DNA of 64,000 bases, from positions 32,001 to 96,000 of IMG/VR virus record IMGVR_UViG_3300025372_000639. One strand, given 5' to 3'. This DNA comes from a virus. Its lineage: Duplodnaviria; Caudoviricetes. The position numbers were made by a program, and so were the translations under genes. Shown here piece by piece: positions 1 to 64,000 of the stretch. Position 1 is the first letter of the stretch; each line of letters opens with the position of its first letter. A model generated the notes under the pieces. It had not been told where the DNA came from, did not search any database, and saw nothing but the letters and a program-made list of their open reading frames with translations.

Positions 1-236
1 TAGGCTTGTTCCTAGCTTTTCCAGACAGATATCTTGCCCAGGAATCTTCCTCTCCCTGATATTCAACGGTAGACATTGAGGCTGTTACCAACGGCCAATT
101 AGGTTTAACAATAGATTGAAATTGCGGATCAGAAAGAAAACTTTCTGGATTCCAAATTGTGTCGTACTTGTATTCGAGTATTTCGCATTGCATAGGCAGA
201 TATTTAATCCTGCGAATGACTGGTATAAATATTAAC

Positions 237-785
237 ATGAAGAAGTATCATTCTAATTTAAAATTACCTGTACCGTTTGTACCTTTTGAAAAAGGATCTG
301 ATCATTTTGATGAAGTTCCTATAACGGACGAGCATATGAGTCCGGAGTTCCTCAACTGGTTAGCAGGTATGGGATTAACTTTCCGTAAGGCAAGATTTTT
401 TAACAGCATTCCGAATCAACAATATCGATTACATGTCGACGGAGACGTTGTAAAAGAATTAGTAAAATTAAACATAGTATTTGATAGTACAGATACAATT
501 ATGAACTGGTACGAGCCCGTAGATGGTTATCAAGGTACACTTAAACCTAACGGCCTAGGTCAACCGGTATTGTATTATGATAAAGATAAATGTAATTTAT
601 TACACAGCAAACCAGTGAATACACATTGTATCCTAGCTGGAAACATTGTACATGATCTAGTAAACGGTCCTAACAATGGACAAAGTCGAAAATGTTATTC
701 GATGTTTTTAGTTCACAAGGCTACAGATACATTAGTGAAATGGGACGAAGCACTAGAGTTGTTTGGCCCACATCTAATCGATTAA
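237..785 (+). CDS. 2OG-Fe(II) oxygenase/cupin-like protein
   Basis: HxD (LHVD) and distal H (IVHDL) in beta-rich pattern; start moved to ATG 237 just after TATAAATA. Confidence 0.6.
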   Translation: MKKYHSNLKLPVPFVPFEKGSDHFDEVPITDEHMSPEFLNWLAGMGLTFRKARFFNSIPNQQYRLHVDGDVVKELVKLNIVFDSTDTIMNWYEPVDGYQGTLKPNGLGQPVLYYDKDKCNLLHSKPVNTHCILAGNIVHDLVNGPNNGQSRKCYSMFLVHKATDTLVKWDEALELFGPHLID

Positions 786-793
786 TATTTCTT

Positions 794-1411
794 ATGAAGT
801 ACACTATTATCGAAGATTGTAGTCCCTACTACATTAGATTTAAACACGAAGGTATTGAAGATCTTATAGAATACTTGCGTAACATTTATAGCACATCAAA
901 ATTTGTTCAATCATTTACATGGAACAAATATTTTATGCATTGTAGATTAACACGCGAAGACGGTATACGGCTACTGGAAAAAATTCCAGTAGCCGATGAC
1001 ATGAACTTTTTAAAACAACGAGTTAGTTTCTTTGTAAGCAAACCAGGTCTATATTATAGAGCACACAAGGATGGTATAAATGATCAGTTTAGTATAAACT
1101 ATACTATTGATATTGCCGACGATAAGTGTGTTACAAGTTGGTATGATGATGCTGATTTAAAAGAGTACCAATCTTCTACCAATTCTGGCAATTCTAGAGA
1201 ATGTATCAACTTTGATAAAAGTAAACATGTCCCGTTAAAATCAATGATAGCAAAACAAGGTGAATGCATATTGTTTAATACTAACATATATCATGATTGG
1301 GATAATACACTTTCTTCAAATCAACGAGTAGTACTAACACTTCGTCACGAAACACCGGGACAGGTGACATTTGATGATGCTAAACAAATTTTATTCAGGT
1401 CCTTAGTTTAA
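794..1411 (+). CDS. 2OG-Fe(II) oxygenase/cupin-like protein
   Basis: AHKD ... YHDW ... RVVLTLR; stop codon lies inside the downstream tRNA-Val. Confidence 0.6.
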   Translation: MKYTIIEDCSPYYIRFKHEGIEDLIEYLRNIYSTSKFVQSFTWNKYFMHCRLTREDGIRLLEKIPVADDMNFLKQRVSFFVSKPGLYYRAHKDGINDQFSINYTIDIADDKCVTSWYDDADLKEYQSSTNSGNSRECINFDKSKHVPLKSMIAKQGECILFNTNIYHDWDNTLSSNQRVVLTLRHETPGQVTFDDAKQILFRSLV

Positions 1412-1470
1412 TGGTAGAACACTACCTCGACACGGTGAAGACACAAGTTCAATTCTTGTAGGACCTACCA
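1397..1470 (+). tRNA. tRNA-Val(GAC)
   Basis: AGGTCCT/AGGACCT acceptor stem, loop TCGACAC, TTCAATT T-loop, ACCA. Confidence 0.85.
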
Positions 1471-1475
1471 ATTAT

Positions 1476-1550
1476 GCTCCTTTAATATAAAGGCTATTAT
1501 ACCGGTTTTGTAGTCCGGTTATTGCGGTTCGAGTCCGTGAGGGAGCACCA
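1476..1550 (+). tRNA. tRNA-Thr(UGU)
   Basis: cloverleaf, loop TTTGTAG, TTCGAGT T-loop, ACCA. Confidence 0.85.
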
Positions 1551-1556
1551 AATTAT

Positions 1557-1647
1557 AGTGAGTTGGCAGAGCGGCGAATGCAGAAGTTTGCTAAACTTTA
1601 GGTTGACGGAAGTTGACCCGTGGGTTCGAGTCCCACACTCACTGCCA
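1557..1647 (+). tRNA. tRNA-Ser(GCU)
   Basis: AGTGAGT/ACTCACT, loop TTGCTAA, long variable arm, GCCA. Confidence 0.92.
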
Positions 1648-1656
1648 AGAAAACGG

Positions 1657-1685
1657 TTGACAACTACCGCAAAAGGTTGTATAAT
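1657..1685 (+). promoter_or_regulatory. sigma70-type promoter
   Basis: TTGACA-17 bp-TATAAT. Confidence 0.85.
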
Positions 1686-1711
1686 AAACACATAAACAAA
1701 AAGGAAACGAC

Positions 1712-1735
1712 ATGAAACGTTCAGGTAAACGATAG
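1712..1735 (+). other. 7-codon mini-ORF MKRSGKR followed by 16-bp hairpin
   Basis: AAGGA RBS upstream, ATG...TAG, hairpin 1735-1773. Confidence 0.5.
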
Positions 1736-1829
1736 TGTCAACCTTAGATCCCGTATTGGTCTAGGGTTGGCACATTAAAGATCTCTTTAACAAGAATTAA
1801 GACGTTAAAGAAACTTTTAATACAACTAA

Positions 1830-1905
1830 CCCTTTCTAGCGTTAATGGTAGCGCACTTGACTCTTAATCAATGAGGTGTCGGTTCGAATCCGACGGGAGG
1901 GACCA
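1830..1905 (+). tRNA. tRNA-Lys(CUU)
   Basis: loop CTCTTAA, GGTTCGAATCC, ACCA. Confidence 0.9.
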
Positions 1906-1909
1906 ATAT

Positions 1910-1985
1910 GGGGCCATAGTTAAGCGGTTATAACATCACCCTTTTAAGGTGTAAGACCTCGGTTCGAATCCGAGTGGCCCTACCA
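1910..1985 (+). tRNA. tRNA-Lys(UUU)
   Basis: loop CTTTTAA, GGTTCGAATCC, ACCA. Confidence 0.9.
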
Positions 1986-2046
1986 AAAGATGTTGTTTTA
2001 TATGGAACTTTGCTAAATAATAGTAATATTTTAATTAAGGTTCGAT

Positions 2047-2625
2047 ATGAAACAATGTCCTAAATGTAAAGCAGAGCACAATAATTCTGGAACGTTCTGT
2101 TCAAGAAGTTGTGCTAATAGCAGAGTATTTTCTGATGAGTCTAAATTTAAAAAGAGTATAGCACTCAAAGGTAGAAAGCCCACAGGCGTTATTGCAGACA
2201 AAGAAGCATGGGCAAGGAAGATAAAGGAAACGGCATTACAAAAATACTTAGCAAAGTCCTTTGATGAGTTAGGTATGGAAAATAAACGTCGAAGAGTATT
2301 TGAGGAACAGAAGTATTGTTGTAATAAGTGCGGCATAAGTGAATGGTTCACTAGGCCTATATCTTTAGAGTTAGAACATAAAGATGGGAATAACTTAAAC
2401 AATATAAGAGAAAATTTAGAAGGATTGTGCCCTAATTGTCATAGTATCACAGATACATGGCGAGGAAGAAACAAGCCTGCTAAAAATGGAATTAATCAAA
2501 TTAGTGATGAATCTTTGTTGCAATGTCTTAAAGAGTCTAAAAATATTAGACAGGGCTTGTTAAAGGCAGGTATAGCGGCAAAAGGTAAGAACTACGAGAG
2601 AGCAAAAAAATTATTAGGACGTTAA
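2047..2625 (+). CDS. HNH homing endonuclease
   Basis: CxxC, FCSRSC, LELEHKDGNNLNN...NL..LCPNCHS. Confidence 0.9.
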   Translation: MKQCPKCKAEHNNSGTFCSRSCANSRVFSDESKFKKSIALKGRKPTGVIADKEAWARKIKETALQKYLAKSFDELGMENKRRRVFEEQKYCCNKCGISEWFTRPISLELEHKDGNNLNNIRENLEGLCPNCHSITDTWRGRNKPAKNGINQISDESLLQCLKESKNIRQGLLKAGIAAKGKNYERAKKLLGR

Positions 2626-2635
2626 CGTCCTACCA
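2616..2635 (+). pseudogene. collapsed tRNA remnant (acceptor stem + ACCA only)
   Basis: AGGACGT-TA-ACGTCCT-ACCA overlapping the HNH stop codon. Confidence 0.5.
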
Positions 2636-2735
2636 TATAAAAACACATTAGAGAGTGGGCTAGCGTATATTCTACCATAAGAACGGATATAGGTGACTTG
2701 GTTCAATTCCAAAGTCTAGTGTGTTTCTATATGGT
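2632..2735 (+). ncRNA. long-stem ncRNA with T-arm-like hairpin
   Basis: ACCATATAAAAACACATTAGA pairs TCTAGTGTGTTTCTATATGGT; internal TTGG-TTCAATT-CCAA. Confidence 0.55.
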
Positions 2736-2808
2736 GATGTAGCATAGCGGCTAATGTACCTCCTTCATACGGAGATTATCGTCGGTTCGAGTCCGACCAT
2801 CACTACCA
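2733..2808 (+). tRNA. tRNA-Met(CAU), elongator or Ile2
   Basis: loop TTCATAC, cloverleaf, ACCA. Confidence 0.88.
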
Positions 2809-2815
2809 AGAATAC

Positions 2816-2904
2816 GGAGGGTTAACTGGGCTGGGCCCAGCACGGTCTTGAAAACCGATGGTGTGCGAAAGCGCATAGAGTTCGATTCTACTAGCCCTCC
2901 TCCA
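2816..2904 (+). tRNA. tRNA-Ser(UGA)
   Basis: loop CTTGAAA, long variable arm, TCCA; bulged T-stem. Confidence 0.85.
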
Positions 2905-2911
2905 AGTTAAT

Positions 2912-3004
2912 GGGGAATACTTCCGCTTGGTTGCGGAGGCATTCTGTTTAGAATGTGTACAGCAAAACATCAAACAATTGGTTCGACTCCAATATTCCCC
3001 GCCA
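2912..3004 (+). ncRNA. atypical tRNA-like RNA carrying GTACAGCAA motif
   Basis: GGGGAAT/ATTCCCC-GCCA, T-arm TTGG-TTCGACT-CCAA, no 7-nt anticodon loop. Confidence 0.7.
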
Positions 3005-3010
3005 CAATTT

Positions 3011-3131
3011 GCCGCTGTCGTCTAATGGTAGGACACCTTATAAAAGGGTGACTCTGTATAGAGTACGTTCAGCAATTTTCTTAATCCATGCCAAGGGGGT
3101 TATCTAGGTTCGAATCCTAGCGGCGGCACCA
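3011..3131 (+). ncRNA. 121-nt tRNA-like RNA with about 45-nt insertion in anticodon arm carrying GTTCAGCAA
   Basis: GCCGCTG/CGGCGGC-ACCA, normal D- and T-arms, expanded anticodon region. Confidence 0.75.
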
Positions 3132-3133
3132 AT

Positions 3134-3295
3134 TTATAAGTTGTTAATGAAGCGTAGTGCTTTATTGACATTAGTGAAATAACGTATCATAAATTCTTGA
3201 TCATAGATATCTTGAATCATAACACAGCACACACCTTCATACAAAGACAGATGAAAGTGAAGTCCGTTTGGTGTTAAACTATCATACGTTCTCAC
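3134..3295 (-). CDS. small hypothetical protein (53 aa, GTG start; not in ORF track)
   Basis: open frame read by hand, TAAATA directly upstream. Confidence 0.45.
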   Translation of the reverse strand: MRTYDSLTPNGLHFHLSLYEGVCCVMIQDIYDQEFMIRYFTNVNKALRFINNL

Positions 3296-3307
3296 AAAAA
3301 TATTTAT

Positions 3308-3384
3308 GCCCCGTTACGCTAATTGGTAGTGCGGATTCTCTCAAAAGGAGTTGGTTGTAGGTTCGAATCTTACACGGGGTACCA
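3308..3384 (+). tRNA. tRNA-Leu(CAA), short variable arm
   Basis: loop CTCAAAA, cloverleaf, ACCA. Confidence 0.8.
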
Positions 3385-3391
3385 AACATTT

Positions 3392-3467
3392 GCCCGCGAA
3401 GTATTAGTCGGTGGTACACCGCCCTCGTAACGCGGAAGATTCAGTTCGAGGCTGAACGTGGGCACCA
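3392..3467 (+). tRNA. tRNA-Thr(CGU)
   Basis: loop CTCGTAA, ACCA. Confidence 0.8.
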
Positions 3468-3509
3468 AAAAATGCCAAGTTATCGTAAATATATTTGATA
3501 AATAGAATT

Positions 3510-4154
3510 ATGCAATATTGGATATTTGGACATACAGGTTCGGGATACATAGAAATATCAAACCTCATAGAACATGCGGATAATGTTTATCCAGCTGACG
3601 GTCAGAAGCTTTGGAAAAATGTAGATCGAAATTTTAAGAAAAGACAGATAGGATGGATGCCTCCGAGATGGGTTAACATTTACGGTCTATTTGAAGCACC
3701 TCAACCTGACTTTGACCCTTCAGATTATATATTGAACCCTGTCTATCTTAAATTATTAGAAGAAGGGAAAAATACGGTTATACCTGCACATTATCGTCAG
3801 TACTTAAATTATATTGATCTTGTTCCATTTAAAGACACAATAACCAAAGACATGCATAAAATCTTTGTGTCTTCGAGTGATAAGCAAAGAATGATAAACG
3901 ATATAGCAGTCAATCATCCTAACTTAACGGATCAAGATAAAATCAAAGCCCAAGCAGAGATTATAGATTATAATCCACTAACCATGCAATATTTTAAACC
4001 AGAAGGTGGATACGATACCATCATCGAATTAGAAAGAGTGTGGGAAGACTGGAACTATTTGAATAACATTCTAACTGCAATTGGCATCAATCTTCAGAAA
4101 AAATTCTACGATACTTACATGGAAAAGTCTAATGCCATGCGTTCCAGGTCTTGA
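3510..4154 (+). CDS. hypothetical protein
   Basis: long ORF, TAAATA just upstream of ATG. Confidence 0.6.
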   Translation: MQYWIFGHTGSGYIEISNLIEHADNVYPADGQKLWKNVDRNFKKRQIGWMPPRWVNIYGLFEAPQPDFDPSDYILNPVYLKLLEEGKNTVIPAHYRQYLNYIDLVPFKDTITKDMHKIFVSSSDKQRMINDIAVNHPNLTDQDKIKAQAEIIDYNPLTMQYFKPEGGYDTIIELERVWEDWNYLNNILTAIGINLQKKFYDTYMEKSNAMRSRS

Positions 4155-4190
4155 CATTATAGCAAAAATCTGCTAAACTTATAAAATAAT

Positions 4191-4265
4191 CTGGCGTTAG
4201 TATAATGGATAATACAATGAGCTTCTACCTCATGAATGTGGGTTCGATTCCTGCACGCCGGGCCA
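4191..4265 (+). tRNA. tRNA-Arg(UCU)
   Basis: loop CTTCTAC, GCCA. Confidence 0.9.
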
Positions 4266-4272
4266 TACATTA

Positions 4273-4349
4273 CGGTCATTAGCTCAACTGGATAGAGTCC
4301 CGGTCTTCGAAACCGGTTGTTGCAGGTTCGAGTCCTGTGTGGCCGGCCA
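4273..4349 (+). tRNA. tRNA-Arg(UCG)
   Basis: loop CTTCGAA, GCCA. Confidence 0.9.
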
Positions 4350-4371
4350 CTGCACTCTGTTAAATAACTTC

Positions 4372-5121
4372 ATGAATATTCCTTTTACAACTACATTTAA
4401 AACAGATAAAGGTCCATGTACCGTAAGTTATAACAACGGAGATCTTTTTAGATCAGTATGCGGAGGACAATCTGGACTCTTTGATCGATTATCTCCGGAA
4501 CAATTTAATACATGGTTTAATCGATATCATCGAAATTGTTGGAATAGACGATGGGGACACGGATTGTGGAAAGAAGTACCAACAGATAATCCTATTACTA
4601 TTACTGACATAGGCTGCGGACACGCCTTTCAGGATTTAATGTCCGCAGTATATATGCCTAATGCTAGCTTTCATTTAATTGATGGCGATGAATTTTGCCA
4701 AGGTAAAAACCCTACATGGACTGCTGATGGATCATTTATATACAATGATTGGAATGTTGTACGTGACGGTATTGCTAGTAATAATTTAGATCCTGATAGA
4801 TTTGTAATTAATACTCTCGGAAGAGACCCATGGCCTATGAGTGACATCGTTACTAGTTTTTATAGTTGGTGCTTTCATTATAGTACAGATGTATATTTAG
4901 AAAAAGTACTGGCGTCATTAAAACCAGGTGGCAAATTATATCTTACTATTAGAATGATCAAAAATGATCCTAGTATTGAAAAAATTTCAAACGCATTAGG
5001 TGTTAGACCAGAATTTATGAATACATACGACGTTAGTACTAAATCAAATCATATACCAGTATTCAACGATGCTGTTGATTATTTTTATGCAGAGGTCATG
5101 TGGATTCGACCTAAGGCATAA
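4372..5121 (+). CDS. class I SAM-dependent methyltransferase
   Basis: ITDIGCG motif I, LKPGG motif. Confidence 0.75.
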   Translation: MNIPFTTTFKTDKGPCTVSYNNGDLFRSVCGGQSGLFDRLSPEQFNTWFNRYHRNCWNRRWGHGLWKEVPTDNPITITDIGCGHAFQDLMSAVYMPNASFHLIDGDEFCQGKNPTWTADGSFIYNDWNVVRDGIASNNLDPDRFVINTLGRDPWPMSDIVTSFYSWCFHYSTDVYLEKVLASLKPGGKLYLTIRMIKNDPSIEKISNALGVRPEFMNTYDVSTKSNHIPVFNDAVDYFYAEVMWIRPKA

Positions 5122-5130
5122 TATTAATAT

Positions 5131-6588
5131 ATGAGCAATATAATTGTAATAGGCGGAATTTCTTACGATAAATTAGCCAGACCACTCGGACCGTTTCGAT
5201 TAAGAACTGCGGCAGAGGCGTCAGGGTATTCTTTAAAAGTAGTCGATTATGCATGGGCGTTTGATGAAGATAAGATGTTAAATCTTCTTGAAGGCCTAAT
5301 ATCTGACGACACTAAAATATTAGGTATTAGTGCCGCATGGTTTGATCGCCACTACGACGGATCTGCAAATAAATGGGCTAATCAATCTTTTTTTAATCGA
5401 TTTAAAGAAAAATATCCTAACATTGAAATAGTAATAGGTGGAACAAAAACAAATGCACAACCGCTGTTGTTTAACAATGCCAGTTGGTTTATTACTGGAT
5501 TCAGTGATATTGCATTTATTAAACTTTTAGACTATATCTACGGAAAAGATACTAACTTAAAATATTGGAAAGAATCTAATGTTAAGGTCATACACGGTGA
5601 TTCACATTACCCTGTGGCTAACATGGACGACTTAGAAACTATCTTTAAACCAGAGGATAATTTTTTAAGTTATCAACCAATGCCTCTTGAAGTGAGTAGG
5701 GGATGTATTTTCAAATGTTCATTCTGTACTCATCCTTTTCTAGGAAAAAAGAGTTACGATTATATCCGTTCGTCAGAAAGTTTAGCAAAGGAACTCGCAC
5801 GTAACTATGCGTTATTTGGAACTTACAGATACACTATTTCGGACGACACATTTAATGATAGTTACGAAAAACTAGATATGGTCCGTCGTGCAGTTGATAT
5901 TGCAAAAATACCCAATTTTGAATTTGTGGGATATATAAGACCAGAGCTGTTGGTTACTAAAACAGAAATGATTCCTAAATTGATAGACCTAGGTTTAAAG
6001 GGTTGTCACTTAGGTGTAGAATCTATGAATACTGATGCTAGAAAAGTTATCGGTAAAGGCATGGATGTTAACAGAGTTTTAGAAGTAGTAGAACGTTTAA
6101 GAGAACATGATGTAAGAGTTCATGCTAGTTTTATTATTGGTCTCCCTCACGAAACAGAAGAAGAAAATTATAAATGCAAAGATTTTCTAATAGCAAATAA
6201 ACATAGGTATTTTCAGAGCTGGGGATTCAACGGACTAGGTTTAGTTCGAGGAGCTACCGGAGAAGGGTACAGCCTGTTTGAAAAGGATCCTGAAAAATAC
6301 GGCATCAAAACATTTGAAATTCCAAATTCAATGTGGTTAGGATGGACCAATGATTACGGAATGGATAATAAAAAAGCAGAAGATCTAGCTAGAAAATTTA
6401 ATAACGAATCTTGGCCGCATCAGCAATTTGCAGGATGGACATTGGCCCAAGCATGGTTCCACAATCTTACTGATGACCAAATACGCAACGAAACACACAA
6501 GTCTCTTAATATCGATTCTTTAATAAAAAGAAATGGTATAGCAAGAGCAGAAATGAATTACAATGCGATTGTCAATACATCAAGATAA
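5131..6588 (+). CDS. B12-binding-type radical SAM protein
   Basis: SRGCIFKCSFC, IVIGG, DDTF, GVES, FIIGLPHET. Confidence 0.85.
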   Translation: MSNIIVIGGISYDKLARPLGPFRLRTAAEASGYSLKVVDYAWAFDEDKMLNLLEGLISDDTKILGISAAWFDRHYDGSANKWANQSFFNRFKEKYPNIEIVIGGTKTNAQPLLFNNASWFITGFSDIAFIKLLDYIYGKDTNLKYWKESNVKVIHGDSHYPVANMDDLETIFKPEDNFLSYQPMPLEVSRGCIFKCSFCTHPFLGKKSYDYIRSSESLAKELARNYALFGTYRYTISDDTFNDSYEKLDMVRRAVDIAKIPNFEFVGYIRPELLVTKTEMIPKLIDLGLKGCHLGVESMNTDARKVIGKGMDVNRVLEVVERLREHDVRVHASFIIGLPHETEEENYKCKDFLIANKHRYFQSWGFNGLGLVRGATGEGYSLFEKDPEKYGIKTFEIPNSMWLGWTNDYGMDNKKAEDLARKFNNESWPHQQFAGWTLAQAWFHNLTDDQIRNETHKSLNIDSLIKRNGIARAEMNYNAIVNTSR

Positions 6589-7113
6589 CAGAGATTGATC
6601 TATTAAATGATCACTGCTCCATCTTGATGTTAGCCAGTATCTATATTCCGAACTGAAGTTTACGGAACTATGTATTCTACAATTATCAAATGCGTAGATT
6701 CCGCCTTCCTCTAAATGTAGTGCTGTTGATTTATGCACAGCATTGAATTTCCACATTAGTCCTGCGCCAGGGTTCGTAATAATAGGTATTTGAAATTTAA
6801 TTATTCTATTTTGCTTTGCGCCATATACGCCTGCGGCATAATCCGAATGTTCGGGTACATAAGAGTACGGAGACATCCTAGATATATTTGATCCAACATG
6901 CCCGTCGATTGTAAAATATTTAGACATGTGTCTATCAAATAATTTTTGTAATGCAGGGGTATCTGATAAATGAGCAGTAGGTGTTATCTTAATAGAATAC
7001 TCTGCAAAGTCGTTGGAAACTACAAACGGTCCTAATACGGCATACTCTTTTAGATCACTGAGTACATCGTCATCCATTTTCTCAAGAAGTTTGTAAGTAA
7101 AATTATGTTTCAT
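6580..7113 (-). CDS. Asp/Asn beta-hydroxylase-like 2OG oxygenase
   Basis: EHSD, IPIITNP, FDN..IHSSVN...R. Confidence 0.7.
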   Translation of the reverse strand: MKHNFTYKLLEKMDDDVLSDLKEYAVLGPFVVSNDFAEYSIKITPTAHLSDTPALQKLFDRHMSKYFTIDGHVGSNISRMSPYSYVPEHSDYAAGVYGAKQNRIIKFQIPIITNPGAGLMWKFNAVHKSTALHLEEGGIYAFDNCRIHSSVNFSSEYRYWLTSRWSSDHLIDQSLLS

Positions 7114-7799
7114 TTTTGTTTACTATGCAACTGCTTGGGTCTTAATCCTCTTTCAAAATCTGGATAATTTCTAGCACGGTGAATAAGTTCTTCTCTAGTA
7201 AACGGTTCAGTAGGAGGTAATCCTATGTACTTACGTTCTATATCTATTAGATAAACAAGACGTCTAGTATCAGAATAATTGTGAGCACTATGCACATACT
7301 GATTAGCAAATCCGTATATGTCACTCCAATCTATTTCAACACCTTCTGTTTCTAAGAAGATATCGCCCTCGGGGACAAACAAAGGAATGTGAATCCTAAC
7401 GGTACTGCCGTCTATGTTTTCAAGTCCCACATGTCTAGTTATAACATTGTTTTTTTCTAAAATGCTGTATGTACTAACTGGACATACGCTCATATATTTT
7501 TTAGTAAGGGCTACAGCAGTAGGGAATCTATCAAGGATTTCAGGAGTCTCAGTTCTCGATGAGTATATACCTTTTTCTTCCCATGAGTATTTTATTCCTT
7601 CATACTTCCATGCATACTCACTACTTTGAATAGTAGTAGTATCATAGGCAGCACTTCTGTAAGGTTTACCTTTAGCATAATCACCCTCAATGAAGTCAGT
7701 GTGATAATCTAGAAATTCTTTTAGTAAGTTTGGTGCAAGAGCCAGTAACTCCTCTGCAATGGGAAGTTCTTCTCTAAGAAAATAGTATTTTGGATCCAT
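7110..7799 (-). CDS. Asp/Asn beta-hydroxylase-like oxygenase
   Basis: YSIL...RH.G...RIHIPL...HSAHN...RLVYLID. Confidence 0.75.
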   Translation of the reverse strand: MDPKYYFLREELPIAEELLALAPNLLKEFLDYHTDFIEGDYAKGKPYRSAAYDTTTIQSSEYAWKYEGIKYSWEEKGIYSSRTETPEILDRFPTAVALTKKYMSVCPVSTYSILEKNNVITRHVGLENIDGSTVRIHIPLFVPEGDIFLETEGVEIDWSDIYGFANQYVHSAHNYSDTRRLVYLIDIERKYIGLPPTEPFTREELIHRARNYPDFERGLRPKQLHSKQK

Positions 7800-7806
7800 G
7801 AAATAT

Positions 7807-8376
7807 TTATGGTACTGCTATGTCAGCGAATATTTCTTTGGCTCGAGACATTGTAAGTCTCGGAAGTTGAGTGGTATTGCTTCCGTCAGTTACTCCTATA
7901 CTGATGCAATAACGCCCTTCACGGTATGCAGTGACATTATGAGGAACTCCAGTTTGAACAACCGTTGGGCCTTTTATTTCGTATCGTTCTATTAGTTTTA
8001 AAGATCTTGGTTCGAAGAATATGATGTTTGTAGCAACCGGAGTAATAGATGCTACTGGTTTGGCATTGTCACGTTCTTCGTACCAATTCATAGTACTGCC
8101 GGTTCCGCCAATTACCCAATTTATTTTGGTCGCATCACCGGGCTCAATGTCTATATGAGGCTTACTAGAATTGTTAGGATAGAGATAAAAAAGCTCAACC
8201 ATTAACGGTGTTAGTTTATATTTGGTAAAAAAATTCTTTAATTCTTCACTGATTAGGTCTTGGTAATCGAGACTGGCATAGTTATAAGATTGATTGTGTG
8301 CAATAAGTTTGGACACATCGACTCCGTTTTTAAAAACAGGAATATTTAAATTTAAATCAAAATAATGGATGCCCAT
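7807..8376 (-). CDS. 2OG-Fe(II) oxygenase/cupin-like protein
   Basis: PHID, VPHNV, RYCISI; resembles 237..785. Confidence 0.6.
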   Translation of the reverse strand: MGIHYFDLNLNIPVFKNGVDVSKLIAHNQSYNYASLDYQDLISEELKNFFTKYKLTPLMVELFYLYPNNSSKPHIDIEPGDATKINWVIGGTGSTMNWYEERDNAKPVASITPVATNIIFFEPRSLKLIERYEIKGPTVVQTGVPHNVTAYREGRYCISIGVTDGSNTTQLPRLTMSRAKEIFADIAVP

Positions 8377-8396
8377 GAAAATATTTATTTTAACGG

Positions 8397-8425
8397 TTGA
8401 CAGGTATCGTAAATAGTAATATAAT
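8397..8425 (+). promoter_or_regulatory. sigma70-type promoter for the tRNA-like RNA
   Basis: TTGACA-17-TATAAT. Confidence 0.85.
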
Positions 8426-8431
8426 ATATTT

Positions 8432-8544
8432 GCGACCGTGAGTGGAATTTGGCAGACCTGCCGCTTCTTTCGAAAGGAAAAGCTGGTGATGGGGCAACGT
8501 CTTAGACACAGCCTTTGTAGGTTCGAGACCTACCGGTCGTACCA
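8432..8544 (+). ncRNA. 113-nt atypical tRNA-like RNA
   Basis: GCGACCG/CGGTCGT-ACCA, T-arm GTAGG-TTCGAGA-CCTAC, extended anticodon hairpin without 7-nt loop. Confidence 0.7.
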
Positions 8545-8548
8545 AACA

Positions 8549-9319
8549 TTAACTATATTTTTCCATTAAGAATGGAACAATAACATCTTGTGCTAATTTC
8601 CGGCTATGATCTTTAGTAGGATGCATAGGAACAAAAGGATAATCTATTACTCGTGTTGACTCGTGATAGTTAGAATCAAAATTATTTAACCAACGTCGAT
8701 CATCTTCATTAACAGGCAGACCACTTTCTTCGACACACCATTCTATAATACTTTTTATTTTGAGAAAATGATCAAAGTTTACTTGCTCAAATAAATGTTT
8801 ATTATTTTGAGTAATAGCATCCGGTAAAACACCCGGAGCAAATGTGGTCATAAAATATTTTATTTTATATTTTTCTAAGAACCATTGTGTTCTAAGTATG
8901 TGTTCTAATGTAATAATTTCTGATTCAGCTTGATCATGTAGATATAGATAATAGTTAGTGCTATATATATCAGTCCAATGATGATTTAAGGTTACCCAAT
9001 TTTTACAACCTGGAATAAAACCTGTTGGATTTTCAGTAGATATTCTATGAATATTATCAAAATCTACTTTGGATTGAAAAACTTCTCTACGGCTATTTCC
9101 GCTCCAAGAAATACCAACTAGTATATCTTCGGGGTTATATGTTTTTAAAGCTTCGGTGACTCCGTAGATAATGGATCTAGAAATTTTTCCATTACCAACA
9201 CTGGTCGTTCCAAAATTATTTAAAGAACATTTAAGCTCTTCAGCTGTTGGATTCGGCCAGTTCTCAGGTCCTGCTGTATAACTACAGCCGCTGGTAATTA
9301 ATAGTTTAATCGGTTTCAT
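8549..9319 (-). CDS. SGNH-hydrolase-like protein
   Basis: GCSYTAG block I, HP near C-terminus. Confidence 0.55.
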   Translation of the reverse strand: MKPIKLLITSGCSYTAGPENWPNPTAEELKCSLNNFGTTSVGNGKISRSIIYGVTEALKTYNPEDILVGISWSGNSRREVFQSKVDFDNIHRISTENPTGFIPGCKNWVTLNHHWTDIYSTNYYLYLHDQAESEIITLEHILRTQWFLEKYKIKYFMTTFAPGVLPDAITQNNKHLFEQVNFDHFLKIKSIIEWCVEESGLPVNEDDRRWLNNFDSNYHESTRVIDYPFVPMHPTKDHSRKLAQDVIVPFLMEKYS

Positions 9320-9362
9320 GTGAGTATTTATACGCATATAATAAATATTTTAACAAACATAT

Positions 9363-9394
9363 GGAATGGTCCCATAATGGTATTGGAGCGGATT
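9363..9394 (+). pseudogene. 5' half of a Ser-type tRNA truncated after U33
   Basis: GGAATGG-TC-CCATAATGGTATTGG-A-GCGGA-TT, then nuclease leader. Confidence 0.65.
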
Positions 9395-9418
9395 AACGCA
9401 AAAATGCTAAATATTTGT

Positions 9419-9997
9419 ATGAAAGCAAAATACGATTGGGAATTCATTCAGTCAGAATATGACAACGGTATGTCGCATAGTCAGCTATATGTCACTTACG
9501 GAGTATCTCCTGGGGCTATACGAATGGCTATTAAACGAGGAGTCTTTAAATCAAGAAACAGAAGTGATGCGGGAAATCTGCATAACTTAACTAAAGCGCC
9601 CGTAAAACATTCTGACGAGTTTAAAGAAACGCAGAGAAAACGAATTATCTCAAGATACGAATCAGGTTGGATGCCCAAGTCAGGGCGATGCAAAAAATAT
9701 AAGCATATCTCGCCCATTGCAGGTGAAGTTTTGTTAGATGGGACTTGGGAACTTGCAGTGGCTAAGTGGTTAGATGAAATGAACTACAACTGGAAACGAA
9801 ACACAAAACGATTCCAGTATGTAAATTTGAAGAACAAAATAAGTCATTACACTCCTGACTTTTGGGTAGAAGAACTAAACGGATACTTAGAGGTCAAGGG
9901 GTATGAGACAGAATTAGACCGTTGTAAATGGTCTCAATTTGTTGACCCGTTAACCGTGTGGAAACGCAACGAGTTAATAGAAATGAAAATAATATAG
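9419..9997 (+). CDS. PD-(D/E)XK homing-type endonuclease
   Basis: YTPDF...YLEVKG motif; N-terminal HTH/NUMOD-like segment (HSDEFK). Confidence 0.8.
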   Translation: MKAKYDWEFIQSEYDNGMSHSQLYVTYGVSPGAIRMAIKRGVFKSRNRSDAGNLHNLTKAPVKHSDEFKETQRKRIISRYESGWMPKSGRCKKYKHISPIAGEVLLDGTWELAVAKWLDEMNYNWKRNTKRFQYVNLKNKISHYTPDFWVEELNGYLEVKGYETELDRCKWSQFVDPLTVWKRNELIEMKII

Positions 9998-10086
9998 TGA
10001 GTTGGATGAGTGGCTTAAATCGGCACCCTGCTAAGGTGTTTCTCTATTAATATGGGACGTGGGTTCGAATCCCACACTCACTGCCA
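9996..10086 (+). tRNA. tRNA-Ser(GCU)
   Basis: loop CTGCTAA, long variable arm, GCCA; overlaps the nuclease stop codon. Confidence 0.92.
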
Positions 10087-10093
10087 AGTTTAT

Positions 10094-10172
10094 CTGTGTG
10101 TAATGTCAGCCAGGTCAGACGGCCCGCCTTGGAAGTGGGAGGTCGCAAGTTCGAATCTTGCCACACAGACCA
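10094..10172 (+). tRNA. tRNA-Pro(UGG)
   Basis: CTGTGTG/CACACAG, loop CTTGGAA. Confidence 0.85.
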
Positions 10173-10177
10173 GTTAT

Positions 10178-10252
10178 TCCCTGGTAGCTCAGCGGTAGAG
10201 CAGTTGGCTGTTAACCAATTGGTCGCTGGTTCGATCCCAGCCTGGGGAGCCA
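10178..10252 (+). tRNA. tRNA-Asn(GUU)
   Basis: loop CTGTTAA, GCCA. Confidence 0.93.
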
Positions 10253-10321
10253 AGTACTCCTATTAGATTCATGTACTTTGTCTAATAGGGAAGGAGAGTG
10301 TACATGCTCTCCGAGAGATTT

Positions 10322-10395
10322 GCTCTTATAGTTAAATGGCATAACGCATCCTTGGTAAGGATGTATTTCAAGTTCGATTCTTGGTAAGAGCACCA
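10322..10395 (+). tRNA. tRNA-Thr(GGU)
   Basis: loop TTGGTAA, ACCA. Confidence 0.92.
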
Positions 10396-11552
10396 AACTC
10401 GGGATAAATCTGTTTATAATCAGTTCCCGCAACTTTATCAAATTCCGATATAAAATCTATAAACATTTGAAATTCTTCTTTAGGTTGTTCTTTCAACAAT
10501 CCTATCGCACTTTTTAATAAATCATCACTTCCGGGTATTGTTAATCTTCCTCGGTAATTAGATAACTTTTCTAGATACATATCTTTGACATTGTCGGGAA
10601 TATTTCCCGGAAATAAAAATTTCTTATCATGCACTATTGACGGATTACAAAATTTAAATTTTGTCTGTAGTGCAACTTCTAAAGAATGTAAAAACTTAAG
10701 AGTATCTGAAACGTATCCTACATTCATAATGCTAATAGTGCTATTGAACCCAAATTTTATTTCAGGATAGTGTTTCCTAATATACTGCATATTTTTATAA
10801 ATTTGATCCCACTTGCTGAGATACCTTATGTACTCTTGTAACTTAGGTGGTCCATCTATGCTTACCGCTAGTATAACAGAAGTGTTCATACTGGAAACAA
10901 TATCGAGTATTTCGTGATTCAATCTTGTTAGGTTGGTGATAAAAACAATTTCTTCTAACTTAGTAGCTTCGTCCTTTATCAATTTTAAAATTTCTAAACA
11001 ATCATTGTCCATCATAGGTTCACCACCTACAAACAACACATGCCGAGTTTCTGAAAAACTTCCTGCAAGAGTTTTAGGGTCAATTGAGTTATCCGAAACA
11101 AACTCTGCATAATATTTTTTTAAATTTGGAGATTTAGAGATAACCTGATTTAATTTAGAACTTTGATTAGGTCCGCACATTCTGCAAGCAAGGTTACATA
11201 TATTCTTTAATCCTATATGAAATATTTTAGGCAATGTAGGATTCTCGGCATCTACCTTGGTAAGTAAATTTTCGTAATCAGTATTCTTTTTATCTTTATA
11301 AGAAAATACATCATCCGATATATGACATGCTTTACACTTGTCAATTGTATCGCCGTTTATCATTTGGCTTCTTAAATCTTTAAAATTTTGATTAAACCAC
11401 GTTACTGGAAATTCAGTTTCTTTTAAAGATCCTAAATTGCCTTCGTACTTACAGCACACTCCTACCAAGTCGTTGTGTAATTGAATTTCAGCTAATATCC
11501 AAGGTAGACTACATGCTCCTTTTTCTTTAACTATTTTATCTAATGGTATCAT
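10368..11552 (-). CDS. radical SAM protein with N-terminal SPASM/twitch-like Cys domain
   Basis: CNLACRMC, GGEP, SIDG; N-terminal C..PW...CC...CxxC. Confidence 0.85.
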   Translation of the reverse strand: MIPLDKIVKEKGACSLPWILAEIQLHNDLVGVCCKYEGNLGSLKETEFPVTWFNQNFKDLRSQMINGDTIDKCKACHISDDVFSYKDKKNTDYENLLTKVDAENPTLPKIFHIGLKNICNLACRMCGPNQSSKLNQVISKSPNLKKYYAEFVSDNSIDPKTLAGSFSETRHVLFVGGEPMMDNDCLEILKLIKDEATKLEEIVFITNLTRLNHEILDIVSSMNTSVILAVSIDGPPKLQEYIRYLSKWDQIYKNMQYIRKHYPEIKFGFNSTISIMNVGYVSDTLKFLHSLEVALQTKFKFCNPSIVHDKKFLFPGNIPDNVKDMYLEKLSNYRGRLTIPGSDDLLKSAIGLLKEQPKEEFQMFIDFISEFDKVAGTDYKQIYPEFGALTKNRT

Positions 11553-11571
11553 GTGGACTATAAATATTTTA

Positions 11572-12294
11572 ATGAGATCCGATCAAGACATTGCCAAAAT
11601 CAAATCAAGATTTTCAGAACCCTATTCTATTTATGGGTTCCTTACACAGGAAGAAATATCTCATTTGATCTCTATATTTGATTCCAACAACGAAAATATT
11701 ATCAAAGGATACGAGGGGAAAATTAAAAAGAACACAGGGCCGGTTACATTAAACTTGGATCCATTCTTAGATGATCCTGTTATCAAAAGCATATTTGAAA
11801 AATTAAAAACCTACATAGGTGAGTTTGAATTAAATGCAGGATTCTTTTTTAAGACAGATTACCCCCATATCATACATAACGACGATACTTTTGACCTCAA
11901 CGATGTTTATAAAGGTATCACAATTCCTCTTGCCTTAGAAGGCACATATACAGAGCTTCCTAAGTTATGTTTTTTTGATCAATGTTATTTCCAAGGACCT
12001 ACAAAGTTCTTTAACGGAAGTGCTAACATTCCTACATACTACAACAAGCAACTTTACGAGTATTCTACTCTAGAAGGAACCGTAGACGAACCGTTTGATA
12101 AAAAAATATACAGAGAATTGTTTACTCATCTAAATCCTAAATGGTTAGAAGGTTTGAGTTTATACAGAACATTAGAATGGCGTCCTACTACTGCTTTGAT
12201 ATTTGATAGTGTTAGATTACATTGTGCTAGTGATTTTAGACGTTTAGGAATAGAATCTAAATTGGCTATAAGTATTTTCACAAGAAAAGTTTAA
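11572..12294 (+). CDS. 2OG-Fe(II) oxygenase-like protein
   Basis: IHND, FDSVRLHC, KLAISIF. Confidence 0.6.
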   Translation: MRSDQDIAKIKSRFSEPYSIYGFLTQEEISHLISIFDSNNENIIKGYEGKIKKNTGPVTLNLDPFLDDPVIKSIFEKLKTYIGEFELNAGFFFKTDYPHIIHNDDTFDLNDVYKGITIPLALEGTYTELPKLCFFDQCYFQGPTKFFNGSANIPTYYNKQLYEYSTLEGTVDEPFDKKIYRELFTHLNPKWLEGLSLYRTLEWRPTTALIFDSVRLHCASDFRRLGIESKLAISIFTRKV

Positions 12295-12295
12295 T

Positions 12296-12778
12296 ATGTT
12301 CTCATACCAATATATTGATAATTTAGATCCTACTGAAATTAAAAGGATGCAGGATCTATATCTAAAAGCAACATCGGATCCTAAATTTCACTTTCAATAT
12401 GTAGATATAAATGCCACACACTTCATGGGTATGGAAATAGAAAAGACGGTATTAATTACCGTGCATCCCGGATATCCGTTGCCTATGCACATAGATCAAA
12501 GAGAAGGACTTGCATTAAATATTCCATTGTTAAACTGCGAACATACAATAACTGAATTATGGCAATGCGATCAGCCGCATAAAGTAGGATATACTACCAA
12601 CGGCATTCCTTATTTTTACTACTCTCCTGATACAATTAAAACTAAAATAGGAGAATTTGTTTTAACAAGACCTGTGCTATTTGATGTTAGGGTACCACAT
12701 TCGGTTACCAATAATGGTCGCAAATCGAGATTGGCAATCAGCCTTAGGTTTAAGGAAGACCCGTGGCACTTGATTTAA
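12296..12778 (+). CDS. 2OG-Fe(II) oxygenase/cupin-like protein
   Basis: MHID, VPHSV.N...R.AISLRF. Confidence 0.65.
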   Translation: MFSYQYIDNLDPTEIKRMQDLYLKATSDPKFHFQYVDINATHFMGMEIEKTVLITVHPGYPLPMHIDQREGLALNIPLLNCEHTITELWQCDQPHKVGYTTNGIPYFYYSPDTIKTKIGEFVLTRPVLFDVRVPHSVTNNGRKSRLAISLRFKEDPWHLI

Positions 12779-13299
12779 CTTCATTCCGTTGGCAATACCT
12801 TGACATAAACGACGATTATCTAACTGAAATTAGAGAACGGTGTTTGTTAGCATTGCCCAATAATAAAATACACTTCCAACAATTTGATGTATCGATAAAA
12901 GAATTTCTAGGAATGGAAGTAAACAATGTAGTAATAGTTCAGATACCTCCGAGATTTATGCAAGAAATTCATGCAGACTTTCGACCTGATAATAACGTAT
13001 TGGCAATAAATTTTCCTTTAATAAATTGTCAAGATGCGGTAACTGAAATGTGGGAAAGTAACGAATCAACTTTGTTAACTGAAAGGTTAGGGTATCCTAC
13101 AAATTTAGCAAGGAGAGGTGCTTGTAAAAAAATAGATCAGTTCATAGTAGACAGACCTGTTATATTCAATACAAAAATCTTACACTCAGTTAGAAACAAC
13201 TCAAGGAATACTAGGATTGCAGTTAGTCTTAGATTTAAAAACGATCCTTGGCACTTAATAGATCAGCAGCCTGATCAAATGACTGATAAAACTCTGTAA
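12763..13299 (+). CDS. 2OG-Fe(II) oxygenase/cupin-like protein (tandem paralog)
   Basis: IHAD, LHSV.N...RIAVSLRF..DPWHLI shared with previous ORF. Confidence 0.65.
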   Translation: MALDLTSFRWQYLDINDDYLTEIRERCLLALPNNKIHFQQFDVSIKEFLGMEVNNVVIVQIPPRFMQEIHADFRPDNNVLAINFPLINCQDAVTEMWESNESTLLTERLGYPTNLARRGACKKIDQFIVDRPVIFNTKILHSVRNNSRNTRIAVSLRFKNDPWHLIDQQPDQMTDKTL

Positions 13300-13741
13300 G
13301 ATCAATAGTTAAAGATATCCTATCTGGTCCTATTATATTTCGAACGCCGTGGTGAACACCATTATTAAACAGATACCAGGTTCTTAATTTCATTTTATAA
13401 GATGATATTTCTTCTAATTCATTATTGTAAAAAGAAGTTTCAGCCAACCCTTTTATGGTATACATTGCTGTTAATTTTCTATGCACATCAACGTGGGGCG
13501 GCAAATCTCCTGTAATTCGTTGAATAGACATAAAATTAAAATACTTCGGATCTAATGTGCTGTTTGAAAATAGTTGTTTAAAAAAATGTTCTTTATCTTT
13601 AAAATTCCATAAATTTCTGTAGGCAGATTTTTGTGTGTTCGAAGGGTGTGTTTGATCTTTAATGTTTGAGTAATAGCATTCTATAATAGCAGGTTCTCTA
13701 TTGACATCGATAGGGTCAAATGGTAACTCTAAACAAAACAT
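13235..13741 (-). CDS. 2OG-Fe(II) oxygenase/cupin-like protein
   Basis: PHVD, HHGV.N...RISLTI. Confidence 0.6.
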   Translation of the reverse strand: MFCLELPFDPIDVNREPAIIECYYSNIKDQTHPSNTQKSAYRNLWNFKDKEHFFKQLFSNSTLDPKYFNFMSIQRITGDLPPHVDVHRKLTAMYTIKGLAETSFYNNELEEISSYKMKLRTWYLFNNGVHHGVRNIIGPDRISLTIDLTEFYQSFDQAADLLSAKDRF

Positions 13742-13742
13742 A

Positions 13743-14438
13743 TTAATGTGTATAGGCTAAATTTGCAATGACCTTTGCTACATTAGAAGTAGTAAAAGGA
13801 ACATTAAGAATTAGGTGTTGACTATTATCAACCCAACTAATAGTTCTATGTGTCATGCGTGTATTGACATAATATACTTGGCCGGGTTGAATAAACATCT
13901 TTCTTCCGTCCATGATCCAATCGTATTGATCAGGACCAACATTATTTAAGAACACAATCAATCTAAAGCACTCCCGTGGCATACTAGGATGATCACGGTG
14001 TGGAACAAAGTATCCGCCTGTATTGCTTTGCACAATAAATGTACGGCCTAAAGGTTGAAACATATCAAGGAACAGGTGTAGGCTTGTACAAGCACGGTAA
14101 ACATCAGTAGGTTCATTAAATTCAAGTTCGCTAAGTTTACGACCTGCCGCATAACTTGCTTCAGCTAGACTAGGAACATCAGTATGTGTTTTATCCGGTA
14201 GGTTGGTCAATGTCAATGCTCGTCGATTGTTAGGACGATCAGTTCGTGGCAAGTAGTCAACCCAGTCGCTATCAAATTGACTGATCTCTTGCATATACTT
14301 ACCCAGGTCAATATTAATTTTTAAAGGTTCGAAAGGTCCTAAATTTAACAAGGCTAGTTCGTTTGCCATATCGCTAGGTTTTACTAATCCTGTGTATTGT
14401 GCAGACTGCCCGCTAATTCCTGGTGGTACTTTATTCAT
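13743..14438 (-). CDS. 2OG-Fe(II) oxygenase-like protein
   Basis: PHRD, YVNT..THRT. Confidence 0.6.
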   Translation of the reverse strand: MNKVPPGISGQSAQYTGLVKPSDMANELALLNLGPFEPLKINIDLGKYMQEISQFDSDWVDYLPRTDRPNNRRALTLTNLPDKTHTDVPSLAEASYAAGRKLSELEFNEPTDVYRACTSLHLFLDMFQPLGRTFIVQSNTGGYFVPHRDHPSMPRECFRLIVFLNNVGPDQYDWIMDGRKMFIQPGQVYYVNTRMTHRTISWVDNSQHLILNVPFTTSNVAKVIANLAYTH

Positions 14439-15007
14439 TTTGTTCCTGTGTCTACTTTATCTAATTGTTTAAATGCCCATGCACGTTCAGTACATTGCCA
14501 ACACCGACCGCATCTACCAATCTTTTTCTCAGTGCATGAGTGAGTTATATCTGCAAGGTCTTCCTGCCCTTCGTCAAGCATGATCTTAATTATTTCATCT
14601 TTGAGCATATGAGCAAATGGATATAGAAGTTTTGGATCAGTGCTTTCTAATTTACGTTTAGGAGCACCATTTAAGTTATCTAGTTCGGGAGGGTTTGTAT
14701 TTACTCCCATAAACAGATAATCTACTTTATGGTTTTTAAATATTTCTATAATTGCTGTTGTACTTTGCTCAGTGTGATGTGCATCAGGATTACCTACAAA
14801 AATGGTGCGAGGAATAGATAATCCAAATTTTTTATTAAAATGATCAATTATCAGGTCTGCATAAAGAGCAGAACCGTCATGCTTTGGAATTGTAAAAGGC
14901 TGTAAGTTAATTGTTGAACATTGTTTTATCAACAAGTAAAGTAATACAGCACTATCTAACCCACCGCTCAACAACAACCCATATTTTTTTGTAGGATCAA
15001 GATTCAT
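14435..15007 (-). CDS. queC: QueC-like PP-loop ATPase (7-cyano-7-deazaguanine synthase)
   Basis: LSGGLDS, THSC...CGRCWQC..R. Confidence 0.7.
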   Translation of the reverse strand: MNLDPTKKYGLLLSGGLDSAVLLYLLIKQCSTINLQPFTIPKHDGSALYADLIIDHFNKKFGLSIPRTIFVGNPDAHHTEQSTTAIIEIFKNHKVDYLFMGVNTNPPELDNLNGAPKRKLESTDPKLLYPFAHMLKDEIIKIMLDEGQEDLADITHSCTEKKIGRCGRCWQCTERAWAFKQLDKVDTGTK

Positions 15008-15707
15008 TTGGTGGGGTCCAATATATAGTCCTATCTTTAAACTTGTTAGACGAGTTTAAAATAAGATTCTTTGTTGCGGGCGGTAATTGGGATATTCTCA
15101 ATGATGATATTATCAATACAGCTAATCTAGGAATATTTTTCTTTTTAGTACTGACTGCATGTACCGCATTTATGTTGTTTAAAAAATTTGCTTGAGGTCC
15201 GGGAACTGGCACTACGGTATGCATAACGTCTTGTTGTACTTTGTCACAAATTCCTGTTCTAGGAATTACACCTAACTCTTTTCTACTATTAAATTTTTTA
15301 GTGGTAGGTTTTATTAGCAAGTCTGCATTTTCTGCATCAGAATTTTCCAGATACAATCTAAGTCCGGATTCGTCAGGATCTGCATGCCAGAACCCAATTC
15401 CTTCAAAATCAGTTCTAAGTGGTAAGAAGCAAACAACTTCTAGGTCATTTTCATCTAGCCCAAACGCTTCATAAAAGAACTTTGCTAATTCTGGGAACTG
15501 CTGAGAGAAACCGTTTAGCCATTGTGTATCCTGTCTAGCATACACAATATTCCAAGGATATCGGTTGCCCAAAAGTTGACTGGCATCTTTTTCGTGACTT
15601 ACTTCTTGACTTTGATTTTTGGCTATCCATGCCTTGATATCGGAAATATCAAATTGAGGCAAAGGAGGAATGTCCAAGGGAGTGTATAATATATCTGTAA
15701 TATCCAT
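14997..15707 (-). CDS. 2OG-Fe(II) oxygenase-like protein
   Basis: WHAD, NN..AVHAV...R. Confidence 0.5.
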   Translation of the reverse strand: MDITDILYTPLDIPPLPQFDISDIKAWIAKNQSQEVSHEKDASQLLGNRYPWNIVYARQDTQWLNGFSQQFPELAKFFYEAFGLDENDLEVVCFLPLRTDFEGIGFWHADPDESGLRLYLENSDAENADLLIKPTTKKFNSRKELGVIPRTGICDKVQQDVMHTVVPVPGPQANFLNNINAVHAVSTKKKNIPRLAVLIISSLRISQLPPATKNLILNSSNKFKDRTIYWTPPNES

Positions 15708-15750
15708 AGCAATATTTACAACGTTGTCTTTTTACAACAACCAAAAGTGG

Positions 15751-15779
15751 TTGACAGGTAAATAGAAAGACGTTACAAT
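15751..15779 (+). promoter_or_regulatory. sigma70-type promoter
   Basis: TTGACA-17-TACAAT. Confidence 0.75.
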
Positions 15780-15832
15780 ATACACATACGTTAAGCAATT
15801 AACACCGCTCTTTAAAAATGTAACGCACAATT

Positions 15833-15908
15833 GTCCCGTTCGTCTAGTGGCCTAGGACACCAGCCTTTCACGTTGGGTACACGAGTTCGAATCTCGTACG
15901 GGACGCCA
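15833..15908 (+). tRNA. tRNA-Glu(UUC)
   Basis: loop CTTTCAC, GCCA. Confidence 0.93.
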
Positions 15909-16053
15909 TTATAAAGTGTTATCAAGGTATCGTCTATGGACGCATAGACTATGCGGGTCCAACCGGCCGGGAACGGATCCTAATATAACTGCATCGGCTT
16001 TGTCAAGTTAGCTACTTCACGACTAAATTTGCACGATAGCACTTTATAATGGC
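15905..16053 (+). ncRNA. long-stem structured ncRNA
   Basis: 19-bp terminal stem GCCATTATAAAGTGTTATC/GATAGCACTTTATAATGGC; internal hairpins such as GTCTATG/CATAGAC. Confidence 0.6.
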
Positions 16054-16060
16054 AAATAAT

Positions 16061-16083
16061 GCGAGTGTGGTGAAATAGGTAGA
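16061..16083 (+). pseudogene. 5' fragment of disrupted Leu-type tRNA
   Basis: GCGAGTG-TG-GTGAAATAGGTAGA; acceptor strand pairs with CACTCGC at 16703-16709. Confidence 0.75.
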
Positions 16084-16100
16084 ATGATAAATAACATTAT

Positions 16101-16589
16101 ATGTTTACTATCTATAAAACTACAAATAAACTTAACGGACGATACTACATTGGTGTAACTAATGGTAGAAATAAATCGTACAAGGGATCAGGTACAGCGT
16201 TAAAAACAGCTATTAAGAAGTACGGTGGTAATAACTTTATTACTGAAACTTTAGAAGTGTTTGATAACGAAGAAGACATGTTCAACAGAGAGGCAGAAAT
16301 AGTCAATGAAGACTTCGTCGCCAATCCGTTAACTTATAATATGAAGTTAGGCGGCAGAGGAGGACGAGGGTCTACTAAAACCGATATACACAAAGCAAAT
16401 ATATCAAAGTCTATCTTAAAGAAGAAAGAAGAAGGTACACTTGTAAGTAACGGTGGCAGAAAACTTAAAATGTCTGTAGAAGAAATATCGAAGTTAGTTG
16501 ATACATTTGGAATAGTAGGAGCGGCTGCTCATGTAAATGAACCGTACAATACTTTCAGAAGTCGATACTATACTGCTAAAAAGAAATAA
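16101..16589 (+). CDS. GIY-YIG homing endonuclease (Seg-like)
   Basis: TIYKTTN...YYIG...YKGSG...E...YN...GG. Confidence 0.9.
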   Translation: MFTIYKTTNKLNGRYYIGVTNGRNKSYKGSGTALKTAIKKYGGNNFITETLEVFDNEEDMFNREAEIVNEDFVANPLTYNMKLGGRGGRGSTKTDIHKANISKSILKKKEEGTLVSNGGRKLKMSVEEISKLVDTFGIVGAAAHVNEPYNTFRSRYYTAKKK

Positions 16590-16590
16590 T

Positions 16591-16675
16591 GCTCCGATGA
16601 TGAAATAGGTAACCATAGCAGACTTAAAATCTGCCGCTTAACGGCTTCCCGGTTCGATTCCGGGTCGGAGCACCA
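16591..16675 (+). tRNA. tRNA-Leu(UAA)
   Basis: loop CTTAAAA, long variable arm, ACCA. Confidence 0.93.
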
Positions 16676-16687
16676 AGCATTTGCGAA

Positions 16688-16713
16688 CGGTTCGATTCCG
16701 GCCACTCGCACCA
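16688..16713 (+). pseudogene. 3' fragment of disrupted Leu-type tRNA
   Basis: CGG-TTCGATT-CCGGC-CACTCGC-ACCA. Confidence 0.75.
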
Positions 16714-16719
16714 AATACT

Positions 16720-16803
16720 GGAGTAGAAGCATCAATGGTGATGCAGCGGTCTGTAACACCGCCGCCTCTGGCACGCCCGGTTCGATCCCAGGATACTCCA
16801 CCA
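16720..16803 (+). tRNA. tRNA-Tyr(GUA)
   Basis: loop CTGTAAC, long variable arm, ACCA. Confidence 0.85.
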
Positions 16804-16806
16804 AGT

Positions 16807-17361
16807 TTAAGAAACTATATAATCTTTAAATAGATCAACAGCTTCAGACCAAGTTAATGATCTAGCATTGCTTCTCATGCTGACTGCATATCTGTCTCCA
16901 GTTCCAGTTGCTCTGTGAGTAACTGATGCATTGATTAGATATGCTCCAGGTTCCATATTGTAAACCTTGTAGGCAGGTTTTGTAACCTTACAATTGATTC
17001 GTTTATAAATTCCTGTTAAGTCTACAATTGGATCAGAAAACTCAACATCCTCGTGCAACCAATATTCTAGATTACCTGTTCCTCCATGGATCCAGTTAAT
17101 TGCATATCTAGCACGTTCGTTTGATTGATGTACTCGTACATCATCAAGGTGTACATCACCTGTGAAATCTTTTTTAAAGAATACACTTAGTATATCCCAA
17201 GGTACTCCATTAAAATTTAACCATTCCGGTTTAATGAAGTCTTTAGGATCATACACTTTGTATTGAGCTTTTCCTGTTGCATCAAATAATTTTTGATGAA
17301 CATCTGGGTTAATAACATCGATTAACGATGGTAGATTTAATCGGTAAACAAATTCTAACAT
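16807..17361 (-). CDS. 2OG-Fe(II) oxygenase/cupin-like protein
   Basis: VHLD, AINW, THRA...RYAVSMR. Confidence 0.6.
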   Translation of the reverse strand: MLEFVYRLNLPSLIDVINPDVHQKLFDATGKAQYKVYDPKDFIKPEWLNFNGVPWDILSVFFKKDFTGDVHLDDVRVHQSNERARYAINWIHGGTGNLEYWLHEDVEFSDPIVDLTGIYKRINCKVTKPAYKVYNMEPGAYLINASVTHRATGTGDRYAVSMRSNARSLTWSEAVDLFKDYIVS

Positions 17362-17381
17362 ACAAATATTTATTGCAGGTA

Positions 17382-17410
17382 TTGACAATATATAAATATC
17401 CTGCTACAAT
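17382..17410 (+). promoter_or_regulatory. sigma70-type promoter
   Basis: TTGACA-17-TACAAT. Confidence 0.7.
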
Positions 17411-17426
17411 TAATTTTTTAACAAAT

Positions 17427-17511
17427 GCCCCGGTGATGTAACTGGTAGCCATGCGAGTCTTAGAAGCTCGTGCCGTGAGGCGTGTCGGTTCGAGTCCGAC
17501 CTGGGGCACCA
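17427..17511 (+). tRNA. tRNA-Leu(UAG)
   Basis: loop CTTAGAA, long variable arm, ACCA. Confidence 0.93.
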
Positions 17512-17533
17512 AAATTTTAACAGAAAGAGTAAT

Positions 17534-17749
17534 ATGAAAAGTACCATTAGGCACAATGTTGATACAGATAAATGTGTTAAAAACATTGGCAACAGATTTG
17601 ATCTTGTTCTTGCCGCGGCTGTTCGTGTACGCGAATTGAAACGTGGACATAGAAAACTAACTAATGGTTATGATAATCCTACCATTACTGCTCTTAAAGA
17701 AATTGAAGAAGGCCTAGTAGGCCGTGAATTACTAAGGAAAATACGATGA
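17534..17749 (+). CDS. rpoZ: RNA polymerase omega subunit homolog
   Basis: IGNRFDLVLAAAVRVREL...PTITALKEIEEG matches omega consensus. Confidence 0.8.
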   Translation: MKSTIRHNVDTDKCVKNIGNRFDLVLAAAVRVRELKRGHRKLTNGYDNPTITALKEIEEGLVGRELLRKIR

Positions 17750-17904
17750 CCTGTAGAGGATACGATGCCAAGGCAGTTAAGGTGCCTAAAAGTGTAAAAC
17801 GAGTAGCGGCTGCATATCTTGACAATCATGCTCGTGGCGAATTTATTCGTAGCTATGTTCGAATCTTAGAAGAACAATCTAGATCTTATAAGAGAGAAAA
17901 ATAA
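17746..17904 (+). CDS. small hypothetical protein (52 aa; not in ORF track)
   Basis: ATGA and TAATG coupling with both neighbours. Confidence 0.55.
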   Translation: MTCRGYDAKAVKVPKSVKRVAAAYLDNHARGEFIRSYVRILEEQSRSYKREK

Positions 17905-18182
17905 TGGGCGACGGCGGCAAAGGGTCGGCGCCAAGACCATTCAGTGTAAGCCAAGAAACTTTTGGCAATAACTTTGACGCAATTTTTAGAAAGAATAAAG
18001 AAATGACACCAAGTGTTGAACAAATGAAAAAAGGTACTTGCGGTTGCGGTCGTAGCCCAACTGGCGATTGTATCGGTTGGCATAGTCTAACCCAAGAACA
18101 ATTTCAGCGAGCACAGGCTGCTTGGCTAGAAGAAGAATTTCGCAAAGACAACGAAGTTCAAGATAGTTCACAAGGTGGTTAA
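17904..18182 (+). CDS. CDGSH-like Fe-S/Zn finger protein
   Basis: CGCGRSPTGDCIGWH. Confidence 0.6.
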   Translation: MGDGGKGSAPRPFSVSQETFGNNFDAIFRKNKEMTPSVEQMKKGTCGCGRSPTGDCIGWHSLTQEQFQRAQAAWLEEEFRKDNEVQDSSQGG

Positions 18183-18192
18183 ATAGTTTAAT

Positions 18193-18275
18193 GCTGGAGT
18201 CGCATAGCGGCAATTGCAACGGTTTTGTAAGCCGTCGGGAAACCTCCGTGAGTTCGAGTCTCACCTCCAGCACCA
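18193..18275 (+). tRNA. tRNA-Thr(UGU) with long variable arm
   Basis: GCTGGAG/CTCCAGC, ACGGT-TTTGTAA-GCCGT, variable arm CGGGAAACCTCC. Confidence 0.75.
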
Positions 18276-18281
18276 AATATT

Positions 18282-18962
18282 ATGATTTTGTTTACAAATG
18301 GTTGTAGTTGGACATACGGTGGAAGTCTAGGATTAGACCTAGACGAACAAACTGATCAAAGACTTGCTAGTGTATGGCCTGCCCAGTTAGGAAAACTAAC
18401 ATCAGCTGAAAAGGTAATAAATCTTTCAGATGGTTGCGGAAGTAACCAACGAACATTTAGAACAACTTTTGATTGGATATCAAATCAATCCAAAGAAGAT
18501 TTAGAAAAGACCGTGGCTGTAATACAACTTACAGAACTATCTAGGTACGAGTACTATCTTCCTAGATTTGAAAATGATCCGGACGGTTGGATAAAATGCA
18601 AGGTTGGAGTAGTTACCAGTCATATTGTACGTGATGAAATCGGCGATTACTTAAATGATTGCAATAGCAAAAGATTATCGTTACATACAGATCAAGAAGG
18701 TATGTATAGTCTAATTACATATTGTGAAGCGTTGGATAATTTATTCAAACATCATAATATCAAATATTACCTTTGGAGTAATAGTTTTAAACATAAAACT
18801 GAACCAGGTGTTCCCGAACATATTCGGCAATACCTAGATCGTAATTTTAATTGGTTAGATGATTACGGTGTTTGGGATTATGATAGAGTTAGTTTACAAG
18901 ATGCACATCCATCATTTAATGGACATAAAGATCTAGCAAAACTTATTTTTGATAGAATGTAA
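18282..18962 (+). CDS. SGNH-hydrolase-like protein
   Basis: NGCSWTYG, G.SN.R, DAHPS. Confidence 0.6.
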   Translation: MILFTNGCSWTYGGSLGLDLDEQTDQRLASVWPAQLGKLTSAEKVINLSDGCGSNQRTFRTTFDWISNQSKEDLEKTVAVIQLTELSRYEYYLPRFENDPDGWIKCKVGVVTSHIVRDEIGDYLNDCNSKRLSLHTDQEGMYSLITYCEALDNLFKHHNIKYYLWSNSFKHKTEPGVPEHIRQYLDRNFNWLDDYGVWDYDRVSLQDAHPSFNGHKDLAKLIFDRM

Positions 18963-18965
18963 TAA

Positions 18966-19164
18966 CCCGGATACACTTCTCCGTTAGCGAAGTGGGTGGG
19001 GAGATCACCATAGAAACCTCCGGGCACGTACGAACTTGGCCCGCCGTCCTGTGCAGGGATCCGACAAACTATCGTAGGTTAGGTACATCACCTAGCCAGA
19101 AGCATAAATGATGTGGACGTAGTAACTGACCAGTCTAGGGCTCCTGTGGTGGGAGTAGCTAGAC
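18966..19164 (+). ncRNA. GC-rich multi-hairpin ncRNA candidate
   Basis: CCCGGA/TCCGGG closing CACTTC/GAAGTG and GGTG/CACC; 3' hairpin GTCTAG...CTAGAC; no ORF; strand inferred. Confidence 0.5.
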
Positions 19165-19170
19165 ACTTTT

Positions 19171-19249
19171 ATTAAACGCATTTAACTTACGATGTAATCT
19201 GAGTATAGGAAAGGCCACCTTCTAGGAAAACGGCATAAGTGTGTTTAAT
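19171..19249 (+). ncRNA. long-stem ncRNA candidate
   Basis: ATTAAACGCATTTA pairs TAAGTGTGTTTAAT. Confidence 0.45.
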
Positions 19250-19929
19250 TAAAGTTTTTTAAGTACAGATTTTGAAAAATCAATATTAGCCTGGATACCA
19301 GGATGTGCAAGATCTCTTGCTAGGTCTTGATAATGAATATCCTCTACATTAACATACAAAAATTTAATATTGAGCAAATTACATAATTGTGCAATGGCTA
19401 ACCTATTTTTTACTTTAAGTAGTGTAGCATTGTACTTGTTTGATAACCAAGTGTTATAAAATTCAGGAAGTTCGGATGATATATTTGCAATAGATCCTTC
19501 TGAATCAAATATTTCTATTCTATGATCGTATGTTTGGCAAAATACAACTACCTTAGGTTTAATTCGTTCTAACCAAGAGTTAGCCAATCTAAAGGCTGTG
19601 TCATTTGATGAACCGCCTATACCTAAATTATAACAGGCAAGATTTAATTCAGCTGATACTAAACTTGCCCAGGTTGCTTCTAACGGTATTCCTATACCAG
19701 CAGTTATGCTACAACCTAAAAATACAATAGACGGGTCGTTTGTAAATTCATTACATCGAAAACCATGGCTGTTAAATTTATAGGTAAAGTTAGAATCAAT
19801 CCAATTATATTTTTCAAGTAGTTCTTTTTTGTTATTGAGATTTTCTTTATATAACTTTTCAGTGTCCATAGGAAGCCAATATAATTCTTTGTTGGCAAGG
19901 TCAATGTAAGGGTTATGGTCAATGTTCAT
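19249..19929 (-). CDS. SGNH-hydrolase-like protein
   Basis: NSHGFR, FLGCSITAGIG, NLGIGGSSN, ARDLAHPG. Confidence 0.65.
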   Translation of the reverse strand: MNIDHNPYIDLANKELYWLPMDTEKLYKENLNNKKELLEKYNWIDSNFTYKFNSHGFRCNEFTNDPSIVFLGCSITAGIGIPLEATWASLVSAELNLACYNLGIGGSSNDTAFRLANSWLERIKPKVVVFCQTYDHRIEIFDSEGSIANISSELPEFYNTWLSNKYNATLLKVKNRLAIAQLCNLLNIKFLYVNVEDIHYQDLARDLAHPGIQANIDFSKSVLKKL

Positions 19930-19970
19930 AAAAATATTTATACGGTACTTTTGACCATAAATAGTTTCAC

Positions 19971-20044
19971 GCGGAGTTAGTTTAATGGTAGAACGAGAGC
20001 CTTCCAAGCTCACGGCAGGAGTTCGATTCTCCTACCCCGCTCCA
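19971..20044 (+). tRNA. tRNA-Gly(UCC)
   Basis: loop CTTCCAA, TCCA. Confidence 0.9.
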
Positions 20045-20050
20045 AATTTT

Positions 20051-20126
20051 GCATCCTTAACTCAGTTGGTAGAGTTCCGCCTTTACACGGCGGCTGTCGG
20101 GAGTTCGAGTCTCTCAGGATGCACCA
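20051..20126 (+). tRNA. tRNA-Val(UAC)
   Basis: loop TTTACAC, ACCA. Confidence 0.92.
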
Positions 20127-20133
20127 GTTTAAT

Positions 20134-20169
20134 CGGTGTGTAGCTCAGCCTGGTAGAGCTCCTGGTTTG
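20134..20169 (+). pseudogene. 5' half of tRNA-Pro broken in the anticodon
   Basis: CGGTGTGTAGCTCAGCCTGGTAGAGCTCCTGGTTTG followed by non-tRNA sequence. Confidence 0.8.
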
Positions 20170-20269
20170 ACGTTGTGCTGATTTTAAATAACAATGGTCG
20201 TCAATAATGCGGTAATAAATAAGTGTTATTGGTCCTGTAAGGATAGATAGTTGTGCCCTAATTTTATTT

Positions 20270-20288
20270 CGGACATTAGCGCAGTCTG
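20270..20288 (+). pseudogene. second 5' fragment of a Pro-type tRNA
   Basis: CGGACAT-TA-GCGCAGTCTG, typical tRNA-Pro start. Confidence 0.6.
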
Positions 20289-20331
20289 ATTGAGAAAATC
20301 TCGTTTTTGTATCGCTATACTAAATAGTTAT

Positions 20332-20814
20332 ATGAAAAACAGAATAACAAAACCTGGATTAATAGCAATGAATCGCAAGATAGGTTGCGTACATTGTTCG
20401 AAAAAAACTACAATAGGTAATATAAAGAAACATGAAAAATCATGTTATTTAAATCCTACTAATGTAGTAGAGTGTTTAGTATGTAGTAAGCCAATAAAGA
20501 ACTATAAAGAATCAAAAGGTACTTGTAGTCGTAGTTGCGCCAATAAACACTTTAGAAGTGGTGAAGACAATGGTAACTGGAAAGGTGAAAACTACCAATC
20601 AATTTGTTTCCTTTATCACGAAAAAAAGTGCATAGTATGCGGCGAGGATAAGATTGTAGCAGTTCATCATTATGATCATAATCATGAGAACAATGATCCT
20701 AACAATTTAGTTCCGCTGTGTCCTACACATCATAGTTATGTACATAGTCGTTATGCTATTGAAGTACAACCTACAATAGATGAGTATGTTAAGCAATTTC
20801 TCCGTATGGCGTAA
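20332..20814 (+). CDS. HNH endonuclease
   Basis: CSRSC, NGNWKG, CIVCG...VHHYDHN..NN...NLVPLCPTHH. Confidence 0.88.
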   Translation: MKNRITKPGLIAMNRKIGCVHCSKKTTIGNIKKHEKSCYLNPTNVVECLVCSKPIKNYKESKGTCSRSCANKHFRSGEDNGNWKGENYQSICFLYHEKKCIVCGEDKIVAVHHYDHNHENNDPNNLVPLCPTHHSYVHSRYAIEVQPTIDEYVKQFLRMA

Positions 20815-20875
20815 CCTGGTAGCGTCCATGCTTTGGGAGCATGTGGTGAAGGTTCAAATCCTTCTATGGAGACCA
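20800..20875 (+). tRNA. tRNA-Pro(UGG)
   Basis: loop TTTGGGA, ACCA; first 15 nt overlap the HNH ORF end. Confidence 0.9.
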
Positions 20876-20879
20876 GTTT

Positions 20880-20953
20880 GGGGGATTGATGTAATAGTAG
20901 CCTGGGACCTTTGCAAGCTTCAATCCCCGGTTCGAGTCCTGTCACCTCCACCA
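20880..20953 (+). tRNA. degenerate tRNA-Ala(UGC)
   Basis: G3:U70, loop TTTGCAA, several stem mismatches. Confidence 0.6.
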
Positions 20954-21006
20954 AGATCACCATTACACACGGTGTACAATAGGATAAGTAGTGTGTAAAG
21001 AATTTA

Positions 21007-21080
21007 CGCGGGGAGGGTGGTCACCACACCGGTCTCATAAGCCAGGTGCATCGGCAGTTCGAATCTGTCCCCCGCATCCA
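21007..21080 (+). tRNA. initiator-like tRNA-Met(CAU) with short D-arm
   Basis: C1:A72 mismatch, CGCGGGG start, loop CTCATAA. Confidence 0.7.
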
Positions 21081-21099
21081 TTTTATCAGTCTATATAAC

Positions 21100-21966
21100 A
21101 TGTTAATTTATGTAATCAAGGGTCCGTCAAAATTAATACCCGATCAAGAATTTAGCATGTTAAAAGAAAGTTTTAACAAAAAAGGTATTCATTGTATAGA
21201 CTTTCGTATAGAAGATTTAAATCTTGAAATTATCGACTCAAAACTACTGATCAACGGAGGAAGCACTCCTTTACCCGATTTAGTATTAATACGTAATCCT
21301 ATTTTATTTAAAAAAGATATAAAAAAATTTGAAGACGTTGGCATTCCGTGCGTTAATTCGAGCACTGCTATTCAAAATAGTAGAATGAAATTAGACGCCG
21401 CAAATATATTAAACGATCATCAAGTACCAGTTCCTAAAACAATACCGTTTACTGAAAATTTAAATGACATTGTATCAAGTATTGGATTTCCTTTTATTAT
21501 AAAACCGTACCCTAGTTCATTAGGATTAGATGTTTGGTTATGCAGGAATGAAGAAGATTTTTTTAAATTTCTACCAAATGCAAATAAAATATCTTCAGGA
21601 CAAAAATGGTTGGTTCAAGAATTTATAGAACACCGATATAAAGAAGTGGTTAGGTCTTTTGTAATAGATCACAAAGTAGTATTTGCTTTGCATAAAACTT
21701 ACTCGCCCGAAGATGTATTTGTCAACACATCAATACTGAACAGAAAATTTTATCCTATCACTGATGACCTTATAAATATTTCTATAAAAACAACCAAGGC
21801 ATTAAATATCGAAATAGCTGGTATTGATTTATTGTATGACAAAGACGGTATGAAAGTATGTGAGGTAAATTGTTCTCCATTCTTTATACGTGCAGTTGAT
21901 ACACATCCTGCTCTAAATGTAGCAGATATTATTGTTGATTATGTATCAGATCGATATTTAAAATAA
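21100..21966 (+). CDS. RimK-like ATP-grasp ligase
   Basis: VPVPKT, GFPFIIKP, LVQEFI, AGIDLL...VCEVN.SP. Confidence 0.8.
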   Translation: MLIYVIKGPSKLIPDQEFSMLKESFNKKGIHCIDFRIEDLNLEIIDSKLLINGGSTPLPDLVLIRNPILFKKDIKKFEDVGIPCVNSSTAIQNSRMKLDAANILNDHQVPVPKTIPFTENLNDIVSSIGFPFIIKPYPSSLGLDVWLCRNEEDFFKFLPNANKISSGQKWLVQEFIEHRYKEVVRSFVIDHKVVFALHKTYSPEDVFVNTSILNRKFYPITDDLINISIKTTKALNIEIAGIDLLYDKDGMKVCEVNCSPFFIRAVDTHPALNVADIIVDYVSDRYLK

Positions 21967-21973
21967 TTTTTAT

Positions 21974-22048
21974 GGCCAGGTGGCAGAGCGATTATGCGCT
22001 GGATTGCAAACCCGGTACAGGTAGGTTTAACTCCTACCCTGGCCTCCA
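21974..22048 (+). tRNA. tRNA-Cys(GCA)
   Basis: loop TTGCAAA, U73-CCA. Confidence 0.85.
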
Positions 22049-22054
22049 AACATT

Positions 22055-22130
22055 GCGGGAATAGCTCATTTGGTAGAGCGAGTGCTTGCCAAGCACTAGG
22101 TGGCCAGTTCGATCCTGGTTTCCCGCTCCA
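22055..22130 (+). tRNA. tRNA-Gly(GCC)
   Basis: GCGGGAA start, loop TTGCCAA, TCCA. Confidence 0.93.
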
Positions 22131-22131
22131 T

Positions 22132-22160
22132 TTGACTTTTGTTAAAAACTATGTTATAAT
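22132..22160 (+). promoter_or_regulatory. sigma70-type promoter
   Basis: TTGACT-17-TATAAT. Confidence 0.7.
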
Positions 22161-22166
22161 ATTGAC

Positions 22167-22640
22167 ATGGATAAAAAACAACCTAAATTATACGTTCTAA
22201 TTGGTGTTCCCGGTGCAGGTAAAAGCACTTGGGTAGCTAATCAAGAATGGGCTAAAAATTGTGCGTACATTTCTACAGACAGAATCATTGAACGATACGC
22301 TCGTTGGGTAAAGAAAACTTATACTGAAGTTTTTGGATTATATATGCCCCGTGCTGTCAACGTTATGGTTAAACAAGTTAAACATGCACGAGAGCATGGC
22401 AAGGATGTAATTTGGGATCAAACTTCGACTTCTGTGTCAAGCAGAGGAAACAAGTTTCGTTTATTACCCGATTATTATGCTATCGCTGTAGTTTTTAAAA
22501 CTCCCGAAAAAGAAGAACTAGAACGCCGATTGGCAAGTCGTCCTGGCAAAATTATTCCTACAGAAGTTGTAGAGAGTATGATCAATCGTTGGGAAGATCC
22601 AACTGAGGAAGAAGGTTTTAAGGAGATTTGGTTTGCCTAA
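22167..22640 (+). CDS. polynucleotide-kinase-like P-loop kinase (AAA_33)
   Basis: GVPGAGKST, ISTD, IWDQT, R...R lid. Confidence 0.8.
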   Translation: MDKKQPKLYVLIGVPGAGKSTWVANQEWAKNCAYISTDRIIERYARWVKKTYTEVFGLYMPRAVNVMVKQVKHAREHGKDVIWDQTSTSVSSRGNKFRLLPDYYAIAVVFKTPEKEELERRLASRPGKIIPTEVVESMINRWEDPTEEEGFKEIWFA

Positions 22641-22875
22641 AGAAATTCCAGAACACAGAGATAAATTAGGTCGCTTACTTAAAGTAGGCGATTGTGTTGC
22701 TTACCCAGGTAGCAATACCCTTATGATTGGCACGGTTAAAAAGCTCAATCCTAAAATGGTAGGTGTTGCTATGCTGGGCAAAAATGCTTGGGGACCTAGT
22801 AACAAATATCCTAATGATTTAGTATTACTCGACGGTCCCGAAGTCACAATGTATTTGCTTAAAAATAGCGGTTGA
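22633..22875 (+). CDS. hypothetical protein (SH3/KOW-like)
   Basis: RDKLGRLLKVGDCV. Confidence 0.55.
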   Translation: MPKEIPEHRDKLGRLLKVGDCVAYPGSNTLMIGTVKKLNPKMVGVAMLGKNAWGPSNKYPNDLVLLDGPEVTMYLLKNSG

Positions 22876-22879
22876 CTTT

Positions 22880-23119
22880 TTGGTAAACTCCTGCTATACT
22901 ATAAGCACAGAAAGCAAAAAGGAGTCTAAAATGTCTGAAGTTAAATTCAATGGTCCCCTGTATAAAGTCACAATGACTGAATATGAGAGAGGTTATGGAC
23001 AGCGCCCAATGGGTGAAAAGTTCTTCGACAACGAGGAAGAAGCCAAAAAGTTCTGTGAAGAATACTTCTCCGGAGATCCTGATTGTTATTACAGAGCAGA
23101 TTATAGAAAGGTAAACTAA
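22880..23119 (+). CDS. hypothetical protein
   Basis: ORF with AGGAG RBS before internal ATG 22931. Confidence 0.55.
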   Translation: MVNSCYTISTESKKESKMSEVKFNGPLYKVTMTEYERGYGQRPMGEKFFDNEEEAKKFCEEYFSGDPDCYYRADYRKVN

Positions 23120-23120
23120 C

Positions 23121-23681
23121 ATGCCATGGATTCAAAACATAGCATTAAGTGACATTAAGAGAGGGCTTCATATTGATCCCGGTCCTAATGCCATGCTGAT
23201 TCAAATTGTGGATCCACCCGGCGACTTTCCTACACCCTTGTACAAGTTCAAAGAAGTGCATCAGTTTCAATTCCTTGATGTTGAGGAAAAGGATGAAGTG
23301 CTAGACGAGGCAATGCGGTGTAGTCATGAGCAGGCTGCTGAATTAGTTCGCTTGTTGCAACATGCACTGGACAATAGAATGAATGTTATTGTTCATTGTC
23401 ATGCAGGAGTTTGTCGTAGTGGTGCGGTGTGCGAAGTCGGAGTCATGCTCGGTTTCGGTGATACAGAAGTATTTCGTAGTCCTAACCTTCTAGTCAAGCA
23501 TCGCATGATGAAGGCACTAGGTTGGACCTACGACGAGAATGAACCTCATACTATTAACGGTGTAACAACTGAGTTTGGGATCATTCTTCCTAAAGAAATT
23601 GAATGGGCTAACGACAATGAGAAAGTGTTTGTCTTGGCCAAAGAAAGAAAAGAAAGAAGAGAACGAGAAGGTGATGTATAA
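23121..23681 (+). CDS. dual-specificity/tyrosine phosphatase-like protein
   Basis: VHCHAGVCRS (HCx5R). Confidence 0.8.
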   Translation: MPWIQNIALSDIKRGLHIDPGPNAMLIQIVDPPGDFPTPLYKFKEVHQFQFLDVEEKDEVLDEAMRCSHEQAAELVRLLQHALDNRMNVIVHCHAGVCRSGAVCEVGVMLGFGDTEVFRSPNLLVKHRMMKALGWTYDENEPHTINGVTTEFGIILPKEIEWANDNEKVFVLAKERKERREREGDV

Positions 23682-23907
23682 AGTAATAGACAATACAGGT
23701 TTTGTGCGAGGCGCATTTGATGATTTAGCCACAGCAATGGAAGCCGCAAAACTTGTAGACGAGTTTGTAACTATCAAAGGTACAGACTTTGAAGTGTGTG
23801 GCATATTTGGAGTAGACTCTGTGAAGAACGGAGTCTGCCCAGATGGTGTTGCATATGACTGGAACAAGGCTTCTCGCATAGGACGAGTGAAAAAAGAACG
23901 GGTATAA
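23674..23907 (+). CDS. hypothetical protein
   Basis: ORF coupled to upstream gene. Confidence 0.55.
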   Translation: MYKVIDNTGFVRGAFDDLATAMEAAKLVDEFVTIKGTDFEVCGIFGVDSVKNGVCPDGVAYDWNKASRIGRVKKERV

Positions 23908-23928
23908 TACCGATACATAAATATCGGT

Positions 23929-24711
23929 ATGCCCTATCTAAACACCTATCAAAAATTTAAAATACTGCATTTAATCAATCACTGCATTGGTATTACAGGA
24001 CTGATTTGGTTTGCAACAACTGCCAACTCGTGGCCTTGGTTGTTATTGGGTTTTGTATGTTTCCTATGGACTGGTATCGTTGGTGTCAATGTTGCGCTAC
24101 ACAGATATTATAGTCACGTAGCATTTAAAACTACTAAATTTAAAGAATATATACTCTTAGCCAGTAGTGTAATTACAGGCTTAGGAAGTCCCGCTATGTG
24201 GTGTAGCGTACATCGTGTACACCACACTACTTCAGATACTATTAAAGATCCCCACAATCCTGCTAGGGATGGTATTTTAAGAACTTGGTTTACATTCTGG
24301 GATCCTATAAAAATTCCAAAAAGACATGTTGCACCTTTCTTAAGAAATTCAGCATTAAAATTTGTTCACAATAATTATTTCTTGCTGAACTATGCTGTAC
24401 TAATTTTGCTCGCAGTAATTAACTGGAGGCTGGCTGCTTTTGCATATTGCTTGCCTGCTGTTGGTTGCTTTCACGGAAGTGCCGCTATCGGCGTTTTGCC
24501 GCACCTAACAGGCCCTTGGCAAATAGGTTACCGTAGATATGATGTAAAAGATTTAAGTCATAACAACTGGCTAGCAAGTATCTTGGCATTAGGAGAAGGA
24601 TGGCATAATAACCATCATGCTAATCCAGGTCGTTGGTGGCAGGGAGAAACATGGTGGGAAATTGACCCTCCGGCATTTATGATCAAACACTTTTTTATGG
24701 AGAAACAATGA
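23929..24711 (+). CDS. membrane fatty-acid (delta-9-type) desaturase
   Basis: His boxes HRYYSH, HRVHH, GEGWHNNHH. Confidence 0.9.
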   Translation: MPYLNTYQKFKILHLINHCIGITGLIWFATTANSWPWLLLGFVCFLWTGIVGVNVALHRYYSHVAFKTTKFKEYILLASSVITGLGSPAMWCSVHRVHHTTSDTIKDPHNPARDGILRTWFTFWDPIKIPKRHVAPFLRNSALKFVHNNYFLLNYAVLILLAVINWRLAAFAYCLPAVGCFHGSAAIGVLPHLTGPWQIGYRRYDVKDLSHNNWLASILALGEGWHNNHHANPGRWWQGETWWEIDPPAFMIKHFFMEKQ

Positions 24712-25502
24712 ACTGGTATTTTTATAAGGTGTGGATTCCTTTACAACTGCTAACCATTGCATCTGCAATTGGTATCGTAATGGGTTATGTTCACGTTAAC
24801 TGGTGGGTTGTTTTTATCAGTTGGTTCATTGTAGGACCGATCGGCGTAGGAGTAGGATACCACAGATTGTTTAGTCATAGACAATTTGAAACATGGAAAC
24901 CTTTAGAGTACCTGATTGCACTATGTGGTACATTGAGTGCTTATGCACCTGTATCTTTCTGGGCCAGCGAGCATCAGTACCATCACAAGATCAGCGATAC
25001 TACAGCTGATCCTAGTACTCCTAATTTAGGATTCTGGGAAAGTTTCTTATGGTGGCGTATGAGACAAAGTGTTCTTAAGAAGATTGACTTACGCAGTTAT
25101 CCAACAAGAGTTCTGTTAAGAGATCCTGTGCTTATGTTTTTGAGTAAACATTTCATAAAGATTGTTTGGGCCTTTGCAATTATACTGGCGTTGATTGATA
25201 TCAACTGGTTAGTGGCTGTGTTTGTAATTCCGTCATTTATTGAAAGACAACGTGTTAACCTTGTTAGTAGTTTTAGTCATATGAACATTCCATTCAATTA
25301 CAGAAACTTTGAAACAAGTGATCAAAGCCAGAACAATATTTTAATGGGATACTTAACTATGGGATTCGGATGGCATAACAACCATCACGCATATCCAAGA
25401 AAACTAATTAACCAAGAACGTTGGTGGGAAATTGACATCGAAGGTATCATTGCAAAATTGATTTCTAAAAACAATGACGTACACAGACAAAGTTGCCATT
25501 AA
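24708..25502 (+). CDS. membrane fatty-acid desaturase
   Basis: HRLFSH, HQYHH, WHNNHH. Confidence 0.9.
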   Translation: MNWYFYKVWIPLQLLTIASAIGIVMGYVHVNWWVVFISWFIVGPIGVGVGYHRLFSHRQFETWKPLEYLIALCGTLSAYAPVSFWASEHQYHHKISDTTADPSTPNLGFWESFLWWRMRQSVLKKIDLRSYPTRVLLRDPVLMFLSKHFIKIVWAFAIILALIDINWLVAVFVIPSFIERQRVNLVSSFSHMNIPFNYRNFETSDQSQNNILMGYLTMGFGWHNNHHAYPRKLINQERWWEIDIEGIIAKLISKNNDVHRQSCH

Positions 25503-26217
25503 GGTAGTACTGCTGACAATTATAGCATTGTTGGCGGTTCCTTATTATTTTATTGCAGGTGGAACAATTTTAGGTTTTATAGCCATACGATTAGTTGCCC
25601 ACCTCATTGCATTATTCACTCCTGTAGCATATCATAGATGGTTATGTCATAATAGCTTTCAACCTAACCTACTTGGAAAATTTTTAATGGGAACTGCAAT
25701 GATCGGGTCAGGATTTGGCGATCCGTTACATAATGTAGTAGCACATAGACTTCACCATCCTCATGCAGACACCGATAAAGATCCGCATAGTACTGACATA
25801 GGTTTTTGGAAATTATGGTTAGGACAATTTAAGGTGCCCACTGGCGGTGTTAGACCCCCTAAAGATTTTTTTAGAAATAATATGGCTGTGTTTATGCACA
25901 ATCATTATTGGAAACTTTATGTGCTGTTTAACATAATGTTATTCCTAATTTTTGATTTAAAAACGGTTCTCATTTATTGTCCGATAAACTTTGTCTACGG
26001 TTGGACATTAAACACAATGGTTAATTACTACGGACACATTGACCCCGATACAGGTGCAGTAGGGCCACGTAATACAAATCAAGTGTTTACTCTGCTTACA
26101 GCCGGCGAAGGGTTACACGGAAACCATCATATAACCCCTGCAAGTGCGGATTTTTCGTCAACTGATAGAAAAGATCCAATGTCAGGCGTTATTAAATTAA
26201 TATCAAAAACCGGTTGA
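25474..26217 (+). CDS. membrane fatty-acid desaturase
   Basis: HRWLCH, HRLHH, GEGLHGNHH. Confidence 0.9.
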   Translation: MTYTDKVAIKVVLLTIIALLAVPYYFIAGGTILGFIAIRLVAHLIALFTPVAYHRWLCHNSFQPNLLGKFLMGTAMIGSGFGDPLHNVVAHRLHHPHADTDKDPHSTDIGFWKLWLGQFKVPTGGVRPPKDFFRNNMAVFMHNHYWKLYVLFNIMLFLIFDLKTVLIYCPINFVYGWTLNTMVNYYGHIDPDTGAVGPRNTNQVFTLLTAGEGLHGNHHITPASADFSSTDRKDPMSGVIKLISKTG

Positions 26218-26242
26218 CACACCGGTAAAATGATAGTATAAT
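26214..26242 (+). promoter_or_regulatory. sigma70-type promoter
   Basis: TTGACA-17-TATAAT. Confidence 0.8.
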
Positions 26243-26267
26243 ATAATTTTAAAGAAAGGAGGCGAAT

Positions 26268-26873
26268 ATGCCAGCTACATTTTTAGTTAGCGATACCCAC
26301 TTCGGTCATATGGGCGTATGTCGCTTCACCCGTAATGACGGAGTAACAAAGTTAAGGCCATGGAATAGTCCTGAGGAAATGGACGAAGCCATGATCAAGG
26401 CATGGAACGAACGTGTTAAGCCCACGGATAAGGTTTACCACTTAGGTGACGTTGTTATCAACCGCAGAGCATTACCTACGTTAGCAAGGTTAAACGGCGA
26501 CAAAGTCTTAATCCGCGGTAACCATGACATCTTCCGTGATGATGAGTATAGACAATACTTCCGTGAGTTACGTGCTTATCACGTTGTAGAAGGTATGATT
26601 TTTAGTCATATCCCATTACACGCAGAATCATTAGGCCGTTTTGGTGTCAACGTTCACGGACACTTACACGCTAATCGAGTTAAGCGGGCTCGCGGTGTTG
26701 ATGCAAGGACTGGAGAAGTCTTATACAGCGATGAGAACGATGTTCGTTATCATTGTGTCTGTGTTGAACAAACTCCAGACTTTGCCCCTATCTTATTCGA
26801 AGATGTGAAGAATCGCATTGTTGAAGAAGGTGGTTCTATTACTTTTAAGAACGGCAACGGGCCGACAATGTAA
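26268..26873 (+). CDS. calcineurin-like metallophosphoesterase
   Basis: SDTHFGH, LGD, GNHD, SH.P, HGHLH. Confidence 0.9.
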   Translation: MPATFLVSDTHFGHMGVCRFTRNDGVTKLRPWNSPEEMDEAMIKAWNERVKPTDKVYHLGDVVINRRALPTLARLNGDKVLIRGNHDIFRDDEYRQYFRELRAYHVVEGMIFSHIPLHAESLGRFGVNVHGHLHANRVKRARGVDARTGEVLYSDENDVRYHCVCVEQTPDFAPILFEDVKNRIVEEGGSITFKNGNGPTM

Positions 26874-26874
26874 T

Positions 26875-27801
26875 ATGGATCTATTGTTCAATAATCATAT
26901 GAAAGGTTCCGGACACGGAAAGACTTGGAGGGTTGAACTCAGCTCTCCAAGTCGCCCTGTGGGCACATATTATCAAGAAGCCGTAAAGGCCGCTGAAATG
27001 ATTTGGGCACAACGACAAGGACCATTGTATGTCTGTTATAGCGGCGGACTTGATAGCGAGTTTGTATTAAGTTTATTCTTATCGTTAGGTATGAATATTA
27101 CTCCTGTGATCATGCGTACACAATACAATGATCCAGATACAAAGTATGCTTTTAAGTATTGCCAGGATAGGAATATTGAGCCCAAGGTTGTAGATTTAGA
27201 CTTTGACAAATTTGTTGAATCTGGAAAGATTGTTGACATAGCATTACAGATGAAATGTAGTGCTTATCAAATTCCTACCAATATGTGGTTGTGTAGCCAG
27301 TTAGACGGAACCGTGTTAACAGGAAATGATCCTCCCCATTTATCAAACAAAAACAATGTTTGGTATATGGATGAGGACGAGTGGAACCATACTCAGTTTA
27401 CCTATTTCAAAGAAAACAATATACACGGTACTCCGTTTTTCTTGCATTATACTCCAGAAATGGTTTTATCATTTTTGTTAGATCCTACTATACACCGTTT
27501 GGCGAATAATATGATTCCCGGAAAGTTAGGTACAAATTCTACAAAAGTCTTTGTCTATAACAACAATGATGGTGCATTTGAATTGGAAAATAGGCAAAAA
27601 TTACACGGGTATGAAGATGTCGAGTCTGCTCAAATATACAAACACCCTAACATCAAACTGATAAACGGTTTGAAAAGAAAGTGGTCAGGTGTTTGGGCAT
27701 GTCCGTATTATGATGTTGTCAAACAACTACAATCATTACAACCAGTTGTTAATATGCCAAACGAACTCAATAGTAATCGAAAGAATTGGTATCATCAATA
27801 A
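26875..27801 (+). CDS. PP-loop (adenine nucleotide alpha hydrolase) protein
   Basis: YSGGLDSE. Confidence 0.6.
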   Translation: MDLLFNNHMKGSGHGKTWRVELSSPSRPVGTYYQEAVKAAEMIWAQRQGPLYVCYSGGLDSEFVLSLFLSLGMNITPVIMRTQYNDPDTKYAFKYCQDRNIEPKVVDLDFDKFVESGKIVDIALQMKCSAYQIPTNMWLCSQLDGTVLTGNDPPHLSNKNNVWYMDEDEWNHTQFTYFKENNIHGTPFFLHYTPEMVLSFLLDPTIHRLANNMIPGKLGTNSTKVFVYNNNDGAFELENRQKLHGYEDVESAQIYKHPNIKLINGLKRKWSGVWACPYYDVVKQLQSLQPVVNMPNELNSNRKNWYHQ

Positions 27802-27827
27802 TTTGGACAAATAGTTAGAAAAAAGTG

Positions 27828-27856
27828 TTGACAAAGCGTAAAAAGTGCGCTATAAT
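27828..27856 (+). promoter_or_regulatory. sigma70-type promoter of the Ro-like operon
   Basis: TTGACA-17-TATAAT. Confidence 0.85.
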
Positions 27857-27885
27857 AAATGCTTAGTTAGAAACAAAAAGTTTTT

Positions 27886-27939
27886 AGGATCGATACAGCA
27901 ATCTTATTACATTCATAAAGTAAACAAAGACGATCCTGT
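27886..27939 (+). ncRNA. CAGCAA-motif RNA element 1 (5' UTR)
   Basis: AGGATCG-ATACAGCAA...CGATCCT-GT. Confidence 0.65.
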
Positions 27940-27962
27940 CATTTTAACGAAAGGAGAAAGAA

Positions 27963-29354
27963 ATGACTACATTCGCTGAAGCAGTTAAGTCTACCCCAGC
28001 GGTAGCTCGTACCGAAAACGGTATGAAGGCAAAGGCTCATTCGGGCAATGCCCTTGTAGACCTGTTCTACAAGATTGGTGCATCACGTGGTAAGTCTGTA
28101 ACCGCAGACTTCGAAAAGGCCTTCCAGGAAGATGCCGACCTAGCAATGAAAATTGCATTCTGGTCGCGTGACGTCCGTGGCGGTGCTGGTGAACGTCAGA
28201 TCTTTCGTGATGTACTTGTACATCTAGAAAAGTTGCATCCAGAAACTCTGGAAGCAGTTCTTCCTTTCGTATCCGAATTCGGTCGTTGGGATGATTTGCT
28301 AGTGTTCAAGACTGAAAAGTTCAAGCACATGGCATACACCCTAATCGGTGATGCTTTGCGTGAACGCAATGGTCTTTGCGCTAAGTGGATGCCACGTCAA
28401 GGTCCAATTGCAATCGAAATCCGTAACTTCTACGGCATGACACCTAAGCAATATCGTAAGAGCCTAGTTGCCCTTACTAATGTTGTTGAACAAAAGATGT
28501 GTGCTAAGGACTGGGACGGTATCGAATTCGGTAAGTTGCCATCGCTAGCTTCGGCTCGATACAACAAGGCATTCGCTAAGAACGCTACTGCGTCTTACGA
28601 AGCATACAAGGCTCGCTTGACTGCGGGTACAGACAAGGTAAACGCTAGTGCAGTTTACCCATACGATGTCATCAAGACCTTGCGTCATGGTGGCGATAGT
28701 GTGGTAGCAGATGCTCAATGGGCATCGTTGCCAAACTACATCGGCGATGCCAGCGTTATGCCTTTGGTTGACGTTTCTGGTTCGATGTGTTGCCCAGTTG
28801 GCGGAAACGCTAACCTGCAATGTATCGATGTTGCTTTGTCGTTGGGTCTGTACTGCGCTGATAAGAACACAGGTGTATTCAAGGATACATTCTTGACTTT
28901 CAGTGCTAAGCCAAAGGCACAAGTTGTTAAGGGTACACTTGCTCAGAAAATGAGCCAAATGAACTCTAGCGACTGGGGCATGAACACTAACCTACATGCG
29001 GCGTTTGACGAAATCTTACGCATCGCTGTTAAGGGTGGTGTGTCGCAAGACAACATGCCTAAGACTTTGCTGATCTTGTCAGACATGCAATTTGATGCTT
29101 GCATCAAGCACGATGACTCTGCTATGCAGATGATCAAGCGTAAGTACAAGGATGCAGGATACGAAGTTCCAAACGTTGTATTCTGGAACCTGAACAGCAA
29201 GGACAATGTCCCTGTTAAGTTCGACAAGCAAGGTACTGCTTTGGTGTCTGGATTCAGTCCAGCAGTTATGAAGGGCATCTTAAGTGGTGCTGACATGACT
29301 CCATATGGTATCATGCTAGCCACGGTTGACGTACCACGTTATTCCGTGTTATAA
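27963..29354 (+). CDS. TROVE/Ro60-like helical + vWA protein (DUF2828-type)
   Basis: TENG, RDVRGGAGER, FGRWDD, AKWMPR, MIDAS DVSGSM, SDMQFD, VFWNL; strong RBS. Confidence 0.8.
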   Translation: MTTFAEAVKSTPAVARTENGMKAKAHSGNALVDLFYKIGASRGKSVTADFEKAFQEDADLAMKIAFWSRDVRGGAGERQIFRDVLVHLEKLHPETLEAVLPFVSEFGRWDDLLVFKTEKFKHMAYTLIGDALRERNGLCAKWMPRQGPIAIEIRNFYGMTPKQYRKSLVALTNVVEQKMCAKDWDGIEFGKLPSLASARYNKAFAKNATASYEAYKARLTAGTDKVNASAVYPYDVIKTLRHGGDSVVADAQWASLPNYIGDASVMPLVDVSGSMCCPVGGNANLQCIDVALSLGLYCADKNTGVFKDTFLTFSAKPKAQVVKGTLAQKMSQMNSSDWGMNTNLHAAFDEILRIAVKGGVSQDNMPKTLLILSDMQFDACIKHDDSAMQMIKRKYKDAGYEVPNVVFWNLNSKDNVPVKFDKQGTALVSGFSPAVMKGILSGADMTPYGIMLATVDVPRYSVL

Positions 29355-29364
29355 ATAAAGTACG

Positions 29365-29523
29365 AGGTTAGGTTCAGCAATATTCAATAACATTGAACTG
29401 CTTACATCTATGTCAATAACTGGAGCCTTAATTGTCTTTGAAGGTTATTGACATATATGGATGTAAGATAAAGGAGTTTCGATATTCTCCTTGACAAAAA
29501 CAAAAAGTAGACAACTAGCCTGT
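29365..29523 (+). ncRNA. CAGCAA-motif RNA element 2
   Basis: AGGTTAG-GTTCAGCAA...CTAGCCT-GT; long internal hairpin and TTCGATA T-loop-like hairpin. Confidence 0.7.
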
Positions 29524-29533
29524 TTATTTTATT

Positions 29534-29719
29534 AGGATGGGTACAGCAATGTACTACTAACGAAGGTTTGGGGTAACCCGAACGGCTGGTCCGGCTTTAT
29601 AAGGACTTTGTGTCTAGTCGAGAAACTAGAATCGGGCGCTACCGATTAGCGATAGGGTCGGGGAGACACAAAAGTGATATCGACCAGAAAATAAATTAAT
29701 AAATCTCCAACCATCCTGT
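29534..29719 (+). ncRNA. CAGCAA-motif RNA element 3 with Y-RNA-like helix
   Basis: AGGATGG-GTACAGCAA...CCATCCT-GT; internal GGCTGGTCCG/TCGACCAG. Confidence 0.7.
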
Positions 29720-29749
29720 AAATAGGACTCTTCGGAGTCCTATTTTTTT
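29720..29749 (+). terminator. rho-independent terminator
   Basis: ATAGGACTC-TTCG-GAGTCCTAT followed by T-tract. Confidence 0.9.
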
Positions 29750-29763
29750 GACTTAAATATAGA

Positions 29764-30378
29764 ATGTGGATCGACAGCGATTACAAAGAAATAGGACCTA
29801 TAAACGAATTATTATTTGATCCGTTATTGTCCCTTATCAAAGATATCAATTGGAATAAGAAAGAATATCATAGATTATTCCACGAAATACCGTTAAGAAA
29901 TGGTAGAGTACTTATTCTTCCTTTTTCAATGTCTCCTGATATCACTTATACAACAGAACAACAAGCCGTTATAGATTGTATTGCTCCTATAACTCAGATA
30001 GTAACTGATACATTTTTTAATCTTAAAATAATAAGAGGAGAATTAGGAACATTACCGCCTGGCTCTTATCTACGAGACCATTTTGATGATAAAGTGTTCC
30101 ATGAAAGATGTGTAAGAGTGCATGTTCCTATTACTACCAATGATCAATGTTTTCAAATCTTTGAAGGTAGAAAGGTTCATTTTAACACAGGAAAAATATA
30201 CGAAATCAATAATAGGATAATGCATTCTGCAAACAATGAAGGCAAAACTATTAGGACTCATTTAATACTAGACCTGTTAGATCAAAATGACTCTAGTACT
30301 CCGTCGGATTTAATAAAAACTTCCATTCCTTCTGAGTATCGTAATCTTACAAAAAATCCTTTTAATATTTTAAAATAA
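29764..30378 (+). CDS. Asp/Asn beta-hydroxylase-like oxygenase
   Basis: DHFD, RVHVPITTN, YEINNRIMHSA.N...R.HLILD. Confidence 0.8.
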   Translation: MWIDSDYKEIGPINELLFDPLLSLIKDINWNKKEYHRLFHEIPLRNGRVLILPFSMSPDITYTTEQQAVIDCIAPITQIVTDTFFNLKIIRGELGTLPPGSYLRDHFDDKVFHERCVRVHVPITTNDQCFQIFEGRKVHFNTGKIYEINNRIMHSANNEGKTIRTHLILDLLDQNDSSTPSDLIKTSIPSEYRNLTKNPFNILK

Positions 30379-30417
30379 ATATTGATCTGTTTAACAATTC
30401 TGTCTATAATCTAAATA

Positions 30418-30882
30418 ATGAAACAAAAATTTATCAACCTTTACATGGATTGGGCAAAACGAACTGCCCAAATGAGTTACGCTCGAAGATTACAAGTAGG
30501 CGCTGTTATCGTAAAAGATGATAGTGTTATTAGTTATGGATATAACGGTATGCCGGCTGGTTGGGATAACAACTGCGAGGACGAAATTAAATGGCCTAAT
30601 GGACATATCGCCCACCTAACAACCAAACCTGAGGTATTACATGCAGAATCAAATGCTATTGCAAAATTGGCGAAGTCTCACAACTCTGGTGTTGGGGCTG
30701 ACTTATTTGTTACTCACAGCCCTTGTCTCCAGTGTGCCAAGCTCATTTATCAGTCAGGTATTCGTCGTGTGTTCTATAATGAAAACTATAGAGATGATGC
30801 TGGCATCAAGTTCTTAGAGAAGTCTGGAGTGGAGGTAATACAACCCCAACCAGATGTATCCGTGCCACCTCAGAGCAGTTAA
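30418..30882 (+). CDS. dCMP deaminase
   Basis: GYNG, HAESNAI, SPCLQC. Confidence 0.92.
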   Translation: MKQKFINLYMDWAKRTAQMSYARRLQVGAVIVKDDSVISYGYNGMPAGWDNNCEDEIKWPNGHIAHLTTKPEVLHAESNAIAKLAKSHNSGVGADLFVTHSPCLQCAKLIYQSGIRRVFYNENYRDDAGIKFLEKSGVEVIQPQPDVSVPPQSS

Positions 30883-31357
30883 TAAACGTATGTTTTTTAG
30901 TTGTATCAACATAGTATGAAGTGCCATCGGCAGGCATAAATTGCATACCATTGTCATCAGGAAACAACATTAAGCATTGTTTGTTTGTTATTATAGGTAT
31001 GTGTATTCTAGGGTATGGATCAGAATGTATGCTATAACATGTCTTAGGTTTCATGTACATTAACCTAGTTCTAACAATCCTGTACTCCGATAAAGATTGT
31101 AGCCACTGATCTATATATCCTCCTTTTAAAATAGGATTGATATACTTGTAATGAGGTTCAATTATCATACCTCCAGGTTTTTGAATTCTACCAGTAGATT
31201 CATACCACGCTTCATCGCTTGAATCAGTTGGATCTTTTACCTGTAGTCCTAATTGAAGAACATTATCAACAAACGGCATTTTGTCTAAGAGCCCCGTTAC
31301 CTCTGACACGAGTTCTTTGAACAGAGCAAATTTATTAATAGGTTGACATAGCATCAA
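30806..31357 (-). CDS. Asp/Asn beta-hydroxylase-like oxygenase
   Basis: YSIHSD, RIHIPIITN, HTFINC...RIHLV. Confidence 0.75.
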   Translation of the reverse strand: MMLCQPINKFALFKELVSEVTGLLDKMPFVDNVLQLGLQVKDPTDSSDEAWYESTGRIQKPGGMIIEPHYKYINPILKGGYIDQWLQSLSEYRIVRTRLMYMKPKTCYSIHSDPYPRIHIPIITNKQCLMLFPDDNGMQFMPADGTSYYVDTTKKHTFINCSEVARIHLVGVVLPPLQTSLRT

Positions 31358-31392
31358 GTATTTAAGTATACTATATCAAAGGAAATCACTAA

Positions 31393-32319
31393 ATGAAAAT
31401 TAAACCAATTGTACTTGCTATTTTAAGTGCATTGTCGTTACACACAGCAATCGCACAGACTCAGTTTGATCCAAGAAAAAAACCAGTTACCGTTATTATG
31501 CCGTTTGCACCCGGCGGTGGTGTGGATCAAACATTTAGACACCTGCAGAAATATGCTTCACAAAAAGGAATCACTCTAGTAGGAGTTTATAAGCCCGGTG
31601 CAGACGGACTTGTTTCAATGAGCGAGCTAGCGATTGAGCCAAGAGATGGTTATTATATCAGTGTGACTACTGCTGGAGTTATTGCCAATTATAGGCTACA
31701 TCATCCGTCGTCTGATGTTACTGCTATTACCACACTAAGAGATAGTGTTATGGCATTGGTGGTTAGCAACAAGAGTGAGATACAAGATATAAATCAATTA
31801 GAACGATACTTGCAACAAGGTAAGAAACTTAACTTAGGTTATGGAGCACCCGGACAGCAGATGTTCTTAGAACAATTATTTGAACTTGCAAAGGCCAAGG
31901 CTGGCTCTGTCATGGTGCCTTATAAAGGTGGCGGTCCTGTAGTCAATGATTTACTAGGCGGACACATAGACGTTGCCGCAGTGCCTCTTTCTATTGTAAA
32001 ATCTCATATCGATTCCGGTAAAGTAAAATTAGTAGGGCTAGCAAGTAGAGCTAAGTTTGAAGGTTATTCTACCGTACCATTAATGAAGAATAAATATCCC
32101 AAATGGGAAGAATTTGACGGATTTGCAGTAGTTGTTGAAAAAAATACAAATACAGAAGCAGTTACATGGTGGTCTAATTTCTTACATGAGTATGTTAACG
32201 ACGAAAATGTAAAGAAAGACTTTGTACAAGAATTTACCGTACCAACTGAGTTTGGTACTAAAACATTAGAAAATACTATCAAGTCCAGTATCAAACGCTT
32301 AGAGAAAAATGGACATTAA
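31393..32319 (+). CDS. tripartite tricarboxylate transporter substrate-binding protein (TctC/Bug)
   Basis: signal peptide, PFAPGGGVD, KPGADG, VPYKGGG...DLLGGHID. Confidence 0.88.
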   Translation: MKIKPIVLAILSALSLHTAIAQTQFDPRKKPVTVIMPFAPGGGVDQTFRHLQKYASQKGITLVGVYKPGADGLVSMSELAIEPRDGYYISVTTAGVIANYRLHHPSSDVTAITTLRDSVMALVVSNKSEIQDINQLERYLQQGKKLNLGYGAPGQQMFLEQLFELAKAKAGSVMVPYKGGGPVVNDLLGGHIDVAAVPLSIVKSHIDSGKVKLVGLASRAKFEGYSTVPLMKNKYPKWEEFDGFAVVVEKNTNTEAVTWWSNFLHEYVNDENVKKDFVQEFTVPTEFGTKTLENTIKSSIKRLEKNGH

Positions 32320-33073
32320 TACATACGTCAACAGAATAAAATATAAATCACTGCCTGAAGATTTTAATCATCAGGACGGTGTAAAATTTAAGAGCTCGTA
32401 CGAGTACACAAAAACATTTAGTAACTATCACTTTGACAAATTTCAAACAGAAGGTGACGGGGACTGGTATCATAGTCTAGGACGTTTTGAAGGCGATTGG
32501 ACCGATGATGTTGCTAAGATTATTGAGAAAAGTAAAGAGCTAGGATGGGATGAAAGCACAAAGTCGGGACTACGACCCGGATTCAAAGGTGGTCAAAGTC
32601 CTATGAAGGCACAAGAAGAATACGATCGCGTACAGCACGGACTTGACAAAACAGATCAAACTAATCTAGTACTTGAGAACTATCTAGATCAGTTTCCTAA
32701 AATTAAGGCAATGGTAGATCACTGGTGCTTGGAAAAAGTCAGTTATCGTGCTCATGTACAATGGCCTGGTCAGTTCTTTGGAGTACACATTGATAAACTA
32801 TGGCACCGCAATCCTGTAGACCCTGCTCGTATTGTTCGTATTATTATAAATCTTGCTGACTATGAACCGGGTCAAATAATAATGTACGGAAATAGCATAC
32901 TTAATCAATGGCATGCCGGAGATGTACATATTTTTGATACACTAAATGTTCCACACGGTACTGCTAATATCAGTATCTATCCTAGACCTAATTTAACAAT
33001 TACAGGGTTACGTACTCCAGAAACTGATGCTGTTCTAGCTGCCGCAAATAAAGATGCAAGGTATAAGATTTAA
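32309..33073 (+). CDS. 2OG-Fe(II) oxygenase-like protein
   Basis: Q.PGQ...HID, W.AGD, PHGTAN...R. Confidence 0.55.
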   Translation: MDINTYVNRIKYKSLPEDFNHQDGVKFKSSYEYTKTFSNYHFDKFQTEGDGDWYHSLGRFEGDWTDDVAKIIEKSKELGWDESTKSGLRPGFKGGQSPMKAQEEYDRVQHGLDKTDQTNLVLENYLDQFPKIKAMVDHWCLEKVSYRAHVQWPGQFFGVHIDKLWHRNPVDPARIVRIIINLADYEPGQIIMYGNSILNQWHAGDVHIFDTLNVPHGTANISIYPRPNLTITGLRTPETDAVLAAANKDARYKI

Positions 33074-33100
33074 AGGAACATGACCTTTATCAAAAGTTTC

Positions 33101-34036
33101 TCAACAAGTAATATGCTCTTGCCATTGCCTATTAGGCAACTTACCGCTTTTTAAATATTTAGAAAAGCAAAGACGATTTGAATTAGTTCCTCTATTGTAC
33201 TCGGGAAACTTTTCTTTTGATGTAGCAAAGAATACACACTTAGACGGTGTAACTCCTAATTGTTTACAAAATTCTTCTTGAGTTCTTCTATAGGTAATAT
33301 AGTTATAATCAGGACTATATCTATTAAGTAATTCTAATCCTACTGCGGCAGACAATCGATTAACATAGTTGTTCTTATTATAAACAAATAAAGGATCTCC
33401 GTTGTCCTCTCTTGTTAATCTCATACCTACTCGCATAAAACCTAACGGAAAGCACTTTGCTAAACTGAATGTGATATCAGTTATGCAACTATGATTAAAA
33501 TTCATAGTCAAACCAGCACAGGCTCCAAAGTAACAGCAATCGATTAACACAGGGACTCCTAATGTATCACATTGAGTTAGTATTTCTTCTAATAGAGGAT
33601 GTTCCTCACCTGTATCAGCAAATGGTAAACTTACTACAACTACATCATTGGAATCTACAACTTCGTCATCTAAGTACGGTGCAGGTGAAAAGTAACTCTT
33701 AGAGGCGGCGGCGTGATACATATATTCGCCTCGAAAATATCGTAATCTACGATTTTTATTTTTTAAGTAAAATTTATCAAAAGCTTCGGTAGACCCGTTT
33801 ACAAATGCCTTGGCTTGAAAATTCTCAAGACCTGTGATAGTGTTTAATTCTGTTTCTAAAATCCAATCATAAAATCTTTCTAAGAATTGATTGTGTATAT
33901 TAGTATCAGTTAAGCAGCCATTACGAGAGACATGTGAAATAACATCATTTACTTCATCTTCTAATTCTTTATTAGTGATGCTGTGAATACTACCGTATGG
34001 TAAACTTTTTAATTTTAGTAATTCTGCCGGAGTCAT
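33101..34036 (-). CDS. PLP-dependent aminotransferase-like protein
   Basis: GSTEAFD, LIDCCY, FSLAK.F...R.G. Confidence 0.65.
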   Translation of the reverse strand: MTPAELLKLKSLPYGSIHSITNKELEDEVNDVISHVSRNGCLTDTNIHNQFLERFYDWILETELNTITGLENFQAKAFVNGSTEAFDKFYLKNKNRRLRYFRGEYMYHAAASKSYFSPAPYLDDEVVDSNDVVVVSLPFADTGEEHPLLEEILTQCDTLGVPVLIDCCYFGACAGLTMNFNHSCITDITFSLAKCFPLGFMRVGMRLTREDNGDPLFVYNKNNYVNRLSAAVGLELLNRYSPDYNYITYRRTQEEFCKQLGVTPSKCVFFATSKEKFPEYNRGTNSNRLCFSKYLKSGKLPNRQWQEHITC

Positions 34037-35178
34037 GATTTGCTTACTAGATATTTTTTTGATGCTACCATCTTATATAACCTTTTTCCATCATTTATAG
34101 AGTGAAGTAATAAATCGGGACGTATTTGATCATAATGTGAATTACTCATATCAACGTAACTATCTTTAAACACAGATAGTTCATTATATTTCCATAACCA
34201 AAAATGTTTATCTGATCTATCTAATTGATCAGGTTTATTTGCTTGATATCTATCGGTCCAATTATCATAGATAATATGCCTTAGTTGTTTTTGTTGTTGT
34301 CCTAATTTATAAAGAAACGATCTAGCATTAGTACGTTCTTCTTTTGTAAACCTAAGTGCAATCATTTCTTCGTTTATTTTAAAAGCGTTAATAGCCACAC
34401 TGGCCATTTCAAAGGCTAAAATAGGAAATTTTGGACTCCAATAAAAATACTCTGTACCATAAACATTTTGAGGACACGGTGTACCCATGGTCACGGCAGA
34501 ATCATTGAACCACATGTATGCATTATTATCTTCAAACAATGTTTGAGGTTTATCAACTCCGTAAATCCCTGCTACTTTTTTACCCTGTTCTGTTAATTTA
34601 ATTTCATTAGGAGACCAAACAGCAAGAGATGTAACTTCGACATCGTGCCAATGATTAACAATGTTAAAGACCTCTTCTTTTCCTATAGAATCACGCTCCT
34701 TAAACCAGTCTACAATTTCAATTTTAATATTAGGATGATATTGTGAAACCTGATCAAGCACTGGTTTGATAGCATAATCCCACTCGCTTAGGTAGTTTAG
34801 TGCGGTAGGCTCTAAGATATTAGGTTTATAAATCCCACGATCGATAACATCATTTGCCCATTTAACACATATTTCATCTAAATGTATCCCGTTGTCTAAG
34901 AAAGATCGAAGTACATTATAACTATCAGCACCGCCCGAAAAGTACAAAATAAGATAATCGTAGCTATCTCGTAATTGCTGTGCCCTTTGTTTGTAAAGTT
35001 CTTTTAGTGGGAATTTACCAATTTGAGATCTGTCAAAATTTTCCCAGATATGATCAAAATATACAAAATGTACAGGTTGTTTGGTTTGGGTAGCGTTAAG
35101 TAAAGCATTATATTTGTTTATAAACTTTCTGTCTTCTACACGCCAGTACCCTTGTGGGTAATCATTAATAGGATCCAT
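34033..35178 (-). CDS. PP-loop (adenine nucleotide alpha hydrolase) protein
   Basis: YFSGGADS. Confidence 0.6.
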   Translation of the reverse strand: MDPINDYPQGYWRVEDRKFINKYNALLNATQTKQPVHFVYFDHIWENFDRSQIGKFPLKELYKQRAQQLRDSYDYLILYFSGGADSYNVLRSFLDNGIHLDEICVKWANDVIDRGIYKPNILEPTALNYLSEWDYAIKPVLDQVSQYHPNIKIEIVDWFKERDSIGKEEVFNIVNHWHDVEVTSLAVWSPNEIKLTEQGKKVAGIYGVDKPQTLFEDNNAYMWFNDSAVTMGTPCPQNVYGTEYFYWSPKFPILAFEMASVAINAFKINEEMIALRFTKEERTNARSFLYKLGQQQKQLRHIIYDNWTDRYQANKPDQLDRSDKHFWLWKYNELSVFKDSYVDMSNSHYDQIRPDLLLHSINDGKRLYKMVASKKYLVSKS

Positions 35179-35238
35179 GGTAGAATATTTATGGGTACCA
35201 TTTAGTGATAATATAAATACTGAAACTGGAGAGTTAGC

Positions 35239-35616
35239 ATGCCTTACATGTTATTACAAAATACATTTACTAGACCCACAACTGATATTCCATTTAGAGA
35301 TATAAATGGAACTAGTGAAACTGCGTTCATACAATCATTGAAAGACAACGGTACCCTATGGAATAGATGGGAAGAAACATCCGAAGATCAGTTAAGTATA
35401 ACTATTAATAATGTATTTTATATGGAATCCTACGGAGATGCTATGCTAGTTAATACTAATATCAGGATAGATCCAGGCTGGTACGATATTCATGTAGCAA
35501 CAGAAGAACATTGTTCAGCACACGGTGTGGTTAGGTCAAATATAATAAGAACATTATGCAACGACGATTTTGACCCAATTGAAATATACATTTACATCCC
35601 AATTGATGTATTCTGA
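35239..35616 (+). CDS. hypothetical protein
   Basis: TATAAATA promoter plus GGAG RBS. Confidence 0.6.
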   Translation: MPYMLLQNTFTRPTTDIPFRDINGTSETAFIQSLKDNGTLWNRWEETSEDQLSITINNVFYMESYGDAMLVNTNIRIDPGWYDIHVATEEHCSAHGVVRSNIIRTLCNDDFDPIEIYIYIPIDVF

Positions 35617-36233
35617 TTAAAATATTGCATCCTATATTCGTTTTTTAAAATATGTAAGGTAATTAACGTAGGAACTTTAAGTACATTATAAGGTTTGAAA
35701 AAGAACCTATGTTGCTCTCTTTTACATTCATCCCCTGGTTGATAAACACCATCCCACAATATTTCATATCTTAGATTGCCAATTACAGACGGATCTCTTG
35801 CCATCAGTCTATTTCTAAACTCAAAGTCTGCCTTTCCTTCATCAAGTTCCCTAGCTGTATAGAATTGAAATATATTGTGTTGTTCACCATAAGCAGTTAA
35901 TAATTTCATTATACCTGCATGTACAGCAAAATGAGATCTTACAGATGCAAACGAGTCGATTCCTAAATTGAATGCTTGACCATGTGTGTACCAAATCCCT
36001 GAAGGCTCGTGATACCCGCCTGCAGAAACTGCAACCAAAGAATCGTTCAAAAAACATCCTCCTACTTTATAATTAGGTTGGTGGAATAGAAATTCTAACC
36101 TTGAAATGTATTCTAACTTTTCTTCAGTGGACAACACTCTGCCCATAAATTTTTCTTTACTTTTATGTAGGTCAACAAAGTCGGAGAAATCATCCTCTTC
36201 AAGCAATCTATATGTGTAGTTCGGGTTTATCAT
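35592..36233 (-). CDS. hypothetical protein, possibly GNAT-like
   Basis: N-terminal YRLLEEDDF and GCFLNDSLVA resemble GNAT strands (weak). Confidence 0.45.
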   Translation of the reverse strand: MINPNYTYRLLEEDDFSDFVDLHKSKEKFMGRVLSTEEKLEYISRLEFLFHQPNYKVGGCFLNDSLVAVSAGGYHEPSGIWYTHGQAFNLGIDSFASVRSHFAVHAGIMKLLTAYGEQHNIFQFYTARELDEGKADFEFRNRLMARDPSVIGNLRYEILWDGVYQPGDECKREQHRFFFKPYNVLKVPTLITLHILKNEYRMQYFNQNTSIGM

Positions 36234-36276
36234 TCAGGTATTTAGTACCACTATAAATACATAAAAATAAAACACT

Positions 36277-36384
36277 ATGAACCCATTTAAATTTATTACC
36301 AACTGGTTTAGAAGAAGAAAGCAACGTAAGGAATTAGAAAAACGTATTGCAGAACTTCGTAAACGAGATCCCTTCATTTATTAA
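36277..36384 (+). CDS. 35-aa peptide ending RDPFIY (not in ORF track)
   Basis: open frame read by hand, ends 2 nt before carbamoyltransferase. Confidence 0.6.
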   Translation: MNPFKFITNWFRRRKQRKELEKRIAELRKRDPFIY

Positions 36385-36386
36385 AC

Positions 36387-37841
36387 ATGATCATAGGAAT
36401 TAACGGACAGAACCACGACGCCAGCATGGCGTTAATTCATAACGAAGATATCTTATGGGCAGCACATGCTGAAAGATATTCAAGGGTTAAAAACGATACT
36501 TACTTAAATTCGACAATGATCGAAGAGATGTACAAGTACGGAGAACCTAAATTAGCAGTATGGTTCGAAAAACCTTTTTCAAAATCCTTAAGAAAACTTT
36601 ACAGCGGGCAACGTCCTTGGTGGTGTAATCCAAAAGAAGAATTAAAACGTGTAGGCCTTGGACACTTACCTATTGAATATGTAGGACATCATGAAAGTCA
36701 TGCTGCTGCCGGTTTTTATACCAGTGGATACAGCGATGCGGCTATCTTGGTTGTCGATGCCATAGGTGAATGGGACACCGTGAGTATCTGGAAAGGTACG
36801 CACTACGGCCTGCAAAGAGTATGGAGTAAAAGATATCCAGATAGTATAGGTTTATTTTATACAGCATTTACACAATACCTAGGACTAAGGCCTAACGAAG
36901 AAGAATACATTTTAATGGGCATGGCTGCGCTAGGCAAACCTATATTAGTAGAAAAACTTAAAGAAGATTTCTTTAACGAGTTTAATGCACCCGACTTTAA
37001 ATTAAAGCACAATTTACACAATGGTTGTCGATGGTGGGAGACTCCTGAAGGTGTAAGCAACTATGATATAGCCGCAAGCGTACAAGCCATTACGGAAGAA
37101 TATCTTACAGCAACTACACAATGGATGAAACAACATATATCTAGTGATAATCTTGTATTCATGGGCGGATGTGCATTAAATTGTGTTGCCAATAGTCTAA
37201 TTGCTAAAAATACATCTTACAAAAATGTGTGGATCATGCCTAATCCAGGAGATGCTGGTAGTGCTATCGGAGCAGTTGCTGCCTTAGAACGTAAACAACT
37301 AACATGGACTAGCCCGTATTTAGGTACCAACATCAACCGTGTTTTAGATATCGAAGGAATTGTCAATCAATTAATAAAAGGCGAAGTTGTCGCAGTAGCA
37401 AACGGCCGTGCAGAGTTTGGTCCAAGAGCCTTAGGAAATCGTAGTTTACTATGCGATCCCCGAGGACCCGGTGCCAAAGCAAACATGAACAGACTGAAAA
37501 AGCGTGAGGCATTTAGACCCTTTGCTCCTGCGGTTTTAGAGGAACATGCTGATATGTATTTTGATATGCCTGTAAAATCTAGCCCATATATGCAGTTTGT
37601 TGCTCGTTGTAGGGTTCCAGAGCTTTTGCCAGGAATATGCCATTATGATAATACCAGTAGGGTCCAGACCGTTAAAACCCAAGATAATCCAAATTTCAGG
37701 GCAATTTTAGAGCTTTGGCATGAAAAAACCGGCTGTCCTATGCTGATGAACACTAGCTTAAACGTCAAAGGCGAGCCCTTGGTAAATAGTTTAGAAGATG
37801 CAATGCGTTGGGAAAGGATAAATGGCGTAAAAGTATTTTGA
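36387..37841 (+). CDS. NodU/CmcH-family carbamoyltransferase
   Basis: HDAS, HHESHAA, GGCALNC.AN, EFGPRALGNRS, RPFAP, NTSLN..GEP. Confidence 0.93.
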   Translation: MIIGINGQNHDASMALIHNEDILWAAHAERYSRVKNDTYLNSTMIEEMYKYGEPKLAVWFEKPFSKSLRKLYSGQRPWWCNPKEELKRVGLGHLPIEYVGHHESHAAAGFYTSGYSDAAILVVDAIGEWDTVSIWKGTHYGLQRVWSKRYPDSIGLFYTAFTQYLGLRPNEEEYILMGMAALGKPILVEKLKEDFFNEFNAPDFKLKHNLHNGCRWWETPEGVSNYDIAASVQAITEEYLTATTQWMKQHISSDNLVFMGGCALNCVANSLIAKNTSYKNVWIMPNPGDAGSAIGAVAALERKQLTWTSPYLGTNINRVLDIEGIVNQLIKGEVVAVANGRAEFGPRALGNRSLLCDPRGPGAKANMNRLKKREAFRPFAPAVLEEHADMYFDMPVKSSPYMQFVARCRVPELLPGICHYDNTSRVQTVKTQDNPNFRAILELWHEKTGCPMLMNTSLNVKGEPLVNSLEDAMRWERINGVKVF

Positions 37842-37894
37842 CTTTTTCCAAGAATGAGTTTTACAATTAAGACTCACACTATAAGGACTTTGAA

Positions 37895-38629
37895 ATGAGT
37901 ACACGCAGATCTAAATTTGATTGGTCCATTTTAAACCGAACCGGGTTAATTGAATACTTTTGGAGTCTATATCCAGAAGTAACAGATACAGAGTTAACGG
38001 TTACTCAATTTCATACAAAATTTTCAAGGCACATAAAAAAACAACTTCCGATTAGGATATCAAAATTAAGAAATATAAAAGTAGAACCAAATTGGATATG
38101 GGCAGGCGGCACATACTTCAGCGATTGGGACAAAGAAAAGAAACAATGTATAGAAATACAATTAGTTTATAATATGTCTCAAGAAATAATTGTTGTATCA
38201 AAGAAAAGATTTCGAAGATTGTGTCATACGATTGCAGATACAATCTTACACGAGATAATGCACATGAGGCAATATCGTCGTAGAAAATTTAAAGAATTGC
38301 CTGAGTATGCAAGCACCGCAGCCAGAGAAGAAAAAAGACAGGAACAAAGTTATTTAGGTTGCACTGACGAGATTGATGCATATAGTTTTAACATTGCCTG
38401 CGAGTTATTAGATAAATTTAAAAATAACCCTAAACTGGTTGTAAACTACTTAAATGAAAATCAAAAAGGGTTGAGACGAACACACAATTGCTGGAGAATG
38501 TATTTAAAAGCATTTGATCACGATCATAATCATCCTGTCATACAACGAGTTAAGAAAAAAGTTACACGCTACATACCACACGCACTAAACGGAAAACCTT
38601 ATAAAAACAAAGATTGGATTAGTCGATAG
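37895..38629 (+). CDS. HExxH-motif protein
   Basis: LHEIMHMRQ...EIDAY. Confidence 0.55.
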   Translation: MSTRRSKFDWSILNRTGLIEYFWSLYPEVTDTELTVTQFHTKFSRHIKKQLPIRISKLRNIKVEPNWIWAGGTYFSDWDKEKKQCIEIQLVYNMSQEIIVVSKKRFRRLCHTIADTILHEIMHMRQYRRRKFKELPEYASTAAREEKRQEQSYLGCTDEIDAYSFNIACELLDKFKNNPKLVVNYLNENQKGLRRTHNCWRMYLKAFDHDHNHPVIQRVKKKVTRYIPHALNGKPYKNKDWISR

Positions 38630-38634
38630 TTAAG

Positions 38635-39237
38635 ATGCTAATAGATTGTGATTACAAAATTATAGGAAAGATAGATAATAAGATCATAGAGTCGTTAAAG
38701 AATGTATGTCTATCTATAGATTGGAACGATCCTCAATTTATTAGAAAAGAAAATAAGTTAAGAGAGGGGAAACTTTATTGTTTGCCGTATTTGATGATTT
38801 CGCCTGTCCAAAAACAATATTCAGAAGAAAGTTTAGAACTAACTAATGATATACAAAATATTATGAGTATGTTTCCAGGACATACCATAGTACGTGGCGA
38901 GTTATCAACACTTGATGTTAATACAAAACTTGATCCTCACATCGATCGAGATTGGTTTCATAGATGTTGTAGAAGGATTCACATACCTGTCTTTACCAAT
39001 GACAAATGTGAGCACATATTTGAAGGAAGGTCGCATCATTTAGAAGAAGGGTACGTTTACGAAATCAATAACCGCATTATGCATTCTGGGATCAACAATG
39101 GAACTTATATGCGTATTCATTTGATTTTAGATTTAATGGATACTGAAATTTTTGAAACGTTAACACCACATCAAAAAACTTTTTCTATGTTTTCTCGAAT
39201 GGTAGCAGACCCAATAAATGGTAAAGAAGTAGAATAA
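38635..39237 (+). CDS. Asp/Asn beta-hydroxylase-like oxygenase
   Basis: PHID, RRIHIP, YEINNRIMHS. Confidence 0.8.
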   Translation: MLIDCDYKIIGKIDNKIIESLKNVCLSIDWNDPQFIRKENKLREGKLYCLPYLMISPVQKQYSEESLELTNDIQNIMSMFPGHTIVRGELSTLDVNTKLDPHIDRDWFHRCCRRIHIPVFTNDKCEHIFEGRSHHLEEGYVYEINNRIMHSGINNGTYMRIHLILDLMDTEIFETLTPHQKTFSMFSRMVADPINGKEVE

Positions 39238-39238
39238 T

Positions 39239-39853
39239 ATGTTAATGGATTGTGATTATAAAATTTTAGGTCCAATAGACCAGAGCCTAATTGACTCAGT
39301 AAAAGATAAATGCCTGTCAGTCAATTGGGCAGATAATAAATTTGACAGATTTGAAACCACTCTGCTCGAGGGCAGATTGTGTTGTATGCCATATGTTATC
39401 ATCAACGAAAAACAAAAACGACATTCTGAAGAACAATTAGAATTAATTAAAACATTAGAACCTATTGTAGATCGAGTAATGGAACATTTCCCCGGATACA
39501 TGAAAATGCGTGGAGAAGTTGCAACATTATATAGTGGCGCAAGATTGGTATTACATCGCGACACTTCCTGGTTCCATACCGTTTGCAGAAGAATTCATGT
39601 TCCTATCTATACTAACGATAAATGCGAACAGATATTTGAAAATAGATCGTTTCATTTAGATGAAGGTTTTATCTATGAGATCAACAATCGTATACCTCAT
39701 TCTGCATATAATGGCGGGAATGAATTTCGAATTCATTTGATTATAGATATAATGGAAGAAGAAAAGTTCAATGCACTTAATAAGGCTGAACGTTCTTGGA
39801 ATCAACTAACCCGTCCTATTCCTGCGCCAGTAGATGGCAAAGAAGTTATTTGA
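39239..39853 (+). CDS. Asp/Asn beta-hydroxylase-like oxygenase (tandem paralog)
   Basis: LHRD, RRIHVP, YEINNRIPHS. Confidence 0.8.
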   Translation: MLMDCDYKILGPIDQSLIDSVKDKCLSVNWADNKFDRFETTLLEGRLCCMPYVIINEKQKRHSEEQLELIKTLEPIVDRVMEHFPGYMKMRGEVATLYSGARLVLHRDTSWFHTVCRRIHVPIYTNDKCEQIFENRSFHLDEGFIYEINNRIPHSAYNGGNEFRIHLIIDIMEEEKFNALNKAERSWNQLTRPIPAPVDGKEVI

Positions 39854-39883
39854 CTTAATATAAAAGTCATGCTATAGTATAGT

Positions 39884-40111
39884 ATGACATACACTATTCA
39901 TAAAACTCAGGTACATGCTATTCGAGAAGATGATAAAAACTTCCGGATTCAGGATGGCTTTGTTTCTTACCCGCGGGCAATGATACATGTTCTGCCCGAA
40001 TGCCCACAAGACGTTCGAGAAATGATCAATTGGGCATCATCATCTGGCTATCTTAAATGTGTCGCGCATGTTACAGAGCGTGAACTTATTTTCATGGGGC
40101 TCACTAAATGA
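39884..40111 (+). CDS. hypothetical protein
   Basis: ORF behind promoter-like sequence. Confidence 0.5.
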   Translation: MTYTIHKTQVHAIREDDKNFRIQDGFVSYPRAMIHVLPECPQDVREMINWASSSGYLKCVAHVTERELIFMGLTK

Positions 40112-40977
40112 TATTAAATACTACTTTAACGATGCCCGGCACTATTGGCGGCGCAAAATTTGTTTTCAAAAAACCAGAACATATGAAAAAAATTGGAATT
40201 ATAGGATTAGGATTTGTAGGTGGTGCTATCAAAGCATCAATAGATTGGGGAGATGATGCATTTGTTATTATTGACCCTGCAAAAGGATTTACAGCAACAT
40301 ATCAAGATATTGCAAACGAAACAGATGGTGTATTTGTATGTGTTCCAACTCCAATGGGAGACGACGGAGTTTGCGATACCAGTTTCCTAGTAGATGTACT
40401 GAGCAATTTAAAGGCTGTAAACTACAGCGGAGTTATTATTAGCAAGTGTACAGCACCTCCTAGTACCTACGAAGCACTAAACTACCACTACCCTAATCTA
40501 GTTCATGCTCCTGAATTCTTAACAGCCGCTAATGCTGTGCGCGATTATGCTAATGGTAAATTTGCTATAATCGGTGGTAGGATTTCTGCTTATGTTAGAG
40601 AAGCAGAACGTATTATTAGAATAACACAGACTAATCTCGGAGATAATGTACGTCATTGCTCAATTGGAGAAGCCGCATTAGCCAAGTATACCATCAATAG
40701 CTTTTTAGCAACCAAAGTTACATTCATGAATGAACTATATGAAATTGCTCAAGCGGCTGGATTAGATTACAATCTAATTGCTAAAATGGTAACTATGGAT
40801 CAGCGTATTGGTTCAAGCCATATGCAAGTTCCAGGTCCGGATGGGTCGTTCGGATTTGGTGGGGCTTGTTTCCCTAAAGATACTGCCGCACTATTAAAAT
40901 ATGCAGAGTCTTTAAATCAAACACCCATGGTGCTTGATGCCGCAGTTAGAAAAAATACCCTATTAAGATTAAAGTGA
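40108..40977 (+). CDS. ugd: UDP-glucose/GDP-mannose dehydrogenase family
   Basis: GIIGLGFVG, CVPTP, PEFL, KY..N.FLA.KV, GFGGACFPKD. Confidence 0.85.
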   Translation: MILNTTLTMPGTIGGAKFVFKKPEHMKKIGIIGLGFVGGAIKASIDWGDDAFVIIDPAKGFTATYQDIANETDGVFVCVPTPMGDDGVCDTSFLVDVLSNLKAVNYSGVIISKCTAPPSTYEALNYHYPNLVHAPEFLTAANAVRDYANGKFAIIGGRISAYVREAERIIRITQTNLGDNVRHCSIGEAALAKYTINSFLATKVTFMNELYEIAQAAGLDYNLIAKMVTMDQRIGSSHMQVPGPDGSFGFGGACFPKDTAALLKYAESLNQTPMVLDAAVRKNTLLRLK

Positions 40978-40983
40978 GAACAT

Positions 40984-41238
40984 ATGAACGAAATTGAACA
41001 ACACATAATTTCAATTGTTGCTAAAATGCGTAAGAAGGATCCGTCCACTATTACTAACCAATTGAAATTTACAGATGACTTAGGCATGGATAGTTTAGAC
41101 ACCGTAGAAATTGTAATCGAACTTGAAGATATCTACGGTATAGAGTTAGATGAGAAAAATGCTCAAGACATTATTACCATAAACGATTTATCTAAAAAGA
41201 TCAAACAAGAGCTTGACAAAAAGAAATCTGTTGCGTAA
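40984..41238 (+). CDS. acpP: acyl carrier protein
   Basis: DDLGMDSLDTVE phosphopantetheine site. Confidence 0.9.
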   Translation: MNEIEQHIISIVAKMRKKDPSTITNQLKFTDDLGMDSLDTVEIVIELEDIYGIELDEKNAQDIITINDLSKKIKQELDKKKSVA

Positions 41239-41250
41239 AATAAACAGAAT

Positions 41251-41277
41251 GGCAATCCACTGCCTAAACATCGGAGA
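41251..41277 (+). promoter_or_regulatory. small hairpin/pseudoknot in folE leader
   Basis: GGCA-ATCCAC-TGCC; loop TCC complementary to GGA of RBS; promoter TTGACA-17-TAAAAT at 41213-41241. Confidence 0.4.
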
Positions 41278-41284
41278 ATAATAA

Positions 41285-42112
41285 TTGACAAAAAGAGAAT
41301 ATAAAAACGATCCTGTAGTTCAGGCAAACTCAAAGCCAGAATTTAAATCAGATGAGTATGTACCTTTAAAGAAAGAAGTATATATTAAAGCAGGCGAAGA
41401 TATGTCTGATAAAGGTTATGAAGAAGCGTACCTAGCAGATGTACTTCGCTTTAAGATGAAACGAGAACAGAAGCGTTTTTGGGCAGGTGACAATATTAGC
41501 GAATATGTCACCGAAGAACACAAAGAAAAATTAATCGACGAAGCAACAGAAGCATTTGAACTAGTACTTGATCGATTGCTTATTGATAGAGAAACTGATC
41601 CTAACTCAAAAGGCACAGCACGTAGGCTTGCCAAAATGTATTTTAATGAAATAATGGCAGGAAGATATGAACCAGCACCAGACGCAACAGCATTTCCAAA
41701 CGATAGCGAGGATCGTTATGAAGGCATGTTGGTGGTTAGGAGTGAGCTTCGTAGTATGTGTAGCCATCATCATCAGCCAGTTAGCGGTGTTGCCTATATT
41801 GGAATCATTGCCGCTCAGAAACTCATTGGATTGTCCAAGTACACAAGAATCGCCCAGTGGTGTGCCAGACGCGGTACACTCCAGGAAGAACTTTGTAATG
41901 ACATTGCTCGAGAAATTCAAAAAGCCACAGGTGCAGGCGATCTAGGTGTATATGTACAAGCAGTACATGGATGCTGTGAAAACCGTGGCATTATGGCTAA
42001 AAGTAGTTTAACTCAAACTACCGTACTGAAAGGTGCATTTAAAGAAGATCCTGGTACTAAAAAAGAGTTTTTTGATAATATCAAAATGCAACAGGAATAT
42101 GCATCAAAATGA
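41285..42112 (+). CDS. folE: GTP cyclohydrolase I
   Basis: SMCSHHHQP, GLSKY.R, RRG.LQEEL, HGCC..RG. Confidence 0.92.
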   Translation: MTKREYKNDPVVQANSKPEFKSDEYVPLKKEVYIKAGEDMSDKGYEEAYLADVLRFKMKREQKRFWAGDNISEYVTEEHKEKLIDEATEAFELVLDRLLIDRETDPNSKGTARRLAKMYFNEIMAGRYEPAPDATAFPNDSEDRYEGMLVVRSELRSMCSHHHQPVSGVAYIGIIAAQKLIGLSKYTRIAQWCARRGTLQEELCNDIAREIQKATGAGDLGVYVQAVHGCCENRGIMAKSSLTQTTVLKGAFKEDPGTKKEFFDNIKMQQEYASK

Positions 42113-42336
42113 CAACTGCTAGAGATATAACCAAACAATTGATAGATCGTGCAAAAAATTTACAAGAATTTATAGTCGAACGAGATATGAATGAAATTCC
42201 GTTGCACGGTACTATTAAATTTGATATAAAACATACACACGGTAAACCAGCTAAAATTATTGTTTACGCTATATCTCAACAAGAAGCAGAACAAATGGTT
42301 GATGATTGGTTTTCTGAGGATCACAATGAATGGTAA
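42109..42336 (+). CDS. hypothetical protein
   Basis: coupled ORF. Confidence 0.5.
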   Translation: MTTARDITKQLIDRAKNLQEFIVERDMNEIPLHGTIKFDIKHTHGKPAKIIVYAISQQEAEQMVDDWFSEDHNEW

Positions 42337-42391
42337 GATTAGTTCTTGACTTTATTCACATACTAAACTATAATAAACTATAAGGTAAAAC

Positions 42392-43099
42392 ATGAAAAAA
42401 CCCAAACTCAATATTCCTAACCGTCAGGCAATGCAACAACGTCCTGCGGCACAACCTGCACCACAACCAGGTCAACGCCCAAGTATTATGATTGCAGTTC
42501 CGGCGATGGAAATGGTCAATGCAGAATTTGCACAGCATTTAGCCATGGCGGCCGCTAATATGGTTGCTAATGGTATCAAAATTAATTGCGCTTTTAACAT
42601 TGGATCAGTAATTACGATTGCTCGTCGTAACTTAGTTGATATATTTTTAAAATCCGATTTTGATTATATTTGGTGGGTTGATAGCGATATGAAATTTCCT
42701 ATCGATGCACCTATGCGATTGTTAGCACGTAACAAGCCAATTGTTGGTGCAAACTATCGTCGTCGTCGTTTCCCTAATCCTAACTTTACAGGCATGATGG
42801 GCAAAAGCGGCGCATTCCAAGAATTCCAAACCACAGACAATTCGCCAGCAATGGAATTGATCGATGTGTTGCCGCATGGCATGGTCCTATGTAAGCGTGA
42901 AGTTTACGAAAAAATCCCACACCCTCACTACCTACAAGAGTATGTTCCAGAACTTAATCTTGAAATTGGTGAAGATATCTTCTTCTGCCAACAAGCACAA
43001 AAGGCAGGATACGAGATCTGGTGTGATCAAGAACTGAGTAGAGAAATAGCACACATTGGTATTTTCCACTTTAACTACAATCTATCAGTTCCAAAATAA
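42392..43099 (+). CDS. GT-A fold glycosyltransferase-like protein
   Basis: ARRNLV, WVDSDM (DxD), GEDIFFC. Confidence 0.7.
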   Translation: MKKPKLNIPNRQAMQQRPAAQPAPQPGQRPSIMIAVPAMEMVNAEFAQHLAMAAANMVANGIKINCAFNIGSVITIARRNLVDIFLKSDFDYIWWVDSDMKFPIDAPMRLLARNKPIVGANYRRRRFPNPNFTGMMGKSGAFQEFQTTDNSPAMELIDVLPHGMVLCKREVYEKIPHPHYLQEYVPELNLEIGEDIFFCQQAQKAGYEIWCDQELSREIAHIGIFHFNYNLSVPK

Positions 43100-43113
43100 A
43101 AGAAAGGAACCCT

Positions 43114-43281
43114 ATGTTATTTGAAAGCATAGAAATTCGCAAGGTCTGTAACGGTGTTATTGTAACCTTGCGTAGCGAAGAAGATGAAGATCAGGAGTAT
43201 GTATATGACTCCGATCGTAAAGCGATTAAGTTCGTTAAAGATCTTCTTGAGACCAAAGGTAAAGAGACTCAATCTGTATGA
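43114..43281 (+). CDS. small hypothetical protein (55 aa; not in ORF track)
   Basis: AAGGA RBS, ATGA overlap with next gene. Confidence 0.55.
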   Translation: MLFESIEIRKVCNGVIVTLRSEEDEDQEYVYDSDRKAIKFVKDLLETKGKETQSV

Positions 43282-43730
43282 CTATTAAGAAATCCTACGA
43301 AGTAGGCGATACCGTATGGATTTACGGAATTAATCGAAGTAATACAAAGCCTGCAAAAGGTAAAGTTATTAAAACAATCGATCTTAGCGATGTCGGATAT
43401 ACCACCGGCAATCATTATGTAATTGAAGTACCTTCTCACATTGAACCCTTGTTAGAAATACGTACTTGGCATAATATAAGTCAAGACGAAAAAGGCCCTG
43501 TTGGTTCGTTAAGAGAGTTAGGTAACGTTGAGTCTACTATTAAATTTGCCAGTACCGTTGGTTTTGCTTTTGATGACAATCCTGAACTTGATTCAGATGA
43601 TGACGAAATTAGCCCCGATCAGATTCATGCGGCTTTAGAAAAGAGTCAACAAGATACAGCTCATGCTCCTTTAAATCTTAAAGTTGAAAAGCCGAAACGT
43701 AGACACTATCCTAGGAAGAAAAAGGTTTGA
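43278..43730 (+). CDS. hypothetical protein
   Basis: ORF in coupled operon. Confidence 0.6.
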   Translation: MTIKKSYEVGDTVWIYGINRSNTKPAKGKVIKTIDLSDVGYTTGNHYVIEVPSHIEPLLEIRTWHNISQDEKGPVGSLRELGNVESTIKFASTVGFAFDDNPELDSDDDEISPDQIHAALEKSQQDTAHAPLNLKVEKPKRRHYPRKKKV

Positions 43731-44041
43731 GCGCTCTTGATGACTTACAAAAGGTAATCTTTGAATGGAAGGATCAACTTTCTGTGATTACACCTAGCAT
43801 AACACGCAGAGGAAATGGCCCTAACTACTGGTATCGCCTACAATTTGTAGAGGTGCAAGAGGAAGCCAATGAGTGGTCAGGCTGGAGCTCTTCCAAACTT
43901 GATCAATGTATAGAGTGGGCCGCCGAACGATTAAAGAGTTGGAGCGATGTTAGAAGAGTGTCTTGGGACATGTGGGATTTTAAGAGTCGTCGAGATGCTG
44001 AAAAGTTTATAACGATATTTCACCTATCATGGGATCAGTAA
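43727..44041 (+). CDS. hypothetical protein
   Basis: ORF in coupled operon. Confidence 0.55.
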   Translation: MSALDDLQKVIFEWKDQLSVITPSITRRGNGPNYWYRLQFVEVQEEANEWSGWSSSKLDQCIEWAAERLKSWSDVRRVSWDMWDFKSRRDAEKFITIFHLSWDQ

Positions 44042-44349
44042 GATATCAAATTCGAGATGAAAACGGTCAAAGAATAATTGACGAAATCCATAGGGTTGTA
44101 GTCTACAGATTCATGATGGGAGATGTAGAGGATCCGGATTTATATGCAGGGCAACCTATTTGGGATTGGCAACAAACAGACGCAGGTAAGTTTGTTATGA
44201 AACATGCTCTAACTCAGCCTTCCTGGGAAAGACAAGTAGATCACACAACCTTGGGTTATCGATATATAATTATCGCAGAGTTAGAAAAGAAAAAACTATC
44301 AGAATTTTATCTAAGATGGGGCAAAGATGGAAGTGGTAAGATACGGTGA
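44029..44349 (+). CDS. hypothetical protein
   Basis: ORF in coupled operon. Confidence 0.55.
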   Translation: MGSVRYQIRDENGQRIIDEIHRVVVYRFMMGDVEDPDLYAGQPIWDWQQTDAGKFVMKHALTQPSWERQVDHTTLGYRYIIIAELEKKKLSEFYLRWGKDGSGKIR

Positions 44350-44557
44350 TACTTGTACCGTTAAACAAGCAAACTCTGGTAAAGCAGTAGAGGCCGAAGT
44401 TTTTGACTTTAAAGAACAAAAGAACCTTACCGTGGTTTTAAACAAAAGTGTAAAGCTACCAATGGTATGGAACGGTAAGCTATACGAAGGAAAAATGGCA
44501 GGTATTGATTTTACCAGTACAGGACCAAAAGTAACTAAGACAACAACAGGAAGATAA
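44327..44557 (+). CDS. hypothetical protein
   Basis: ORF in coupled operon. Confidence 0.55.
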   Translation: MEVVRYGDTCTVKQANSGKAVEAEVFDFKEQKNLTVVLNKSVKLPMVWNGKLYEGKMAGIDFTSTGPKVTKTTTGR

Positions 44558-44558
44558 T

Positions 44559-44738
44559 ATGAATTTTAAAATTGGTGACAAAGTAGAAAAGACTAGCGGT
44601 TATAAATGGCCAGGTGTAGTCATAGCGGCATTCGATACACTAGCAGGCGAGCGTAGAGTGGTAGTAGAATGTACTACTCCCGAAGTAGCAGGTGCGTTGC
44701 ACATCTATAACGAAAAACAATTAACTTTGGTAGACTAA
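44559..44738 (+). CDS. DfrB/R67 type-II DHFR-like SH3-fold protein (59 aa; not in ORF track)
   Basis: FKIGDKVEKTSGYKWPG...VVE...GALHIY resembles R67 FGMGDRVRKKSGAAWQG...AVE...GSVQIY. Confidence 0.6.
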   Translation: MNFKIGDKVEKTSGYKWPGVVIAAFDTLAGERRVVVECTTPEVAGALHIYNEKQLTLVD

Positions 44739-44739
44739 T

Positions 44740-44922
44740 ATGAGTGGACGTGGAATCATTGCTCAAGAAGAAGAACAAGAATGCGAATTGTGCGGCGCAT
44801 TTGAAGAATGTCGTCCTTATGGCCCAAACGGAGAACAAGTTTGTTTCGATTGTGGAATGAAAGACGAAGAAACAATGAAACGAAGAATGACGAAACATAT
44901 TTTTGGAGATACATTACAATGA
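44740..44922 (+). CDS. small Zn-finger-like protein
   Basis: CELC...RPYGPNGE..CFDC. Confidence 0.55.
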   Translation: MSGRGIIAQEEEQECELCGAFEECRPYGPNGEQVCFDCGMKDEETMKRRMTKHIFGDTLQ

Positions 44923-45287
44923 ACCCATTTCGCGATCAAGAAAAATTCATGAAGGCCTGCGACCAAAGTGTCGATAACTTTAACGAAGATCAATTTAATC
45001 TATATGTATCGTTAATCGAGGAAGAAGCCAACGAGTTAGCGGATGCAATCACAGCACACAACAAAGTTGAAACACTAGATGCACTAGTCGACATTCTGGT
45101 TGTTACTATTGGTGCATTACACAGCATGGGTGCAGACGCCGACGGTGCGTGGAAAGAAGTAATGCGTACTAACTTTGCCAAAATTGATAAAGAAACTGGC
45201 AAGGTCCGTAAGCGTGAAGATGGCAAAGTGCTCAAACCGATTGGGTGGACTCCACCAGAATTAGAACCGTTTGTTACCAAAAAGTAA
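44919..45287 (+). CDS. MazG-like NTP pyrophosphohydrolase
   Basis: LIEEEANEL, DAL.DIL.V, N..K...REDGKVLKP. Confidence 0.8.
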   Translation: MNPFRDQEKFMKACDQSVDNFNEDQFNLYVSLIEEEANELADAITAHNKVETLDALVDILVVTIGALHSMGADADGAWKEVMRTNFAKIDKETGKVRKREDGKVLKPIGWTPPELEPFVTKK

Positions 45288-45340
45288 TTGACAAGAAATC
45301 CTGTTTAGTGTATAATTAGTACATAAACAGGATTTTTACT

Positions 45341-45772
45341 ATGCGTGAGTACATCAACATTGTCGAAGGTATTACAGATACGTGGTTCAACGATATGGCC
45401 GCTATGCGTGTATACAAACGACCAGCTAAAGAAAAATATGAAATTGCAACAGAACCAGGCACAATCGAAACATTAGAAGGCCCTGTTAAGTATCCTGCAG
45501 GTTTTTACATTATGACTGGACCTAAAGGTGAGCAGTATCCAATCAGCCCAGAAAAGTTTAAAGACCTTAAAGATGACTTAGGGAACGGTGTTTGTACTCC
45601 TAAGAAAATTGTTAAAGTTGCTAAAATTGCAGACCATACGGGTAGTGTCAATACCAGTTGGGGCGAGAAGTTACATTATAAACCAAACGAAGACGTTATT
45701 GTTCGCCACGGTCCAAATGACTACGGTGTAGTTAAAAAAGATATCTTCGACCAAACTTACGAGAAAGCATAA
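45341..45772 (+). CDS. PGDYG-like two-repeat protein
   Basis: TLEG...GPKGEQYP and DYGVVKKDIF.QTY. Confidence 0.55.
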   Translation: MREYINIVEGITDTWFNDMAAMRVYKRPAKEKYEIATEPGTIETLEGPVKYPAGFYIMTGPKGEQYPISPEKFKDLKDDLGNGVCTPKKIVKVAKIADHTGSVNTSWGEKLHYKPNEDVIVRHGPNDYGVVKKDIFDQTYEKA

Positions 45773-46605
45773 TGCGTAATCATTATTGGACATGTTCAAA
45801 ATTTGCCGACTGGGTTCGCGGCACACCTAAGGGCGGTGCAAAGACCAGTGAAGGTTGGGACGAATGGAATGATGAAGCCAAGCGTTACCATCCTGTGCGC
45901 TATTGGCTTGCTGAAGAAGGTCTTGACTACGCTCAAAGGATTGTTTTCTGGATTCCGGATAAATTACATGCTATCAAATATTATGTCAATAATCGTTGGA
46001 TTACCCGCACTCATGCTCTTACTGCCCATCCTAGGGACATTCCTCGTGGTGAATGGCGTGATGTGGGAAATCGTTTTCTTCCCTGCCTTTTTAACGAACT
46101 TGTGGATTTTGTGGAAGTTGAACTAGCATGGTGGCACCTTGCCTGGAATGCAGAAGAAAGACCAAAGTATAACATGCCTTGGTGGGCAGTAGGTTGGTGG
46201 CGTATTCCCACATGGCGCTGTCCGCAGGCTGGTCTTGATAACCTAGATTGGCAAAGTAAACTAGTTTGGAAAGAAGAAGAATGTGAGCTGAATAGTCCAA
46301 ACATTGGAAAACCTACTTACCAAGCAGAAAAGGCTTTAGAAATTCTAGCACTTTATAAGTGGTGGACTGAAGTTTATCGTAACCGTCCAGAACCAATGGA
46401 AGCAAGTGGTTGGAGTGCTTATTGTAAGGCCGCCCGCCTAGCTAACGGTGGTCGACTAAGATTCAATGGCGACAAGACTCCTGAGCTCGCTAAGATGAGC
46501 AAGATTGCTATGAAGAAGCTTCAAAAGATTGAATCCGATTATGAAAAAGAAGATGAAGCAATGATGATCCGTTTAATTAAAATTCGTAACTCACTTTGGA
46601 CTTAA
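45772..46605 (+). CDS. Trp-rich hypothetical protein
   Basis: long ORF coupled by TAATG. Confidence 0.7.
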   Translation: MRNHYWTCSKFADWVRGTPKGGAKTSEGWDEWNDEAKRYHPVRYWLAEEGLDYAQRIVFWIPDKLHAIKYYVNNRWITRTHALTAHPRDIPRGEWRDVGNRFLPCLFNELVDFVEVELAWWHLAWNAEERPKYNMPWWAVGWWRIPTWRCPQAGLDNLDWQSKLVWKEEECELNSPNIGKPTYQAEKALEILALYKWWTEVYRNRPEPMEASGWSAYCKAARLANGGRLRFNGDKTPELAKMSKIAMKKLQKIESDYEKEDEAMMIRLIKIRNSLWT

Positions 46606-46606
46606 A

Positions 46607-46900
46607 ATGACTGATAAAAAACTTGAAGATAAAACTATTGAAGAACTCGGACCTGAGGACTTTCCAAAACTAGAAATTAAATTTGCCCCCGGTGCATTTG
46701 ATGATTTTGAAGGCTCTCAAGAAGAGCTTGACGAACTGGTATTACAAATCCAAAATATGATCAAGGATGGATCACTATTTGAAAAATCTAGAAGTGTAGA
46801 TCTTGATGAACTTTTGGAAAGTGATGATCCAGCTGATCAACGTCTTGCACAAAAAATTATGCATTCTTTTGACGATCAAGAGCCACCACAACTTCAATAA
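46607..46900 (+). CDS. acidic hypothetical protein
   Basis: ORF. Confidence 0.55.
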   Translation: MTDKKLEDKTIEELGPEDFPKLEIKFAPGAFDDFEGSQEELDELVLQIQNMIKDGSLFEKSRSVDLDELLESDDPADQRLAQKIMHSFDDQEPPQLQ

Positions 46901-46921
46901 AAACATCAGATAAATATTTTT

Positions 46922-47926
46922 ATGAAAAAATATTTTGATGAAGTACCATTAACTCCTTTCCAAGCTAGATACGGGTACAATGTACCAGACAATAATTATC
47001 CTACAAATTTCTTTGTAGAAAAGATGTTAAGTAGGAAAACCATAAGAAGGTTTGACACAGAAAGCCCGTTAGATCCTAAATTAATTGAAAAACTAGTTGC
47101 TGTAGCCCAATCTGCTCCAACTAGTTCAATGCTTCAGCCATGGAGTATTCTCGCAATTAATACAAAAGAACAGAAAGAGAAATTACTAACAGAAGAAAAT
47201 GCAATTTGGTTTGAAGCACCGACAAACCATCTTACAAAACAAGATATAAACGGCGTCAAGAGATCAGATGTACCAACATCAGCAATTATCGACGCACTGA
47301 AAGAATGCGATACATTGTTAGTATGGCTTGTAGATTTTACAATAACAGATGCTGTTATAAATCGTCCCGATGCATATGATGCTGACCCACAATTGCTCAA
47401 ATATAGAGATCAAGTTGTAAAATTGTCCCGAGAACTTGATATGGAAATGAGAGCAATTACAGATACAATTATTGCGGCACAGACATTCTGTGTTGCGGCT
47501 GAATCTCTCGGTCTAGGAGTTATGTACATGGGATCTATAAAAAATATAGAGCTTGGGCCAGATTTTAATATTCCTTCTAGATGTATTCCATTATTTGGTA
47601 TGGCAATAGGTTGGCCAAAATCTGATAATTTGAACACCTGGGGGAATTTTAAAACTACACCGACGGCTCCTACAATTATTAAACCAAGATTACCACAAGA
47701 ATTGATATTTCATAAAGGAGTCTACAACAATAAAAGTAAAGAAAGATTAGACGACGAAAGATTTGAAAAAGTGAAAGAATACAATCAAACACTGGTTAGA
47801 TTTTATCGTTGGCACTATCAATCATGGGATTGGTTTAATCGAGTAATTATGAGAACGTGGAGAAAAAGAAACAGGTTCCTAGATTTATGTAAAAATCATG
47901 GAATTTTTAGTTACATAGAGAAATAA
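46922..47926 (+). CDS. nitroreductase family (NfsA-like)
   Basis: RKTIRRF, AQSAPTSS.LQPW, AAESLGLG, KPRLP. Confidence 0.85.
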   Translation: MKKYFDEVPLTPFQARYGYNVPDNNYPTNFFVEKMLSRKTIRRFDTESPLDPKLIEKLVAVAQSAPTSSMLQPWSILAINTKEQKEKLLTEENAIWFEAPTNHLTKQDINGVKRSDVPTSAIIDALKECDTLLVWLVDFTITDAVINRPDAYDADPQLLKYRDQVVKLSRELDMEMRAITDTIIAAQTFCVAAESLGLGVMYMGSIKNIELGPDFNIPSRCIPLFGMAIGWPKSDNLNTWGNFKTTPTAPTIIKPRLPQELIFHKGVYNNKSKERLDDERFEKVKEYNQTLVRFYRWHYQSWDWFNRVIMRTWRKRNRFLDLCKNHGIFSYIEK

Positions 47927-47929
47927 ATT

Positions 47930-48505
47930 ATGACTAACAAAGTAGCATCAAGCCCTGATCGTCATACCTTTCAAAAAGAAGGGTATGTCAAACGCTGTGA
48001 GGAACAAGGTAAATTGCCTAATCCTGATTACATCAATATGTACAAAACTTGGCGTGAGCAAGACGAAGCCAATCTTGTAGATCCAGAATGGCAAAAAAAC
48101 AACATGGAATACGACCTTCGTAGCACAGAATGGATTTGCGACAAAGCAAAGGCTAGCAATAACTATGCTCAAAACTTATATGCCGCAATGTGCAATAGGG
48201 AATGGTGTAATGTCAAAGGCATTGATCCAAAAGCTACCCTAGATATATTAAAAGAAGATTATTGGTCTTGCTCCTGGCGTCATGCTGGAGGTATAATTGC
48301 CGACATGTTGGAAAAAGGTGATTACATCGATTGGTACTGCTCCGGAATTGGCGGTCAAGACACTGGATACGGACTCGATCATCGCGAACCAGAATCGGAC
48401 AAGGATGGGCGTACCTATGTTCCAGAAGGCATAGTTACCGATGAAATACAAGCAGACCTAAAACAACTTGGTTGGATAGTTGTGGAAAAAAATGATGAGT
48501 TCTAA
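47930..48505 (+). CDS. hypothetical protein
   Basis: ORF. Confidence 0.65.
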   Translation: MTNKVASSPDRHTFQKEGYVKRCEEQGKLPNPDYINMYKTWREQDEANLVDPEWQKNNMEYDLRSTEWICDKAKASNNYAQNLYAAMCNREWCNVKGIDPKATLDILKEDYWSCSWRHAGGIIADMLEKGDYIDWYCSGIGGQDTGYGLDHREPESDKDGRTYVPEGIVTDEIQADLKQLGWIVVEKNDEF

Positions 48506-48786
48506 TGAGCAAGCAAATCATACTTTTCCCAGAGAATTGGGAAAAACTAAAGAATAGACTTACCAACGACTATTCTCCCAGTGTCATGATGATCCGGGGA
48601 AAAATGAAAAGGGTACTAGGTTTTGTACCAAGGAATCATATCGTTTGGAGACATGATGTCGGCGGCAGTTATCCAATTGAACAAGTACATTTGGACTTTT
48701 ACAATGAGCCAAAAAAGACTATGTTTGTACTCAAATACTCAGAATATTTGGACAAATCTGGTAAAATAGACCTACGAGATAGTTGA
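48505..48786 (+). CDS. hypothetical protein
   Basis: coupled ORF. Confidence 0.55.
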   Translation: MSKQIILFPENWEKLKNRLTNDYSPSVMMIRGKMKRVLGFVPRNHIVWRHDVGGSYPIEQVHLDFYNEPKKTMFVLKYSEYLDKSGKIDLRDS

Positions 48787-48811
48787 CAAAGTGGTAAATT
48801 GGCGCTATAAT
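48783..48811 (+). promoter_or_regulatory. sigma70-type promoter
   Basis: TTGACA-17-TATAAT. Confidence 0.8.
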
Positions 48812-48842
48812 ATAACTATACTGAAACACAAAGGAGCACTAA

Positions 48843-50027
48843 ATGGCTACTAAACTTAAACAGGCATCTATTACAATTCGTCAAAATAAAAGCCGCGACA
48901 TGAGTCCAAAATGGGACGGCGCCGATGAGTGGGATGCTGAGAAGTTCACACGTCATTTCCGACATTCTATGGAATGGTATCGTTTAGAAAGTTCAGTTAA
49001 AGAACTCAAGCCCAAATTGGTAGAATGGATGAATACCAATGGCTACACTAAAAGTGATAGTGACGCTATTCGTAAAACCAAAGACAAGTACTTTAATGGT
49101 ACTATCGTCGGTATTGCCGCTTGCCTAATCAAAGGTATGCCCGAAGTTCATGCAGGTTTTAATCAAGGTCGTGATACAGCCGCTTGGTTGCGTAAAGAAA
49201 TTGAAAAAGTTCTCGAAGCAGGTGCCGACGATCTCGAAGACGACGAAGATACTCCCAAGGTTGAAAAACCTGTAGTGTATGTTCCTAACATTCAAGAGCG
49301 GTTGCGTGAAGCCGCAGGCGACATGAGTGAAGAACTTGATGTTGCTATCGACTCTTGGATCATGGATCCAGAAGCATTCGATCCAAAAGCATTTAAAATT
49401 GTAAACTTGTTGCGTGGCAAGGGTGCCAAGGCCGCTCATGCTCGCTACATTAAGACTTTCTTTGTTCGTGGTCAAAACGAATTGCTGGAATTGTCTAGTG
49501 GCAATGCAGATGATCAGTTGCGTGAAGCATATAAGCACAATAGCCGTAAAAATGTCAACAAGTTGATTGCATTTTACGAAAGTATTATGGCCGCATGTGA
49601 TCAAATTTCCGCAGAAGCTAAGGTTATGAAGAAACCTCGTGCTAAGAAAGTCAAACCTGCAGAACAGATTGTGGCTAAACTTAAATTCTGTGTTAAGGAC
49701 GACAAGTTGGGCATTGTGTCAGTGCCGCCAGCAGGCGTTATTGGTGCCCAAGGTGTTGCTGTGTTTAATGTTAAGACTCGTAAGATTGGCTATTACATTA
49801 GCAAAACTTCAGCAGGTCTTGGCGTTAAAGGTACAAGCCTTACTGACTTTAGTGAAAAGAGTTTCCAAAAGACTATGCGTAAGCCCGAAATTCAACTCAA
49901 AGAGTTCAAAGAACAGAATACGCAAAAGCGTTTTGAAACTTGGTTTAGCAAGAGTGTCAAGACCACTGAGACTTTGCTAAATGGTCGCATGTCAGATGAT
50001 GTGATTATCTTAAAAGTCTTTAAATGA
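48843..50027 (+). CDS. hypothetical protein
   Basis: 394 aa, AAGGAG RBS, consensus promoter upstream. Confidence 0.75.
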   Translation: MATKLKQASITIRQNKSRDMSPKWDGADEWDAEKFTRHFRHSMEWYRLESSVKELKPKLVEWMNTNGYTKSDSDAIRKTKDKYFNGTIVGIAACLIKGMPEVHAGFNQGRDTAAWLRKEIEKVLEAGADDLEDDEDTPKVEKPVVYVPNIQERLREAAGDMSEELDVAIDSWIMDPEAFDPKAFKIVNLLRGKGAKAAHARYIKTFFVRGQNELLELSSGNADDQLREAYKHNSRKNVNKLIAFYESIMAACDQISAEAKVMKKPRAKKVKPAEQIVAKLKFCVKDDKLGIVSVPPAGVIGAQGVAVFNVKTRKIGYYISKTSAGLGVKGTSLTDFSEKSFQKTMRKPEIQLKEFKEQNTQKRFETWFSKSVKTTETLLNGRMSDDVIILKVFK

Positions 50028-51066
50028 ACGAACGAATTAAACTACTCGCTGAACAGGCTGGTTTAGAATTTGATAACGATTTGGCATTAGAACCTGAACC
50101 AATCTATTATACCACTCAAAAAGATTTGGAAAAGTTCGCCGAGTTGATTGTCAGTGAATGTGTAATGCTGTGCGATAAAGTATATGAACAGAATGATAAT
50201 GTAAAGATCCAAGCAGGTGCTACATTTTGCCGTGAAGATATTAAGAAACACTTCGGAGTTGAAGAATGAACAAACGAATTAAAGAACTATTGGACCAATG
50301 CACGGATCAAACAATGACAAAGCCATGGCCGTTGATTGATGCAGAAAAGTTCGCCGAGTTGCTTATATTGGAATGCGCTAATATCGCTGATTCGGCTGAA
50401 CCTTATCTTTCCTCAGATTTAATTAAAGAACATTTTGGAGTTGAATGATGATATTAGAAGATTTGGAATATATTTTTAAACCGCAGATTGAAGAAGGTAC
50501 AACCAAGTTGTATTTTATGTTAATCGATGACAACCATAAAGTAATAGAACGACACAATGCTAGTGATATGGCCAGTCTTGTGCCAATGTTGGATAACTTT
50601 CAATACGCTGGCACTGAGGCTCGTATGCCGAGGTTTGTAAAATGAACGAACGAATTCGAGAACTTGCTGAACAGGCTGGATTCTTAAACAAAGATGAAGA
50701 ATCTATCGAATATTTCGCCGAGTTGATTGTGCGGGAATGTGCTGACGCTATTATCAAAGATAGCCGCTTGAGTGATGTTCGTAGTGCCGCTAATGGTTGT
50801 GTGCGAACGATTAAAGAACATTTCGGAGTTGAAGAATGAACGGACTAATTAAAGAGCTTGCTCGACAGGCAGCACTACCAATTACTTGTGAGTATGAAAT
50901 TCCTGATGAATTTGTAGAAAATTTCGCCGAGTTGATTGTTAGGGAATGTATCGGATGTTGTGAACAAGTTATTAGTGATCCTGTTCCTAAATCTGTTGAT
51001 ACTTGGCTAAATGGCGGTTCTCAATGTATTGACGAGATTAAACAACATTTCGGAGTTGAAGAATGA
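50024..51066 (+). repeat. array of four small paralogous ORFs (50024..50269, 50266..50448, 50642..50839, 50836..51066) with shared DNA blocks
   Basis: repeated TTCGCCGAGTTG and GGAGTTGAA(GA)ATGA; proteins MN..I..L...FAEL...EC...IK.HFGVE. Confidence 0.85.
50445..50645 (+). CDS. hypothetical protein within the array
   Basis: ATGA-coupled. Confidence 0.55.
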   Translation: MMILEDLEYIFKPQIEEGTTKLYFMLIDDNHKVIERHNASDMASLVPMLDNFQYAGTEARMPRFVK

Positions 51067-51248
51067 CAAAGGGATTGATTATTATCTTCTTGCAACTAAT
51101 GGCCGTTTGTGCTACAATGTATATTATTATAAGTTACTATCCCCGTCATGGTGTTGTAGCCTATAATTGTAGTATTGCAGAAATTAGTCCGGACTTTCCT
51201 CTAGACGTAAAAAAAGAATGTAGAGAAAAAAAATGCAGAAAAAATTAA
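51063..51248 (+). CDS. small membrane-anchored protein
   Basis: N-terminal hydrophobic segment. Confidence 0.5.
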   Translation: MTKGLIIIFLQLMAVCATMYIIISYYPRHGVVAYNCSIAEISPDFPLDVKKECREKKCRKN

Positions 51249-51508
51249 AGGAATTAGCAATACTGGCAAATCCCAGTAGCAAACAGATATATGACGTTGA
51301 GAATTCATGGCCATATAATTGTGCGGCATGGTCAGGTGACGATCTAGATAGATTTAAAAATCTACTAGTAGATGAATGTATCAGTGCTTTAAAGTCAGAA
51401 TTTAAAGTAAAACATTGTGCATACACTACATACGACCTAGGTGTAGTAGAATGTGTAATTGGAAAAGCAGAAGAAGCAATTAGAAATCATTTTAAGGAAG
51501 AACTATGA
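51233..51508 (+). CDS. hypothetical protein, divergent member of the array family
   Basis: LKELA...F..LLVDECI...IRNHF. Confidence 0.55.
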   Translation: MQKKLKELAILANPSSKQIYDVENSWPYNCAAWSGDDLDRFKNLLVDECISALKSEFKVKHCAYTTYDLGVVECVIGKAEEAIRNHFKEEL

Positions 51509-52077
51509 TCACAATTAAAGAATATTTCGAACTAGTCAGTTACCGTATCACCGAGGGTGATAGTTACGGTTGGTCTTGCTATGGGCCTAATGCACATTCT
51601 CTAAGTGCATGGAATGGTATCCATGGCGCAGGTGGTTGGAGTGCTAATATTGTGTTTAGTACCAAGACACAAAAGGTCTATGAAGTTGAAATTTGCGATT
51701 ACACCAACAATCGTGCTTATCGTATGATTGACGAAAACAAACGCAAGAAACATGCCAAGGAAGCCGAAACACACGGTGCTGATTTAAACCAAGCGTGGGA
51801 CGATGTTGAATACACTGACTTAGAAGTTGACGAAGACTTTATGGAAAAGGCGCAGGCTATTGTCGAAGGTCGAGAGTACGATACTCGTATTAGTATTCCA
51901 CTAGATATTCCAAATGATGAACTGCTCAAATATATGATAATGGCACATGAGCGTGGAATGACTTTTAACGACTATGTCGAAGAAGCACTCAAATATGCTA
52001 TCGAAGAACACAAGCGTGACCCAGAAGCATTTAAGACAAGAACGGAAACATGGAAAGCTGATCATGACAATGCCTGA
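51505..52077 (+). CDS. hypothetical protein
   Basis: coupled ORF. Confidence 0.65.
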   Translation: MITIKEYFELVSYRITEGDSYGWSCYGPNAHSLSAWNGIHGAGGWSANIVFSTKTQKVYEVEICDYTNNRAYRMIDENKRKKHAKEAETHGADLNQAWDDVEYTDLEVDEDFMEKAQAIVEGREYDTRISIPLDIPNDELLKYMIMAHERGMTFNDYVEEALKYAIEEHKRDPEAFKTRTETWKADHDNA

Positions 52078-52327
52078 TGAAAGGTACCGTGCTGTAATAT
52101 GGGCATCGAATTTTTTAGGAGATATTGCTAACAATCCTAAAAAATATCCCAGGATTCCTAAAACAATTAGACAAGAGGCCTGGAGCATATTACGACATTA
52201 TCCAAGTGATTGGGAAATGAGTCGAGTTGCCGAAAAAGTCCCAGAGGTATTCCAAGAAAGAATGGAACCTTTGTATAAGATGGTTAAACAATACAAACAG
52301 GATAAAGAAAATGAAACAGGAACTTGA
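52064..52327 (+). CDS. hypothetical protein
   Basis: MTMPDERYRA...LRHYP. Confidence 0.6.
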   Translation: MTMPDERYRAVIWASNFLGDIANNPKKYPRIPKTIRQEAWSILRHYPSDWEMSRVAEKVPEVFQERMEPLYKMVKQYKQDKENETGT

Positions 52328-52742
52328 CGAATACCTATGCAAGGTCTATCCAAAGATATTTGCCAATAGGCACAAGGATATGACCGAGACAGCAATGTGT
52401 TGGGGTTTTGACTGCGGCGATGGTTGGTTTCAAATACTTAACCAACTCTGCAATAATATTCAACATCACATCAATTGGAAGAACAAAGACGGTGAAGTTG
52501 TGGCACAAGTTGTAGCAGACCAAGTTAAGGAAAAATTTGGCACACTACGGTTTTACTACACCGGTGGTGATGAATATATTTCCGGTCTTGTAAGTATGGC
52601 AGAAAGCATGAGTGGGGTCACTTGCGAAGATTGCGGTGCGCCGGGCGAAACTGGTGGCGGTGGTTGGATTACTACTCTATGCAAAACCCATCGTGAAGGA
52701 CGAGCTCAAAAAAGAGCAGAAATGTTTAAGGAAGTATCATGA
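52311..52742 (+). CDS. hypothetical phage protein
   Basis: CGDGW, QVKEKFGTLRFY, CEDCG..G, C-terminal C..H. Confidence 0.65.
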   Translation: MKQELDEYLCKVYPKIFANRHKDMTETAMCWGFDCGDGWFQILNQLCNNIQHHINWKNKDGEVVAQVVADQVKEKFGTLRFYYTGGDEYISGLVSMAESMSGVTCEDCGAPGETGGGGWITTLCKTHREGRAQKRAEMFKEVS

Positions 52743-53161
52743 AAATCGGACTTAGTTATAGTCGCTGTGTTAGAGACATTATCGATGGCAAGGTAGACCT
52801 TGAGGATGTGCTACTTATTATTTCTCGTACAGATTTTAATCCAAATGTAGATACAGAATGGGATGGTATTTGGTCAGGTTATCACGGCTATAGTCCATGG
52901 AGTAATCCTGAATGGGTCAACTATGAGGACGAGGACGAAGAAAAGTTTCGCAAAATTAGTATCGAACTTTATGCGTCTGGTAGACTACATCAACCTCGCC
53001 AATTTGGCGCACACCCAAAACGACTACCGTATTACTGGCTCGAAGCAAGTCTACCGGCAGAAGAATTAGAATCTAATCCGTCTGTTAAACGAGCATGGGA
53101 ACAATTTCAAATTGTTGCCGGGTTGTCAAATCCAACACCTGTTTTGAAAGACAACTTCTAA
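52739..53161 (+). CDS. hypothetical protein
   Basis: coupled ORF. Confidence 0.6.
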   Translation: MKIGLSYSRCVRDIIDGKVDLEDVLLIISRTDFNPNVDTEWDGIWSGYHGYSPWSNPEWVNYEDEDEEKFRKISIELYASGRLHQPRQFGAHPKRLPYYWLEASLPAEELESNPSVKRAWEQFQIVAGLSNPTPVLKDNF

Positions 53162-53412
53162 TGAAAATCTTATCATTCATCAAATGGCATATTTGTAAAC
53201 TAACATTAGATATGTGTCTATGGATGGTGTTTTGTTTTTGTGTATCTTCTTGGGCAAGTTCAAAAAATGAAACAATGTTCCAAATTGCGGCATTGATTTT
53301 CCTTTACGGTTTCTGTAAAATTACTTGGAGCCTTGTAAAAGAATCTTACAAGACGTTTGAAGAAGAACAGCAAAGTCTATTTGACACAATTAAAAACTCT
53401 GATAAAAAATAA
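53161..53412 (+). CDS. small membrane protein
   Basis: two hydrophobic segments. Confidence 0.5.
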
Positions 53413-53420
53413 GGAAAACT

Positions 53421-54041
53421 ATGTTAGTACCAATGGTAATTGAGAAAACCGGACAAGGCGAACGTGCCTTTGATATTTTTAGCCGGTTGTTAAATGAACG
53501 CATCGTGTTCCTAAATGGACCAGTTGATGATCATAGTGCTCACTTGATTGTGGCACAACTATTACATCTTGAAAGTCAAGATGCAGAAAAGGACATCAAC
53601 TTTTATATCAATAGTCCCGGTGGACTAGTTACAGCTGGTCTAAGCATCTATGATGTTATGCAGTTTGTTAAACCAGATGTCGCTACCTATGTTATGGGTC
53701 AGGCGGCTAGTATGGGTTCATTCCTTGCACAAGCAGGTGCCAAGGGTAAACGATTTGTTTTGCCAGAATCACGTACAATGATTCACCGTGTTAGCTCAGG
53801 TACTCCGGGAACTAAAGGTTCAGTCCATGTACAAGAATTACAATTCGAAGATACAAAACGCACATACGAAGAAAGTCAACGTATCAATCGACGACTAACT
53901 GAGCTCTATGTCAAACATAATACAGCAGGCAAGAGTTACGAAGACATGTTTGAAACAATGAAGTTTGATACATTCTTGAGTGCAGAAGAAGCAGTTGCAT
54001 TCGGACTTGCAGATAAAGTTGTAGAAAATCGACCTGCATAA
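53421..54041 (+). CDS. clpP: ATP-dependent Clp protease proteolytic subunit
   Basis: [26 protein letters not shown]. Confidence 0.95.
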
Positions 54042-54313
54042 TAAACTACTGACAAAAATCTCCCACTAGGTGTAGTAAATAATTACACTTATGGGAGAAT
54101 CATTATGGCATACACATTAATAATCTTAAGCATTACAGGCATCGGTAGTATATGGGTATTGAAAAGCCTACACCACGAGTGTAAAGCAAGAGAAAAAGAA
54201 AAAAGTATAGTCAGTTTTTTAGCAGAAGAGATTAAAAAACTTCGCAAAGATGTTAACGATTTGAAAAAATAACTGCTTGACATTTTTTAACTTAAATAGT
54301 ATTATAATCACAC

Positions 54314-54360
54314 AGCGGCCTTTTACGTCATTCAACCCGCTTTATAAATTCTGCATGTCG
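54314..54360 (+). promoter_or_regulatory. candidate preQ1-I-like riboswitch in queD leader
   Basis: AGCGG/CCGCT stem, 18-nt loop, TTATAAA tail. Confidence 0.4.
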
Positions 54361-54392
54361 TCAAACTTGCTCATACAAAAAGGAGACTAGAG

Positions 54393-54899
54393 ATGGCAAA
54401 TTTACAACCAGTACAATATAAGTACACTTCAACAAAAGAATATCACGATGCATTTCCATGTGCATATCGGCAATGGCGTGCCGATAGCCATTGCAATCTA
54501 ATTCATGGTTATTCGTTTAGTATGAAGTTCTACTTTGGAACCAACGACCTTGATGTTCGTAATTGGGCGGCTGACTACGGCGGTTTAAAAGAACTTAAAA
54601 AGATTTTAGAAGACCAATTCGATCATACACTTATTGTAGCCGCGGATGATCCAGAGATGGCGACATTTAAAATGCTACAAGAAAAGAACATGGCCAAGAT
54701 TGTAGTCTTGCCTAGAATTGGATGTGAAGGTCTTAGTGACATGCTATACAAGTATGTAAATGGCGTTTACATTCCCGAAATGTGGGGACCAGGTGAAGCG
54801 GCTAGACTTTGGTGCTACCGTGTAGAAGTACGTGAAACACAATCAAATATGGCTTATTGTGAAGGTCACAGAGAATGGAATGAGGATCTATTTGCGTAA
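54393..54899 (+). CDS. queD: 6-carboxytetrahydropterin synthase
   Basis: HCNLIHGY, DYGGLK, FDHT, VRET. Confidence 0.85.
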   Translation: MANLQPVQYKYTSTKEYHDAFPCAYRQWRADSHCNLIHGYSFSMKFYFGTNDLDVRNWAADYGGLKELKKILEDQFDHTLIVAADDPEMATFKMLQEKNMAKIVVLPRIGCEGLSDMLYKYVNGVYIPEMWGPGEAARLWCYRVEVRETQSNMAYCEGHREWNEDLFA

Positions 54900-55199
54900 A
54901 ATTTGGCGCCTTTGGGCAAAAGCACTAGGAGAGAAGGCAGGCAGCACAGATCAAGAATCCGATCGTGTTGCTTGTATCCGGACCTGTATTGTGCTATCAT
55001 ATATTATAACGAACTGCTTTATCATAGCAGGCGTTGTTAGGCATTGGTAAACTATGAAAGATAAAGATTGGTTAGACAAAATTAGTGTTGCTTATAAATC
55101 GTTTCCTTACCCAAATATAAACATTGAATTTTTTATACTTTGGCTCTATAGGCAATACGGAATTGTTCCTCCTGAAGAACGAAAGAAAAAGGATAAAGA

Positions 55200-56135
55200 A
55201 TGAAAAAGATTTTAGTAACAGGTGGCGCTGGCTTCTTAGGAAGTCATCTCTGCGAACGTTTAGTTAAAGAAGGGCACCATGTACTTTGTGTTGATAATTA
55301 TTTTACAGGTAGTAAAAAGAATATTGAACACCTGCTCGACTATAAAAACTTCGAAGTTATTAGACAAGATATTTGTTTATCATTGTATGTTGAAGTAGAC
55401 GAAATTTATAATCTTGCTTGTCCAGCAAGTCCATATTACTATCAATGGGATCCAATCCAAACGATGAAGACCAGTGTTATTGGTTCTTATAATATGCTAG
55501 GATTAGCAAAACGCACCGGTGCTAAGATTCTACAAGCATCAACTAGTGAATGCTACGGTGATCCAACCGTACATCCACAGCCAGAATCATATTGGGGTAA
55601 TGTAAACCCAATCGGTATTCGTAGTTGCTATGATGAAGGCAAACGTGCCGCAGAAACGTTATTCATGGACTACTATCGCACACACAATGTTAAGGCCAAA
55701 ATTGTCCGTATTTTCAACACATATGGACCTAAAATGTCACAAAATGACGGCAGAGTTGTCAGTAATTTTGTGGTTCAAGCACTACAAGGCAAAGACATTA
55801 CTATCTACGGAGACGGTATGCAAACCCGTAGTTTCTGTTATGTCGATGATCTTTTGGATGCTATGCAGGCACACATGAATCATCCAGATGACAATTTCAT
55901 TGGACCTGTTAACATTGGTAATCCAGGAGAGTTCACCATGTGGGAATTAGCACACAAGGTAATTGAGCTAACTAATAGTAAGAGTCAACTCCTACAGATG
56001 CCTCTTCCTCAAGATGATCCAAAACAACGTCGCCCGGATATTACATTGGCAAAGAAAATGCTCAACTGGGAACCTAAAATTAATTTGGAACAAGGTTTAA
56101 TTAAAACTATAGATTATTTCCGTACCGTGGTATAA
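55200..56135 (+). CDS. UDP-glucuronate decarboxylase (UDP-xylose synthase) family
   Basis: [39 protein letters not shown]. Confidence 0.92.
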
Positions 56136-56953
56136 TGAAATTTAGAATTAATAATAAAGAAACGTTTTTTAATCAATTTGTTGCGTTAAAAATAACGTAT
56201 CTTCTATGCGGCATATACTCTTTAGCAACACTACCTATAGAGTATTGGTACTATCCTATTATAGGTTATGTATGCCTTGCCTCATCTTATATTATTAGTC
56301 ATGCATACTTTGGACACGAACAATATCAAGTTAACAAGATAGGAAAAATTGTACTGGCATTTATAACAACAATCGGTGCAGTTAGTCCTGTTATATTCTG
56401 GAAATCCCTACACTGGTATCATCACACCTATCCTGATACTGAAAAGGATATCCATAGTCCTAAGACAGGATTTTTAAATTCTTTTATTCTATGGTATTAT
56501 AAGGCATCTAGTTTTGATAAAGTCATGGTCGATAAAAGAACCGTTGCTGTATATCTGCGAGCAATGAAGGATCCTGTTATAGCATTTTTCTCAAAATATA
56601 CGGTGGCCATTAACCTTGTCTTTGTTTTAATATTGCTTTTAATAAATTGGCATATTCTAATGTATGTATATTTTGCAGGATATGTCCTCGATCATATCAG
56701 AAGTGGACTTGTTAATTCTGTATGCCATATGAAATTCCCTGGTAATTATAGGAATTTTAATACAAACGATGATAGCCAAAATAATCTATTAATAGGTATA
56801 GTCTCGTTTGGATTTAGTTGGCACAATAACCATCATGCGCTCCCGCAACAATTAGATACAAAAGTAAAATGGTGGGAATGGGATATGCAATATTATTTGG
56901 GCAGATTAATCATGGCAATCTTCCCCGTTGACAAAAATGAAAAACAAGTGTAA
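56135..56953 (+). CDS. membrane fatty-acid desaturase
   Basis: HAYFGH, HWYHH, WHNNHH. Confidence 0.85.
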   Translation: MKFRINNKETFFNQFVALKITYLLCGIYSLATLPIEYWYYPIIGYVCLASSYIISHAYFGHEQYQVNKIGKIVLAFITTIGAVSPVIFWKSLHWYHHTYPDTEKDIHSPKTGFLNSFILWYYKASSFDKVMVDKRTVAVYLRAMKDPVIAFFSKYTVAINLVFVLILLLINWHILMYVYFAGYVLDHIRSGLVNSVCHMKFPGNYRNFNTNDDSQNNLLIGIVSFGFSWHNNHHALPQQLDTKVKWWEWDMQYYLGRLIMAIFPVDKNEKQV

Positions 56954-56962
56954 AATATACAC

Positions 56963-57193
56963 ATGACAACATTCGAAGTAGGCAATATTTTATCGACTCC
57001 GGTATTATCTATATCCGAACCACCAAAAAATAACATTACTTTTAATGTAGGTCCATCGGAAATGTTAAAGGTAACTGAAGATGGATTTTATGTTAAAGGT
57101 GTAAAGGTAGAAGCTGACGAAAAAGAAGCAGCCTCTGTGTACAAGGCTTTTAAAGCATTTTTAGTTTATCATGCACTCACAAGGAATATTTAA
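56963..57193 (+). CDS. hypothetical protein
   Basis: ORF after promoter-like TTGACA..TAAAAT. Confidence 0.5.
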   Translation: MTTFEVGNILSTPVLSISEPPKNNITFNVGPSEMLKVTEDGFYVKGVKVEADEKEAASVYKAFKAFLVYHALTRNI

Positions 57194-57365
57194 TGAGTAA
57201 TTTTCGTAATTGGTACGTTCGCAACCAGGATGTGATCACAGGATTTGTTATTGGTTGGTGTACATTTGCAGGCATCAATGATTTGACCCAGGGACAATAT
57301 ATTTGGGCCGGAGTCAATTTTGTCCTTGCATATCTCAACTACAAACTGCAAGATTTCAGACTGCA

Positions 57366-57536
57366 ATGACAACTTGGACCGTAATCATCGACGAAGCAGA
57401 TGACGGCAGTGGTGATTTAATAATGCCGTTACCTCAAGACCTTCTAGACCTCCAAGGTTGGAAAGAAGGTGATGTGTTAGAATGGATTGACAACAACAAC
57501 GGCACATGGAGCCTCAAGAAAGTTAAAAATGGATAA
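57366..57536 (+). CDS. AbrB-like small protein
   Basis: GDLIMPLP.DLL...GWKEGDVLEW. Confidence 0.6.
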   Translation: MTTWTVIIDEADDGSGDLIMPLPQDLLDLQGWKEGDVLEWIDNNNGTWSLKKVKNG

Positions 57537-57539
57537 AAT

Positions 57540-58571
57540 ATGGTAATAAAACGTCTGGGATTCGCGTGTAAGTGGATTGATCATGCAGGTCAGGTTGACG
57601 GCATCAAACCCAATGACGATGCTAAACAATACAATACCGGCTCCACTACCGTTGCATGGTTAAATAGACAAACAAAAGATGTAGCAGAACAAAAGCTATG
57701 GGACCTAATGGTAGCCAATATCGAGTCTGTTCGAAAACTTATCGATCGTGTAGGAGCACTTGATGAAAATCTTAGAATGGTACGACTCGGTAGCGATATC
57801 CTACCTGTCTATACTCAGTCAGATTGGAGCTGGTTTTGGCGGCTTCCCGATACTAGAGCATATTGCGAAAAAGGATTTAGAGCCGTGGGAGATCTGGCTC
57901 GTGAGAGGGGCGTTAGGCTCTCTTTTCATCCTGGGCAGTTTTGCGTGTTGGCATCTGATAACCCAGATATTGTAGATCGTAGCATAGAGGAGTTTGAATA
58001 TCATGCAGATATGGCCAGGTACATGGGATACGGTAAGTCGTTTCAGGACTTTAAAATCAACGTCCACATTGCGGGTAGAGCCGGTACAGAAGGCGTCCGA
58101 CAAGCCTACAAAAGACTCTCGCCCGAAGCAAGAAATTGTATCACAATCGAAAACGAGGAAATAAGTTATGGCTTGGATGATTGCCTTGAGTTGGCTGATG
58201 TCGTTCCTATCGTATTGGATATTCATCACCATTGGTGTAAGACAGGAGAATACATCTCCGCCATGGACCCCCGTGTTGATCGGGTCATTCAGTCTTGGCG
58301 TGGGGTTCGCCCTACTTGCCACTATTCTGTTAGTCGCGAAGATTGTCTTGTCGGTCATGACCCTATGATTCCACCTAACAAGGCTCAATTGTTACAAGAA
58401 GGTTATAAATTGCAAAAGCTCAGAGCACATTCTAACTTCTACTGGAATACAGCAGTAAATGAATGGGCACTGAGCTTTCTACACAGATTCGATATTATGG
58501 CCGAATCTAAAGCCAAAAATTTAGCCAGCTTTGAACTGGCTAAACAGGCAAAAAGATTAAACCTTATTTGA
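57540..58571 (+). CDS. uvsE: UV-damage endonuclease
   Basis: RLGFAC, RLSFHPGQF.VLAS, IENEE, LDIHHH, M.ESKAK. Confidence 0.9.
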   Translation: MVIKRLGFACKWIDHAGQVDGIKPNDDAKQYNTGSTTVAWLNRQTKDVAEQKLWDLMVANIESVRKLIDRVGALDENLRMVRLGSDILPVYTQSDWSWFWRLPDTRAYCEKGFRAVGDLARERGVRLSFHPGQFCVLASDNPDIVDRSIEEFEYHADMARYMGYGKSFQDFKINVHIAGRAGTEGVRQAYKRLSPEARNCITIENEEISYGLDDCLELADVVPIVLDIHHHWCKTGEYISAMDPRVDRVIQSWRGVRPTCHYSVSREDCLVGHDPMIPPNKAQLLQEGYKLQKLRAHSNFYWNTAVNEWALSFLHRFDIMAESKAKNLASFELAKQAKRLNLI

Positions 58572-58904
58572 TCTAGGTGTCTTTGCTTTAATTGCCGCTG
58601 CCTTTTTAGGGGCGGCTTTTTTTGCGACTGGTTTAGCGGCCGGCTTTTCTGCTTTAGGAGCACGTGGTTTACGTGGCTTCTTAGCAGGAGCTGGTGTTTC
58701 TTCAACATCAGGAGCTAATGATGGAGCTACTGGTGCAACTTCAGGAACAGGTTCTTGAACAACAGGTGTTTCTGGAACTGCTAAAACAGGTGTTTCTACT
58801 TTGTACGGTGCAGCCGTTTCTGGATCAGCTGGTTTGTTATTTCTTGTCTTAACTAACAAATAAGCAAGAGCACCAATGACCACAAGAGCAATAATAAATT
58901 CCAT
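58557..58904 (-). CDS. membrane-anchored Pro/Ala/Lys-rich protein
   Basis: N-terminal TM segment, AAGGA RBS on minus strand. Confidence 0.6.
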   Translation of the reverse strand: MEFIIALVVIGALAYLLVKTRNNKPADPETAAPYKVETPVLAVPETPVVQEPVPEVAPVAPSLAPDVEETPAPAKKPRKPRAPKAEKPAAKPVAKKAAPKKAAAIKAKTPRSNKV

Positions 58905-59035
58905 TTTAAGGATTCCTTTATAAAAATGTGCTTATATTTAAGTCTCACTAAATATCTATATAACAAAAAACGGAGGGCAATTTTACCGCTTTAACTAGGT
59001 AGATAACTACCAACACATTTATTTGGAGTAATGCA

Positions 59036-59260
59036 ATGCCCAACAGCATCCAATCAGCAAACATACTCGTAGATGAGTACGATGCACAAGACGACGAATC
59101 CGCAGAAGATTTTACTTTTATTTTACATTCAGATGGAAGTTTAAAATCTTTTTCAATACCACAGCACTTAATGAGTGATATACCCGAAGAAGCAAAAATG
59201 ATTTTAGAACTATTCGGTATAGACGATGTACAGGAACTAACAAACAGAGTACTACACTAA
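59036..59260 (+). CDS. acidic hypothetical protein
   Basis: GGAG RBS. Confidence 0.55.
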   Translation: MPNSIQSANILVDEYDAQDDESAEDFTFILHSDGSLKSFSIPQHLMSDIPEEAKMILELFGIDDVQELTNRVLH

Positions 59261-59323
59261 CGCCTTTGATAAAACTACTTTTTAAGGTAAATACACGATT
59301 AGCAGTTTTATCAAGGAAGATAC

Positions 59324-60649
59324 ATGCCTTTACGTCCTCCCGAATTCATCAATGGTATTGAATTAGGAACAATTTTATCCGGCGAAAAACATTACATGCC
59401 ACTTACGGCATATGATCCAGATCCTCTGGCAGGTCCTATAATCTATTCTACTAATAGTAGTCTCCCTGGAAACCTACAACTTGACCCAACTACCGGATAC
59501 CTATACGGATATCTATCAACACAAACTGAATATCTAAAACATTACACTATTACCGTTAAAGCAACCAAGCATCAAAGAATAACCAATGCTCAAGTAACTG
59601 CCACAAATACATTTACACTAACGGTTTTAGGAAGGAATCAAAACAAAATATCTTGGGTAACTCCTGCAAATTTAGGAAATATAGAAGAAGGTATTACCAG
59701 CGAGTTATCAGTAGTTGCAACACAAACTAGCGTAACTAGCAATTTAAAATACAAATTAGTTCCAGACAATTCTTTACCGAGAGGTTTGTCGTTATCCACA
59801 TCAACAGGTGATATTATTGGGTACGCAACTACAAGTGGAAACTTTTCTTTTACGGTGCTGGCAAGTACTGCAACATACGGTGATTCGATAATAACTGCTA
59901 CCACTGCAATGTACGCATTTGCTACACAAACATTTAATTTAAATATAATTCCTGTATCAACTGAATACACTAGCATTTATGTAAAACCGTTTTTAACACC
60001 GTCACAGAATCAAGAATGGACTAACTTTATCACTAGCTCTAGCATCTTTCTACCAGAATTACTTTACAGAGCAGACGATCCTGCATTCGGTGTACAAACA
60101 GAATTGAAAATGTTTTTAGAATTTGGAATAGAACGTCTTAATATTGCAGAATATGTTCCAGCACTTGCACAGCATTTTTATATGAGACGCTTAGGATTTG
60201 GATCTGTTAAAACTGCAATTGCCAAAGATAGCAATGGCAATCATGTGTACGATGCAGTTTATGTAGATATTATTGACGATCTCGAAGGAGCAAAATCAGC
60301 AGTTAGTATAAATGGCAACGTTTATTACCCAGGGAGCATAAACAATATGCGTAACGCTTTAGAATCGTTGACTTTAGGTGACGGTTCTACTATCAAAATA
60401 GATCCCAAACATTTACCAAGATTTATGCAAACCGTTCAAAGTGGTTCGCAAAATAACAATGCATACATAAAAGCTGTTATTTTATGCTATACATTACCTG
60501 GACAGGCAACCAAAATTACCAATAGAATACGTGCTTCTAAATTTAACTTCCAAGACATAAACTTTATAATAGATCGTTTGGTTGTTCAAAATAGCCTAGA
60601 TCAAGACGGTGCAACATATTTGGTATTCAACAAACGATCGATAAATTAA
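59324..60649 (+). CDS. putative virion structural protein with Ig-like (He_PIG-type) repeats
   Basis: LPGNLQLDPTTGYLYG and LPRGLSLSTSTGDIIG repeats. Confidence 0.65.
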   Translation: MPLRPPEFINGIELGTILSGEKHYMPLTAYDPDPLAGPIIYSTNSSLPGNLQLDPTTGYLYGYLSTQTEYLKHYTITVKATKHQRITNAQVTATNTFTLTVLGRNQNKISWVTPANLGNIEEGITSELSVVATQTSVTSNLKYKLVPDNSLPRGLSLSTSTGDIIGYATTSGNFSFTVLASTATYGDSIITATTAMYAFATQTFNLNIIPVSTEYTSIYVKPFLTPSQNQEWTNFITSSSIFLPELLYRADDPAFGVQTELKMFLEFGIERLNIAEYVPALAQHFYMRRLGFGSVKTAIAKDSNGNHVYDAVYVDIIDDLEGAKSAVSINGNVYYPGSINNMRNALESLTLGDGSTIKIDPKHLPRFMQTVQSGSQNNNAYIKAVILCYTLPGQATKITNRIRASKFNFQDINFIIDRLVVQNSLDQDGATYLVFNKRSIN

Positions 60650-60712
60650 AAAAATAACAGCAGAATTTATATTGAATAAATAATAGAACGCATAAGTTAT
60701 GGAGTCTTTTAG

Positions 60713-61678
60713 ATGGCATCTACAATCACAAATTTAATCAACACTATTAATGTTGCATTTCCTGTCGCAGGGCAAGACAACGATAGTCAAGGGTTCAGAG
60801 ATAATTTCAACATTATTCAACAATCGCTTCTAGCAACAGAAAGCGAAATTGAAAATATTCAAAATACGGTCAACACATTAGGTGGTAGTGTTTATAGCAC
60901 AGCTACACACATCGTTGCATTACAAGATGTATCTATTGGAACTGCAACAAATGTTGTATTGAGTGTAGATCAAGGTACTGGAGACTTAATTATTACAGGT
61001 GATTCAGCATCGGGAGTTGTAGTAACATTATCCGAACAGGTTACTGCTACGGTTGTAAATGCGTTAACTGATTCTGTAACTAACTCAACTACAGGAACAT
61101 TCGGAGTGCAAGATGTTAAGAACATATTAACAGGTGCAACCGTTTATTTCCAAAGTCAAACACGTACGGTAACTAGCGTAGATCATAGTACAAATTATAT
61201 CACCGTTACTCCAGAATTTACGGTTCCTCCGTTTAGTGTAGGGACTATTTTAACATTCCAAAATCCGTACAATAACCCAGTTGGCAACTTGTATATCACT
61301 GGTGATATCTTTGCTTCAGGAAATATTACCGCGTATGCAGGTGCTCCATCTGATGCAAGACTTAAAGAAAATGTTGTTACCATTACAGATGCACTTTCTA
61401 AAGTCAACTCGATGCGTGGTGTATTTTATGATTGGACTGACAGCTATCTTGAAATGCTTAACTTCTCTCCGTTGTTACCAAAACACGATACAGGCGTTAT
61501 AGCACAAGAAGTACAAGAAGTTGTACCGGAAATTGTTTTCATGAAATCAAACGGTGATTTGGGTGTTAAGTATGAAAAACTTGCTGGATTCTTTATTGAA
61601 GCCATTAAAGAATTAAGTGCAAAAGTTGATACATTACAAGCTCAAGTAAATGCATTAACTACAGGCACCAATGTTTAA
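60713..61678 (+). CDS. tail fibre-type protein with C-terminal intramolecular chaperone (peptidase S74)
   Basis: SDARLKENV, GVIAQEV, IEAIKEL coiled coil. Confidence 0.85.
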   Translation: MASTITNLINTINVAFPVAGQDNDSQGFRDNFNIIQQSLLATESEIENIQNTVNTLGGSVYSTATHIVALQDVSIGTATNVVLSVDQGTGDLIITGDSASGVVVTLSEQVTATVVNALTDSVTNSTTGTFGVQDVKNILTGATVYFQSQTRTVTSVDHSTNYITVTPEFTVPPFSVGTILTFQNPYNNPVGNLYITGDIFASGNITAYAGAPSDARLKENVVTITDALSKVNSMRGVFYDWTDSYLEMLNFSPLLPKHDTGVIAQEVQEVVPEIVFMKSNGDLGVKYEKLAGFFIEAIKELSAKVDTLQAQVNALTTGTNV

Positions 61679-61916
61679 TCCTCTAATTGAAAATATTAGT
61701 AAATTAAAAGACCAAGATCTAGAAAAAAAGATTTTAGATCTTAGTCAAAAATATGGTATGGCATTAAGATTGGGTCAGGGCGGACTAGCACAACAGATCG
61801 TTATTACTTTAGAATCTTATAAAGAAGAATACAGAATTCGTCAAGCTCAATCATTGCAAAAAATACAAGAAAAACAAAAAGACCAAGGAATAGACGATCT
61901 TATAAATGTCAAATGA
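61671..61916 (+). CDS. hypothetical protein
   Basis: coupled ORF. Confidence 0.6.
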   Translation: MFNPLIENISKLKDQDLEKKILDLSQKYGMALRLGQGGLAQQIVITLESYKEEYRIRQAQSLQKIQEKQKDQGIDDLINVK

Positions 61917-62460
61917 TCAAGCACAATTTGTATGGCCTACTACATTTGCCTGTACACTAATTTCAGATAACAACATAATTCCAAACTTATACTCCATAAG
62001 TGTTAGCATAGTTCCTATTGAAAATTCACCAGGCGACATATCTTTAGGTTATAAAAGGTTAAGATACTTTGTCGACGAATACTTAAACCATAGTGTGTTT
62101 ATTTGTAAAGATAATCCACTTGTTCCGTCTTTATCAAACATTAACACCAATTTGGTAATTTTGCCAACTGAACCATACGACTACTTTGTTGGTAGTGTGC
62201 TGTTCACAAAATTTTTAGTAATAACTGAAAAATATTTCCATGTTGACGTTATTACTATTGACAGCTCCGTAGGAGATCATGTAAGCTATACTTTATTAGA
62301 TCCAAATGAATGTGGGTTAGATTTAGATGGCGATCATTGGTGGAATTCAGACTCAACTTATACTGGACATGGTTCAGATACAAGTTGGGGAGAGTTAGTT
62401 GATCAAACAGCGCCTAGATTCGAACCCCGAGTCATCAAAGGCGGAAAAAGTGAAGATTGA
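61906..62460 (+). CDS. hypothetical protein
   Basis: coupled ORF. Confidence 0.65.
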   Translation: MSNDQAQFVWPTTFACTLISDNNIIPNLYSISVSIVPIENSPGDISLGYKRLRYFVDEYLNHSVFICKDNPLVPSLSNINTNLVILPTEPYDYFVGSVLFTKFLVITEKYFHVDVITIDSSVGDHVSYTLLDPNECGLDLDGDHWWNSDSTYTGHGSDTSWGELVDQTAPRFEPRVIKGGKSED

Positions 62461-62983
62461 CAATTACGGTCGAGTATCAATAACAGAACAAGAAGCATTT
62501 GACGCAATATACACAGGTAAACTAAAAAGTTTAGACGGTGTAACAATCGACGGCAATATTGAAAAATATAATCTCGGCCGAACACAAAACGCAGATCGTA
62601 TCCCTACACTTCTTCCTCAAGAAGATCTATCAGAAATCAGTAAAGAATTCTTTGACGAATCTAACCAATGTAATTGGTTCATGCCAAATGATTACTGCCC
62701 AAACTTAGTAGAAATGCTGTACGGCATGTGTACTACTCCGGAGCAAACAGATAGAGTAAGCCAAGAATTAAAATTGTTTATCGAGCACGGAATGTTTGAT
62801 CTACTATTTTATCTCAAATATCTTGTTGATACTATGAGACAAAATAAAATCGTTTGGGGTGTAGGACGTGGCAGTAGTGTAGCAAGTTATGTACTCTTTT
62901 TAATAGGGGTTCATAAAATTGACAGCCTTAAATACAATCTAGATATACACGAATTTCTAAAGGAGAAACAAAATGGTCTATAA
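62450..62983 (+). CDS. dnaE: stand-alone DNA polymerase III alpha fragment
   Basis: R...EL......GVGRGSSVASYVLFLIGVHKIDSLKYNL...FL. Confidence 0.8.
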   Translation: MKIDNYGRVSITEQEAFDAIYTGKLKSLDGVTIDGNIEKYNLGRTQNADRIPTLLPQEDLSEISKEFFDESNQCNWFMPNDYCPNLVEMLYGMCTTPEQTDRVSQELKLFIEHGMFDLLFYLKYLVDTMRQNKIVWGVGRGSSVASYVLFLIGVHKIDSLKYNLDIHEFLKEKQNGL

Positions 62984-63251
62984 AACAATGCAGGGTAAAG
63001 TTATCGATATGGAAAAATTAATGCAACAGAACGAGTTGACACCTGCTGTAGGAAATGCTAAAATGAATGCTAGAGGTGACAAGTTAGGTGCTGGTGGCAA
63101 GATTGTTCAAACTAGAGAAGAAATTGTCGCAGAGTATTACGAAACAAATCCAAAGGCTGCTAAAGCAAATAAAGCACCAGCGGTTCAAACTATCGTAGAA
63201 GAACCTGTTGCACCTGTAAAAAATAAAAATAACCCACAGGGAACTAAATGA
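62973..63251 (+). CDS. hypothetical protein
   Basis: AAGGAG RBS. Confidence 0.65.
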   Translation: MVYKTMQGKVIDMEKLMQQNELTPAVGNAKMNARGDKLGAGGKIVQTREEIVAEYYETNPKAAKANKAPAVQTIVEEPVAPVKNKNNPQGTK

Positions 63252-63589
63252 AAGTTGAAGGAACTATTGTCCCGTTACGCAATATGATTATTGCTAGCGA
63301 TATGGAATTTGGAAACGAAACGTTAAAAAGCGGACTCATAGTCCTAAGCGATAACGGTAAAACTAGAGGTATTCGCCCTCGCTGGTGCAAGGTATTTGCT
63401 GTAGGACCAGAACAAACAGATGTAACAATTGGTCAATGGGTCTGTGTAGAACACGGACGTTGGGGACGGACTATCGAACTTGATGTTGGAGAAGACGATC
63501 CTATTGAACTCAGAGTCATCGATCCTAATGCTGTCATGATGATTGCAGACGAAAAACCAGACGATGTAACTCTTATCAAGAAAGACTAA
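63248..63589 (+). CDS. groES: GroES-like co-chaperonin
   Basis: PLRN, TLKSGLIV, VFAVGP, V.IGQ.V. Confidence 0.75.
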   Translation: MKVEGTIVPLRNMIIASDMEFGNETLKSGLIVLSDNGKTRGIRPRWCKVFAVGPEQTDVTIGQWVCVEHGRWGRTIELDVGEDDPIELRVIDPNAVMMIADEKPDDVTLIKKD

Positions 63590-63590
63590 C

Positions 63591-63830
63591 ATGGGACACA
63601 AGTATCAAGTTGATGTAGCATCAATTGCTGGACAGATCAATGCTGCCGTATATGAGCAGTCCAGTGGCTACAACGACGGATTTATCGGTTGGGGATACAA
63701 ACAAGACCTTTATAGAATCAAATGGATCTTAGATGAAGCCCTTAAAAGATCCCCAACATACTCCGGAGAGCAAGAGTGGATCCGCGAGCAAGAAAAGAAA
63801 CAAGTAATTAAAATCCTGTCCGGAAAATGA
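63591..63830 (+). CDS. hypothetical protein
   Basis: ORF. Confidence 0.5.
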   Translation: MGHKYQVDVASIAGQINAAVYEQSSGYNDGFIGWGYKQDLYRIKWILDEALKRSPTYSGEQEWIREQEKKQVIKILSGK

Positions 63831-64000
63831 AACTATTATACGACGACTACAACGATGTATGGGTGTGGGTCGAAACTAACGACCACAATATTGAACTAAG
63901 TCCAAGATTTGATGAAGAAGAAGATGCTAAATTTTGGATGAGTAGAATTATCAATATAGTGAAGAAAAATGATATTCAATAAAATTAAAGATCTCAAATC

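What the first reader, a model, noticed from the sequence alone, without database searches (positions are those of the whole stretch)
16061..16713. GIY-YIG endonuclease plus replacement tRNA-Leu nested inside a broken tRNA-Leu
Seen, in order: 5' fragment GCGAGTG...GAAATAGGTAGA (16061-16083), TAAATA + GIY-YIG ORF, intact tRNA-Leu(UAA) starting 2 nt after the stop, then 3' fragment T-loop-CACTCGC-ACCA (16688-16713) that pairs perfectly with GCGAGTG. The old anticodon arm is missing. Old and new tRNAs share TGAAATAGGTA. Inference: an intronless homing cassette that destroys its target tRNA and supplies a sequence-divergent, cleavage-resistant substitute. Free-standing HEGs in phage tRNA regions (T4 segB) are known; I do not recall this nested replacement layout being described.
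Basis: partly seen in the sequence, partly recalled or inferred. Interest (0 to 1): 0.85.

Follow-up and report, generated by a model that had tools for sequence, protein, structure and literature searches.

The report
Nuclease cassette replaces a phage tRNA-Leu
A selfish nuclease gene carrying its own spare leucine tRNA sits inside a broken leucine tRNA gene of a large freshwater phage, and the broken ends seem to act as landing pads that let the package jump between unrelated phages.

Summary
A 604-bp insert (16084-16687) lies inside a phage tRNA-Leu(UAA) gene. It holds a SegB-like GIY-YIG nuclease ORF, an intact different tRNA-Leu(UAA) and a 12-nt spacer. Only 23 nt (5') and 26 nt (3') of the old gene remain.

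- **The old gene is real.** 159 of 168 copies of its family in IMG/VR contigs are intact. There were 0 hits in 185,579 prokaryote genomes.
- **The composite has moved.** It recurs at 98.3% identity in a metagenome contig whose flanks are unrelated. A third contig has the same layout but an HNH nuclease in the slot.
- **The arms are local.** Each composite's arms match a different natural allele of the old tRNA exactly.
- **The association is a family trait.** 18 of 19 full-length relatives of the nuclease have a tRNA-Leu stump cut in the D-loop directly before their start codon. Most have an intact tRNA-Leu directly after the stop.
- **Possible immunity.** Linked tRNAs carry unusual D-stems (8 of 9, against 18 of 92 in the background).

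What the nuclease cuts, and whether the cargo is immune, remain untested. SegB-tRNA linkage is known; the nested layout that brings its own replacement gene was not found in print. First-reader notes of this scan describe two similar cassettes elsewhere in this window. I rate it a new variant of a known kind.

The parts
16061..16083 (+). 5' arm. These are the first 23 nt of the old tRNA-Leu(UAA): acceptor 5' strand, U8/G9, D-stem 5' strand and D-loop through GGTAGA.
   Evidence: Exact start of the family in 56 IMG/VR contigs. The joint lies at 16083.
16084..16687 (+). The inserted cassette, 604 bp. It replaces about 36-38 nt of the old tRNA.
   Evidence: Contigs with the intact tRNA skip exactly 16084-16687. 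Compared with intact family members.
16086..16093 (+). GATAAATA motif, 7 nt before the ATG. It resembles a T4-type late promoter (a resemblance recalled, not tested).
   Evidence: A NATAAAT[AT] motif is present in 18 of 19 homologous loci. ATAAATAA occurs only 4 times in the window against 11.7 expected.
16101..16589 (+). SegB-like GIY-YIG homing endonuclease gene, 162 aa.
   Evidence: Against L184 there are 7 synonymous and 2 non-synonymous differences.
16591..16675 (+). Cargo tRNA-Leu(UAA), acceptor GCUCCGA/UCGGAGC, D-stem AUG/CAU. It is the only Leu(UAA) in the 128-kb record.
   Evidence: The same tRNA is free-standing in 6 contigs.
16676..16687 (+). 12-nt spacer (agcatttgcgaa) carried with the cargo tRNA.
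   Evidence: The same spacer is in L184, and a 13-nt variant is in L091.
16688..16713 (+). 3' arm. These are the last 26 nt of the old tRNA-Leu(UAA): 3 nt of T-stem, T-loop, T-stem 3' strand, acceptor 3' strand and ACCA.
   Evidence: Exact end of 23 intact family members. Homology with L184 stops at 16713.
15751..15779 (+). Sigma-70-like promoter (TTGACA-17-TACAAT). It probably drives the tRNA-Glu / composite / tRNA-Tyr unit.
   Evidence: This is a consensus match only.
15833..15908 (+). tRNA-Glu(UUC), the upstream neighbour. It is not part of the mobile unit.
16720..16803 (+). tRNA-Tyr(GUA), the downstream neighbour. It is not part of the mobile unit.
   Evidence: Rfam 26.9 bits. The family occurs in 47 IMG/VR contigs.

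Best explanation
This is a composite homing cassette. A SegB-like GIY-YIG nuclease gene is welded to an intact tRNA-Leu(UAA), with one base between its stop codon and the tRNA. The pair sits inside another phage tRNA-Leu(UAA) gene.

Proposed cycle:
1. In a mixed infection the nuclease cuts cassette-free copies of the resident tRNA-Leu gene. Because every relative's stump ends in the D-loop, the D-arm is the most likely site.
2. The break is resected and repaired from the cassette-bearing genome.
3. The only homology needed is the 23-nt and 26-nt ends of the tRNA gene itself, so the cassette can enter otherwise unrelated phages that carry this tRNA.
4. The target loses its middle and dies.
5. 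The cargo tRNA has the same anticodon but a different acceptor stem and D-stem. It takes over decoding and is not a substrate.

What is shown: the anatomy, the intact ancestor, the transfer between contexts, the allele-specific arms, and the family-wide link to tRNA-Leu stumps.

What is inferred: that this nuclease makes the break, where it cuts, and that the cargo is immune.
For: 1. Anatomy to the base. Contigs with the intact gene skip exactly 16084-16687.
2. The old tRNA family was found 168 times with at least 90 nt of downstream sequence. 159 copies are intact, 7 carry an intron-like insert and 2 carry a nuclease cassette. One short locus, L325, was dropped. There were 0 hits in genome contigs.
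3. L184 matches window 16058-16713 at 98.3% over 656 bp. Nothing else in L184 matches the 128-kb record by blastn or tblastx. The 60 nt outside each end are 13/60 and 12/60 identical.
4. The three composites (window, L184, L091) have 3' arms that are exact copies of three different natural alleles. These alleles are found in 23, 9 and 16 of 168 copies. L091's 5' arm (GCGACTG) covaries with its 3' arm (CAGTCGC).
5. Of 21 loci with a homolog aligned over at least 140 aa at 45% identity or more, 19 have upstream sequence. 18 of those 19 show a tRNA-Leu D-arm stump ending 7-20 nt before the ATG. The same pattern occurs 145 times outside tRNA-Leu genes in 1.33 Mb.
6. An intact tRNA-Leu follows the stop directly or overlaps it in the window, L184, L185, L186/187, L188, L190, L196, L199 and L202. 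L190 is a second nested case with a degenerate 3' remnant.
7. 8 of 9 unique nuclease-linked tRNA-Leu have GAG or ATG at positions 10-12, against 18 of 92 background tRNA-Leu (Fisher one-sided p=5.8e-5). The stumps have G[T/C]G.
8. The ORF differs from L184's by 7 synonymous and 2 non-synonymous changes.
9. The cargo is the only tRNA-Leu(UAA) among the record's 40 tRNAs.
Against: - No cleavage data exist.
- No contig with this window's own flanks and an intact tRNA was found. This holds for 56+112 IMG/VR matches and four metagenome runs laid as contigs. The record is also only about 31% complete.
- Homology arms of 23 and 26 nt are short for recombination.
- The D-stem contrast used classes chosen after seeing the data, and its rows are related, so the p-value is optimistic. 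One linked tRNA (L202) has the common GTG.
- T4 SegB itself recognises the T-loop motif and cuts at tRNA 3' ends, not the D-arm (PMC2330249, passages read).
- No invariant Arg at the GIY-YIG position was seen in the family alignment.
- In L091 a different nuclease (HNH) fills the slot, with a different left junction. It is therefore open which nuclease created the shared right junction.
- One family member (L189) has no stump. In L191-L200 the stump travels with the gene and no tRNA follows.
Confidence: 0.68

Rival explanations
1. The cassette is the same, but the nuclease behaves like T4 SegB. It recognises the generic T-loop motif and cuts near the 3' ends of many tRNA genes with relaxed specificity. 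The breaks simply stimulate recombination wherever conserved tRNA sequence offers homology. The D-loop stump is then a frozen scar of one old illegitimate event carried along with the gene. The cargo tRNA is not specially immune.
For: SegB's recognition site is GGTTCRANTCC plus CCA, with cuts in ten tRNA genes (PMC2330249, passages read). SegB homologs are enriched near tRNAs of many isotypes (PMC13096335, section 10 read). The old gene's right-hand deletion end lies just before GGTTCGATTCC. In L191/192/200 and in L193/195/197 the same truncated stump travels with the gene in two contexts.
Against: The stumps differ in sequence among loci, and several match the local tRNA-Leu acceptor: L196, L199, and the window against L091. 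That fits repeated entry into Leu genes at one position better than one frozen scar. All 18 stumps are Leu-type. Only residues 4-141 of the 162-aa protein align with SegB, at 40% identity, so its C-terminal end has no detected counterpart there. Both the cargo tRNA and the arm keep perfect T-loop motifs yet persist.
Confidence: 0.2
2. It is a dead relic. The nuclease no longer works, and the composite is passed on vertically or moved passively by ordinary phage mosaic recombination at conserved tRNA genes.
For: The Pfam score is below the cut-off. No invariant Arg was seen. tRNA genes are far more conserved than their flanks throughout these contigs, so homology breakpoints at tRNA ends could arise without a nuclease.
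Against: There are 7 synonymous and 2 non-synonymous differences against L184. The family has 32 invariant columns across 17 members of 47-90% identity. The ORFs are full-length in all listed relatives. 98.3% identity inside against about 21% outside the tRNA ends points to recent transfer.
Confidence: 0.07
3. The outer fragments are kept because they work. In the transcript they pair into an acceptor/T-arm minihelix that guides processing, or limits expression, of the nuclease mRNA and the cargo tRNA.
For: Pairing is kept by compensating differences between the window (GCGAGTG/CACTCGC) and L091 (GCGACTG/CAGTCGC; T-stem CGG/CCG against CAG/CTG).
Against: Every one of these variants is an exact copy of a common natural allele of the intact tRNA, so no selection on the fragments is needed. 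The T-stem is reduced to 3 pairs. L190's remnant is degenerate, and most family members have no 3' remnant at all.
Confidence: 0.03

Closest known systems
Phage T4 SegB, a free-standing GIY-YIG homing endonuclease in the tRNA gene cluster
   Same: It has the same N-terminal nuclease fold family (40% identity over residues 4-141; PHROG 314). It lies in a tRNA cluster directly before an intact tRNA: segB to tRNA-Arg is 3 nt in phage PP01. It targets tRNA genes and drags neighbouring tRNA genes with it in crosses (PMC2330249, abstract and passages read). Homologs are enriched near tRNAs (PMC13096335, sections 7 and 10 and passages read).
   Different: T4-type segB sits between intact tRNA genes, with no stump before it. 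It has a Shine-Dalgarno sequence and is 221 aa. This protein is 162 aa, is nested inside a broken tRNA gene, and belongs to a subfamily tied to tRNA-Leu D-loop stumps. Its cargo replaces the destroyed gene with the same isoacceptor.
Intronless homing by free-standing phage endonucleases (SegF, SegG, MobE and the like; recalled, and review PMC2988022 seen only in a search listing)
   Same: A nuclease gene without intron or intein spreads by cutting genomes that lack it. It co-converts flanking DNA, and the donor is protected by sequence differences near the site.
   Different: Those genes sit between genes, and the target gene stays whole. Here the target gene is destroyed and a substitute is supplied within the mobile unit.
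Partial gene duplications beside GIY-YIG/LAGLIDADG ORFs in fungal mitochondria (atp6 and cob C-terminal duplicates, PMC6279837, passages read; the Allomyces atp6 hybrid gene is recalled only)
   Same: The nuclease ORF arrives with a piece of the host gene that takes over. The displaced original piece is left beside it as a remnant.
   Different: Those are protein genes in organelles, and only the C-terminal part is replaced. Here a whole tRNA gene is replaced, remnants are left on both sides, the setting is phages, and transfer between unrelated genomes is evident.
Integrase-driven islands and prophages that insert into tRNA genes and restore the 3' end (recalled)
   Same: A tRNA gene is used as a conserved landing site, and the element carries sequence that keeps a working tRNA.
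   Different: No integrase or att-type repeat is present here. A complete different tRNA is supplied rather than a duplicated 3' end. Spread would be by break repair.
Group I intron in the anticodon loop of tRNA-Leu(UAA) (known from cyanobacteria and plastids; recalled)
   Same: The same tRNA species is a habitual target of mobile elements. 7 of 168 copies of this very phage tRNA family carry an intron-like insert after GACTT. Rfam RF00028 gives 40.9 bits and E=3.7e-9 on L002, below the gathering score of 50.
   Different: The window's insert has no ribozyme. Only 17 nt and 1 nt of non-coding sequence flank the ORF, and Rfam finds no intron there. The tRNA cannot be restored by splicing.

Membership tests
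GIY-YIG nuclease superfamily | N-terminal GIY ... YIG motif pair about 10 residues apart | tested here: met
   IYKTTNKLNGRYYIG. Y5 is nearly invariant, and Y16 and G18 are invariant, across 17 homologs. The region aligns to the I-TevI catalytic domain 1MK0/1LN0 at positions 3-83, though weakly (E=0.04).
GIY-YIG nuclease superfamily | Conserved catalytic Glu and Asn downstream (E75 and N90 in I-TevI; residue numbers recalled) | tested here: met
   E64 and N80 are invariant and E66 nearly so. They fall at the matching places in the I-TevI alignment.
GIY-YIG nuclease superfamily | Conserved Arg after the YIG motif (R27 in I-TevI; recalled) | tested here: inconclusive
   No invariant Arg lies between residues 17 and 45 of the family alignment. 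K39 is invariant and might substitute.
GIY-YIG nuclease superfamily | Score above Pfam's curated cut-off for PF01541 | tested here: not met
   19.1 bits against 22.6. This is offset by PHROG 314 'homing endonuclease' at E=9e-36 and by 918 phage records hit by tblastn.
T4 SegB orthologs | Full-length similarity to SegB, including the C-terminal DNA-binding part | tested here: inconclusive
   40% identity over residues 4-141 of 162. SegB is 221 aa (CDS 689-1354 in PP01). The last 20 residues have no match.
T4 SegB orthologs | Recognition of the T-loop motif GGTTCRANTCC and cutting at the tRNA gene's 3' end | not testable with these tools
   This needs enzyme assays. The property is taken from PMC2330249 (passages read).
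Homing endonuclease gene (mobile) | Near-identical element in otherwise unrelated genomic contexts | tested here: met
   Window against L184: 98.3% over 656 bp, flanks 13/60 and 12/60, and no other match in 128 kb. Both contexts were seen again in metagenome contigs.
Homing endonuclease gene (mobile) | Occupied and empty alleles of the same site | tested here: inconclusive
   The tRNA gene itself is empty in 159 of 168 copies and occupied in L091, L184 and the window. No empty allele with the window's own flanks was found.
Homing endonuclease gene (mobile) | The nuclease cuts the empty allele and spares the occupied one | not testable with these tools
   There is only indirect evidence: the D-stem contrast of 8/9 against 18/92.
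Intron-borne endonuclease in tRNA-Leu(UAA) | A self-splicing ribozyme core around the ORF | tested here: not met
   The Rfam scan at E<=1 finds no intron in 16084-16690. The non-coding parts are 17 nt, 1 nt and 12 nt.
Split or permuted functional tRNA gene | The pieces together supply all arms of one tRNA | tested here: not met
   The D-stem 3' strand, anticodon arm, variable arm and 2 nt of T-stem of the old tRNA are absent from the window.

The most novel reading that the evidence does not exclude
Gene-replacement homing is a general strategy that has not been described. Nucleases of at least three unrelated families (GIY-YIG, HNH and a PD-(D/E)XK-like endonuclease) each target a phage tRNA gene, destroy it, and bring a resistant tRNA of the same isotype fused to their own stop codon. 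The few dozen conserved bases at the ends of the tRNA gene serve as universal landing pads across unrelated phages. On this reading, selfish nucleases are the main engine that shuffles and renews the tRNA arrays of large phages.
Probability: 0.4. Interest if true: 0.85.

Novelty: new variant of a known kind. Interest (0 to 1): 0.72.

Why it matters
Selfish nuclease genes can only settle in conserved genes if they avoid killing the carrier. The known ways are to hide in a self-splicing intron, to hide in an intein, or to sit beside the gene. This locus suggests a fourth way that suits very small genes: wreck the gene and bring a spare.

If that is right, three things follow.
- It explains why phage tRNA clusters are full of nuclease genes and tRNA stumps.
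- It shows how tRNA genes can move between unrelated phages.
- It offers a compact natural system, about 600 bp, for testing how short a homology arm can support homing.

It also yields a nuclease subfamily with a predicted, checkable target: the D-arm of tRNA-Leu genes.

Tried and rejected
- **Close relatives in phage genomes.** Megablast of 15700-17100 found no match. Blastn found only 5% stretches over single tRNAs.
- **Relatives through flanking or own proteins.** The flanking protein 16807-17388 found none in viral contigs. The nuclease as a single sequence also found none. An alignment was needed.
- **Synteny.** tblastn of 31 window ORFs against the 56 loci holding the old tRNA gave only distant, non-syntenic relatives. 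There is a loose link: a homolog of the 92-aa ORF 17904-18182 lies on the same strand in 28 of 167 loci. It is downstream in 23 of them, as in the window. I treat this as weak support only.
- **Inner tRNA search.** The window's own inner-tRNA 24-mer gave 0 hits because the window has a private C at 16613. A 22-mer found 7 contigs.
- **Empty site.** Four partial-holder runs (X5-X8) were laid as contigs. None showed an empty site with the window's flanks, and contigs cannot show absence.
- **HNH in L091.** Pfam found nothing for the L091 ORF. PHROGs gave endonuclease/HNH at 1e-6 to 1e-7. The HNH motif by eye is recalled knowledge.
- **Intron reading.** Rejected.
- **Assembly artefact.** Rejected. 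The composite is in the IMG/VR record, in L184 and in contigs of several runs.
- **Literature.** No description of a nuclease gene nested in a broken tRNA gene with a replacement tRNA turned up in searches (0 papers; 6 papers).
- **Not attempted.** Structure prediction and complex prediction were not run, because they would not decide the open question of what the nuclease cuts.
Full report
**What is in the window.**
The window is bases 32001-96000 of a 128,309-bp IMG/VR virus record that CheckV rates 31% complete. It is therefore a piece of a very large phage. ARAGORN finds 23 tRNA genes in the first 22 kb of the window and 40 in the whole record. The order at the site is as follows:
- bases 16061-16083, the first 23 nt of a type-II tRNA, ending in the D-loop at GGTAGA;
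- 17 nt that contain GATAAATA;
- a 162-codon ORF, 16101-16589;
- one base;
- an intact tRNA-Leu(UAA), 16591-16675 (ARAGORN; Rfam 54.8 bits);
- 12 nt;
- bases 16688-16713, which hold 3 nt of a T-stem, a T-loop, the T-stem's 3' strand, CACTCGC and ACCA.

CACTCGC pairs 7 of 7 with the GCGAGTG at 16061.

**The ORF.**
It scores below Pfam's GIY-YIG cut-off (19.1 against 22.6 bits). It does match PHROG 314 'homing endonuclease' at E=9e-36. It hits 918 phage records by tblastn. The best long hits are annotated SegB or homing endonucleases of T4-like phages, at 40% identity over 85% of the query. A search of 5.8 billion proteins gave 22 relatives, 17 of them full-length at 47-90% identity. The family keeps the GIY and YIG motifs and has invariant E64 and N80, but no invariant Arg. 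Its profile finds the I-TevI catalytic domain only weakly (E=0.04).

**The broken gene was a real tRNA-Leu(UAA).**
The 23-mer occurs exactly in 56 IMG/VR contigs. Its sister allele GCGACTG... occurs in 112 stretches. Across both sets I found 168 copies with at least 90 nt following; one short locus, L325, was dropped. Of these:
- 155 pass a strict test for an intact tRNA-Leu(UAA);
- 4 more are intact by eye;
- 7 carry an insert after GACTT in the anticodon loop;
- 2 carry a nuclease cassette.

No prokaryote genome among 185,579 species holds the 26-mer, so this is a viral tRNA family. Compared with intact members, the window lacks the D-stem 3' strand, anticodon arm, variable arm and two T-stem bases. 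Contigs from freshwater metagenomes laid on the window show a joint 16083->16688 that skips 604 bases, with 36-38 other bases in between. Those bases are that missing middle. These contigs share only the tRNA with the window, not its flanks.

**The cargo tRNA is an ordinary phage tRNA too.**
Its first 22 nt occur in 7 IMG/VR contigs. In 6 of them it stands free, with no nuclease gene before it and no old-tRNA fragment after it. It is the only tRNA-Leu(UAA) in the 128-kb record.

**The composite has moved.**
A 3,455-bp metagenome contig (L184) encodes the nuclease at 99% identity. L184 1998-2653 matches window 16058-16713 at 98.3%. Nothing else in L184 matches the window or the whole 128-kb record, by blastn or tblastx. 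The 60 nt outside each end are 13/60 and 12/60 identical. Homology thus starts and stops at the ends of the old tRNA gene. Of the 11 differences:
- 9 lie in the ORF (7 synonymous, 2 not);
- 1 lies in the cargo's D-loop;
- 1 lies in the 3' arm (C/T at 16705).

Contigs of both contexts turn up in separate freshwater runs.

**A third composite, with another nuclease.**
Locus L091 comes from a 64.6-kb viral contig. It holds, in order:
- the 5' part of the GCGACTG allele, reaching a little further into the old tRNA;
- TATAAATA;
- a 146-codon ORF that matches endonuclease/HNH PHROGs (E about 1e-6 to 1e-7; no Pfam hit);
- the same cargo tRNA, with a 13-nt version of the spacer;
- a 3' arm ending CAGTCGC-ACCA.

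The stretch covering the cargo tRNA, the spacer and the 3' arm is 94% identical to L184 over 139 nt. The right junction is shared with the window, while the left junction and the nuclease differ.

**The arms belong to the recipients.**
The three 26-nt 3' arms (window, L184, L091) are exact copies of three natural alleles of the intact tRNA. These alleles are found in 23, 9 and 16 of the 168 copies, and the 5' arms match them. This is what repeated entry into different resident alleles predicts. It also removes the need to suppose selection for pairing between the fragments.

**The link to tRNA-Leu is a family trait.**
Scanning viral and metagenome contigs with the family alignment gave 205 and 307 relatives, of which 80 each were kept. 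Among these loci and the window, 21 have a homolog aligned over at least 140 residues at 45% identity or more. 19 of them have upstream sequence. 18 of the 19 show a tRNA-Leu D-arm stump ending 7-20 nt before the ATG, followed by a NATAAAT[AT] motif; L189 has neither. The stump pattern occurs 145 times outside called tRNA-Leu genes in 1.33 Mb, or about 0.005 per 45-nt window.

The stumps differ in sequence. An intact tRNA-Leu (UAA or UAG) follows the stop codon directly or overlaps it in the window, L184, L185, L186/187, L188, L190, L196, L199 and L202.
- L190 is another nested case: stump GCCCGGG..., cargo Leu(UAG), then a degenerate remnant ending CCTGGGC-ACCA.
- In L196 and L199 the stump has the same acceptor strand as the following intact tRNA, and no 3' remnant is present.
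- In L191/192/200 and L193/195/197 the same truncated stump travels with the gene in two contexts, and no tRNA follows.

**A possible immunity mark.**
8 of 9 unique nuclease-linked tRNA-Leu genes have GAG or ATG at positions 10-12 of the D-stem. In the background, 18 of 92 unique tRNA-Leu genes from loci not fetched through a Leu pattern do so (Fisher one-sided p=5.8e-5). The stumps carry G[T/C]G. In L196 and L199 the stump and the linked tRNA share the acceptor but differ at position 11. I chose the classes after seeing the data and the rows are related, so this is a lead and not a proof.

**How it most likely works.**
The nuclease cuts cassette-free tRNA-Leu genes, probably in the D-arm, where all stumps end. 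Repair copies the cassette from a co-infecting genome, using the ends of the tRNA gene as homology. The target loses its middle. The cargo tRNA, welded to the nuclease's stop codon, keeps the codon readable and escapes cutting. The anatomy, the ancestor, the transfer and the family pattern are shown. The cutting, its site and the immunity are inferred.

The main rival is that the enzyme behaves like T4 SegB. SegB recognises GGTTCRANTCC and cuts near the 3' ends of many tRNA genes (PMC2330249, abstract and passages read). On that reading the stump is a frozen scar. Because L091 has an HNH gene in the slot, I cannot say which nuclease made the shared right junction. Serial invasion is likely.

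**Comparison with what is known.**
In the T4-like phage PP01, segB lies between intact tRNA-Met and tRNA-Arg, 3 nt before the latter. It has CATAAATA and a Shine-Dalgarno sequence but no stump. A 2026 paper reports that SegB homologs are enriched near tRNAs of many isotypes and can amplify tRNA genes (PMC13096335, sections 7 and 10 and passages read). Neither paper, nor searches, describes a nuclease gene nested in a broken tRNA gene with a same-isotype replacement. The nearest concept is the partial duplication of atp6 and cob next to GIY-YIG/LAGLIDADG ORFs in fungal mitochondria (PMC6279837, passages read).

**Other cassettes in the same window.**
First-reader notes from this scan point to two more. 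I read both stretches and the layouts are there.
- A Ser-type stump, TAAATA, an ORF matching endonuclease PHROGs (E=1.9e-13), and tRNA-Ser(GCU) overlapping its stop.
- tRNA-Pro stumps, TAAATA, an HNH ORF whose last codons are the start of tRNA-Pro(UGG).

ATAAATAA is rare in the window (4 against 11.7 expected), and two of the four copies sit in these cassettes.

**Verdict.**
I rate it a new variant of a known kind, of good interest, because it offers a simple, testable and apparently recurrent way for selfish nucleases to live inside essential small genes.

Noticed in passing
window 16720-16803: A tRNA-Tyr(GUA) that ARAGORN misses and Rfam scores at 26.9 bits, below the 29-bit cut-off. It has a G7/A66 mismatch in the acceptor stem. 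The same 27-nt start occurs in 47 IMG/VR contigs, so it is a real viral tRNA family.
   Followed up: partly
L002 647-837; also L049, L275, L281, L283, L301, L307: 7 of 168 copies of the same phage tRNA-Leu(UAA) family carry an insert after GACTT in the anticodon loop. It matches the group I intron model RF00028 over its full length (40.9 bits, E=3.7e-9, below the gathering score of 50). This is a cyanobacterial-style tRNA-Leu intron in phage tRNA genes.
   Followed up: partly
window 9363-10086: A Ser-type tRNA 5' stump, TAAATA, an ORF (9422-9997) matching endonuclease and resolvase PHROGs, and an intact tRNA-Ser(GCU) that overlaps its TAG stop. The layout is the same as the finding, with a third nuclease family.
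   Followed up: partly
window 20134-20875: A tRNA-Pro 5' half broken in the anticodon loop, a second Pro-type stump, TAAATA, and an HNH ORF whose last codons and stop lie inside an intact tRNA-Pro(UGG).
   Followed up: partly
L188, L190, L196 (and window 20800-20814): The nuclease ORF's stop codon lies inside or touches the first bases of the cargo tRNA. RNase P processing of the tRNA would therefore cut the mRNA at or before its stop. This could act as a brake on nuclease expression, and it makes nuclease and tRNA inseparable.
   Followed up: no
window 16087, 20215, 29351, 60676: ATAAATAA occurs 4 times against 11.7 expected from shuffles, and two copies sit in nuclease cassettes. TAAATA lies 5-7 nt before the ATG of all three nuclease ORFs, with no Shine-Dalgarno sequence. 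Distant SegB-like genes in other contigs have a hairpin, TATAAATA and AGGAGG instead.
   Followed up: partly
L104/L208, L204/L206/L207, L217, L164: More distant SegB-like genes (matching in the N-terminal domain only) are preceded by 5' pieces of other, non-Leu tRNAs, some reaching the anticodon loop. Stump-plus-nuclease may therefore be widespread beyond the Leu subfamily.
   Followed up: no
window 16613: The window's cargo tRNA has C at the last D-loop position. L184, L091 and all 6 free-standing copies have A there.
   Followed up: no
L266 and L269, upstream of the free cargo tRNA: About 17-22 nt just before the free-standing cargo tRNA (caatgtagagaaataat) equal the 3' end of the HNH ORF of L091. 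This hints either that the HNH gene first settled next to this tRNA in its native context or that these sites have lost it.
   Followed up: no
window 15909-16060: A 150-nt spacer between tRNA-Glu and the composite is closed by a 10-nt inverted repeat (ttataaagtg ... cactttataa). Comparable 'gtattaaagcat ... atgctttaatac' elements followed by TTGACA/TATAAT promoters precede tRNA-Tyr in many other contigs.
   Followed up: no
window 17534-17749 and 17904-18182: A small ORF has an RNA polymerase omega-like motif (seen by eye; the motif is recalled). Next to it is a Cys-rich 92-aa ORF whose homologs lie on the same strand as the old tRNA-Leu in 28 of 167 loci.
   Followed up: partly
window 14435-15007, 21046-21966, 2047-2625: A QueC-like protein (Pfam E=1.3e-9), a RimK-type ATP-grasp protein (E=1e-23) and a further HNH endonuclease (PHROG E=1e-24) lie within the tRNA array.
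   Followed up: no

Follow-up and report, generated by a model that had tools for sequence, protein, structure and literature searches.

How does the tRNA array of a phage come to contain, next to each other, two broken tRNA-Pro genes, a nuclease gene and a complete tRNA-Pro gene that shares its first nucleotides with the end of the nuclease gene? This arrangement is found in the stretch of viral DNA analysed here, which is 64,000 nt long and is referred to as the window; coordinates are those of the window unless a relative is named. The virus record to which the window belongs comprises 128,309 bases at a completeness rating of 31%, and the virus is therefore probably a giant phage. The whole record carries 40 tRNA genes, 23 of them in the window. 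An earlier note, written from the letters of the sequence, had pointed out two tRNA-Pro stumps, an HNH open reading frame and an overlapping tRNA-Pro, and all four were found where it had placed them. From the comparisons described below we consider it likely that 20289-20875 is a mobile cassette, consisting of a leader, the gene of a free-standing HNH homing endonuclease and an immune cargo tRNA-Pro(UGG).

The left neighbour of the locus is a tRNA-Val(UAC) gene (20051-20126; ARAGORN, Rfam 63.6 bits), which lies on the plus strand like all features of the locus. The order of tRNA-Val followed by tRNA-Pro is common to the window and the loci L029, L033, and L086. Stump 1 (20134-20169) comprises positions 1-36 of a tRNA-Pro with the 5' end CGGTGTG and agrees with intact tRNA-Pro(UGG) in 36 of 36 positions (E 2e-15). 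Thirty intact viral copies (L014-L043) were found with 32 letters of stump 1 plus two added letters that complete the anticodon. The alignments to all 30 copies end exactly at 20169, the gene being broken after U34 G35. Stump 2 (20270-20288) corresponds to tRNA-Pro positions 1-19, has the 5' end CGGACAT and is identical in 19 of 19 positions to the intact tRNA-Pro of L046 (E 2.8e-5). Its D-loop type recurs in the stumps of L010, L012, L013, L055, L056, and L057. Stump 2 forms the left border of the HNH cassette and is what remains of another resident tRNA-Pro gene.

The 100 nt between the two stumps (20170-20269) had been described in the earlier note as unrelated sequence. This description has to be corrected, since the spacer is identical in 98 of 100 positions to a spacer of L086 that precedes an intact tRNA-Pro, and it is listed here as the conserved leader of the second resident tRNA-Pro. 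Besides L086, no match to the spacer was found among the DNA compared, and it contains no nuclease remnant. A structured RNA in this region was considered and rejected (folding z = 0.04).

The gene between stump 2 and the complete tRNA-Pro (20332-20814, start codon ATG, with an in-frame TTG upstream at 20290) encodes an HNH endonuclease of 160 aa. The protein matches phrog_1271 ('HNH endonuclease') at E 2.9e-13, and nine of the 11 PHROG families listed for it are annotated as HNH endonuclease; the Pfam matches to HNH_2 (18 bits) and HNH_3 (16 bits) are both below the cut-offs. HNH families are its only matches in Pfam and PHROG, and a GIY-YIG domain was not found there. Among nine HNH homologues the residues H113, N120, N121, N125, and H134 are invariant, and so are the cysteines C100, C103, and C130 and likewise C48, C51, C65, and C69, i.e. 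Cys pairs of the zinc-binding kind are present. The AlphaFold2 model of the protein is poor (mean pLDDT 57.4, pTM 0.40), and the sole match among solved structures is a weak one to the HNH domain of IscB (E 0.14). Nine pairwise comparisons over 156 codons gave dN/dS values of 0.06-0.08, from which it follows that the protein is maintained by selection. The reading frame is open in all 10 loci checked.

Upstream of the gene lies the cassette leader (20289-20331), which is conserved together with the nuclease gene and follows every stump in the relatives. The homology of L005-L011 to the window begins at 20254-20290. A promoter function of the leader is not supported: an ATAAATA-like word is present in it, yet the window contains only 16 copies of WATAAATA where 20.6 are expected. 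Scans for sigma-70 promoters and terminators gave no more than expected by chance.

The complete tRNA-Pro(UGG) downstream of the nuclease gene (20800-20875, 5' end CTCCGTA) was called by ARAGORN and scores 58.3 bits with Rfam, where the cut-off is 29. It overlaps the HNH reading frame by 15 nt: the last four HNH codons and the TAA are tRNA positions 1-15, the stop codon occupying positions 13-15. The corresponding cargo tRNAs of eight relatives reach 42.3-60.7 bits against the same cut-off, and that of L056 is identical to the cargo of the window. Compensatory double changes were found in 15 of the 21 stem pairs in an alignment of 12 tRNA-Pro genes. By this comparative measure the cargo is a sound tRNA whose cloverleaf has been kept by compensatory changes.

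To the right of the cargo follows a tRNA-Ala(UGC)-like chimera (20880-20953). Its 5' 38 nt are those of the tRNA-Ala of L020 and L086 and the remainder stems from other alleles; the switch falls in the anticodon loop, and the stems contain mismatches. No tRNA is called here by ARAGORN or by the Rfam tRNA model. The chimera is probably dead, and possibly it is the right-hand scar of a conversion. Several other tRNA-like sequences of the array are worth recording. A tRNA-Met(CAU)-like gene with a reduced D-arm (21007-21080) is 94.6% identical to one in L010; it reaches only 20 bits with Rfam and is called by ARAGORN at relaxed threshold only. The latter is also true for a tRNA-Tyr(GUA) (16720-16803), which is absent from the Rfam list at gathering score. 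Positions 2816-2900 match the Rfam tRNA-Sec model with 50.2 bits (cut-off 47) and have an anticodon loop like that of a Ser(UGA)-type class II tRNA. When its intron option is used, ARAGORN reports a 'tRNA-SeC(tca)' at 3011-3131 that contains an insert of 27 nt.

A protein-guided scan of viral contigs yielded nine loci (L005-L013) with HNH proteins 78-91% identical to that of the window, and a scan of metagenome contigs yielded 34 loci. In all 10 loci of the first set (the window and L005-L013) the HNH reading frame terminates within a tRNA-Pro(UGG), with TAA at tRNA positions 13-15 in eight and TAG at positions 8-10 in two. Likewise, all 11 metagenome loci with at least 70% identity and with downstream DNA have an overlapping tRNA-Pro(UGG), the overlaps being 10, 15 or 25 nt long. 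Together these are 21 loci, with the reservation that at least two of the metagenome loci are contigs already in the viral collection; L068 was excluded as it ends too early. That the overlap was kept in 21 of 21 loci is consistent with the suggestion of the earlier note that it locks nuclease and cargo together.

The left border is equally regular. A CGG-type 5' stump of tRNA-Pro stands just before the leader in 10 of 10 loci (the window and L005-L013) and also in L054-L057. No stump was found within 130 nt upstream in L058 and L066, which have the same sequence, and three further loci have no upstream DNA. The cassette of L005-L009 is 87-88% identical to the window over 20276-20820 and the flanks do not align; stumps and upstream neighbours vary between loci with the same cassette. 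In the stumps of the D-loop type the part adjoining the cassette is common to them and the acceptor strands differ, a pattern that would fit crossovers within the tRNA half.

Six of these relatives (L005, L006, L007, L008, L010, and L013) also contain a 3' stump after the cargo, made up of T-loop, acceptor strand and CCA. L056 retains both stumps as well. In all seven loci the acceptor strand of the 3' stump is complementary to the 5' stump of its own locus. A similar 3' stump is present in L059 and L064, for which there is no upstream DNA with a 5' stump to compare it with. A 3' stump is absent in the window, L009, L011, and L012. More distant HNH homologues (52-69% identical) are situated just before, or overlap, genes for tRNA-Asn, tRNA-Met, tRNA-Leu or tRNA-Ala.

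Two further elements were observed in the neighbourhood of these arrays. One is a conserved element about 150 nt long with CCACCA at its end, present in L005 (3548-3700 of that contig), L008 (3521-3676), and L086 (reverse strand, about 1680-1830); it follows the cargo tRNA-Pro in L005-L008 and tRNA-Ala in L086, and has no counterpart in the window and none in Rfam. A GOLLD RNA stands beside the tRNA arrays of L011 (1288-1751) and L086 (2401-2864, minus strand), with 197 and 207 bits, respectively; none was found in the window at gathering score.

Close relatives in which the gene is present or absent at the same site were found in two pairs. The flanks of L008 and L051 are 94% identical on both sides, and L051 has an intact tRNA-Pro at 2160-2237 of its contig. 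In L008 a 739-nt insert composed of leader, HNH gene, cargo and a 156-nt tail replaces 14 nt of this tRNA-Pro. The insert starts after tRNA position 40, where the anticodon loop ends, and reaches to the T-loop, positions 41-54 being lost. For the window itself the empty site is provided by L086, in which an intact tRNA-Pro takes the place of the window's stump 2, HNH gene and cargo. The order in L086 is tRNA-Gly(UCC), tRNA-Val(UAC), a short divergent sequence ending in CCTTGTTTG, the 100-nt spacer, the intact tRNA-Pro, GTTT and tRNA-Ala(UGC). Shared with the window are the tRNA-Gly and tRNA-Val genes, the spacer, the 5' part of tRNA-Ala and the downstream spacers; the intact tRNA-Pro of L086 (CGGTGTG) is a different allele from stump 2 of the window (CGGACAT). 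No HNH homologue is encoded in the 38.9-kb fragment of L086. A search for empty sites via the downstream ATP-grasp gene found no relatives, and an exact search with the L006-type stump returned only the three known filled loci. The proposal of the earlier note that an HNH gene invaded a tRNA-Pro and brought a replacement copy along is thus strongly supported, by the two pairs of filled and empty sites and by the same layout in every close relative examined.

We compared 11 distinct cargo tRNAs with eight resident sequences (four intact genes and four long stumps). The only positions that separate the two groups are 2 and 71, where the residents have G2:C71 and the cargos U2:A71 or C2:G71. Between the cargo of L013 and the intact resident gene of L086, for instance, this pair and two loop bases are the sole differences, and all three intact tRNA-Pro genes of the window's phage have U2. 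The 30 loci L014-L043 carry one tRNA-Pro(UGG) in two forms that differ only at 2:71, with C:G in 18, G:C in 11 and a mixed pair in one (L032, G2 opposite G71). Fourteen records with intact tRNA-Pro genes of these kinds contain no HNH homologue, and three of the 14 are 98-100% complete. As C2:G71 is present in these three genomes, the allele is not tied to carriage of the nuclease. Furthermore, the 5' ends of the cargos are inherited together with the nuclease, and the split at 2:71 therefore does not represent 21 independent events. Pair 2:71 is a candidate for the immunity mark of the cassette. Since base 2 lies inside the nuclease reading frame, the overlap would tie nuclease and immunity together.

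We considered whether the locus could instead be one tRNA-Pro gene with a large HNH-encoding intron, the stump being the 5' exon and splicing restoring the tRNA. Group I introns of bacterial tRNA genes sit in the anticodon loop, where the break is found here too, and both halves of the split gene remain in relatives. Nevertheless, with Rfam no intron family was detected in 19900-21200 at E values up to 10, the window is without a 3' half that matches either stump, and where both halves exist the 14 nt of tRNA positions 41-54 are missing. In addition, the downstream tRNA pairs with itself and not with the stump, so we give the intron practically no chance. On similar grounds (no intron family, 14 missing tRNA nucleotides, an ORF that stands alone) we rejected that the HNH gene belongs to an intron or intein; an integrase-type insertion was also rejected. 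Slightly less remote, and still very improbable, is that duplicated tRNA-Pro genes simply decayed to stumps as the array changed rapidly, and that the HNH gene is a bystander. In favour of this, the array does contain other debris and chimeric tRNAs, and three HNH-free complete genomes have the C2:G71 allele. However, decay is at odds with the order of stump, leader, HNH gene and cargo in every close relative examined amid unrelated flanks, with the existence of empty sites that have intact genes, and with the 3' stumps matching their own 5' stumps.

The origin of stump 1 is a separate matter. The two stumps had been interpreted in the earlier note as successive rounds of invasion at one tRNA. 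The junction of stump 1 (TTTG joined to ACGTTG) is common to the window and L086. As L086 has this junction and the spacer, yet an intact tRNA-Pro and no HNH gene, the event that produced stump 1 predates the arrival of the HNH gene. Two separate events at one locus are therefore supported; for the first of them no nuclease is known, and it may or may not have been an invasion. We see a real possibility, somewhat short of an even chance, that the cassette is what we propose and that stump 1 has another source, namely an unrelated deletion or illegitimate join, or self-cutting of an additional resident tRNA-Pro that was then repaired inaccurately. This would agree with the mere 100 nt between the stumps, which hold no nuclease remnant and, L086 aside, match none of the DNA compared, and with the same junction in L086, whose fragment has no HNH gene. 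It agrees less well with the break after G35, which is within 3 nt of the cassette junction of L005-L009. Moreover, spacer and tRNA start are 98% identical between the window and L086 and the adjacent tRNA-Val only about 75%, which hints that the unit of spacer and tRNA itself moved recently.

Returning to the mobile cassette, the insertion polymorphism, the conservation of the cassette, the selection on the ORF, the soundness of the cargo tRNA and the split at 2:71 are all borne out at the level of the sequences compared. The steps by which the cassette would spread can be pictured as follows. In a mixed infection the nuclease would cut or nick the ordinary tRNA-Pro (5' end CGG, G2:C71) of a cassette-free phage, and repair would then use the donor genome as template for the cassette, with both conserved tRNA halves acting as homology arms. 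The resident gene would remain as a 5' stump and in many relatives as a 3' stump in addition. The cargo, being respelled at 2:71, would supply tRNA-Pro and escape cutting. In the window, the target tRNA-Pro would already have stood 100 nt behind the older stump 1. The earlier note had also proposed that 5' processing of the cargo tRNA could remove the stop codon of the nuclease, an idea that is not new (see T4 segB below). A search for sequencing runs gave 14, each with at most 0.07 of the sampled words and in the form of contigs, in which RNA ends are not visible.

The window contains a second cassette with a tRNA-Leu (16061-16713, plus strand). It consists of a 5' stump (16061-16083), a gene (16101-16589), a cargo tRNA-Leu(UAA) (16591-16675), and a 3' stump (16683-16713). 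The gene product matches phrog_314 ('homing endonuclease', E 9e-36) and its Pfam match to GIY-YIG is weak. The two stumps are complementary to each other, and an intact gene of the resident tRNA-Leu type is present in 54 of 56 other viral loci. Here the stop codon of the GIY-YIG-like gene ends 1 nt before the cargo. The region thus shows the same break-and-replace design with an unrelated nuclease.

Other nuclease genes of the window and other tRNA-Leu loci add some observations. L087 and L134 have a resident-type tRNA-Leu(UAA) with a long insert after CTT in the anticodon loop, the position at which the group I intron of tRNA-Leu genes classically sits; at gathering score the insert was not identified as such an intron by Rfam. 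The region 9363-10086 is possibly a third cassette. Its endonuclease gene (9377-9997, phrog_15137) begins inside a 25-nt 5' stump of a tRNA (9363-9387) that resembles an odd class II tRNA of L020, and its TAG stop overlaps the first 2 nt of a tRNA-Ser(GCU) at 9996. A second HNH gene (2047-2622, phrog_14736), 31% identical to the one at the tRNA-Pro, lies between tRNA-Lys and tRNA-Met; T-arm-like debris follows it, and no clear stump was found there.

A wider and more tentative idea is that the HNH genes constitute a natural family of 'break and replace' elements, whose logic is close to that of engineered cleave-and-rescue gene drives. The idea has five parts, and it is rather doubtful that all of them hold together. 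A conserved tRNA gene would serve both as target and as a pair of portable homology arms, permitting jumps between unrelated phages. Immunity would be gained by flipping pair 2:71, and with the 5' base of the pair inside the nuclease frame recombination could not separate nuclease and immunity. The family would have radiated onto Asn, Met, Leu, and Ala isoacceptors. The RNase P cut at the 5' end of the cargo would leave a nuclease mRNA without stop codon and thereby keep the enzyme scarce. Finally, elements of this kind would be a main force that builds, duplicates and breaks the tRNA arrays of giant phages.

In large phages tRNA genes number in the dozens, and there is no settled view of how such arrays are assembled and renewed. 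Our results suggest that selfish nucleases do much of this turnover by destroying a resident gene, installing their own copy and leaving stumps, chimeras and duplicates behind. With a single discriminating base pair, 2:71, the distinction between self and target allows a sharp and cheap test. The conserved overlap of stop codon and tRNA is a clean system for asking whether a toxic nuclease is held in check by the processing of a tRNA. As a tool, a compact nuclease for a defined tRNA gene, together with a ready-made immune allele, could also be of use.

HNH homologues of 40-54% identity occur in Xanthomonas phage XbC2, Serratia phage BF, Erwinia phage pEa_SNUABM_12, and Vibrio phage nt-1. Those of 47-54% in named jumbo phages adjoin paired tRNA-Pro genes, and in XbC2, BF, and pEa_SNUABM_12 the nuclease gene comes after the pair. 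In contrast to the cassette described here, the nuclease of XbC2 and BF is situated downstream of intact tRNA-Pro genes and not between stump and cargo; their records annotate it only as HNH endonuclease or hypothetical protein. The homologue of Vibrio phage nt-1 overlaps a tRNA-Ala by 42 nt. Our search of the literature outside subscription journals found tRNA-cluster nucleases (SegB and the T5 enzymes) but no account of a tRNA gene that is split and accompanied by a respelled spare with the same identity. The cassette is a variant of the known habit of such nuclease genes to live in phage tRNA clusters.

F-TflI, F-TflII, and F-TflIV of phage T5 are HNH enzymes. As in our locus, their reading frames lie in a tRNA gene cluster, and their expression is thought to be lowered by processing of the tRNA transcripts; the account given in PMC2330249 describes no layout of stump plus cargo for them. 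In the intronless homing and marker exclusion of the T4 seg and mob genes, as reported in PMC2330249 and PMC2790892, a nuclease gene has as its neighbour a version of its target that is resistant, and co-infecting phages have their sensitive alleles converted. The HNH gene likewise adjoins a putatively resistant version of its own target. According to these reports, however, a sensitive protein gene is overwritten by co-conversion, whereas the target here, a tRNA gene, is broken without being removed, and an entire spare gene is inserted.

The closest comparison is with SegB of T4. SegB is described as a free-standing GIY-YIG homing endonuclease in the tRNA cluster that cuts tRNA genes at the T-loop and drives the inheritance of itself and of nearby tRNA genes (PMC2330249), and the co-location of SegB and tRNA genes is reported to be widespread (PMC13096335). 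As with SegB in T4 and T6, the HNH cassette has a free-standing nuclease gene inside a phage tRNA array. The removal of a stop codon by tRNA processing is already part of the published view of segB: its ORF ends at tRNA-Arg, and a maturation cut between the last codon and the stop codon was proposed as a brake on expression (PMC2330249). The differences begin with the enzyme, which is an HNH nuclease here and not a GIY-YIG nuclease. As far as described, SegB recognises a T-loop shared by many tRNAs and replaces the region by co-conversion, whereas here the gene of one isoacceptor is split and its stumps remain. Unlike in SegB, the nuclease travels together with a complete tRNA gene that has the same identity and is respelled at 2:71, the two overlapping by 10-25 nt. 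The HNH element would work like SegB but comes from another catalytic family, and what it adds is the split target, the same-identity spare respelled at 2:71 and the conserved overlap.
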